From NCBI GenBank assembly GCA_965261725.1, contig CBDHDU010000047.1, positions 88,871-112,870 on the forward strand: a stretch of 24,000 bases of DNA, read 5' to 3'. The stretch is from Endozoicomonadaceae bacterium. Lineage in GTDB: Bacteria; Pseudomonadota; Gammaproteobacteria; Pseudomonadales; Endozoicomonadaceae. This document shows, piece by piece, positions 1-24,000 of this stretch (within the stretch, counting starts at the first letter, position 1; each line of letters starts with the position of its first letter). Both the position numbers and the translations under genes were made by a program. The notes under the pieces are model-generated. The model was given only the letters and a program-made list of their open reading frames with translations. It made no database searches and was not told the DNA's origin.

Positions 1-379
1 CGTAGAAAAGCCGGATGAAGCGTTACTGATCTCAGCGGAAAGCGGTATTCAGTTTGCGATGGCAAATCCGGAACAGTACCGGCTTATCTTTGGGCCGTAT
101 GCATGTGAATTCCGTGATTTTCCGGAAGTGAAAGCAGCCAGAGAGCGAATTATTGGTACTCTCGTTGACTTGTTCAGAGGAGGGCAGGCATTGGGTGTGT
201 TTTCTAATGAGCCGCCCTGGTTTCTGGCCTGTAATGCCTGGGCGAATATGCATGGGCATGCGATGTTGATTCTGGATGACCTTGTTTCCTGCGTAGTGCC
301 TGAGGGTGAGACGCTGGATATTAAGCGATCAATTCAGATGAATATGTTTGGGAGGTTGATATCGACAGAAAAACAATGA
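1..379 (+). CDS. TetR/AcrR-family transcriptional regulator, C-terminal part (5' end lies outside the window)
   Basis: The frame of the 59..379 ORF stays open back to base 2 (VEKPDEALLISAESGIQFAMANPEQYRLIFGP...). The helical C-terminal ligand-domain pattern (NAWANMHGHAMLILDD) is typical of TetR_C domains. The N-terminal HTH is not in the window. Confidence 0.6.
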   Translation, partial: VEKPDEALLISAESGIQFAMANPEQYRLIFGPYACEFRDFPEVKAARERIIGTLVDLFRGGQALGVFSNEPPWFLACNAWANMHGHAMLILDDLVSCVVPEGETLDIKRSIQMNMFGRLISTEKQ

Positions 380-610
380 TGCATTAAAAAGAAAGCTGAT
401 GGTCGAACCGGGAAAGGTAAAAATATAATTATAAAAAACTTCCGGTTACATCGTAGATTTATTGCATAGCAAAAGAGTCTTACTGTTTGCTGGTTTCTTT
501 CCTGCTGGCATCTACCTTTAGGTGGTACAAAATCGGGTGATTGATATAGCCATCTGAAAACAAGGTGTCAGGCATTTGTAGTTTATTCATGGATGCAATG
601 AGGAGGGAAC

Positions 611-1844
611 AGCAGGGCAAAAACATGATCATTTTTTGAACAACCCCAATACATTCTCCATGTGGTTTATATCCCAGCCGCAGTTCTTACGCTTGTTCTT
701 GATCCCGCCTTTTACAGTTGTATCCATTTTCAGGAGGTTGTGAGTCACCTGACGAGTAATGGCCAGATTCTCAGCTGTATTATCCTTTCGGGCTCGGCAG
801 CGATCTTCATCAAATGCAACATCCATCACCCAATGAAGCTGATTTTCCACTCGCCAATGCATACGAGTGGCTTGCAGAATCTCTTCAGCTGAGAGCTGTC
901 GGCTGGAGATAAAATAGCGTAGCAGGGTTTCACCTTTATTCTTTTTCCGACAATCTAACTGTACAACGGCAATTGTTTTCGCGTTCCAGCTGGCGGCTAC
1001 CGGAAACTGCTCTATGTCCTGTACAGCCCAGCAGCGGCGATGTTCTCCACGACCATGGGCGTATTCATCTGTTTCTGCAAACCGGGCAGAAGGAGCATCT
1101 GCCGGGTTATCTTGCCAATACTGATCAAACAGGCGAGTCACTTCACCATAGAGTTTTTTCTGGTTGCCTTTTACCGCCAGCAGGTAATCTGCATCTTTCT
1201 TCAGGATGGCATCAGCTATCTTTTTCTGGCACCCCATCGCGTCGATAGTGACCAGGCTACCTGTGAGTTCCAGCAATTTCAGCAGTTCGGGAATCGCCGT
1301 TATTTCATTCGACTTAGAGTCAACCTTATACTGCCCGAGAGACAAGCCGACTTCGGTACACCAGGCATTAACCATATGAATAGCATCTTTGCCCTTGTTC
1401 CAGGCTGAGCCTTTTACTGTCTTACCGTCCAGCGCGACCACTCGACTATCTGACAGCTCGAGGCCTGTCATGACATCTCTCATCCAGGCAGCAAAAATCA
1501 TCCGGAACTCTTCTGGGTCAAGCGATCTGAAAAGACGATTGAAGGTCATGGCACACGGAATGCCGCCGGGAAGGGAGAGATGCTTGCGGAACCACTCTTT
1601 CTGTGTCAGGGCGAACATTCTCATACTATTCCAGTCGTCTGCCCCGCAGAGAATGGCACAGGTTGCCATAAATATGACCTCGGCCAAAACGTGGGTCACT
1701 TTTTTGGGGTCTCGGGAGTCAGTGAAGGTTTCAAAGCGAGATAGCAGAGCGGTATTGATCATGAAAAAGTAGGTATTCTACTCTTTCAGGGGTTAAAAGC
1801 CTTGGCAACAACTGATCAAAAAATGATCATGTTTTTGCCCTGCT
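611..1844 (-). mobile_element. ISAs1-family insertion sequence (1234 bp), apparently intact
   Basis: Perfect 29-bp terminal inverted repeats: AGCAGGGCAAAAACATGATCATTTTTTGA at 611-639 and its exact reverse complement at 1816-1844. They enclose a single 377-aa transposase ORF. I saw no clear target-site duplication. Confidence 0.9.
629..1762 (-). CDS. ISAs1-family (H-repeat-associated type) DDE transposase
   Basis: 377 aa. The N-terminus (FETFTDSRDPKKVTHVLAEVIFMATCAILCGADDWNSM) and the DGK...AIDAMGCQ...HWRVENQLHWVMDVAFDED motifs are characteristic of ISAs1 transposases. The ORF is bounded by the IRs above. Confidence 0.9.
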   Translation of the reverse strand: MINTALLSRFETFTDSRDPKKVTHVLAEVIFMATCAILCGADDWNSMRMFALTQKEWFRKHLSLPGGIPCAMTFNRLFRSLDPEEFRMIFAAWMRDVMTGLELSDSRVVALDGKTVKGSAWNKGKDAIHMVNAWCTEVGLSLGQYKVDSKSNEITAIPELLKLLELTGSLVTIDAMGCQKKIADAILKKDADYLLAVKGNQKKLYGEVTRLFDQYWQDNPADAPSARFAETDEYAHGRGEHRRCWAVQDIEQFPVAASWNAKTIAVVQLDCRKKNKGETLLRYFISSRQLSAEEILQATRMHWRVENQLHWVMDVAFDEDRCRARKDNTAENLAITRQVTHNLLKMDTTVKGGIKNKRKNCGWDINHMENVLGLFKK

Positions 1845-2168
1845 CAAAATGGCGGTACTCAACATCAGGACGAAGATTTAACTACGAATTCAGAAGGTGT
1901 CTCCGATAAAATTGTAGATCCCAAAATTCAGGCTCTTGACAGTCTTGTTGATGAAATATTAAGTCATCATCCGACTCCTGATGAGGTCTGGGAAATTATT
2001 AGGGAAAGTGCAAAACAGAGAGTAGAAGACTGGTGCCTTCCTGCCCCTTTAACTGACTTACTTTGGGTTGCCAGCAGAAACAGGCAAGATGCAGTGCGGT
2101 TACTATTAACCGCATGTACCCGGGGCGCTTTCAAACGACCGTTGCTGGGTTTTGTGAGAATTAATTAA
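1845..2168 (+). pseudogene. Orphan 3' gene remnant (about 107 codons, no start codon), unknown function, abutting the ISAs1 right end
   Basis: The reading frame is open from the IS boundary to TAA at 2166-2168 (QNGGTQHQDEDLTTNSEGVSDKIVDPKIQALDSLVDEILSHHPTPDEVWEIIRESAKQRVEDWCLPAPLTDLLWVASRNRQDAVRLLLTACTRGAFKRPLLGFVRIN). It has no in-frame ATG or GTG near the 5' end. I recognise no family. Confidence 0.3.
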
Positions 2169-2201
2169 CCAGAGTGAAAACTCTTAGACAGAGCCTCAAT
2201 A

Positions 2202-3311
2202 GGCTGAGTTCCCTGAAGTAGTTGAATGAACTACACTTCCCATGCCTTCTACCTTTTAGGGGTTCTTTATGCAATCAGAACTCTTTCGGGACTTTATTAA
2301 TTCCATACCGTCATTAAGCGATGAGCAGTGGAAAATTCTTGACAGGACACTGCTCAATGCCCGAATACCGGATGAGGATATAGTAGAAAAACCTGAATCT
2401 GATGTTATAGAAAGAGAATCATCTGTAAATAATCCACCTGCCACACCTGATCTTGAAGCAAGCATATTATCTCGCTTTGCTGAACATCCGGAATGTCCCG
2501 TGTGTAAAGACCATAATATTCATCGCTGGGGCTTTCAAAGCGGGCGGCAGCGCTACCGCTGCAAGTCATGCAAAGTGACTTTCAATGCATTCAGCAAGAC
2601 CCCTTTGGCAAGGCTTAGATATCCGGAAAAATGGAATAACTACCTCACGGGTATGACTTACTCCATGACACTGCGCTCGGCAGCCAGTGAGTATGATATT
2701 AACCTGAAAACGGCCTTCCGATGGCGCCACTGCTTTCTTGAGGTCATAAATAATGATCAGGCAGAAGAGCTTTGTGGCATCACAGAGCTTGATGAAACTT
2801 TTTTTCGTGAATCATTTAAAGGGCAGAGGAAAGACCTGCCAAGGCCTTCTCGAAAACGCGGAGATGATCCGAACAAAGCTCGGAAAGTCCCGGTAATGGT
2901 AGCCAGAGACCGTGAACGGCACACTGTTGATGGTATTTTGGAAAACGAAAGTGCTAATGAGTTGTGCCGCCATTTAAACGGTCGTATATCGATTGAAGCA
3001 ACGGTCTGTGCGGATGCACACCTTGCACATGAAAAGCTTGCAGAGAAGCTTGGATTTGAGTTTAAGGAACTGGTTACCTCGGCAGGCCAGCATGTTCTGG
3101 AAGGTGTCTATCATATTCAACACGTTAATGCTTACCATAGCCATTTAAAGCGCTGGATTGGTGGTGTGTTTCGGGGAGTGGCTACCCGCTATCTCCCGCA
3201 TTACCTGGCTTGGAAGCGAGATCTGTCAGAAGCCGTTCAGCTAAGCACTGACCGATTCGTCAGAAAAATCATGGAACATTGGTGCTTTCAACTATCTCCG
3301 GGAACTTAGCC
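2202..3311 (+). mobile_element. IS1595-family insertion sequence (1110 bp) with target-site duplication
   Basis: Imperfect 25-bp terminal IRs match at 21/25: GGCTGAGTTCCCTGAAGTAGTTGAA at 2202-2226 versus the reverse complement of 3287-3311, GGCTAAGTTCCCGGAGATAGTTGAA. They are flanked by the direct repeat GCCTCAATA at 2193-2201 and 3312-3320. Confidence 0.85.
2269..3309 (+). CDS. IS1595-family transposase (zinc-ribbon plus ISXO2-like DDE domain)
   Basis: 346 aa. It has a zinc-ribbon motif (CPVCKDHNIHRWGFQSGRQRYRCKSCKVTFNAFSKTPLARLRYPEKW) followed by ELDETFF...VMVARDR...ADAHLAH, as in IS1595/ISXO2-like transposases. Confidence 0.85.
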   Translation: MQSELFRDFINSIPSLSDEQWKILDRTLLNARIPDEDIVEKPESDVIERESSVNNPPATPDLEASILSRFAEHPECPVCKDHNIHRWGFQSGRQRYRCKSCKVTFNAFSKTPLARLRYPEKWNNYLTGMTYSMTLRSAASEYDINLKTAFRWRHCFLEVINNDQAEELCGITELDETFFRESFKGQRKDLPRPSRKRGDDPNKARKVPVMVARDRERHTVDGILENESANELCRHLNGRISIEATVCADAHLAHEKLAEKLGFEFKELVTSAGQHVLEGVYHIQHVNAYHSHLKRWIGGVFRGVATRYLPHYLAWKRDLSEAVQLSTDRFVRKIMEHWCFQLSPGT

Positions 3312-4942
3312 GCCTCAATATCAGTTCCCAGAAGCATTAGTACATTACTAAGTTGAGATTTAAGCTGATCTTTGAGCAGGTCAGCTTCTGCTTTATGAGT
3401 TGAAAAACAGGATAGGGTAAAATGAATTGTATTGCTGACGCTGGGTGCAGAATACCCGATACCAAAGCCATCATCAGTTGTTGGGCAAAAAACAAAATGT
3501 TTGAACATGGGGTGGCTCAGGTTACTGGTTGAAATAGGGCTTTTGTTAATCCATTGAAGGCAGTCGTGTACATCAGAATACTCTGCGCTAAACGAAGCAG
3601 CATCCATGTGAGCTTGTGCCATGTAGAGCGTGCGCTCAAAACCTTCATTATCCTGTAAACTGATTATTTGTCTTTTGTGTGCAAGCAAGGCTGCTATCAG
3701 CAAGTCCTGATCCGGAGCTTTGGCATAAGCTATGGCTTCTTCTGTTACACCTCGGGCACACTCTGTACGCCCGTGATGGAAACGGCTGCTCATATCAACG
3801 CTTTCATAGGTATTCAAAGGAAATCTGCTACCGAAAACCTGATACTGGGCAGCAACCAGCGCTACCTGAAAAACTGCATCAAGGCTGAACAACTTAGCTC
3901 TATTGTTTTTTAACTTTTTTGAAACTTCCAGAAGGTTTTGATGAGTAAACTTTTCGTGTGAAAAATTGCATTGGGGGTAGGTTGAACTTGCTTCAGCATC
4001 TGAGCTTATTGCGGTTAAATCAGTACAGGAAATATGCCACGGACCTTCCAGTGATGGTTGTTTGTGGCTCAATACCTGTTGCTGATCTTCCTGTGTTAGC
4101 TTGCGAACAATTGCCATTCCATCAAAGTGAGAATGGGCAATATTCAGCCCAATGTGTTCTTCACCAATAGCTATCACTTGAATACTTTTATCAAACCAGC
4201 GGTTTTTTCCTTGTCCTAGCTGCATTGTTTCAAATAGTTGAGAACTGCTGTTTTGGATAAGCGAAGGATCGAGAATGACTATGAACAGAGCATGATCCAG
4301 CACCTGAATACACTCTGCAATCTCTGTGCAGTTAAATTTTAAATGCTCTCTCTGTTGTGCTGCTGCGGATCTTTTCAGGTGGGTCACTGCGGGGGTAACC
4401 GGGTTTGAGCAAGGCTTCAAGGACCGTAGTGTTTGTCCAATTGAATGGGCTGATAGAGGAAGGACCTCTTTGATTCCTTTAAGTTTATATACACCATCCG
4501 CTGAGATCACAGCTACATAATCAGAGTGACTTGTATCGATTACGGTATCTTCTGTTTCGCCGGGAAGGCGGGTGTTATACAGGTGCCCCATTTGTTCTTT
4601 ACAAAACTTATGTTGAGTGGGTGGGGCTTCTTCATCAGAGGGCAATAGTTTTAAAATAATATAGCCAAGCTGGTCAAAAAAATCTGACCCTGAGTTTTGC
4701 TCTAGCAGATAGTCTTGGTCAAGTATCAATGTATAGTTAGATGCATATGGGAGTGGGTTTCGGTCTTGCAGATAGCTTTTTTTCCACTGTACTGAAAACT
4801 CTTCACCTGAATCCGTGAGTTCGTGGCCATTGAATTTGCCAAAAAGCCAGTAATAGCAGCATATGTAGGCTAATATTTGCTCATCTAGATTTTCACCATA
4901 TAAGTGAATTTTTGTGGAACTAAAATTTGAGCAATCCGACAC
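3269..4942 (-). CDS. Choline/carnitine O-acyltransferase family protein (eukaryote-type), with N- and C-termini replaced by IS-derived sequence; probably N-terminally truncated
   Basis: 557-aa ORF carrying the family signature blocks. GKNRWFDKSIQVI matches NRW(F/Y)DKS(L/F)Q. NIAHSHFDGMAIV matches the catalytic (E)HSxFDG block of choline acetyltransferase. ISTSNL...DDGFGIGYS matches LSTS...PDGYGVxY. Codons 1-32 lie inside the candidate IS1380-like left end, and the last 13 codons lie inside the IS1595 right IR. Confidence 0.7.
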   Translation of the reverse strand: MSDCSNFSSTKIHLYGENLDEQILAYICCYYWLFGKFNGHELTDSGEEFSVQWKKSYLQDRNPLPYASNYTLILDQDYLLEQNSGSDFFDQLGYIILKLLPSDEEAPPTQHKFCKEQMGHLYNTRLPGETEDTVIDTSHSDYVAVISADGVYKLKGIKEVLPLSAHSIGQTLRSLKPCSNPVTPAVTHLKRSAAAQQREHLKFNCTEIAECIQVLDHALFIVILDPSLIQNSSSQLFETMQLGQGKNRWFDKSIQVIAIGEEHIGLNIAHSHFDGMAIVRKLTQEDQQQVLSHKQPSLEGPWHISCTDLTAISSDAEASSTYPQCNFSHEKFTHQNLLEVSKKLKNNRAKLFSLDAVFQVALVAAQYQVFGSRFPLNTYESVDMSSRFHHGRTECARGVTEEAIAYAKAPDQDLLIAALLAHKRQIISLQDNEGFERTLYMAQAHMDAASFSAEYSDVHDCLQWINKSPISTSNLSHPMFKHFVFCPTTDDGFGIGYSAPSVSNTIHFTLSCFSTHKAEADLLKDQLKSQLSNVLMLLGTDIEAAKFPEIVESTNVP

Positions 4943-6300
4943 GGAATTTTATACTCCGGCAGCGGGTCTGTGCTTTGTCGGTGATGCCCTAAACAAGAAA
5001 ACATCTTTAAAAAAGTCATTGCGTTCTATCAAGAAGCGCCATGGCATCCCTAATATTGATCTGGTTCGAGCTTTTATCGGCCTGTTGGCCTTAGGCAAAA
5101 CTGATTTTGATGCCATTGATAATTATCGCCATGATGATTGGTTCAAGCGCAGCATGGGCATTAAACAAATGCCGTCCGCCAGCCGGCTTCGCCAGCGTTT
5201 TAATGAAGATGCCACCCAACTGATTCCGTTAATTGAAGAAGCGCTTCCCGAACTGTTGTTGGAACTGGGCGCGCCGATCTCTCCGCTTTCAAAAGAACTG
5301 GATCACCTTCAGCATATCCCACTGGATATAGACGTTACTCCGCAAGATAACAGCAGAACCCAAAAAGAAGGTTCTCAGTGGACATACAAACACTTCCATG
5401 GCTTCGCCCCGATTATGTCTTATGTAGGGAAAGAAGGATGGTGCATAGGAGCTGAGCTTCGCCCTGGCTCACAACATTCCCAGAATGATTTTGTACCTTT
5501 CCTGAACACGGTATTGCACAGACTTCGTCGCGTAACCCGGACCTCGGTATTACTGCGACTCGACAGCGGGCATGACGCAGAAGACACTCGCAGAGAGATA
5601 GCGGATCACAGCAATGTTGATCACATAATCAAGCTCAATCCACGCAAGCAATATACCGTTACTGCCTGGCTGCCAACCTTTGAGGAAAAAGGCGTGCAGT
5701 GGGATGAGCTTCGCCCTGGAAAAACCTGTGCGACACTCTCGATCATCCATGAAACCGACTACGGCCAACAACGGCTTATTATCCGTATTATCAAGCGTAC
5801 TACCGACTCGGTTGGTCAGTATTTTTTAGCACCGGACTACGAGCTGGAGGGTTGGTGGACGACACTAGATGAGGCTGAATATAGTGATGATAATGTCATA
5901 TTGCTTTATGAAGATCATGCGACCAGCGAACAGTTTCACAGTGAGTTCAAGACTGACATGGATCTTGAAAGACTGCCTTCAGGAAAATTTGATACCAATG
6001 ATCTTGTAATGTGCCTTGGTGCGGTGGCTTACAACATTTTACGTTACATGGGGCAAACCTGCCTGACCGGCCCTAAATCACCTGTTCGTCACAAAGCGCA
6101 GCGTCGTAGAATTAAGACAGTTATGCAGGAACTGATCTACCAGTCAGCGCGATTATTAGAACGAGGTCGTCAGTTTATTCTGCGTTTTGGTCGTCACAGT
6201 CCCGGATTATCCGCCTTCATGGGGCTCTTTCCTGAAAAACAGCTCTGTTAGCTGATCCTATTCTTTTAACGGTTGAATGGAGAGATGCTGCTTATGCTGG
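4847..6300 (+). mobile_element. IS1380-like insertion sequence (boundaries tentative)
   Basis: Candidate imperfect IRs both start with CC: CCAGTAATAGCAGCAT at 4847-4862 versus the reverse complement of 6285-6300, CCAGCATAAGCAGCAT (13/16). They enclose the transposase ORF. No target duplication was seen, so the boundary call is weak. Confidence 0.4.
4914..6251 (+). CDS. IS1380-family-like DDE transposase
   Basis: 445 aa with a GTG start. The layout resembles IS1380-type transposases: N-terminal xFxxSDxxxTPAAGL, DIDVTP...QKEG...YKHFHGFAPIM...ELRPGSQHS...LRLDSGH, and C-terminal LLYEDHATSEQFHSEFKTDMDLERLPSGKFDTNDLVMCLGAVAYNIL. The family assignment is from memory of the motif order only. Confidence 0.6.
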   Translation: MELKFEQSDTEFYTPAAGLCFVGDALNKKTSLKKSLRSIKKRHGIPNIDLVRAFIGLLALGKTDFDAIDNYRHDDWFKRSMGIKQMPSASRLRQRFNEDATQLIPLIEEALPELLLELGAPISPLSKELDHLQHIPLDIDVTPQDNSRTQKEGSQWTYKHFHGFAPIMSYVGKEGWCIGAELRPGSQHSQNDFVPFLNTVLHRLRRVTRTSVLLRLDSGHDAEDTRREIADHSNVDHIIKLNPRKQYTVTAWLPTFEEKGVQWDELRPGKTCATLSIIHETDYGQQRLIIRIIKRTTDSVGQYFLAPDYELEGWWTTLDEAEYSDDNVILLYEDHATSEQFHSEFKTDMDLERLPSGKFDTNDLVMCLGAVAYNILRYMGQTCLTGPKSPVRHKAQRRRIKTVMQELIYQSARLLERGRQFILRFGRHSPGLSAFMGLFPEKQLC

Positions 6301-6464
6301 CAGGATTTCATTCATATTCAGGGTTGAAATTCCCCAACATCATTTAAATACATGCTGATTTTTTTGACTTTGCTTTACCATTCTCTGGCAAGTTTCAAAA
6401 AAACATAACCCTATTCTGTAGGTTTGAATCCATGGGATGAAAAAGCTTCTCTATAATCAAGAAG

Positions 6465-6827
6465 TCACGGATTCAGGTCTTCAGCAAAGTCGTGTGGCTG
6501 AGGCAACTCCTCCAGAGCTTTGAGAAGAGGCAGAGGAGCAGTCACGGGTAGCTTCTGTAACCGTATCACGGATATATATTGTCTGAATTGTTGCCATGTT
6601 TTTTCAGGAGATAGATAGTAGAAAGGCTTTACATCACAAGGTTCAGAAGTGGGTGAGCAGGATCTTACTGAGATTCCATTTAGAGATTTAAAATGTATAG
6701 GGCACCGTTCTAACGCTGGATAAGTTTTCTGACATTCTACACAGTGATGACTAGCTGATATGGCAGAAGAATATAAGAAATAACTGCTTCCAAGAAAGAA
6801 AGCAAAAAGTAAAATGACTTTTTTCAT
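6465..6827 (-). CDS. Small secreted Cys-rich hypothetical protein
   Basis: The ORF has a clear N-terminal signal peptide (MKKVILLFAFFLGSSYFLYSSAISA/SHH). The ATG at 6827 is preferred over the upstream TTG at 6842. The mature part has 6 Cys, including CVEC. I recognise no family. Confidence 0.45.
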   Translation of the reverse strand: MKKVILLFAFFLGSSYFLYSSAISASHHCVECQKTYPALERCPIHFKSLNGISVRSCSPTSEPCDVKPFYYLSPEKTWQQFRQYISVIRLQKLPVTAPLPLLKALEELPQPHDFAEDLNP

Positions 6828-6936
6828 TGTTATTCGAAACAATCCAGACTGTTTTCAGAAAGCAAACAGAATCCAGAGTAGGTCATAATTTCGAATTAAA
6901 TGTAATCTTGTGATACGCCGTGTTCTATTTTCTTTA

Positions 6937-6971
6937 CATCCGGGCTATTTATTCAATTATTAGCCCGGATG
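6937..6971 (-). terminator. Hairpin downstream of leuA (possible terminator)
   Basis: A perfect 10-bp stem, CATCCGGGCT (6937-6946) / AGCCCGGATG (6962-6971), lies 12 nt after the leuA stop. There is no strong U-tract on the minus strand. Confidence 0.35.
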
Positions 6972-6982
6972 CAGGTTTCTTA

Positions 6983-8650
6983 TCAGGCAACACCTTTCAG
7001 AGCATTATGGCTGTAACAATGACTCACGGCTGTCAGAATAGCCTGTAATGCAGCGGCAGAGGTATCTTCATCGCTGGCAATACCGTAATGCATATCTCCG
7101 TCATCAATTTGGGCAGCGATACAAGCCTGAGCTACAGCATCAGTACCACCAGAGGTGGCGTGCATATCGAATTGCTGGATGTCGACCTTGCATTCCAGAG
7201 CATCACATAATGCTTCAATGACACCGGAGCCGTTACCAGTCATAACGGTTGTGACTTCCCCCTGCCCGACGGTAAAGCGTGCGGTGACATTATGATCGTG
7301 GGTGTGCAGGTCATAATCATGCAGTTTCCAGTCCGCCGGTGCATCGACAAAGTGTCGCTGGTACAGCTCATGAATGGTTTTCGGTGAAACTTCAAAACCA
7401 CTTTCTTCGGCGGCTTTTTGCACAACACTTGCAACTTCCGGGTGGAACCATTTAGGCAGTTGGATGCCAAAGTCCCGCTCAAGCACCAGTGCCACACCGC
7501 CTTTACCACTCTGGCTGTTGATACGAACAATCTCTTCGTATTCACGGCCAAGGTCACGGGGGTCAATAGGCAGGTAGGCGACATCCCAGTGCTGCTGTTG
7601 ATTATCGGTGTGATAATTCATTGATTTACGAATCGCATCCTGATGGCTGCCGGAAAAAGCGGTGTAAACCAGTTCGCCAATCCAGGGGTGACGTGCCGAT
7701 ACGGGCAATTCAGTGCAGTGCTCGACGGTTTTAATAAGTTTAGCAACGTTGGAAAAATCCAGCTTCGGATCAATTCCCTGAGAATAAAGATTCATGGCCA
7801 TGGTAATGATGTCCATGTTGCCGGTTCTTTCACCGTTGCCAGCCAGGGTACCTTCTACCCGGTCAGCACCGGCCATAATACCAAGCTCAGCGGCAGCAAC
7901 TGCACAGCCTCGGTCATTATGAGTATGAAGGCTGATGCACACATGCTCACGCTGCTTCAGATGGCGGCAGAACCACTCGATCTGATCAGCAAATACATTG
8001 GGTGTGGACATTTCAACGGTGGAGGGCAGGTTGAGGATTACCTTCTGCCCCTGTTGTGGCTGCCAGATATCAACGACCGCATCACAAACCTCAACTGCGT
8101 AATCCAGTTCCGTACCGGTAAAGCTCTCGGGCGAATATTGGAATGTCCATTCGGTTTCAGGGTATTGGACAGCGTATTCTTTCAGCCATTTGGCACCCTG
8201 CACGGCAATCGCTTTAATGCTTTCCCTACCCTGACGGAAGACCTGTTCCCGCTGCACAGTGGATGTTGAGTTATAAACGTGGACGATGGCTTTGCGGACA
8301 CCAATCAAAGATTCGTAGGTTTTTTGAATCAAATGCTCACGAGCCTGAGTCAGTACCTGAATCGTGACATCCTCAGGGATCATATTCTCATCAACCAGCT
8401 TCCGCAGAAAATCAAAATCCGGCTGCGAAGCAGAAGGAAAGCCCACTTCAATTTCCTTGAAACCGAGCTTGACCAGTAGCTGAAATAAAGCCGTCTTCTG
8501 TTCAACATTCATCGGGTTAACCAGCGCCTGGTTACCATCACGCAGGTCAACACTGCACCAGTGTGGCGCGGTAATGACAGACTGGTTTGGCCAGGTTCGG
8601 TCAGGTAACTGGATGGCTGGAAAAGGCTGGTATTTACGATGGTCGAACAT
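6983..8650 (-). CDS. leuA: 2-isopropylmalate synthase (long, about 555-aa LeuA type)
   Basis: 555 aa. The N-terminus (YQPFPAIQLPDRTWPNQSVITAPHWCSVDLRDGNQAL), the HTHNDRG and GTLAGNGERTGN motifs, and the C-terminal regulatory domain are typical of LeuA. Confidence 0.95.
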   Translation of the reverse strand: MFDHRKYQPFPAIQLPDRTWPNQSVITAPHWCSVDLRDGNQALVNPMNVEQKTALFQLLVKLGFKEIEVGFPSASQPDFDFLRKLVDENMIPEDVTIQVLTQAREHLIQKTYESLIGVRKAIVHVYNSTSTVQREQVFRQGRESIKAIAVQGAKWLKEYAVQYPETEWTFQYSPESFTGTELDYAVEVCDAVVDIWQPQQGQKVILNLPSTVEMSTPNVFADQIEWFCRHLKQREHVCISLHTHNDRGCAVAAAELGIMAGADRVEGTLAGNGERTGNMDIITMAMNLYSQGIDPKLDFSNVAKLIKTVEHCTELPVSARHPWIGELVYTAFSGSHQDAIRKSMNYHTDNQQQHWDVAYLPIDPRDLGREYEEIVRINSQSGKGGVALVLERDFGIQLPKWFHPEVASVVQKAAEESGFEVSPKTIHELYQRHFVDAPADWKLHDYDLHTHDHNVTARFTVGQGEVTTVMTGNGSGVIEALCDALECKVDIQQFDMHATSGGTDAVAQACIAAQIDDGDMHYGIASDEDTSAAALQAILTAVSHCYSHNALKGVA

Positions 8651-9142
8651 GAATCTGATTCCGTGCTTTCTTCATCGGGTCAACAATACATTGGGTTGCG
8701 GTATGTATCTATAACTATGCGTTATATATTGAGCAAGGCTCATCCCGACAAGCCGGAGTTCAGTCGGAATGAGCCCTATGCACTGTGTCGGGTAAACACA
8801 TTTTTCAGCCTGATAAGCTGTTGAGTCAGACCCTGATGATGTTGCTTGTGGCAAAACCATCGCCCTTGTTCTGGTTGGAATCCGGGCTGGTTGTTATCGA
8901 ACTCGGTTTTATTTTGAAATTGTTTCTCTTTTTGAAACTACTGCGATGACCGTCATTTCCGGCAGCGGCCTGATACTTCATATTGAGGTACATGCTGTTG
9001 CTCACTATCGATCATTGATGATTATTTTAAGAAGAATCTTGCGCAATAACTGATCTTTTTATGCTTTATTTTCGTCTTTTGAGCAATAATAATAAATTAA
9101 GAAGTCGCTTTTATTGGTTTTTATTGCGTACCGGGATGATAT

Positions 9143-9625
9143 ATGAAAACAAAACACCACCTTGATCGCTTTGATATCAGGATATTACACGAGCTGCAGC
9201 GGGACGGATCGTTGTCAAATCAGGAGTTGGCTGAGCGGGTAGGGCTAACCGCAGCACCTTGTTCCCGTCGGGTAAAAACGCTTGAAGACAATGGTGTAAT
9301 TGCAGAACGGGTGGTGCGTGTTGACCATCGCTCAGTGAATCTGAACCTGATGGCTTTGCTACATATCAGCATGGACAAACATATTCCTGACCGTTTTGAA
9401 GCTTTCGAAAAAGCGATCAGCTCCTTTCCGGAAGTGCTGGAGTGTTACCTGATTACCGGACACGATGCTGACTACCAGCTTAAGATTGCGGTACCCGATA
9501 TGGATGCCTATCACGATTTTTTGCTGGGAAGAATTACCCGACTGAAAGGAGTAACCGGAGTGAAGTCGAGTTTTATGATGCGGAAAATTGTTGAGACGAC
9601 GGCATTGCCGCTAAGTTATATCTGA
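9143..9625 (+). CDS. Lrp/AsnC-family transcriptional regulator
   Basis: 160 aa. It has an HTH (LDRFDIRILHELQRDGSLSNQELAERVGLTAAPCSRRVKTLEDNGVI) followed by a RAM/AsnC_trans_reg domain. It is divergent from leuA. Confidence 0.9.
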   Translation: MKTKHHLDRFDIRILHELQRDGSLSNQELAERVGLTAAPCSRRVKTLEDNGVIAERVVRVDHRSVNLNLMALLHISMDKHIPDRFEAFEKAISSFPEVLECYLITGHDADYQLKIAVPDMDAYHDFLLGRITRLKGVTGVKSSFMMRKIVETTALPLSYI

Positions 9626-9652
9626 TTATTACGCGTATAGAGTCAAAGGGCT

Positions 9653-10870
9653 TCAGGAAAGATTGCTGTATTTTTCTTTCCACTCACTTTCCCAGGCGAG
9701 AATCTTATCGGCAGGCATGGGCTTGCCTACGAAGAATCCCTGGGCTACATCGCACTCAAGGTCTTTAAGAAGCTGCCAGTCAGCTTCCGACTCAAGTCCT
9801 TCAGCCACAGTCTTGAGCTTCAGTTTACGAGCCAGCTCGACATTGGCTTCAACAATGGCGCGCCGGGTGGGATCTTCAATCGCGTTCTTAACAAAGGATT
9901 GGTCGATTTTTAGCTCCGAAAAGGGAATACGGTTCAGTTGCTGCATACTCGAATAGCCGGTTCCGAAATCATCAATTGAAAGGGTAAATCCTTTCATCTT
10001 CAGACGTGCCAGCGTAGACAGGCAATAGGCAACATTCTCCATGACCGCGCTTTCAGTAATTTCCAGTGTCAGCAAGGCAGGGCCGACGCCGGCATCACCG
10101 ATCATCTCTATCAGCTGTTCCGGTAAGCGGGTATTGCCCAGCATCGAAGGGGAGATATTAACGGAGGTGTTAATAACCCGGCCATCATTCTCCCAGGCTT
10201 TAATCTGTGCGGCGGCTTGCCGGAGCAGAGACTCGGTCATCTGATCCATCAAACCAAAGTTTTCAATTTCACCAATAAACTGACCTGGAAAAACCATACC
10301 GTGTTCAGGGTGCTGCCAGCGTGCAAGGGCTTCACAGGAAACCCACTGACCATTGCTGAGTAGTACTTTGGGCTGAAACCATGGAACGAACTGACCATCC
10401 GCAATGGCTTGTTCCAGAATCTCTTTATTAAGCTCCAGCTTTGATCCCGGCTGAATCGGGTTATTGGTCTCTCCCTTTATAAAGAGTTGAAAAAGGGCGT
10501 CGACTTTTTCCGGGTTAACCGGCTTCTCCAGTGTACCCAGCACATTCATGCCATGTTCTGCGGCCATATCTTCTACAGTGCGGATCAGTTCAGGCTCCAT
10601 AGCGCTGGCAACAATAATGGCAGAAGCCAGCTTTTTCTCGGCAACATGACGAATAAATTCGATGCCGTCCATGCCGGGCATATCGAGATCGCAGATAGTT
10701 ATGTCAATGGGTTCGGGGCTGGCTGCGATCTTGTCCAGTGCTTCCTGACCGTCTTCAGCTTCCAGAACAGATGAAATGCCAAGACCACTAACTACCTTGA
10801 CGGCAACCATGCGCTGAAACTGATGGTCTTCTACCACCATAATGCGCAGTGCGTCATAGGCATGACTCAT
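9653..10870 (-). CDS. Response-regulator receiver plus EAL domain protein (c-di-GMP phosphodiesterase, RocR/PvrR-like architecture)
   Basis: 405 aa. REC domain: IMVVEDHQFQR...DITICDLDMPGMDGIEF. EAL domain: CEALARWQHPEHGMVFPGQFI, SVNISP, LEITES, SIDDFGTGYSS, LKIDQSFV, AEGLES and QGFF motifs. Confidence 0.9.
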   Translation of the reverse strand: MSHAYDALRIMVVEDHQFQRMVAVKVVSGLGISSVLEAEDGQEALDKIAASPEPIDITICDLDMPGMDGIEFIRHVAEKKLASAIIVASAMEPELIRTVEDMAAEHGMNVLGTLEKPVNPEKVDALFQLFIKGETNNPIQPGSKLELNKEILEQAIADGQFVPWFQPKVLLSNGQWVSCEALARWQHPEHGMVFPGQFIGEIENFGLMDQMTESLLRQAAAQIKAWENDGRVINTSVNISPSMLGNTRLPEQLIEMIGDAGVGPALLTLEITESAVMENVAYCLSTLARLKMKGFTLSIDDFGTGYSSMQQLNRIPFSELKIDQSFVKNAIEDPTRRAIVEANVELARKLKLKTVAEGLESEADWQLLKDLECDVAQGFFVGKPMPADKILAWESEWKEKYSNLS

Positions 10871-11002
10871 GCTGTTCTCTCCCTGAAAGGCCGGTAGCCT
10901 GCACTTTTAAGTCGCTTGAAGCCGAAACAAATAACTGAATCGGATAATTAACGGATATATCAGGAAGTAATATCGGCGGGTAAGGCACTGGCTCAAGGTT
11001 GG

Positions 11003-11037
11003 AACAGGAGAATGTTCAGAATCAACATTCCCCTGTT
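11003..11037 (-). terminator. Hairpin downstream of the cytochrome c5 gene (possible terminator)
   Basis: A 14-bp stem with one mismatch, AACAGGAGAATGTT (11003-11016) / AACATTCCCCTGTT (11024-11037), lies 23 nt after the stop. There is no obvious U-tract. Confidence 0.3.
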
Positions 11038-11060
11038 GTGAGCCATGATCAATTTATCGA

Positions 11061-11522
11061 TTATGGCTTGAGCTTGCTCATGTAAGTGATAGTGGCGCTG
11101 ATCTCATCATCGGTACAGTTCATGCAAGTACCTCTGGGAGGCATAGCCTTGATACCGTTGATCGCATTGCTAAGCAGTTTGCTGAAGTCTCCGGCTTCTT
11201 TCAGACGTGCATTCCAACCTGCATCATCATGAAGTTTGGGGGCATTCAACAGACCTGTGGCATGACAGGCTGCACAGTACTGGTTATAAATTGCATCAGG
11301 CTCTCTTGGGCCGCTGCTGGTTTCTGCCACAGCAACGCCACTGGCACAATCTTCACCTGCTTTACAAACCTGCCCCATGGGTTTGATACGGTCAGCAATT
11401 TCCTGACGACTCACATCATCCAGCTCAATTGCAAAGCTCTGCATTGATGCTGCGAGTAATCCCCCCACCAGAATACTTTTTACGAACAGGGAAGCAGTTT
11501 TTACTGCCTGTGTTGTTTTCAT
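11061..11522 (-). CDS. Cytochrome c5-family c-type cytochrome (signal or anchor sequence plus one heme c domain)
   Basis: Heme-binding CAACH and the c5-type tail (GLLNAPKLHDDAGW...AINGIKAMPPRGTCMNCTDDEI) are present. I preferred the start at MKTTQAV (11522) because GAGGAA lies upstream. The ORF track starts at 11534. Confidence 0.85.
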   Translation of the reverse strand: MKTTQAVKTASLFVKSILVGGLLAASMQSFAIELDDVSRQEIADRIKPMGQVCKAGEDCASGVAVAETSSGPREPDAIYNQYCAACHATGLLNAPKLHDDAGWNARLKEAGDFSKLLSNAINGIKAMPPRGTCMNCTDDEISATITYMSKLKP

Positions 11523-11922
11523 GTAGGCCACCATTCCTCAATGTATGGTCTCAGCCTTGCGACAGCTCCCTGCGGCGATTTTTTGCCGTGTCCGGTGCAT
11601 CGTCCTGGCCTTGTCATTGTTAGCGAGATGTTAAGATCAGCCGATCTCACTCTCTTACCTTATAGGCATAAACCGCGAGGATTATAGACCAAACAGCCAT
11701 TAGTTAGCACCGTTTTCGTTGTTGTCTGGTGTAATAAAAGCACTTATGCAGTCTTGATGGGTGTTTGTGCTGACGGTTGGGGCAGCCAGTTATAAAAAGA
11801 ATCAACATTTGATTGAAATGTTACTGGCAGGACATGAAGATTTTTCTGGCGAAGCGTGGACAGAAGCCTGGGTGATCAGTATTATTGCGCTCGCTGGACT
11901 GTCCTTTTCCAGTTCTTGTTAT

Positions 11923-11999
11923 GCACCCGTAGCTCAGTTGGATAGAGTACAGGCCTCCGAAGCCTGGGGTCACAGGTTCAAATCCTGTCGGGTGCGCCA
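11923..11999 (+). tRNA. tRNA-Arg (anticodon CCG), CCA encoded
   Basis: The 77-nt sequence GCACCCGTAGCTCAGTTGGATAGAGTACAGGCCTCCGAAGCCTGGGGTCACAGGTTCAAATCCTGTCGGGTGCGCCA folds as a cloverleaf. Acceptor stem: GCACCCG/CGGGTGC. Anticodon loop: CT-CCG-AA. T-arm: CAGGTTCAAATCCTG. It is close to E. coli argX from memory. Confidence 0.95.
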
Positions 12000-12124
12000 T
12001 TTCTCTTTACTTATCTCCCTTTAAATGCATTTTGCCTCGTGCCTTTTGGCTTAGGGGTGGTTTACTATTGCGTTTCGGTTTTCCAGTACTGTCGCTGGTG
12101 AGCATACTGTAAACGGAGTAGTCG

Positions 12125-13279
12125 ATGCTTAATTTCAGTTACCAGAACCCAACCCGTATTCACTTTGGTAAAGGGCAGATTGCCCGTATTGCTGAAGAGA
12201 TTCCGGCAGATGCCAGAGTGTTAATCACATACGGCGGCGGAAGTATAAAAAAGAATGGTACGCTGGATCAGGTGCTGGAGGCGCTGAAAGATCATACGGT
12301 ACTGGAGTTTGGTGGTATTGAACCCAACCCCTCTTACGAAACGTTGATGCAGGCTGTTGAACTGGCACGCAAGGAAAAGATTGATTTTCTGCTGGCTGTG
12401 GGTGGTGGCTCCGTGATTGATGGCACCAAGTTTATTGCAGCGGCTATTCCTTTCGAAGGTGATCCCTGGACGATCCTCAGTGAACGTGCGCCGATTACAA
12501 GCGTTGTTCCTGCCGGTAATGTGCTGACGTTGCCTGCAACCGGCTCTGAAAGTAATTCCGGTTCTGTTGTCACCCGTAAAGAAACGCACGACAAACTGGC
12601 CTTTATGCATCCGCTGGTGTTTCCAAAGTTTGCGGTACTGGATCCGGAAACAACTTTTAGTTTGCCTACGGGGCAATCCGCTAATGGTGTTGTTGATGCT
12701 TATGTGCACGTGATGGAGCAGTACCTGACCTGCCGTGAAAATACCCCGGTACAGGATCGTTATGCTGAAGGCTTATTGCTGACGCTGATTGAGGAAGGCC
12801 CTAAAGTATTGGAGCAGCCTCAGGATTACGGAGTGCGTGCCAGCATTATGTGGACGGCTAACCAGGCGCTGAACGGCCTGATTGGTCAGGGTGTTCCCCA
12901 TGACTGGGCAACTCATATGATTGGTCATGAGATTACAGCCTTGTACGGGCTGGATCATGCGCAAACACTGGCTATTGTTTTGCCTTCTCTGATGGCTGTT
13001 ATGAAGGAACAGAAAGCACCACGCCTGTTGCAATATGCAGAGCGGGTCTGGAGTATCAGTGAAGGCAGTGAAGAAGAGCGTATCAATCAGGCTATTGAAA
13101 GCACCCGGAACTTCTTCGAACAAATGGGAGTGAAGACCCGCCTGTCTGATTATGGGGTCGGCGAAGATGCTGTTGCCGGATTGGTTGAGCAGCTAAAGCG
13201 ACACGGTATGGTTACGCTGGGTGAAAACGGTAATATTACCCCGGAAGTTTCAACAGAAATTCTGCAAAAGTCGCTGTAA
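12125..13279 (+). CDS. yqhD: Iron-containing (group III) NADPH-dependent alcohol/aldehyde reductase, YqhD-like
   Basis: 384 aa. It aligns by eye along its length with E. coli YqhD (NPTRIHFGKGQI...ARVLITYGGGSIKKNGTLDQVLEAL...LEFGGIEPNPSYETLM...FLLAVGGGSVIDGTKFIAAA). Confidence 0.85.
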   Translation: MLNFSYQNPTRIHFGKGQIARIAEEIPADARVLITYGGGSIKKNGTLDQVLEALKDHTVLEFGGIEPNPSYETLMQAVELARKEKIDFLLAVGGGSVIDGTKFIAAAIPFEGDPWTILSERAPITSVVPAGNVLTLPATGSESNSGSVVTRKETHDKLAFMHPLVFPKFAVLDPETTFSLPTGQSANGVVDAYVHVMEQYLTCRENTPVQDRYAEGLLLTLIEEGPKVLEQPQDYGVRASIMWTANQALNGLIGQGVPHDWATHMIGHEITALYGLDHAQTLAIVLPSLMAVMKEQKAPRLLQYAERVWSISEGSEEERINQAIESTRNFFEQMGVKTRLSDYGVGEDAVAGLVEQLKRHGMVTLGENGNITPEVSTEILQKSL

Positions 13280-13354
13280 CACTGATTTCAGTCCTATCCT
13301 GTTGGGAGGTTTTCAAGCCTCCCTCTTCGTAATACAGCATGTTTTGTCTGAATT

Positions 13355-14332
13355 ATGTTCAGTGCGCTGTTACTGGAAAAGCAGAACAATGAAACAGCAG
13401 TCTCGCTGCAGGAACTGGATGAGAGCCAGTTGCCTGCAGGCGGTGTTGAAGTCGCTGTCGAATACACATCGCTTAATTATAAGGACTGCCTCGCAATAAA
13501 AGGCAAAGGTCGTATTGTAAGTCAGTGGCCGATGATTCCCGGTACTGATTTGGCAGGCACTGTTACCCATTCATCAGATCCCCGTTTCTCTGTAGGTGAT
13601 GCCGTACTGGTTACCGGGCATGGTCTGGGGGAACAGCAATGGGGCGGAATGGCTCAAAAAGCCAGAGTAAAAAGTGACTGGCTGATTCCCATGCCATTCG
13701 GACTTGATACCCGCAAAGCGATGATGTTGGGGTCTGCAGGTCTGGCAGCGATACTGGCAGTCTGCTATTTGCAGGCATCAGGTATTACACCTGACAGGGG
13801 GGAAGTATTGGTTACCGGTGCCAGTGGCGGTGTAGGAAGTATTGCTGTTTCATTGTTAAGCAGACTGGGCTATTCCGTTGTTGCACTGACCGGACGCTCT
13901 GAAAATGATTCGTTACTGCAGCACTTGGGCACAATGCGTGTTCTGCAGAGGGGAGCATTAATATTAACAAGTAAGCGACTGGGTGAACCTTGCTGGAGTG
14001 GCGTGGTTGATACGGTGGGTGGCAATGTCCTCTCCGGCTTGTTAAGTCAGATTCAGTATGGCGGAACACTGACAACCTGCGGTCTGGTTGGTGGTGTGAA
14101 GGTTAATACGACAGTACTTCCTTTCGTTCAGAGAGGTATCCGCTTACTTGGTGTTGAAACCAAACATTGCTCGATGGTTAAACGGCAACAGGTATGGGAT
14201 ATGTTGTCTGCACTGGTACCTCTCGAATATTACCAGCATGCCTGCCGAAGCATTTCATTAGGTCGTGTGCCGGAACATGTTGAAAAAATGTTGCAGGGGC
14301 AAATCACCGGGCGCATTGTGGTAAAAACATAA
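13355..14332 (+). CDS. acuI: YhdH/AcuI-family MDR oxidoreductase (putative acrylyl-CoA reductase / quinone oxidoreductase)
   Basis: 325 aa. The N-terminus (ALLLEKQNNETAVSLQELDESQLPAGGVEVAVEYTSLNYKDCLAIKGKGRIVSQWPMIPGTDLAGTV) parallels E. coli YhdH. It also has the VLVTGASGGVGS nucleotide-binding motif. Confidence 0.8.
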   Translation: MFSALLLEKQNNETAVSLQELDESQLPAGGVEVAVEYTSLNYKDCLAIKGKGRIVSQWPMIPGTDLAGTVTHSSDPRFSVGDAVLVTGHGLGEQQWGGMAQKARVKSDWLIPMPFGLDTRKAMMLGSAGLAAILAVCYLQASGITPDRGEVLVTGASGGVGSIAVSLLSRLGYSVVALTGRSENDSLLQHLGTMRVLQRGALILTSKRLGEPCWSGVVDTVGGNVLSGLLSQIQYGGTLTTCGLVGGVKVNTTVLPFVQRGIRLLGVETKHCSMVKRQQVWDMLSALVPLEYYQHACRSISLGRVPEHVEKMLQGQITGRIVVKT

Positions 14333-14359
14333 AAGGTTCTTGGCAAGGGAATATTTTAT

Positions 14360-15343
14360 ATGGCAATCAGGCTGACATTTCTGGGTACTTCGGCAGGGCT
14401 GCCAACCACTGAGCGTAATGTGACGTCGCTGGCATTGGCGAGAGGTGACAGCCGGGACTGGTATATGGTGGATTGTGGTGAGGCCACTCAGCATCAGTTA
14501 TTGCGTACCCGCTACTCAACCTCCCGGTTGCAAATGATTTTTATCACTCATATGCACGGTGATCATATTTATGGTCTGCCGGGATTACTGGCATCAGCCA
14601 GTATGGCAGGACGTGTGGCACCGCTGGTTTTATGTGGCCCGGAAGGTTTACAGGCGTATGTGGAAGCATCTTTGCTGGGCGGAGATATTACTGAACTTCC
14701 TTATGAGTTACGTTTTATGAGAACGGATCAGCCGGGTTTTACCTTCAGGGATAACAATTTTGAGATTACTGCTCATGAGTTATCTCACCGGGTTCCCAGT
14801 TATGCAGCCAGATTTGAAGAGTTAGCTGTGTATGAAAAACTGGATGTGGATAAGCTGGCTGAGCTTGGTGTGCCCCGTGGACCAAAGTGGGGAGTATTGC
14901 AGAAAGGTGGCTCGGTATTACTCGACGATGGACGTGAAGTTTTTTCTGATCAGGTAAAGCAAGAACCGCAACCCGGATGTATTGCAGTAATTGGTGGTGA
15001 TAACGACCAGCCAGAATTATTACATAACGCAATGCAAGGCGCTGATGTATTAGTTCATGAAGCCTCTTTTTCCAAAGAAGTACTGGCGCGAATAGGACCC
15101 GCCTATATGCACAGTACACCGGAGCAGGTCGGTATTGCTGCAGAAAAAGTCGGTGTAAAAAATATTGTTCTGACTCATTTCAGTGGTCGTTATCGCAAAT
15201 ATCCGCGTGATGGTGAGGAAGGCATTGATTCTCTTCGTCAGGAGGCAGAAACAGTGTACGGTGGTCGTATAGAAATGGCTGAAGATTTTACCTGCTGGGA
15301 AGTTGCAGCAGGTGGAATCCTGAATGAAATCAGAAAATCATAA
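14360..15343 (+). CDS. rnz: Ribonuclease Z / RNase BN (metallo-beta-lactamase fold)
   Basis: 327 aa. FLGTSAGLPTTERNVTS, DCGEATQHQLL, ITHMHGDHIYGLPGLLAS (HxHxDH) and the C-terminal LTHFSGRY match the ElaC/RNase Z pattern. Confidence 0.85.
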   Translation: MAIRLTFLGTSAGLPTTERNVTSLALARGDSRDWYMVDCGEATQHQLLRTRYSTSRLQMIFITHMHGDHIYGLPGLLASASMAGRVAPLVLCGPEGLQAYVEASLLGGDITELPYELRFMRTDQPGFTFRDNNFEITAHELSHRVPSYAARFEELAVYEKLDVDKLAELGVPRGPKWGVLQKGGSVLLDDGREVFSDQVKQEPQPGCIAVIGGDNDQPELLHNAMQGADVLVHEASFSKEVLARIGPAYMHSTPEQVGIAAEKVGVKNIVLTHFSGRYRKYPRDGEEGIDSLRQEAETVYGGRIEMAEDFTCWEVAAGGILNEIRKS

Positions 15344-15369
15344 CCCCTTTATTTCCCTAATCAGAAGAT

Positions 15370-15418
15370 TGTTACCTTGTCTGCCGATGTTACTTTGTCG
15401 TATGCAGGACAGGTAACA
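15370..15418 (+). promoter_or_regulatory. Candidate upstream activator site: TGTTAC / TGTTAC / GTAACA half-sites
   Basis: TGTTAC occurs at 15370-15375 and 15388-15393, and GTAACA at 15413-15418. These are part of an imperfect inverted repeat (TGTTACCTTGTC...GACAGGTAACA) centred about 110 bp upstream of the sigma-54 element. They could alternatively be a U-tract-less hairpin after rnz. Confidence 0.3.
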
Positions 15419-15502
15419 GTTATGCCAGATTGAACCTTGTATCGCTGAGTTCTTTTTTATTCTTGTCCCTTATCCTGTTGAAATATATGGGTATTTTATT
15501 TT

Positions 15503-15517
15503 TGGCACGCTGAGTGC
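15503..15517 (+). promoter_or_regulatory. Candidate sigma-54 (-24/-12) promoter
   Basis: TGGCACGCTGAGTGC compared with the consensus TGGCACG-N4-TTGC. The -24 block matches 7/7. The -12 GC is at the exact canonical spacing (GG 15504-5, GC 15516-7). One mismatch: GTGC instead of TTGC. Confidence 0.4.
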
Positions 15518-15529
15518 GTTATACCGGGT

Positions 15530-15780
15530 GCAAGGATGCGAAATATAACAACAGGGACCCCCCGCCAAAAATAATAATAAAAACGGCAGGGCAAGCAGAT
15601 TACTTTGCAGGATGCTTTTTTGTGGATTGACAGGGAGTGTACCCGGTGGGTTTAAGAAGGTTGTACAAACAGCCCGGCCGCCAGGTGAAAGGACTATCTG
15701 GTAGACCCAGACCATTGCCACACATTGTGTAAAGTAATACGTTTGTTCTTTTAACGGAGCCTTTTGGCTCCGTTTTTTAT
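15530..15780 (+). ncRNA. Candidate sigma-54-dependent sRNA with A-rich (ARN)n tracts (CrcZ-like hypothesis)
   Basis: This non-coding interval lies between the sigma-54 promoter and a strong intrinsic terminator. It contains AAAUAUAACAACA (15541-15553) and CAAAAAUAAUAAUAAAAAC (15566-15584). The only ORF here is an implausible antisense one. The 5' end is inferred, not observed. Confidence 0.3.
15753..15780 (+). terminator. Rho-independent terminator
   Basis: A perfect 9-bp stem (AACGGAGCC / GGCTCCGTT) with a TTTT loop is followed by TTTTTAT. The group IIC intron starts 2 nt later. Confidence 0.85.
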
Positions 15781-16234
15781 TGTGTGCCGAGCATGTTGCA
15801 CAGTTTGGGGGTGAAAGTCCCCTGTCCAGCCAGATGAGGGCGAAGGACTAGCGAAGCACAAGGTTTGTATCGCGAGTTGCAGGCTGAAGGCAGTGTGGAG
15901 CAAAACTGCGAGCTGACGAACAGAAACCGGATACGAGGCTGTCTGCGTGAGGACGAGTCAGCAATTGATGACGAAGTCCCATACTCATCCGGACATTCAG
16001 GCAGTAAATCCGGCAGTTGTGCAGTGAAAGCGGTGTAACTTACCTCGGGAGGTCTGTGTGGTGTCTGATATTTCAGACTGAGATCATCGTAAGGTGATCT
16101 GATCGCCATACAGAAGTCAGCAGACGGCATAGTAACTGGCATACGTCAGTGAAGGCCTGAACGGTACAGAGTGGTGATTAGTTTCTGTTTTCGATACACC
16201 GGACAGCAGACAAGTTCAGCAAACCCTGAAGCTC

Positions 16235-17560
16235 ATGCGAAGTGGTCACGGCGGAACCGGAGGCTGCGACGCGATGAGGGCTGAGGCTGTGTCGGCATCA
16301 CAGGATTACGAAAGCCCGGCGGGTGATACGAGCCTGATGGAGCGTATTGCCAACCCCAATAATCTGACAAGAGCCTTTCAACGGGTTAAACGTAATAAAG
16401 GAGCCGCAGGCATCGACCGTGTGACAGTAGAGGGGCTGTACGCTCATTTACAAGAACATGGTCATGGACTGCGACAGTGTCTTTTACAGGGAGAATACAG
16501 GCCAGTTCCGGTAAGACGAGTACGGATTCCCAAACCAGACGGAGGAGAAAGGCAGCTTGGAATTCCAACCGCCTTAGACCGTATGGTTCAGCAAGCGATA
16601 CAACAGGTGTTGCAGGTTGAATGGGAACCAAGGTTCTCAGCCTTCAGTTATGGGTTCAGGCCGAACCGGTCAGCTCATCAGGCAATCAATCAAGCTCAGT
16701 CGTATATCTGCGAGGGTTACGATTGGGTCGTGGATATTGACCTGTCGAAGTTCTTTGATCGTGTCAGTCATGACCGGCTGATGGCAAAGCTGGCAGTTCA
16801 CATGGACGACAGGGACGTATTGCGTTTAATCCGGCGATTTCTCCAGTCCGGAACCATGGAAAACGGGCTGGTAAAACCGCAAACAGAAGGCGTCCCTCAG
16901 GGAGGCCCATTATCACCAGTTCTTTCTAATATCGTGCTGGATGAACTCGACAAGGAGCTGGAAAAGCGAGGCTTGCGATATGTTCGTTACGCTGATGATT
17001 GTCGGGTGTTCGTGCGCAGCAGAAAGGCCGGCGACAGGGTAATGGTCAGTTTGACCCATTACATTGAAGGTAAGCTGAAGCTAAAGGTTAACGACACGAA
17101 AAGTGCGGTTGAGCGAGCATGGAAGCGGGCGTTTTTAGGATACAGCTTTACCAGAAATGGCAGGAAGACGCTGGCAGATAAAACCTGCAAGCGGTTTAAG
17201 GACAAGGTCAAACAGCTTACCCACAAAGGCGGGCGATCTCTGGAGCAGAGGCTGGAGTCTCTGAATCGCTATTTACGGGGATGGAAGAACTACTTTCGGG
17301 AAGTTGAAACCCGTTCGGAATTCGAGGACTTTGACGGTTGGATCAGGCGACGACTGAGAAGCCTGCTTTGGTATCAATGGAAACGAAGTCCGAAGCGATA
17401 TGCGGAATTGAGGAAGCTGGGAGTCAGTGACCGGGTGACAAGACAAACTGTGGCATCGAGCAAGGGGTGCTGGCGAGTGAGCCGGAGTCCTGCGTTGCAC
17501 ATGGCTCTGCCGAATAGCTGGTTTGATGAATTAGGTTTGATAAGATTATTGGGCGCTTAA
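16235..17560 (+). CDS. Group II intron reverse transcriptase/maturase (outer IIC intron IEP; no endonuclease domain)
   Basis: RT motifs: NKGAAGIDRVT, RRVRIPKPDGGERQLGIPTALDRMVQQA, SYGFRPNRSAHQA, DIDLSKFFD, GVPQGGPLSPVLSN and the YADD catalytic box. Maturase X region: RGWKNYF...WKR. The true start is probably ATG 16274 or 16337 (MERIANPNNL), not 16235. Confidence 0.9.
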   Translation: MRSGHGGTGGCDAMRAEAVSASQDYESPAGDTSLMERIANPNNLTRAFQRVKRNKGAAGIDRVTVEGLYAHLQEHGHGLRQCLLQGEYRPVPVRRVRIPKPDGGERQLGIPTALDRMVQQAIQQVLQVEWEPRFSAFSYGFRPNRSAHQAINQAQSYICEGYDWVVDIDLSKFFDRVSHDRLMAKLAVHMDDRDVLRLIRRFLQSGTMENGLVKPQTEGVPQGGPLSPVLSNIVLDELDKELEKRGLRYVRYADDCRVFVRSRKAGDRVMVSLTHYIEGKLKLKVNDTKSAVERAWKRAFLGYSFTRNGRKTLADKTCKRFKDKVKQLTHKGGRSLEQRLESLNRYLRGWKNYFREVETRSEFEDFDGWIRRRLRSLLWYQWKRSPKRYAELRKLGVSDRVTRQTVASSKGCWRVSRSPALHMALPNSWFDELGLIRLLGA

Positions 17561-17569
17561 CTGGCCGAA

Positions 17570-17599
17570 ACGCCCAGTACGGATCCGCATGCCGGGTGG
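17570..17599 (+). ncRNA. Domain V of the outer IIC intron (30-nt short form, CGC triad)
   Basis: ACGCCCAGU-ACG-GAUC-CGC-AU-GCCGGGUGG. The lower helix pairs 17571-17578 with 17591-17598 (one A.C mismatch). The upper helix is 2-3 bp with a 4-nt loop and a 2-nt bulge (AU). The triad is CGC at 17571-17573. The architecture is the same as the O. iheyensis DV as I recall it. Confidence 0.6.
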
Positions 17600-18115
17600 T
17601 GGTGTGTCATGAGAACAGAGTCGGTCTGTTCGTAACTGTAATTGAGATGGAGGAAGGCCCTTCGGTGGTGGCTTCTGGAAGCGACCACCAAACCACTGTG
17701 AGCTGCGCTGATTAAGAGTCAGGGTGGTGAGCGTCACAGAAAAGGCGTAACAAGATTGCGTCAGGTACGAGATCAGGAGATGAACGCAAGTGAACCATTG
17801 ATGACGTGTCGTAAGCATATACATCGACATCAAAAGTGAGGGGCATCACCACCTCATGATAAGTTCAGGGGTTATCCAGTTACCGCCTGAGCGGTGTCCG
17901 GCACAAAGATGGCATGAACTGATTTCAGGCTCTTTTACGGAACATGAGAACCTGTCGCTCTGGTGTTAAGGGAGCCAGCCGAGTTGACGAACAGCAAGGC
18001 TCTGAGTACCAATACAGGGCACAGGGGCGGATCAGCTCGTAGTAGTGTTGAAGCCTCTGTAATGGCGGTGGAGCGAAGGGGCTGACTTATCCAGTGGATG
18101 GAGTAGATCAACCAG

Positions 18116-19384
18116 TTGTATCTTTGGGATGAATCTATGACAGAAGCAAAACCGTTCACAATTTCTAAAAGGCTTGTCTGGCAAGCCTGGCTGAGAGTGA
18201 AAGCCAATAAGGGAGCCGCTGGTATTGATGGTCAGAGCTTGTCTGACTTTGAAATACATCTTGGCGGTAACCTGTACAAACTCTGGAACAGGATGTCATC
18301 GGGAAGTTACTTTCCTCCCCCCGTCATGAGTGTCGACATCGCCAAGAAAGGTGGAGGCACGAGACCGCTGGGGGTACCGACAGTAGCCGACCGTATTGCC
18401 CAGACCGTGGTGAAGCTAATAATCGAGCCGGTAATGGAACGAACGTTTCATGAAAACTCCTATGGCTATAGGCCGAATCGTTCAGCGCATGATGCGTTGG
18501 CGCTAGCCCGAAAACGCTGCTGGAGACGAGACTGGGTCATTGATCTGGATATCAAAGGATTCTTTGACAATCTTGATCATAAACTCATCATGCGAGCAGT
18601 AGAGCACCACATCAAAGAACCTTGGATATTGTTGTACATCAAACGTTGGCTTGAAGCTCCAGCTGAGGGTGAGCACGAGAGAATAGAGAGAACAAAAGGA
18701 ACCCCACAAGGGGGCGTTATCAGTCCCTTACTGGCAAATCTGTTTATGCATTATGCGTTTGATCACTGGCTTGAGCAAAATATCCGGCACGTCTGGTTTG
18801 AGCGATATGCTGATGATGCGCTGATCCACTGTCGCAGCAAACAGGAGGCGGAATCCATACTGGAAGCAGTAAGAAGTCGTTTACTCGACTGTGGTCTTAC
18901 ACTGCACCCGGAAAAGACGAAGCTGGTTTACTGCATGGATGAAGACAGACCGGAAAAGCATGAAAACACCTCTTTTGACTTTCTTGGTTACACCTTCCGT
19001 CCAAGGATGGTCCGAAACCGGTATGGGAAGTTCTTTGTCAGCTTTCTGCCTGCAATAAGCAAAGCCTCGGCCCAGCATATTCGGGATAGGATAAGAGAGT
19101 TGGCTATTCCCACCAAACGATCACTGTATTCTCTTGAAGAGCTTGCAAAGCTGATCAATCCATTCGTTCAGGGCTGGATAAATTACTTTGGGAAATTTTA
19201 TCCCTCGGCAATGAGAAGAGTCCTGAGCTATGTGGAAGCAACACTGGTTCGCTGGGCTATGGGCAAATGCAAGAAATTGAGGGGCCGTAAGAAGCGGGCA
19301 GCTTCCTGTTTGGGGCGAATCGCAAAAAGGGCTCCGTGGTTAATGACACATTGGCGAGCAGGCTGTGTGTCAGCGGTTGGATAA
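18116..19384 (+). CDS. Group II intron reverse transcriptase/maturase (inner intron IEP; no endonuclease domain)
   Basis: RT motifs: NKGAAGIDGQS, GGGTRPLGVPTVADRIAQTV, SYGYRPNRSAHDA, DLDIKGFFDN, GTPQGGVISPLLANL and YADD. Maturase region: QGWINYFGKFY. The likely true start is ATG 18137 (MTEAKPF). Confidence 0.9.
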   Translation: MYLWDESMTEAKPFTISKRLVWQAWLRVKANKGAAGIDGQSLSDFEIHLGGNLYKLWNRMSSGSYFPPPVMSVDIAKKGGGTRPLGVPTVADRIAQTVVKLIIEPVMERTFHENSYGYRPNRSAHDALALARKRCWRRDWVIDLDIKGFFDNLDHKLIMRAVEHHIKEPWILLYIKRWLEAPAEGEHERIERTKGTPQGGVISPLLANLFMHYAFDHWLEQNIRHVWFERYADDALIHCRSKQEAESILEAVRSRLLDCGLTLHPEKTKLVYCMDEDRPEKHENTSFDFLGYTFRPRMVRNRYGKFFVSFLPAISKASAQHIRDRIRELAIPTKRSLYSLEELAKLINPFVQGWINYFGKFYPSAMRRVLSYVEATLVRWAMGKCKKLRGRKKRAASCLGRIAKRAPWLMTHWRAGCVSAVG

Positions 19385-19387
19385 GAA

Positions 19388-19421
19388 GAGCCGGATGAGG
19401 GGAGACTTTCAAGTCCGGTTC
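19388..19421 (+). ncRNA. Domain V of the inner intron (canonical 34 nt)
   Basis: GAGCCGGAU-GAGGG-GAGA-CUUUC-AA-GUCCGGUUC. It has a 9-bp lower helix with the AGC triad, a 5-bp upper helix, a GNRA (GAGA) tetraloop and a 2-nt AA bulge. It begins 4 nt after the RT stop codon. Confidence 0.85.
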
Positions 19422-19462
19422 TGTGAGCAGCTGAAGGGGAGGTTCCTTCGGTTGACTCGACT

Positions 19463-19497
19463 GGGAGGAGCGTAGCTGTGAAGCTACGCCCTATCCC
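19463..19497 (+). ncRNA. Domain VI of the outer IIC intron
   Basis: GGGA-GGA-GCGUAGCU-GUGA-AGCUACGC-CCUA-UCCC. The hairpin has 12 bp and a GNRA loop. Unpaired A 19493 on the 3' strand is 8 nt from the proposed 3' splice site (GAU|, 19500). Confidence 0.6.
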
Positions 19498-19624
19498 GAT
19501 TTGGGCATTATGAATTTTTAGCCTTTAACTTTCCTCTCTTTCACTCCATACAGTCTACTCTTTAGCTTTCAAGCTACCCGTCAGGGTAACCCTCAAAAGA
19601 TGCATATAATTTATGAGGTTTGAA

Positions 19625-20668
19625 ATGCTACGAATGAAGAACAAAACGTTTAGCGTTTTATTATCCCTCCTTCTTGTATTTCCATTTCTAAATGTCCATG
19701 CCAAGACAAAAAATGAGCTTGCAGAAGAATGGATTCAGCAACTTTACATTCAAGGGATGGCAGGTAGAGCAGTTATTTACAGACTGCGGGCAGAGCTGTG
19801 TGCTGCTGATGTTGCTGTTGAAAAGGAAGTTATTGAGAGAATAGTCAGAGCTGCGGAGTGTGGCGCTCATGCATTAATGGACAATTTTTTTGAAGCTCGG
19901 GTGGCCTTGGCGAAGGAGCACTTCGGAAGCATAGAGGACTTCTCTAAGCCCTATCTAGATGCACATAAGCATTATGTTGGGGAAACGCATAAATATCGTA
20001 TTCCTCTTAGGAATGTGGATCAGGAGTTAGGATTTGCAGAGAATTTAACGCTAAGAGAGTATTTTTTTGGTTATTTACAGCGATATGGAAACTCATCAAG
20101 AAGCGTCTATCCTGCTGTTTTAAAAATGGTTGCTTTATGTGAGGCCTCAGTTTCACAAGCCGAGTATGATGTTGACCAGGAAGAGAAACTAACTATTGAA
20201 TTGATCAGGTATGAAGAACTACTTAAGTTGAAACAAATTCTGTTAAAAGAAGCAGTGCCACAAGTATTTGAGCAGTCAAAAACACCAGAAGTTTGTTTGG
20301 CTGCAGGGGCAATAACTAAGTTAAATTCATTTGTACGTCACCCAATAACTGTTGAATTTGTTTTAAAGATTGATGATTCTGAATTCACTGCAGCTATGGA
20401 TTGCTGGAAAGATCATCAACAGTGGCCTCAGGGAGGGCCATGCTCAACGCTCATAGGCATGAGAGAAAAAGTAAACCAACTTATATCAATTCTGGATAAA
20501 GAAGAGTTTAAATTTGAACAAATTATCCCGGCAGGAGGTGGCAGGTTTTCATCTGCCAAGTGGGCAGAAATGGATTCAGTGGAGGAGCTTAATCGATACC
20601 AGAAGAGTTTTTCTGAATATCTAAAAGAATCACGCAAGAAATATGCTCCTAAGCCCTCGGAGCAATAG
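19625..20668 (+). CDS. Secreted hypothetical protein (signal peptide), no recognised family
   Basis: A long ORF in an AT-richer stretch. The signal peptide is MKNKTFSVLLSLLLVFPFLNVHA/KT. The start at 19625 is preceded by GAGG with 6-nt spacing; the ORF track starts at 19613. Confidence 0.55.
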   Translation: MLRMKNKTFSVLLSLLLVFPFLNVHAKTKNELAEEWIQQLYIQGMAGRAVIYRLRAELCAADVAVEKEVIERIVRAAECGAHALMDNFFEARVALAKEHFGSIEDFSKPYLDAHKHYVGETHKYRIPLRNVDQELGFAENLTLREYFFGYLQRYGNSSRSVYPAVLKMVALCEASVSQAEYDVDQEEKLTIELIRYEELLKLKQILLKEAVPQVFEQSKTPEVCLAAGAITKLNSFVRHPITVEFVLKIDDSEFTAAMDCWKDHQQWPQGGPCSTLIGMREKVNQLISILDKEEFKFEQIIPAGGGRFSSAKWAEMDSVEELNRYQKSFSEYLKESRKKYAPKPSEQ

Positions 20669-20765
20669 CGGATTTATCAATCTAGCTGGAGAGTAGAAGC
20701 TACTTTGCCATCGCCCCTCACCCGCGTATAGTGGAAAATACGCATAAGCCAATGAGGGACTTGCG

Positions 20766-21113
20766 ATGAGCGAAATGGACGAGCTCTACCTTTGTTTGCT
20801 GTACCTGAGAAGTACCTGCGAACGTCTGGCGGCAACACTGGTTTGCTACCTTGCCGCCAGACCCAATGAGGAGGGCGATTCGACAATCCTTGTCCCGGTT
20901 ATGGTATCACTGCAATCAAAACAGGAAAAAATAGCCCACCGGCTCGATACCTGCTTTCCCGATTATATGGAAGAAAAGCGCTGGCATGAAGCGGATGTCA
21001 TGACTGCCCAGTTGCTTAATTTGAGTGATGAATCCCGCAGCGAACTCCAGCAATTGTGTATGACTGAAATGCAGACTTTGCAGGCGGTCGGTTCACTTTT
21101 CCCGGAACGATAA
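20766..21113 (+). CDS. Small acidic hypothetical protein (115 aa)
   Basis: This is the only sizeable ORF in the interval. It is on the same strand as, and 97 nt downstream of, the secreted protein gene. GAGGGA lies 7 nt upstream of the ATG. I recognise no motif. Confidence 0.4.
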   Translation: MSEMDELYLCLLYLRSTCERLAATLVCYLAARPNEEGDSTILVPVMVSLQSKQEKIAHRLDTCFPDYMEEKRWHEADVMTAQLLNLSDESRSELQQLCMTEMQTLQAVGSLFPER

Positions 21114-21324
21114 TTGTTGATAACCCTGCACCTGATAATACTGCGTACTTCTGCCTGAATTACCTGCCCTGATACGTTGCTCACGTTTTGTATAGTGGGC
21201 AGCTTTTATGCTTATTGTGAATACCCATATATTATCAAGTATTATTGTTTTGTTTCTACGTAACAAACTGTGGCTATTATTTCGCCTGCTTCTATAGCCC
21301 TTGTAAATACTGGCTTTTAATGAC

Positions 21325-21417
21325 TTATCCACATCTAGTTAACAGTCTTATTCAGGGTTTCTGTGAACAACTTATCAACAGTTTTACGGTGTGGATAAAG
21401 GTAAAAAAGTATCCACT
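21325..21417. promoter_or_regulatory. Cluster of DnaA boxes
   Basis: Perfect TTATCCACA at 21325-21333. TTATCAACA (8/9) at 21372-21380. Perfect box on the other strand, TGTGGATAA, at 21390-21398. GTATCCACT (7/9) at 21409-21417. All lie within 93 bp, 126-218 bp upstream of dcuB. Confidence 0.5.
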
Positions 21418-21542
21418 TTTGACTGCTATTGCGTCCTTCAGCCCCTTTGCTTCCCGCAGAGCCTGAATTCCTTTCATATACTTGTTCCCTGTTCGATCCG
21501 TTTCCCCGTGCCTGCGGAAGTACGTTGCAGAGTTGAGGTAGT

Positions 21543-22871
21543 ATGTTCTGGCTGCAGTTTCTGGTTGTGATTACGTGCATTTTGGTAGGTGCCAGAGTTG
21601 GTGGTATCGGACTGGGGGCTATGGGTGGGCTAGGCCTTGCTATTCTGACCTTTGGCTTTGGGCTGGAGCCTACTTCCCCCCCCATTAACGTCATGCTGAT
21701 GATGATGTCTGTGGTGGCCGCTGCGTCGTCATTGCAGGCTGCCGGGGGGCTGGATTATCTGGTGGGTGTGGCAGAACGAATATTACGCCGTAATCCTGAC
21801 AAAATAACCTTTCTCGGACCTTTGGTTACTTACACCTTTACCTTTTTTGCCGGAACCGGACATGTGGCTTATTCCGTATTGCCGGTGATTGCGGAAGTGG
21901 CCAGAAAAACCGGTGTGCGCCCTGAGCGCCCTTTAAGTATTGCAGTGATTGCTTCCCAGCAGGCGATAGCTGCCTGTCCGATCTCGGCAGCCACTGTTGC
22001 ACTGGTAGCGTTACTTGCTCCGACTGGGTATGAATTGCTGGATATTTTGATGGTCACATTACCGGCAACCCTTGCGGCAGTCATGATTGCTGCTTTCTTC
22101 GCCAATCGTCAGGGCATTGATCTGGATAAAGACCCAGAGTACCAACGCCGCATGCAGGATCCGGTATTTCGGAAACGTATTGAACATGGTGTGGATAAAA
22201 CAGTAACCGAAACACGTGCGGGAGCCAGGTTATCTGTTGTCATATTTTTGCTGGGTGCTGTCGGGGTGGTGTTGTTTGGTTCATTCCCGGAGTTGCGCCC
22301 CGCATATCAGACAGCTGATGGCACGGTGCGACTGGTTGGTATGGCTCATACTATTGAAATTGTCATGTTGAGTGTTTCCGCAGCAATATTCCTGCTCTGT
22401 AAGGCCAAAGCCAGCGATGTGGCGCTGGGCAGTGTGTTTATGTCAGGCTCGCAGGCGGTCATTGCAATCTTCGGTATCGCCTGGATGGGTGACTCATTCT
22501 TCAACGGTCATATGGAAGTTTTCAGTACCTCGATTGAAAGTCTGGTGCAGGCGGCTCCCTGGACATTTGCCTTGGCTTTGTTTGTTTTATCTATCATGGT
22601 CAACAGTCAGGCTGCCACTGTAACCGCGTTGATTCCCCTGGGTATTGCTTTGGGGATTCCCGGTTATATGTTGATTGCCATGTTTCCGGCCGTTAATGGC
22701 TACTTTTTTGTGCCCAACTATCCGCCGATTATTGCAGCCATTGGTTTTGATATAACCGGCTCAACAAAAATCGGACGGTTTGTATTTAATCACAGCTTTA
22801 TGCTGCCGGGAGTAATAGCAACTGTTCTCGGTGTGTCATTCGGATTTGTGTTTTCAAGTATTCTTTTCTAG
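21543..22871 (+). CDS. dcuB: Anaerobic C4-dicarboxylate transporter, DcuA/DcuB family (closer to DcuB by eye)
   Basis: 442 aa and polytopic. PPINVMLMMMSVVAAASSLQAAGGLDYL, RRNPDKITFLGPLVTY, GTGHVAYSVLPVIAEVARKTGVRPERPL, DLDKDPEYQ and GRFVFNHSFMLPG parallel E. coli DcuB. Confidence 0.85.
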   Translation: MFWLQFLVVITCILVGARVGGIGLGAMGGLGLAILTFGFGLEPTSPPINVMLMMMSVVAAASSLQAAGGLDYLVGVAERILRRNPDKITFLGPLVTYTFTFFAGTGHVAYSVLPVIAEVARKTGVRPERPLSIAVIASQQAIAACPISAATVALVALLAPTGYELLDILMVTLPATLAAVMIAAFFANRQGIDLDKDPEYQRRMQDPVFRKRIEHGVDKTVTETRAGARLSVVIFLLGAVGVVLFGSFPELRPAYQTADGTVRLVGMAHTIEIVMLSVSAAIFLLCKAKASDVALGSVFMSGSQAVIAIFGIAWMGDSFFNGHMEVFSTSIESLVQAAPWTFALALFVLSIMVNSQAATVTALIPLGIALGIPGYMLIAMFPAVNGYFFVPNYPPIIAAIGFDITGSTKIGRFVFNHSFMLPGVIATVLGVSFGFVFSSILF

Positions 22872-22888
22872 AAAGCTGTCGGATTCAC

Positions 22889-22910
22889 CAGAACCCGACA
22901 GCGGGTTCTG
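22889..22910. terminator. Hairpin between convergent dcuB and acs (bidirectional terminator candidate)
   Basis: CAGAACCC-GACAGC-GGGTTCTG (8-bp stem) overlaps a second possible stem, GCTGTCGG...CCGACAGC (22875-22902). It lies between the two stop codons. Confidence 0.45.
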
Positions 22911-22912
22911 AA

Positions 22913-24000
22913 TTATGCTGCGCTTATATCGCTGTGGCTGCTGATAAGAGCCTGAACAACTGTCGGGTCGGCGAGTGTGGATGTATCGCCGAGGTGTTCA
23001 TATTCTCCGACCGCAATTTTTCGCAGAATGCGGCGCATGATTTTTCCTGATCTTGTTTTAGGCAGGCTGGGCGCATGCTGAATAATATCAGGCATGGCAA
23101 TTGCCCCGATTTCATTGCGAACCCAGTCTTTTAATTGCTGTTCCAGTGCATTGTCATATACAGCTTCCTGCATCAGGCTGATATAGGCGTAGATTCCCTG
23201 ACCTTTAATGTGATGTGGATAACCAACCACGGCGGCTTCAGCTACGGCAGGATGAGAAACAAGAGCACTCTCTATTTCCGCAGTGCCCATCCGGTGACCG
23301 GAAACATTTAATACATCATCAACACGTCCGGTGATCCAGTAATAGCCATCTTCATCCCGACGGGCACCATCGCCGGTGGAGTACATGCCTTTGAACGTAG
23401 AGAAATAAGTTTGCATAAAACGATCATGGTCGCCGTATATCGTGCGGGCCTGTCCCGGCCAGCTATCTAACAGCACCAGATTGCCAGAGGTTTCGCCGGA
23501 CTTGATATTACCTTCGTTATCCACAATCGCAGGTTTAACACCAAATAACGGACGGGTAGCTGAACCCGGTTTTAATGTTGTTGCACCCGGTAGCGGCGCA
23601 ATCAATGCTGCGCCGGTTTCTGTCTGCCACCAGGTATCAATAACCGGGCAGCGGTCATTGCCAATGGTTTGACGATACCAGACCCAGGCCTCCGGATTGA
23701 TCGGTTCGCCGACAGTACCCAGTAAACGCAGGCTGCTGCGATCGGTATCTTCAATAGCCGCATCCCCTTTAGCCATCAGCGCCCGAATCGCTGTCGGGGC
23801 GGTGTAGAGAATGTTGACCCGGTACTTATCAATAATCAGGCTCATGCGATTGGTGTTCGGGTAGTTCGGTACTCCTTCATGCATGACCATGGAGGCTCCA
23901 TTGCTTAATGGTCCGTATACCATATAAGTATGCCCGGTAATCCAGCCGACATCAGCGCAACACCAGAAGGTTTCCCCTTCACGATAATCAAAAATATATT
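22913..24000 (-). CDS. acs: Acetyl-CoA synthetase (AMP-forming), C-terminal about 360 aa; the 5' end lies beyond the window
   Basis: The frame stays open to the window edge (..[25 protein letters not shown]..). [72 protein letters not shown] and [18 protein letters not shown] are classic Acs motifs. Confidence 0.95.

Follow-up and report, generated by a model that had tools for sequence, protein, structure and literature searches.

The best described relatives of the gene considered here are the acyltransferases CrAT (1nm8, 1ndb, 2h3p), CPT2 (2h4t, 2deb) and ChAT (2fy3), which belong to the same Pfam family (Carn_acyltransf, PF00755) and have the same two-domain fold, at an identity of just 20-30 %. 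Ungapped alignment blocks with CrAT and CPT2 show conservation of the catalytic His (Asp at +4), of TYES and GRTE, of the (D/E)R-block Arg, of the oxyanion motif STS and of basic residues preceding S(L/P)DA. The gene departs from these two enzymes in having Ala in place of Glu before the catalytic His, and from all three in that LPxLPVP is absent, with a putative signal peptide and a CxxC…CPxH motif in its place, and in being broken in the window, the 24,000-nucleotide stretch of an Endozoicomonadaceae genome that we analysed.

The genomic setting has a described counterpart as well. Endozoicomonas is documented to undergo IS expansion and to carry insertional pseudogenes, and about 200 CDSs are insertionally disrupted in Ca. 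E. cretensis (PMC6007542). The two cases are alike in that multi-copy, identical ISs break genes with clean duplications. The present genome is of another species with another IS inventory, and here a single gene has been struck twice, by two IS families.

An earlier note on this DNA had singled out an ORF at 3269-4942 as a choline/carnitine acyltransferase homologue lying between two IS elements, a candidate for a host-derived or horizontally acquired gene that might be decaying or might be trimmed to a functional variant. The ORF is real (557 codons, minus strand), and the family assignment is sound: the PF00755 match reaches 203.9 bits (cut-off 22.3, E 5.6e-60) and spans ORF residues 52-528 and profile positions 64-573, and the translation contains all three signature blocks named in the note (NRWFDKS, IAHSHFDG and STS…DGFGIGY). 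An NCBIfam search returned no model matching the acyltransferase. We conclude with considerable confidence that this ORF is the central fragment of a gene recently inactivated by two ISs, that is, a fresh pseudogene. The features of the locus are as follows.

611..1844, minus strand: ISAs1-family element with 32-nt inverted repeats (NCBIfam transpos_ISAs1, 378.6 bits), outside the gene
2165..2192, minus strand: piece C, the original 3′ terminus of the gene, reading …(A)LSKSFHSG after the duplicated bases, then TAA (2165-2167)
2193..2201: 9-bp target-site duplication GCCTCAATA, copy by the left end of the IS1595-family element
2202..3311, plus strand: IS1595-family element, 1110 bp, inverted repeats GGCTGAGTTCCC/GGCTAAGTTCCC, transposase ORF 2269-3309
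3269-4942, minus strand: the 557-codon ORF of the earlier note, a chimera of IS1380 end, piece B and IS1595 end
3312..3320: 9-bp target-site duplication GCCTCAATA, copy by the right end of the IS1595-family element
3312..4804, minus strand: piece B, 497 codons, nearly the whole Carn_acyltransf domain (from Pfam and CPT2/CrAT PDB alignments)
4800..4805: direct repeat TCTTCA, downstream copy, flanking the IS1380-family element
4806..4942, minus strand: IS-derived 5′ extension of the ORF, a GTG start and about 46 codons from the IS1380 left end
4806..6477, plus strand: IS1380-family element, 1672 bp, ends CCTGAATCCGTGA…/…TCACGGATTCAGG, transposase ORF 4914-6251 (445 aa)
6478..6483: direct repeat TCTTCA, upstream copy (target-site duplication), flanking the IS1380-family element
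6480..6827, minus strand: piece A, codons 1-116 of the acyltransferase gene (from translation and alignment to the orthologue P0003)
6983..8650, minus strand: leuA, 2-isopropylmalate synthase (Pfam HMGL-like, IPMS_D2, LeuA_dimer), immediately upstream of the acyltransferase gene

The two elements that bound the ORF are readily classified. The first encodes a transposase that scores 316.8 bits with NCBIfam transpos_IS1380 (cut-off 180) and matches Pfam DDE_Tnp_1_4, and its single ORF, inverted repeats and short target duplication are those of the IS1380 family. Its boundaries were set by more than 12 other genomic copies; the genome holds at least 12 full-length copies, about 100 % identical, and some 30 fragments. 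The flanking repeat is 6 bp here, and matching 5-bp flanks were seen at seven of nine other copies checked. The second element has the N-terminal Zn ribbon, ISXO2-like DDE domain (Pfam PF12762 and PF12760), 12-nt inverted repeats and target duplication of the IS1595 family, with a transposase score of 168.1 bits for NCBIfam transpos_IS1595 (cut-off 75). It is present in about 30 full copies, again about 100 % identical, and 9-bp duplications flank all five other copies checked, or six of six with the copy here. The near-identity of the copies points to recent bursts of both IS types. The ISAs1-family element lies about 320 bp downstream of the stop of the acyltransferase gene.

Through the two insertions, no intact coding sequence is left: the gene lies in three pieces. 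Piece B contains the catalytic His (AHSHFDG), TYES, GRTE, GFER and STS…DGFGIGY; piece A aligns with residues 1-109 of P0003 (41 % identity, E 2e-20); and the IS1595-family element separates the last eight codons (2192→2165) from the rest. When both empty sites are joined, a single open frame of 1866 nt results (621 codons plus stop). The join at the IS1380 site reads …PQPHDFAEEFSVQWKKSYLQDR…, and that at the IS1595 site reads …LLGTDIEALSKSFHSG*, giving a C-terminus that resembles that of P0003 (…LLGSDVEELSRRFNSQ). The roughly 80 N-terminal residues that the earlier note had taken to be lost have instead been displaced to 6827->6480, beyond the IS1380-family element. The note was right that their place in the ORF is taken by codons from the IS1380 end, although these number about 46 (4942->4806) rather than 32. 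At the opposite end, the right end of the IS1595-family element contributes the final 13 codons with their stop (3269-3271), and the chimeric ORF arises because, by coincidence, open frames extend out of either IS end.

In the scenario that we propose, the ancestral gene would have run on the minus strand from the ATG at 6827 to the TAA at 2165, 621 codons without the two inserts, and its product would have been a very divergent PF00755 member bearing a Sec signal and a Cys motif. The IS1380-family element would have inserted after codon 116 and the IS1595-family element eight codons ahead of the stop, each producing its usual target-site duplication, in an Endozoicomonadaceae genome in which both IS types are actively expanding. 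The decay suspected in the earlier note is borne out, as two IS insertions with intact target duplications make the gene a pseudogene. The same note had asked whether other copies in the genome are intact, and no second intact copy was found there: the sole other PF00755 gene is a 28 %-identical paralogue, which is itself disrupted by a frameshift as well as by an IS1595-family insert.

Intact relatives show what the gene looked like. In a same-genus genome (L019:1153-3006) and on a metagenome contig (L033:6001-7854), leuA is followed directly by an orthologue of 617 aa, with PF00755 scores of 226 and 217 bits for the orthologues, and the leuA-acyltransferase order is common to three species (window, L019, L033). 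The group takes in the proteins of Spongorhabdus nitratireducens (P0005) and Endozoicomonadaceae bacterium StTr2 (P0004) and the metagenomic P0003, which are 45-62 % identical to the window gene and have in common with it the AHSH motif, the position after leuA and the N-terminal module; these orthologues are intact, whereas the window gene is split. Piece B is 62 % identical to P0003 and 47 % identical to the same-genus orthologue. Divergence has been rapid compared with that of the neighbouring gene, LeuA being 83 % and 90 % identical to its counterparts in two related species and the acyltransferase 47-62 %. Synteny with the same-genus genome downstream of the gene, where a nitroreductase-like gene is found, is not conserved in the window. 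That the gene directly follows leuA and carries the same N-terminal module in three species argues for vertical inheritance within the genus. The group is known from three lineages of Spongorhabdus-like Endozoicomonadaceae, and only three clusters among 1.84 billion representative proteins belong to it.

P0004 and P0005 are labelled ‘choline/carnitine O-acyltransferase’ by NCBI, with models of 522 aa that start at an internal Met. We favour the 617-aa product, because the 95 codons ahead of that Met, which encode the putative signal peptide and the Cys motif, are conserved; by starting at the internal Met, the public annotations omit the putative export signal and the Cys/His module. The same bacterial family also contains a second set of PF00755 proteins (group B: L020-L027, P0019, P0036, P0095), which differ in having a full-length canonical Pfam match (E about 1e-120), an EH(S/T)xAD motif, a PLPLP entry motif and long, polar extensions at the N-terminus that lack a signal peptide, and which are 26-29 % identical to the window gene.

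The catalytic apparatus of the group is conserved. AHSHFDG aligns with EHSWGDG of CPT2 and EHAAAEG of CrAT (H-x3-(D/E)-G), and this motif is invariant in the multiple alignment. The earlier note had picked out Ala before the catalytic His as unusual, and rightly so, as printed alignments have Glu in rat CPT2 and in human and mouse CrAT. Ala occupies this position in the window gene, P0003, P0004, P0005 and the G003 ORF, and Glu in P0006, P0007, P0009, group B, CPT2 and CrAT. TYES, GRTE, GFERTL and ISTS align ungapped to CrAT and CPT2. We take TYES, the Thr of GRTE, the Arg of (D/E)R(H/T)L and STS to be the substrate-contact residues of the CrAT structures; the (D/E)R-block Arg, which is Asn in ChAT, would bind the carnitine carboxylate. 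Phe occupies the site of the acyl gate Met564 of CrAT, where CPT2 has Gly. The retained Arg of the DRHL block and the Phe at the acyl gate together suggest a short-chain, carnitine-type acyltransferase. The fold agrees: with an AF2 model of P0003 (mean pLDDT 61, pTM 0.66; N-terminal 139 residues unreliable), the top 28 Foldseek matches were all ChAT, CrAT, CrOT or CPT2 (E 1e-20 to 1e-23, TM 0.55-0.61), placing the protein in the two-domain CrAT/CAT-like fold.

The N-terminal module sets the group apart. Piece A starts in the manner of a signal peptide, with MKK, a hydrophobic run and then AISA|S, a call made by reading n, h and c regions and AxA from the sequences of three orthologues. It continues with a conserved C-x2-C-x-K-x-Y…C-P-x-H motif (CxxC…CPxH) and a P-x3-W-x2-F-x2-Y helix; a three-species alignment of the piece has 24 invariant columns, and piece A alone has no Pfam match. 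The earlier note had observed that LPxLPVP is missing, which is correct, and had put this down to truncation, which is not: in the intact orthologues the Pfam match begins at profile position 42-43 and only the P-x3-W-x2-F-x2-Y remnant is conserved in that region, so the absence of the block is a trait of the group.

The intact protein would, on these features, be exported. An export signal is unusual for the carnitine/choline acyltransferase family, and biochemically it is a puzzle that a CoA-dependent enzyme should be exported; our literature searches found no described precedent for an exported CoA-dependent CrAT-like enzyme, and nothing relevant on Endozoicomonas carnitine acyltransferase, Spongorhabdus or bacterial PF00755. 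A further but doubtful reading is that the intact gene represents a small, fast-evolving, Sec-exported subfamily of carnitine-type short-chain enzymes acting outside the cytoplasm, just lost in this strain. Its marks would be the signal peptide, CxxC…CPxH, Ala before the catalytic His and the Phe acyl gate, and its possible targets would include, for example, host carnitine/acylcarnitine or choline pools.

The proposal in the earlier note that the gene came from a host, whereby the group was acquired from a eukaryote (animal or protist) and then diverged, strikes us as improbable. Few of the sampled Gammaproteobacteria have PF00755 (6 of 399 genomes with G000 set aside, and none of 14 control genomes) and host-associated Endozoicomonadaceae have it more often (12 of 62), a distribution that would suit such an acquisition. 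In the tree, however, the group sits on a very long branch outside the eukaryote clade (support 100/98) and also outside the eukaryote+bact2 clade (support 100/99), which leaves a host-derived transfer unsupported; with a stem of 2.1 substitutions per site, any placement of the group is weak. Forcing the group with the eukaryotes costs 14.2 lnL units (AU p 0.056, short of formal rejection), and forcing it with the other Endozoicomonadaceae paralogues costs 1.3 (AU p 0.19), so group B could be the sister lineage. The named relatives in the tree are bacterial (Amphritea, Sporosarcina, Vagococcus) or eukaryotic (Fonticula, Pterocystis, Cavostelium), and the ‘euk’ and ‘bact’ labels of the remaining rows follow clade membership. 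The best non-self matches, bacterial-type proteins of about 575 aa, surpass the protist ones by only a small margin, metazoan sequences show no affinity to the group, and the chromosomal locus is conserved in three species. The earlier note had named a broad, vertically inherited bacterial clade with the same N-terminus as the outcome that would speak against truncation and transfer; the common N-terminus and the vertical inheritance are found, in a clade that is tiny rather than broad.

We think it very unlikely that the chimera is a trimmed functional variant, transcribed from the IS1380 end and active as a shortened cytoplasmic acyltransferase. Its frame is open from the GTG at 4942, which is preceded at 11 nt by GGAG, such that some translation may be possible; the catalytic-core motifs are all intact; and IS elements with outward promoters are reported in Endozoicomonas (PMC6007542). 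Against this, a promoter scan found nine sites where 8.5 were expected, and no minus-strand promoter-like site leading outward from the IS1380 left end into piece B (a weak negative). The open frame over the IS end is the IS's own. Pfam profile positions 1-63 are missing, together with helices that the P0003 model predicts at residues 75-130. Because signal peptide, Cys motif and the initial helices of the fold are all missing from it, the 557-codon chimera is most probably non-functional, and the fragment would not be expressed as a working enzyme. The displaced N-terminal piece, moreover, remains intact 1.67 kb upstream, which argues for an accident in the very recent past and not for remodelling of the gene.

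That repeat misassembly placed IS copies inside an intact gene is scarcely credible: both IS types occur in many copies that are about 100 % identical, and such repeats are the usual cause of misjoins, but each insertion has a duplication matching in length those at other copies of the same IS, which a misjoin would not create, and the contig runs to 230 kb with many internal IS copies.

Overall, recent inactivation by two ISs unites what appeared to be a trimmed eukaryote-type enzyme and what appeared to be an orphan Cys-rich secreted protein as two pieces of a single gene. For the window itself the result is mainly corrective, a very recent IS breakage in an IS-expanding symbiont genome being ordinary in Endozoicomonas. 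The lasting interest lies in the gene family, a syntenic, rapidly diverging PF00755 lineage with a predicted export signal and a conserved Cys/His module. If the export is true, the role of a CoA-dependent carnitine acyltransferase fold outside the cytoplasm of an animal symbiont would become a concrete question.

The locus is a pseudogene of an ordinary kind, produced by IS insertion in an Endozoicomonadaceae genome that is rich in such elements. It is an acyltransferase gene cut into three by two insertion sequences, with the following layout.

2192 to 2165, minus strand: true C-terminus of the acyltransferase gene
2193-2201 and 3312-3320: 9-bp duplication GCCTCAATA around the IS1595-family element
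2202-3311: IS1595-family element, 1110 bp (NCBIfam 168 bits, cut-off 75)
3269-4942, minus strand: ORF of 557 codons, from GTG at 4942 to a stop at 3269-3271
4800-4805 and 6478-6483: TCTTCA repeat flanking the IS1380-family element
4806-6477: IS1380-family element, ends mapped from other genomic copies
6827 to 6480, minus strand: upstream piece, 116 codons from an ATG, in the same frame and directly beyond the IS1380-family element

The 557-codon ORF matches PF00755 (Carn_acyltransf) with 203.9 bits (E 5.6e-60; protein residues 52-528, profile positions 64-573), and the three blocks named in the earlier note, NRWFDKS, IAHSHFDG and STS…DGFGIGY, are all present. In phmmer alignments against experimentally determined structures, AHSHFDG falls opposite the catalytic motifs EHSWGDG in rat CPT2 and EHAAAEG in carnitine O-acetyltransferase (CrAT) from human and mouse, so the Ala-for-Glu replacement before the catalytic His, claimed relative to CrAT, CPT and ChAT, is correct for CPT2 and CrAT, the two enzymes to which we confine it.

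Both ends of this ORF are IS sequence. A search with window positions 4700-6600 found at least 12 full-length IS1380-family copies at about 100% identity, and about 30 fragments, in the same genome; the 445-aa ORF of the element encodes a transposase of the IS1380 family (NCBIfam 316.8 bits, cut-off 180), and matching 5-bp flanks occur at seven of nine other copies. As those copies place the IS end at 4806, about 46 codons of the ORF (4942 to 4806) are IS-derived, instead of the 32 first estimated. The IS1595-family element contributes the final 13 codons of the ORF together with its stop; 9-bp duplications were found at 5/5 other copies checked. Nearly all copies of both families are 100% identical genome-wide (about 30 full copies for IS1595), and several contigs (C29, C37, C11 and C35) carry clusters of mutually nested IS fragments.

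The N-terminal part of the gene, previously thought absent, lies beyond the IS1380-family element: the upstream piece aligns to residues 1-109 of P0003, an intact 617-aa metagenomic orthologue (41% identity, E 2e-20). Its first residues are typical of a Sec signal, with MKK ahead of a hydrophobic stretch and AISA|S, and a Cys/His motif comes next. It is the N-terminus of the acyltransferase gene rather than an orphan Cys-rich secreted protein. Joined around the empty sites, the flanks read …PQPHDFAEEFSVQWKKSYLQDR… and …LLGTDIEALSKSFHSG plus the stop, and the three pieces sum to 1866 nt, or 621 codons and a stop. Because these pieces contain no other stops or frameshifts, and copies of the two elements hardly differ across the genome, the inactivation must be recent. 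The earlier observation is confirmed in part and its interpretation supported in part. A comparable IS expansion, with about 200 insertionally disrupted genes, is documented in Ca. E. cretensis (PMC6007542).

Among 1.84 billion representative proteins, only three clusters matched at or below 1e-30, namely the window ORF, P0003 (62% identity) and P0004 from Endozoicomonadaceae bacterium StTr2 (47%); the remaining matches were at or below about 30% identity. A same-genus genome, G003, carries a sequence identical to a protein that NCBI lists under Spongorhabdus nitratireducens (P0005).

L019:1153-3006, plus strand: intact orthologue in G003, directly after leuA, 617 aa from the first ATG

The 522-aa NCBI models of P0004 and P0005 begin at an internal Met. 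The 95 codons upstream are open at L019 and for both proteins, and encode a signal-peptide-like start and a conserved CxxC…CPxH motif, in G003 the same Cys motif as in the upstream piece, which argues for a true product of probably 617 aa whose start is misplaced in public annotation. The long start is also supported by 24 invariant columns in a three-way N-terminus alignment, including C-x2-C-x-K-x-Y, C-P-x-H-x-K, P-C and P-x3-W-x2-F-x2-Y. Absence of the LPxLPVP block had been ascribed to truncation; however, the Pfam match of intact orthologues also starts only at profile position 42-43, and the loss is a feature of the whole group, intact orthologues included.

The P0003 contig and the window share the gene order EAL regulator, Lrp, leuA, acyltransferase. 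Identity to the window is 83% (G003) and 90% (P0003 contig) for LeuA, 47% and 62% for the acyltransferase core, and 30% and 41% for its N-terminus; the acyltransferase gene evolves much faster than its neighbour. A nitroreductase-like gene lies 3′ of the orthologue in G003 and was found nowhere in the window, so the gene order on the downstream side has been lost in this genome; about 320 bp (1845-2165) separate an ISAs1 element (611-1844) from the acyltransferase stop. On the P0003 contig, a 757-aa gene without a Pfam match (L033:947-3220, plus strand) separates the gene for the EAL response regulator from that for Lrp; in the window these two are just 28 bp apart (9625-9653). Immediately past the leuA stop comes a 17-nt inverted repeat with a 1-nt spacer (6937-6971). 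It probably terminates leuA transcription, in which case any promoter belonging to the acyltransferase itself would have to fit into about 110 bp.

PF00755 matches occurred in 12/62 other Endozoicomonadaceae genomes, 6/399 other evenly sampled genomes of the class and 0/14 control genomes; in this sample the family is indeed sporadic among bacteria, as described, and is enriched in the host-associated Endozoicomonadaceae. All Endozoicomonadaceae matches except that in G003 fall into a separate lineage, group B, which is 26-29% identical to the window gene and has canonical full-length Pfam matches (E ~1e-120), an EH(S/T)xAD motif, a PLPLP entry motif and N-terminal extensions that are long and polar. 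At group-B loci L020-L027 and L029 the open frames span 640-735 aa, and the extensions are Lys/Arg/Ser/Pro-rich, with no signal peptide, ahead of the canonical entry motif. A single group-B copy is present in the window's genome; it is likewise a pseudogene, disrupted both by insertion of an IS1595-family element and by a frameshift.

Contig 39, L018:1465-4083, minus strand: group-B copy, 61% identical to the group-B protein P0019

Its insert, about 0.9 kb and itself frameshifted, lies between residues ~175 and 201, and the further frameshift is near residue 112.

In a tree of 53 sequences (IQ-TREE, LG+C20+F+G4 by PMSF), the stem of the three-member group measures 2.1 substitutions per site and joins an unresolved node among bacterial groups. 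Rows labelled eukaryotic, five by name (Caenorhabditis, Orbilia, Fonticula, Pterocystis and Cavostelium) and the others by clade membership, form a clade (100/98) whose sister is a bacterial group with an Amphritea MAG (100/99); neither of the two includes the window's group. An old duplication within Endozoicomonadaceae, with rapid divergence afterwards, is no worse a fit than host-derived transfer. Grouping with group B costs 1.3 lnL (AU p 0.19). The host origin proposed in the earlier note is disfavoured by the tree placement and by the 14.2 lnL cost of constraining the group with eukaryotes, although the AU test gives that grouping p 0.056. Neither reading is secure with such a long branch. 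It is very improbable that the chimeric 557-codon ORF is a working trimmed variant, as also suggested earlier: missing from it are the signal peptide, the Cys module and the helices predicted for P0003 residues 75-130, and a promoter scan of the IS end found no outward promoter-like site.

Modelled with AF2 (13-sequence alignment, pLDDT 61, pTM 0.66, first 139 residues unreliable), the intact P0003 had only ChAT, CrAT, CrOT and CPT2 among its top 28 matches (E 1e-20 to 1e-23). Ungapped blocks preserve the catalytic His and the Asp at +4 from it, TYES, GRTE, STS and basic residues before SLDA. Structural work on CrAT associates an Arg with carnitine rather than choline, and a bulky gate residue with short acyl chains. 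The Arg of CrAT …FDRHL… is kept in the window gene (GFER). The acyl-gate position, Met564 in CrAT (the titles of the mutant entries 1t7n, 1t7q and 2h3w confirm this number) and Gly in CPT2, is Phe; by analogy, the kept Arg suggests carnitine rather than choline as substrate, and the bulky Phe suggests short acyl chains. The predicted signal peptide implies export, which would be odd for a CoA-dependent enzyme and is the one unusual aspect of the gene. The modest interest of the locus lies in the underlying gene family, a divergent variant of a known enzyme family that seems to be exported and is mis-started in public annotation.

Follow-up and report, generated by a model that had tools for sequence, protein, structure and literature searches.

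A class C (IIC) group II intron in the window (the whole 24,000-nt stretch of an Endozoicomonadaceae contig analyzed here) contains a second, complete group II intron between its domain V (DV) and domain VI (DVI). It is a real bacterial twintron, at a target site that is new within a known intron-homing lineage. The favored reading, to which a probability of about 0.85 is assigned, is that a two-level retroelement nest arose by retrohoming, its inner member having been retargeted from the RYADD codons of reverse transcriptase (RT) genes to DV. The nesting had been proposed in an earlier note on this DNA, and every coordinate in that note holds against Rfam, Pfam, and homologue alignment.

Anatomy of the two introns

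The outer element comprises positions 15782 to 17601 and 19462 to 19500 of the plus strand and is 1,859 nt long once joined. It begins GTGTGCCGAGCATG at 15782 and, as first described, lies behind an intrinsic terminator (15753 to 15781, plus strand), found by folding (−16.5 kcal/mol) and a terminator scan as a 9-bp hairpin (15753 to 15774) with a U-tract; the hairpin with its T-run ends 7 nt 5′ of the intron start. Class C introns recognize DNA stem-loops and generally have no EBS2 and a short EBS1/IBS1 pairing, and the terminator is assigned as the stem-loop target of the outer intron. A strong hairpin also lies 5 to 9 nt upstream of all five other outer-family copies examined (among them L001, L003, L009, and L081).

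The 5′ segment of the outer intron (15782 to 17601, plus strand) runs from DI to DIII through DIV, which carries the RT open reading frame (ORF), to DV and 2 nt into the DV-DVI linker. Its DI to DIII match RF02001 at 15866 to 16038 (137 bits) and RF01998 at 16078 to 16157 (62 bits), versus 133 and 59 bits in uninterrupted copies. The ribozyme is small, with ∼533 nt outside the ORF. The RT/maturase, which had been predicted to run to 17560, is encoded at 16235 to 17560 (plus strand; 441 amino acids) with an intact YADD motif and no endonuclease domain, the Pfam matches being RVT_1 and GIIM only. It aligns over its full length with the GsI-IIC RT (6ar1, 450 bits), scores 351 bits against 7uim, and is 50 to 55% identical to intron RTs of many Bacillaceae genomes.

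The inner intron (17602 to 19461, plus strand; 1,860 nt) begins GTGTGTCATGAG and is complete, and its designation as an IIB-like element with an AGC-type DV is borne out by Rfam: RF01999 matches 17649 to 17766 (106 bits), and the RF00029 match to DV-DVI (19386 to 19461, 59 bits) ends exactly at 19461. DV and DVI occupy 19388 to 19461 (plus strand), as placed by the RF00029 alignment and folding; the 34-nt DV (19388 to 19421) has an AGC triad and a GAGA loop, and DVI has a bulged A19455 and ends in CUCGAC. The intron may be of class D/IIB3, in view of its 4-nt DV loop and of its relatives in S. meliloti and Bradyrhizobium (see below); classes IIE and IIF, with 5-nt DV loops, are disfavored. Its own RT/maturase ORF (18137 to 19384, plus strand; 415 amino acids) likewise has an intact YADD motif, no endonuclease domain, and only RVT_1 and GIIM as Pfam matches, and it is a 100% match to P0121 (415 amino acids). 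Full-length inner copies in L081 to L084 and L165 are 81 to 85% identical to it. The dN/dS values of the outer RT (0.078 against the twintron copy L081 and 0.055 against the uninterrupted copy L001) and of the inner RT (0.09 to 0.10) indicate that both ORFs are under purifying selection (dN/dS, 0.06 to 0.10).

The 39 nt that follow the inner intron, previously interpreted as the missing outer DVI rather than a fragment, form the DVI and 3′ end of the outer intron (19462 to 19500, plus strand), with a helix at 19462 to 19498, a GUGA loop, a bulged A19493, and the terminus CCCGAU; they are conserved and covary in 14 uninterrupted homologues (alignment A1), whose similarity stops right after CCCGAT, i.e., at window position 19500. 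The outer DV (17570 to 17599, plus strand; 30 nt) has a CGC triad at 17571 to 17573, a 4-bp upper helix, a GAUC loop, and a UG bulge at 17590 to 17591. An initial model with a 2-bp upper helix and a CA bulge was dropped, as the homologues favor the present one. Covariation backs both this DV and the DVI with its bulged A, at the positions originally given. In alignment A1, 96.5% of cells in the joined DV-DVI are paired and 13 of 27 pairs show compensatory changes (DV, 6 of 12; DVI, 7 of 15). None of 500 shuffles reached these values, and controls with slid positions were 42 to 50% paired. RF00029 gives no match to the outer DV in the window, even at an E value of ≤10, and it misses the DV of uninterrupted copies too; its silence is therefore uninformative, and covariation was used instead.

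Removal of 17602 to 19461 in silico leaves an outer intron whose whole length aligns with that of eight uninterrupted copies from Endozoicomonas assemblies. The joined sequence is colinear over positions 1 to 1859 with L168 and L169 (86.7%), L001 (81%), and L170 (77%). Uninterrupted homologues carry exactly the DV-DVI sequence that the earlier note had obtained by joining, a check set in advance, and the junction reads GGTG(G/T)TG^TGGGAGG in all 14 homologues of alignment A1. Because the bases next to the two ends of the insert are not the same, only one insertion point is possible, which lies in the DV-DVI linker directly after ...GCATGCCGGGTGGTG and 41 nt past the host RT stop codon. The outer intron encloses an entire second intron of the same orientation and is restored when that intron is precisely removed. 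An apparent 1.07-kb insert in the Endozoicomonas numazuensis copy (L003) is a run of N (scaffold gap). A megablast search with the region gave no match in Escherichia coli genomes and only short, unrelated intron pieces in plasmids.

Target pairing and recurrence

Pairing and covariation define the site at which the inner intron homes into the outer one (17587 to 17601, plus strand), with IBS2 (GCAUGC) at 17587 to 17592, IBS1 (GGUGGUG) at 17595 to 17601, and U19462 as IBS3. The EBS2 predicted to pair with IBS2 (GCAUAU; 17815 to 17820, plus strand) lies in a terminal loop of DI, and EBS1 (CAUCACC; 17844 to 17850, plus strand) lies in a hairpin loop; the stem below this loop covaries as well (GAGG/CCUC versus GGAG/CUCC). 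Matched to the 3′ strand of the outer DV and the DV-DVI linker, EBS1 pairs at seven of seven positions and EBS2 at five of six.

The loops change together with their targets. EBS2 is GCGUAU in L081, GCGAGU in L082 to L084, and GCGUA in RYADD-type relatives, and each variant matches its own IBS2. In L082 to L084, which reside in a different host intron, both EBS1 and EBS2 are altered to fit that host (six of seven and six of six pairs), and cross-combinations between the two host lineages produce three to six mismatches. EBS1/IBS1 pairing is imperfect in some copies, with a C-U mismatch in L081 and a U-C mismatch in L082 to L084. A relative with an RT only 56% identical (L154) pairs at seven of seven and five of five positions with the site between DV and DVI of its own host. 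L142 was not counted as a further insertion of this type; its boundaries are uncertain and its predicted EBS1 is unpaired with its predicted 5′ flank.

Nesting of this kind is no one-off event; it recurs in several genomes and in two lineages of host intron and amounts to a homing habit. A second Endozoicomonas genome (L081) has this twintron at an unrelated locus, and close inner relatives occupy the equivalent position between DV and DVI of an unrelated host intron (host B; L082 to L084) in other assemblies. Tandem inner copies fill the host B linker in L165 and L166. Among the Endozoicomonas IIC copies examined, 2 of 10 are occupied by an inner intron. Of the metagenomic relatives with enough flanking sequence, 20 of 30 are nested in another RT gene, versus none of 49 loci of an IIC control family, and their target is ...CGNTAYGCNGAYGAYT, with T following the insertion point. 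More distant relatives of the inner intron, at 51 to 62% RT identity, have as their target the RYADD-coding site of RT genes in other introns. In a crude neighbor-joining RT tree that carries no support values, the Endozoicomonas inner clade nests among such metagenomic and Sinorhizobium meliloti relatives (51 to 62% RT identity), which use the published RYADD site; 419-amino-acid RTs of S. meliloti and Bradyrhizobium are 56% identical to the inner RT. Homing into other introns helps account for the high numbers of group II introns that have been reported for Endozoicomonas, such as the 36 in the genome of Endozoicomonas montiporae.

Origin, splicing order, and alternative readings

The proposed history begins with insertion of the class C intron behind the terminator hairpin (15753 to 15774). 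Later, a ribonucleoprotein of the endonuclease-less, IIB-like intron would have reverse spliced into the DNA copy of the outer intron, between G17601 and U19462, guided by pairing of EBS2 and EBS1 with the 3′ strand of the host DV and the two-base linker and of EBS3 with U+1. Priming probably took place at the replication fork, as is expected for RTs without an endonuclease domain. The Endozoicomonas inner lineage would have moved from a RYADD-coding target to DV of the host ribozyme; both targets contain (G)UAUGC, which would be why EBS2 stayed similar while EBS1 changed. Both introns are on the same strand and so would be present in one read-through transcript, in which host DV and DVI are 1.86 kb apart. 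The inner intron would therefore have to splice first to rebuild DV-J5/6-DVI, an order predicted from the sequence. Both introns are plausibly active at present.

The simplest objection is that no nesting exists and that 15782 to 17601 is a 3′-truncated fragment abutting an independent intron, or an assembly artifact. The missing RF00029 call for the outer DV is the only observation found that would agree with it, and that model fails equally on uninterrupted copies. Exact, covarying outer-family sequence after the inner intron, colinearity of the joined outer intron over its whole length, and the same architecture in independent assemblies refute this reading, leaving it with almost no credibility. 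It is also unlikely, although not to nearly that degree, that the outer intron is a dead relic, inactivated by the insertion and decaying, in which only the inner intron is alive. Three of the 12 DV pairs are noncanonical, in the window copy only (17570 × 17599, A × G; 17576 × 17593 and 17579 × 17588, both A × C); close relatives have A-U there, and one of these changes also disrupts an EBS2-IBS2 pair with the inner intron. The host ribozyme of this copy may thus be weakened, and outer-family members with defects are found elsewhere (part of DI is missing from L009, and L003b has an internal deletion). Decay is nevertheless hard to reconcile with a full-length outer RT ORF with YADD intact and low dN/dS, DI to DIII scores as high as those of uninterrupted copies, and an intact DVI and termini; moreover, A·C mismatches can be tolerated in helices.

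The composite could instead move as a unit: after a single old invasion, the 3.7-kb twintron would have been spread by the mobility of the outer IIC intron, through reverse transcription of an outer lariat with the inner intron unspliced, leaving the latter mostly a passenger. The same pair at unrelated loci (the window and L081) has similar dS values for the outer (0.80) and inner (1.04) RTs, and the composites of L083 and L084 are 99.87% identical over 3,867 nt despite different flanks. Against a purely passenger role, hosts that are ∼5% apart contain inner copies with 99.9% identity (L082 versus L084), the L081 inner intron is nearer to the inner introns of host B (87%) than to that of the window (84.5%), EBS loops have been retargeted to the second host lineage, and tandem inner copies share one site. 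Inner RT copies also outnumber outer RT copies in the source assemblies, where the inner RT cluster has six members and the outer P0001 is the sole member of its cluster (P0002, 96% identical, is listed separately), and excision of the outer intron should be hindered by the split between DV and DVI while the inner intron is present. Unit movement is only a partial rival, as both routes may operate, and as the main explanation it is rather unlikely.

Retrohoming of the inner intron into the host ribozyme would be compatible with a broader proposition, on which our opinion is evenly divided: that this sublineage has specialized as a hyperparasite on the ribozyme cores of other introns. In two or more unrelated host lineages, the functionally frozen 3′ strand of DV and the linker would offer it a permanent homing site, reached from RYADD via the shared (G)UAUGC of IBS2, and host splicing and mobility would be conditional on inner splicing. 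If true, a hyperparasite that spares the host RT ORF would amount to a built-in hierarchy between two retroelements.

To our knowledge, the group II introns previously known to home into others of their kind target only the codons for the RT active site (RYADD). An intron of this kind here has as its target DV of the ribozyme, the second invariant catalytic sequence of the host, which suggests that parasitism among introns follows sequences that the host is not free to change and that a target switch is achievable by changing one EBS loop. The twintron is also a natural system in which DV and DVI of one ribozyme are parted by 1.86 kb and would be rejoined by another, useful for study of the role of the DV-DVI linker in IIC branching. 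It further offers, ready for use, two compact RTs that lack an endonuclease domain, together with their ribozymes and a defined target programmed by base pairing.

Comparison with known systems

The outer intron resembles the class C introns GsI-IIC, O.i.I1, and B.h.I1 in its IIC RT lineage, its small ribozyme and short DV with a CGC triad, and its position only a few nucleotides 3′ of a terminator or stem-loop. Among the papers searched, largely from outside the subscription journals, none was found to describe a IIC intron as a twintron host. The rarity that the earlier note attributed to nesting in bacteria was overstated, as bacterial twintrons are already known (Thermosynechococcus, Trichodesmium, Wolbachia, and P.l.I2 of Photorhabdus) and the inner intron belongs to, or is near, a published intron-homing lineage; the DV-DVI twintron itself is real.

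In architecture and habit, the inner intron is most like the introns that home to RYADD, on which Dai and Zimmerly (2003) are reportedly a source as well. M.a.I5 (Methanosarcina acetivorans), UA.I3, P.l.I2 (Photorhabdus luminescens), and B.th.I3 (Bacillus thuringiensis) are endonuclease-less “B-like” introns with the RYADD target ...GGTATGCNGATGACT, followed by T (Tourasse and Kolsto 2008, PMC2504315). Shared features are a size of ∼1.8 to 1.9 kb, an intron-encoded protein with RT and X but no endonuclease domain, IIB-like RNA with EBS1 and EBS2, target recognition essentially through IBS1/IBS2, and the twintron habit. Inner relatives at 51 to 62% RT identity use exactly this site, and the target and architecture of these relatives, rather than the named introns themselves, suggest that the inner lineage belongs, or is close, to the RYADD-homing clade. 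Unlike the RYADD-homing introns, the inner intron is not at the RYADD-coding site of another RT gene; it and its Endozoicomonas relatives are inserted in the ribozyme itself, where they separate DV from DVI, leaving the host RT ORF intact and the catalytic core split. EBS1 differs accordingly (CAUCACC versus AGUCGUU).

In Thermosynechococcus elongatus, the ORF-less TeI3 lies within DIV of TeI4, where it is flanked by two start codons of the host ORF; TeI3 and TeI4 are both CL/IIB introns (Mohr et al. 2010, PMC2882425). The nearly identical inner copies in the diverged outer introns of L082 and L084 echo the TeI3/TeI4 case, in which identical inner copies in diverged outer introns indicated independent insertions (PMC2882425). 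In contrast to TeI3, the inner intron of the window encodes an RT, the host is of IIC (or RF02005) type, and the site is the DV-DVI linker. T.e.I7 and T.e.I8 of Trichodesmium erythraeum are, like the pair described here, two ORF-containing group II introns of different lineages nested in a bacterium, and their sequential splicing, inner first, was shown experimentally (Pfreundt and Hess 2015, PMC4649490). They reside in a protein-coding gene, with the inner intron in DI of its host, at a single conserved locus (PMC4649490), whereas the twintron of the window is intergenic behind a terminator, is nested at the DV-DVI linker, and is recurrent.

Nested introns and restoration of the outer element

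Two complete group II introns lie on the + strand, one nested in the other, at exactly the coordinates that the earlier note had assigned them, and this arrangement is borne out by Rfam placements, two reverse transcriptase (RT) ORFs and a terminator hairpin. The terminator (9-bp hairpin and T-run, 15753-15774) ends 7 nt ahead of the 5' end of the outer intron, GTGTGCCGAGCATG, which occupies 15782-17601 and 19462-19500; the inner intron (1860 nt) occupies 17602-19461. The D1-D4 models RF02001 (137 bits) and RF01998 (62 bits) match at 15866-16157 (+), and a differing D1-D4 type, RF01999 (106 bits), matches at 17649-17766 (+). Both RTs (outer, 441 amino acids, 16235-17560, +; inner, 415 amino acids, 18137-19384, +) contain RVT_1 and GIIM domains and lack an endonuclease domain. 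The inner intron ends in a canonical DV-DVI (RF00029, 59 bits, 19386-19461, +), with a textbook 34-nt DV containing an AGC triad and a 4-nt loop.

The outer element is a class C (IIC) intron. Its RT matches the crystallised GsI-IIC RT over the full length (450 bits) and shares 50-55% identity with intron RTs throughout the Bacillaceae, and in Endozoicomonas each of the six examined copies of the outer family has a strong hairpin 5-9 nt upstream. The named close relatives of both RTs are all from Endozoicomonas, a gammaproteobacterium, which suggests that the host organism belongs to this genus as well.

Excision of 17602-19461 had been predicted to recreate a normal IIC 3' end, and uninterrupted homologues, found at genomic loci whose RTs are related to the outer one, have exactly this organization. 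The joined sequence and an uninterrupted copy from Endozoicomonas numazuensis form one unbroken alignment (query 30-1888, equivalent to window 15782 to 19500), and positions 1-1859 of the joined sequence also align with uninterrupted copies at L168 and L169 (86.7%) and L170 (77%), loci from other assemblies. In a 15-sequence alignment, the junction reads ...GGTG(G/T)TG|TGGGAGG... in every homologue, and similarity stops directly past ...CCTATCCCGAT in all of them. The structure tested on this alignment, a 30-nt DV (CGC triad, 4-bp upper helix and 2-nt bulge) followed by a GNRA-capped DVI with a bulged A, is paired in 96.5% of cells, with compensatory changes in 13 of 27 pairs; none of 500 shuffles was equally good, and slid controls were 42-50% paired. 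Given the uninterrupted colinear homologues and the DV/DVI covariation, the outer element is a genuine 1859-nt intron, split between G17601 and U19462. RF00029 did not detect the outer DV, which carries no weight because the model also misses it in the uninterrupted copies.

Three of 12 pairs in the window's DV are non-canonical (A17570xG17599, A17576xC17593 and A17579xC17588), where close relatives have A-U, and these mismatches may weaken the window's outer ribozyme. Some outer-type copies in E. numazuensis are rearranged or defective. One locus (L003) contains two outer-type IIC introns head to tail (3549-6267 and 6262-6958), the second, internally deleted, beginning with GTGTGCCGAGCATG directly behind the ...CCCGAT of the first, which suggests that the DVI hairpin of the first was the stem-loop target used by the second. 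An orphan IIB-like DV-DVI lies at 7085-7161 of the same locus (RF00029, 40 bits), and another copy (L009:3790-5409) lacks the part of DI equivalent to window 15886-16128.

Upstream in the window, a tRNA-Arg(CCG) gene (11923-11999) without an integrase beside it is followed at 12125-15343 by genes for an Fe-dependent alcohol dehydrogenase, a Zn-type alcohol dehydrogenase and a metallo-beta-lactamase-fold protein. On the other side of the twintron are two ORFs without a Pfam match (19613-21113) and then a DcuA/DcuB transporter gene. Eukaryote-like genes (three tandem C2H2 zinc-finger ORFs, a large ankyrin/F-box/RING protein and a WD40 protein) adjoin twintrons in other assemblies (L082:5834-8013, L165:7317-9248 and L166:6662-9248).

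The DV-DVI linker as a recurrent target

Two DI loops of the inner intron face the target: EBS1 (CAUCACC, 17844-17850) pairs at 7/7 positions with IBS1 (GGUGGUG, 17595-17601), and EBS2 (GCAUAU, 17815-17820) pairs at 5/6 with IBS2 (GCAUGC, 17587-17592). The base at +1 after the insertion is U. From this pairing with flanking host sequence, the predicted target of the inner intron is the 3' strand of the host DV plus the two-base linker. Of the three substitutions that set the window's outer DV (17570-17599) apart from all close relatives, C17588 also breaks one EBS2-IBS2 pair, and G17599 gives a better EBS1-IBS1 match while sacrificing a DV base pair.

The closest named homologue of the inner RT comes from another Endozoicomonas genome (L081), in which this twintron occupies an unrelated locus; there the outer intron is 86% and the inner 84.5% identical to those of the window, with no similarity in the flanks. 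Five further loci (L082-L084, L165 and L166) hold inner copies, 81-83% identical, within an entirely different intron, host B, which has an RF02005-type ribozyme and does not resemble the outer intron of the window at the DNA level. The insertion point is equivalent, ~43 nt past the host RT stop, between ...CCGGCUCUG| and |UGAGGGG..., the latter opening the host-B DVI hairpin. The host-B-resident inners match their own target (EBS1 CAGAUCC, 6/7; EBS2 GCGAGU, 6/6) versus 3 and 1 mismatches, respectively, to that of the window, and the hairpin stem bearing EBS1 also differs from the window's by compensatory changes. At the sequence level, this intron-target covariation across two host lineages is the signature expected of base-pairing-guided retrohoming. 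Among the Endozoicomonas IIC copies examined, only two of 10 are occupied.

Host B (L084:1505-3468 plus 5326-5363; also L082, L083, L165 and L166) is atypical: it begins with UUGCGAC, not GUGYG, and its DI scores 144-147 bits against RF02005. Its DV (CCGGAUGCCUUAAUUGGGCUCGUCCGG) was not detected by RF00029, and its 439-amino-acid RT has no GIIM match in Pfam. A repeated ATCCGGCCACYGATTCCGGTAACATCCGGCCACCC element lies on both sides of host B in L084. Two inner-type introns stand in tandem inside one host-B DV|DVI linker at L165:3468-7028 and L166:1990-5325, one copy of each pair being partly deleted, which implies repeated insertion at one site.

Mobility and order of splicing

Both ORFs are intact and evolve under purifying selection (dN/dS of 0.055-0.078 in the outer RT, 0.09-0.10 in the inner). 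The inners of L082 and L084 are 99.9% identical in hosts differing by ~5%, and inner copies do not group by host type in their tree. The inner-RT cluster has six members; the outer RT (P0001) forms a cluster by itself, with only one further listed copy (P0002, 96% identical). Because near-identical inners occupy diverged hosts, and in view of the tandem copies, the discord between tree and host type and the copy numbers of the two RTs, the comparison points to movement of the inner intron independently of its host. Near-identical whole composites with different flanks in L083 and L084 leave room for the composite of outer and inner introns also moving as a unit.

The insertion spares the host RT ORF and sets DV and DVI 1.86 kb apart. 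In group II introns, the linker joining DV to DVI usually measures 2-4 nt and serves to place the branch site; given the 1.86-kb separation, the inner intron would most likely have to splice before the outer. Sequential splicing of such a kind has been demonstrated for the Trichodesmium twintron (PMC4649490).

Relationship to RYADD-site introns and known twintrons

Twintrons have been described before in bacteria and archaea, as have introns that home into other introns. In the literature that could be searched, no paper turned up with a IIC intron as host, with repeated homing to the DV-DVI linker or with a change of target between two lineages of host introns.

The inner RT was compared with 80 metagenomic relatives (51-62% identity), 30 of them with at least 1.5 kb upstream. 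A same-strand fragment of another RT lies just upstream in 20 of these 30, versus 0/49 in a IIC control family, and the host RT is broken immediately behind YADD. These RYADD-type introns share the target consensus ...CGNTAYGCNGAYGAYT | intron | TYGT..., with which their EBS1 (AGUCGUU) and EBS2 (GCGUA) pair. A pSymA copy in the well-studied species Sinorhizobium meliloti has the same habit: in the ml59 twintron (L167, CP140947.1:141525-147742), an intron starting at locus position 1963 follows ...GTGCGCTATGCCGACGACT at the RYADD site of a second RT ORF, whose sole annotation is "reverse transcriptase domain-containing protein". This intron encodes a 419-amino-acid protein with 56% identity to the inner RT of the window.

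A crude neighbor-joining tree groups the Endozoicomonas copies in a single clade surrounded by RYADD-type relatives. A further pair of introns inserted at DV|DVI (L154 and L156), with EBS1 7/7 and EBS2 5/5 paired to their own host DV, is placed elsewhere, so that linker targeting probably has more than one origin. An IBS2 core is common to the 3' strand of the IIC DV (..CGUAUGCCGG..) and the RYADD site (..CGNUAUGCCGA..), and EBS2 of L081 (GCGUAU) is nearly that of RYADD-type introns (GCGUA); we infer that a switch from RYADD to DV would have needed mainly a new EBS1.

Several metagenomic relatives (L143:~736, L123:2287-5951, L089, L113 and L144) contain head-to-tail tandems (...CTACTCACC|GTGCGCCACGAA) and nests with an inner-type host RT, resembling the multi-level nests described for Methanosarcina. 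The related "B-like" 1.8-kb introns B.th.I3, M.a.I5, UA.I3 and P.l.I2, which lack an endonuclease, insert at AGGTATGCTGATGACT (RYADD) within RT ORFs that belong to other introns, which gives rise to twintrons (Tourasse and Kolsto, PMC2504315), and the RYADD-site habit of the relatives of the window's inner intron is the one published for these four.

Follow-up and report, generated by a model that had tools for sequence, protein, structure and literature searches.

An endonuclease-less group II intron lineage predicted to home into domain V of class IIC introns

Twintrons and other multi-intron sequences make up about 4% of bacterial intron database entries (PMC4028801). The locus analyzed here raises the question of how one such arrangement arises: in the window (the whole 24,000-nucleotide stretch of DNA under study), one group II intron interrupts another within its ribozyme core. 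The original prediction held that the inner intron recognizes the 3' strand of the outer intron's domain V (DV) by base pairing through its exon-binding site 1 (EBS1), and that every class IIC copy in the genome is a potential homing site. We therefore asked what directs the inner intron to this position, and how often that position is used in this and in other genomes. All window features described below lie on the forward (+) strand.

RESULTS

A class IIC intron is interrupted between domains V and VI

The outer intron begins with GTGTGCCGAGC at position 15782, directly after a terminator-type hairpin (15755..15772; CGGAGCC-TTTT-GGCTCCG, then a T run) that served as its DNA target. Each of the five outer-family copies begins immediately downstream of a different hairpin, which is the insertion pattern of class IIC introns. 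The 5' part of the element (15782..17601) comprises domains I to IV with the gene for the intron-encoded protein (IEP), DV, and 2 nt of the linker between DV and domain VI (DVI). Within it, Rfam models RF02001 and RF01998 match at 16078-16157 for the latter and 15866-16038 for the former. The IEP (16235..17560) is a 441-aa reverse transcriptase (RT)/maturase of IIC type with TIGR04416, RVT_1, and GIIM matches, and it aligns over its full length with the solved GsI-IIC RT (6ar1; 450 bits, E 5e-134). DV (17570..17599) is only 30 nt long, as in compact ribozymes with a short DV, and carries a CGC triad, a 9-bp lower helix, an AU bulge, and a 3-bp upper helix. Given the hairpin-adjacent start, the RF02001 and RF01998 matches, the GsI-IIC-like IEP, and the 30-nt CGC-triad DV, the outer element is a class IIC intron.

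The remainder of the outer intron (19462..19500) consists of a 1-nt U linker, a DVI (GGGAGG...CCUAUCCC) with a bulged A, and a 3' end reading ...CCCGAU, whose position at 19500 carries an uncertainty of about 2 nt. Once the inner intron is removed, the joined flanks read ...GGTG/TGGGAGG... (the slash marks the insertion point), and uninterrupted IIC introns of the same genome read ...GUGGUG/UGGGAGG... across this point. This places the insertion 2 nt past the end of DV, with a single nucleotide left before the DVI helix. The locus is thus a twintron, with one complete intron inside another and with joined flanks that give back the DV-J5/6-DVI arrangement.

The inner intron is an endonuclease-less, RmInt1-like element, probably of class D

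The inner group II intron (17602..19461; 1860 nt, GUGUG...GAC) has exact boundaries, as GTGTGTCATGAG is the start of five full and one truncated copies in the assembly and GACTCGAC is the end of the five full ones. It has the hallmarks of a group II intron, namely, a GUGYG start, the catalytic triad in DV, a bulged A in DVI, and AY at the 3' end. Its domain I matches RF01999 (17649-17766, 106 bits), and its DV and DVI (19386..19461) match RF00029 (59.2 bits). Domain IV encodes an RT/maturase of 415 aa (18137..19384) with RT and maturase (X) domains, which scores 429 bits against TIGR04416 (cut-off 300). RVT_1 and GIIM were the only domains detected in this protein, with no DNA-binding or endonuclease (D/En) domain among them, and both its size and this domain content are those of class D IEPs (about 419 aa, no D/En).

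The inner IEP is 56% identical to a 419-aa Sinorhizobium meliloti IEP and scores only 182 bits against the GsI-IIC RT. A nucleotide search with the inner intron returned mostly introns of Shigella, Sinorhizobium, and other rhizobial plasmids, and the best IEP match outside its own genome in a scan of genome contigs came from a Sansalvadorimonas metagenome-assembled genome (MAG; 65% amino acid identity). We had considered the S. meliloti protein as a stand-in for RmInt1 and dropped it, as its intron sits after the YADD codons of another RT gene. Since this match is not demonstrably RmInt1, class D membership is left as probable. Judged from these sequence features, the inner element is an endonuclease-less (En-less), RmInt1-like mobile group II intron, probably of class D and IIB type.

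EBS1 covaries with the last seven exon bases

The original prediction had identified EBS1 as CACCACC (17847-17853), the complement of GGTGGTG (17595-17601), and had tentatively offered CCGGCA (17898-17903), the complement of TGCCGG (17590-17595), as EBS2. All four strings lie where it placed them. CACCACC is found once in the 1860-nt inner intron (about 0.11 occurrences expected), and GGTGGTG indeed combines the final 5 nt of the 3' strand of DV with the two linker nucleotides. The hairpin in question (17836..17857) has the stem GUGAGG/CCUCAU (17836-17841/17852-17857) and the loop GGCAUCACCA. At least CACCA had been expected to lie in the loop, and this is so, the last two C's of CACCACC falling in the stem.

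The hairpin is kept in all copies and its loop varies between lineages. Lineage after lineage, loop positions 3 to 9 are complementary to the last seven bases of the 5' exon, that is, to intron-binding site 1 (IBS1). The pairs include CACCACU with GGUGGUG (a lineage that includes genome G029), CAACACU with GGUGUUG (including G009), CAGAUCC with GGAUCUG (including G031), CAGAACG with CGUUCUG, UGUGUUC with GGACACA, CGUGUUC with GGACACG, UAUGCCU with GGGCAUA, and UGUGCCU with GGGCACA. Over 27 distinct lineage/site pairs, standard pairs occupy 170 of the 189 cells. Shuffling the exons gave 110.7 ± 6.4 cells, and none of 10,000 shuffles reached 170, in a control in which the kinship among the sequences remains. 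An ORF-less paralogous family covaries as well, with UAGUCCU in the homologous loop and GGGACUA in its 5' exon. On the basis of the 27-pair covariation, EBS1 of the window intron is therefore CAUCACC (17844..17850), and its IBS1 is GGUGGUG (17595..17601, exon positions -7 to -1), made up of the five closing bases of the 3' strand of DV and the UG of the linker. The IBS1 strand lies opposite the strand that holds the catalytic triad.

The hairpin chosen in the original prediction was thus the right one, and the register was off by 3 nt. We nevertheless weighed CACCACC as EBS1, given that the loop CAUCACCACC permits both registers for GGUGGUG targets and that this one would match the window and C23 sites by Watson-Crick pairing at all seven positions. 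By comparison, CAUCACC pairs with these two targets with one G.U, at exon position -3, and with the C47b and C18 sites (see below) with a U.U there; in its own genome it finds a perfect Watson-Crick partner only in a non-intron heptamer site (GGUGAUG). We regard the CACCACC register as unlikely, however. It would put its last two bases in the hairpin stem; in the homologous loops of the G029, G009, and G031 lineages only positions 3 to 9 complement the exon; across lineages it accounts for 107 of the 189 cells, which is the shuffle level; and the variation of exon position -3 (G, A, or U) is in keeping with a U at 17846.

EBS2 lies in a hypervariable loop upstream of EBS1

The EBS2 hairpin (17807..17831; stem GUGUCG/CGACAU, loop UAAGCAUAUACAU) has a 13-nt loop that is hypervariable between lineages. 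In most lineages, loop positions 3 to 8, which read GCAUAU in the window (17816..17821), pair with exon positions -15 to -10, as in GCGUGC/GCAUGC, CGUGGU/ACCACG, GUAUGU/GCAUAC, and UGUGGU/ACCACA. The longest duplexes sum to 134, compared with 104.7 ± 4.9 after shuffling, and none of 5,000 shuffles reached that value; kinship among the sequences again remains in this control. IBS2 of the window site is GCAUGC (17587..17592), which runs from the end of the upper helix of DV across the AU bulge into the start of the 3' strand of the lower helix. EBS2 pairs with it at 5 of 6 positions, with one mismatch, and with GUAUGC of the C47b site at all 6. Covariation across lineages thus links the 5' exon to both EBS1 and EBS2, and IBS1 and IBS2 together make up essentially the entire 3' half of the outer DV plus J5/6.

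The proposed role of CCGGCA as EBS2, which had been flagged as uncertain, did not hold. The string is invariant in all lineages whatever their target and is part of a conserved ribozyme segment. It occurs twice in the inner intron (also at 18784) with about 0.45 occurrences expected, and its complementarity to TGCCGG is therefore at chance level. As for EBS3, a column scan for pairing with exon position +1, which is U at the intron targets, gave no convincing candidate: a local helix of domain Ic accounts for position 17723, and 18096 falls outside domain I.

Occupied and empty sites in the source genome

The assembly of the source genome (G000) has, besides the truncated copy, five full inner introns that are 99 to 100% identical. 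The window copy (5' flank GCCGGGTGGTG, 3' flank TGGGAGG) lies in the outer IIC family, and the C23 copy (5' flank GCCGGGTGGTG, 3' flank TGGGGGCTGG) lies in a second IIC family. Two copies are hosted by an ORF-less derivative of the outer family, namely, that at C47:183984 (C47b; GCTGGGTGTTG, then TGGGAGG) and the truncated C18 copy, which has the same 5' flank (GCTGGGTGTTG) and is without a 3' junction. The C12 copy follows GATGGGTGATG and precedes GGTGATG... in a (GGGTGAT)n tract outside any intron. The C53 copy is chimeric, with the 5' flank of the C12 copy and, on its 3' side, DVI of a third IIC family. Four DV-DVI junctions, in three IIC families, are therefore occupied (window, C23, C47b, and C18), and the C53 copy represents half of a fifth. 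Near-identical inner introns in diverged hosts point to independent recent insertions.

To count the sites available, we located IIC DVs by sequence pattern, as RF00029 misses the short IIC DVs of this genome. There are 12 IIC DV-DVI junctions, of which 7 are empty, so the claim that every IIC copy is a potential homing site was too strong. Six of the empty junctions have a C at -7 and a different IBS2 region, and the seventh is without 5 nt of IBS2. The survey of insertion sites showed that the IIC DV-DVI junction does recur and that heptamer repeats and non-IIC introns are used too.

The occupied DVs differ in predicted stability. The outer DV of the window contains three mismatches (A.G, A.C, and A.C) and has a fold energy of -10.7 kcal/mol, compared with -15.6 kcal/mol for the C47b copy and -20.4 kcal/mol for the C23 host. 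In C47b and C18, the same DV 5' strand is matched by three U's (A-U pairs). The DV 3' strand of the window is identical to that of the C23 host, which belongs to a different IIC family. A further observation concerns the only uninvaded ORF-less copy of the outer family (C34:242117-242213), in which 5 nt (ATGCT) of the DV 3' strand are missing. The gap falls exactly on the IBS2 core. It may have been deleted by chance, be a scar, or represent a change that destroyed DV and at the same time barred invasion.

The heptamer element occurs at C12:2058 upward, at C53:27263-28762, and at 19 other loci. It has internal tandem repeats of about 144 nt and a (GGGTGAT)n end, a tract that resembles slippage-prone, contingency-type repeats; the site occurs 21 times, and the number of repeat units varies from 1 to 9 among these copies. 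At the chimeric C53 copy (28763-30666), this element forms the 5' flank and DVI of the third IIC family (family B) the 3' flank. The same two flanks are found 3 kb apart and in the same orientation in C34, an arrangement suggesting that two inner copies recombined and a deletion resulted.

Two other observations were made in this genome. The C18 copy (107503-107910) stops after 408 nt and continues into unrelated sequence that opens with a direct repeat (ACGCATAGGAATTT twice), where another element has possibly inserted. In addition, the ORF-less paralogous group II family mentioned above, of about 790 nt (C38:43348-44137; also C27, C24, and C53:32859, among others), is about 70% identical to the inner intron in domain I. 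It fills about 20 copies of a repeat of about 395 nt, many copies of which are empty, and it may depend on an IEP acting in trans, possibly that of the inner intron.

The junction is used in other genomes

Of 62 further genomes from the same bacterial family that were searched at the DNA level, 29 contain copies of 76 to 96% identity, and we read the junctions of about 45 copies. The closest sublineage, which has the same 5' end (GTGTGTCATGAG) and is present in G029, G060, G009, and G061, sits at the DV-DVI junction of IIC introns, the hosts being confirmed by upstream RF02001 and RF01998 matches. G015 has a degenerate copy that begins differently (GTTTGCC) and likewise follows a IIC DV. The sister sublineage (G031, G033, and G034) occupies the same junction of other introns, after ...ACGGAUCUG and ...ACGGUUCUG. 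An AGC triad marks one of these hosts, whose domain I gives a weak match of IIC type, and domain I of another is of RF02005 type. One G033 copy lies within domain I of a IIC intron, and a more distant clade is found in non-intron repeats. Scanning metagenome contigs for the junction pattern yielded two further junctions between a IIC DV and an inner intron.

In a maximum likelihood tree rooted on two outgroups, nearly all members of a 19-row clade (support 90/84) reside in other introns. Within the subclade of the window copy (support 99/98), every site is a IIC DV-DVI junction, the heptamer sites of G000 excepted. Collectively, recurrence in three IIC families and in other genera, together with the EBS1/IBS1 and EBS2/IBS2 covariation, upholds the central idea of the original prediction, that the lineage appears to home to the DV-DVI junction of group II introns.

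This distribution also bears on the possibility that outer and inner introns spread as one composite unit, with no homing of the inner intron into DV. Such a unit might be seen in C47b and C18, which share the same ORF-less outer variant and an identical 80-nt flank 5' of the inner intron, and composite mobility has been discussed for the Thermosynechococcus elongatus twintrons (PMC2882425). We hold it to be improbable, because inner copies of 99 to 100% identity lie in three IIC families whose DNA matches partially or not at all, because other genera have insertions at this junction in IIC and non-IIC hosts alike, with matching EBS changes, and because the same inner intron is also present at a non-intron site.

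A further alternative is that the heptamer-repeat element (...CGTATGATGGGTGATG, then GG...) is the true home of the inner intron and that IIC junctions are look-alike ectopic sites. Its GGUGAUG is the only target that forms seven Watson-Crick pairs with EBS1, and the genome has 21 copies of that site. Yet 2 of the 21 heptamer sites are occupied, compared with 4 to 5 of the 12 IIC junctions, and the intron in G060, with an identical EBS1, is found in IIC introns. The remaining members of the subclade all lie in IIC DV-DVI sites as well; the IIC site is therefore the ancestral one, leaving this alternative with a low probability.

Nesting is not limited to two levels. In G060 (L124/L156; C106:649557-654559), a IIC intron contains a DV-DVI-homing intron that in turn contains a third intron, which splits the RT gene 1 nt after its YADD codons (...TATGCTGATGATG/GTGTGCCACGAG). 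Position 1217 of the inner intron, where this split falls, is also a break point in copies from G033. Among the more distant relatives of the inner IEP (L041-L120; 52 to 65% amino acid identity, many phyla), most sit right after ...TAYGCNGAYGAY, the RYADD codons of RT genes, and others lie in a conserved ...KKGNQ... coding motif that we take to belong to a transposase gene. The wider clade of this IEP thus appears, from its insertion sites, habitually to target mobile elements.

DISCUSSION

A mobile intron aimed at another intron's catalytic core

Taken together, our analysis makes it very probable that an En-less, RmInt1-like intron inserts at the DV-DVI junction of IIC introns by pairing its EBS1 and EBS2 with the target, and homing to this junction is predicted from the sequences. 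As the two EBS would cover nearly the whole 3' half of a IIC DV and two linker bases, insertion would fall between DV and DVI. Ribozyme function would keep such a target constant, making it conserved, multi-copy, harmless, and able to spread with its host intron. En-less introns of class D type use primers at replication forks with a lagging-strand bias (PMC4615759, PMC4424553), and by analogy the inner intron would reverse-splice into DNA at replication forks and then be reverse transcribed. From the geometry of the insertion, it would have to splice out first, giving back the DV-DVI spacing of the outer intron.

The same process may account for the weakened outer DV. The window copy may have come from a C23-type IIC host and brought along about 15 nt of the donor's 5' exon by co-conversion in retrohoming. 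This would explain the three mismatches, and, judging from the DV comparison, it may have weakened the outer ribozyme. Recombination between inner copies would account for the chimeric flanks of C53. Homing of this kind would explain the mismatched DV, the chimeric flanks, and the triple nesting in a related genome.

Each insertion parts the catalytic centre of the host ribozyme from its branch-point domain. A broader reading, to which we give even chances, is that an En-less clade in a marine gammaproteobacterial family (probably Endozoicomonadaceae) has specialized on the DV 3' strand and J5/6, with EBS1 and EBS2 retuned for each host type (CGC-triad IIC, AGC-triad IIC-like, and at least one other ribozyme type), and that the inner intron may control the splicing or movement of its host. 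This raises the question of whether the inner intron regulates or disables IIC intron mobility.

By its insertion sites, the inner lineage would be a parasite of a parasite. The host intron cannot mutate its DV away because catalysis would be lost, and functional constraint on the ribozyme core of one retroelement would thus serve another as a dependable address. In addition, the lineages provide a natural series of EBS1/EBS2 retargeting that can help in explaining, and in engineering, how En-less IIB-type introns choose their targets.

Comparison with known systems

Intron-into-intron homing is itself already known; within the literature searched, we found no published lineage aimed at DV and J5/6, and this target is what is new. 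The nested group II introns of Methanosarcina acetivorans (Dai & Zimmerly 2003), as far as they are summarized in PMC4424553, provide one precedent. As in that system and in the RYADD-codon lineage, to which most of the distant relatives noted above conform by inserting right after these codons, the inner intron is En-less and goes repeatedly and site-specifically to a conserved group II sequence. The M. acetivorans copies are described in that summary as reshuffled by recombination, and the C53 flanks suggest likewise here. The targets differ, in that M. acetivorans and RYADD-codon introns insert into an RT ORF, whereas DV and the J5/6 linker are the target here and the hosts are of a different class (IIC).

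The TeI3-in-TeI4 twintrons of T. elongatus have been read as a strategy that gives new, harmless target sites (Mohr et al. 2010, PMC2882425). There, too, identical inner introns sit at one conserved site of diverged outer introns. However, the inner introns of that system are ORF-less, are related to their hosts (both IIB1; PMC2882425), and insert in domain IV, where the site falls between two ATGs of the IEP ORF; in our case, the inner intron encodes an RT of its own, and the introns that it splits at the DV-DVI junction are unrelated ones of class IIC. The one-site insertion of both precedents is thus repeated here, at a position outside the IEP ORF and domain IV.

RmInt1 and RmInt2 of Sinorhizobium (class D; PMC4615759) resemble the inner intron in their En-less IEP of about 415 to 419 aa and in their experimentally defined targets, which comprise IBS1 at -1 to -7, a linker of 1 to 2 nt, and then IBS2 (PMC4615759). 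They likewise prefer mobile elements, namely, insertion sequences, whereas the target here is a ribozyme domain. Finally, the twintrons of Euglena chloroplasts and Trichodesmium (PMC4424553, PMC4649490) also place an intron in an intron such that the inner one must leave before the outer one folds. Those are single fixed arrangements in genes, whereas the locus described here belongs to a lineage with a repeated and, as the covariation suggests, base-pair-programmed preference for one ribozyme motif.
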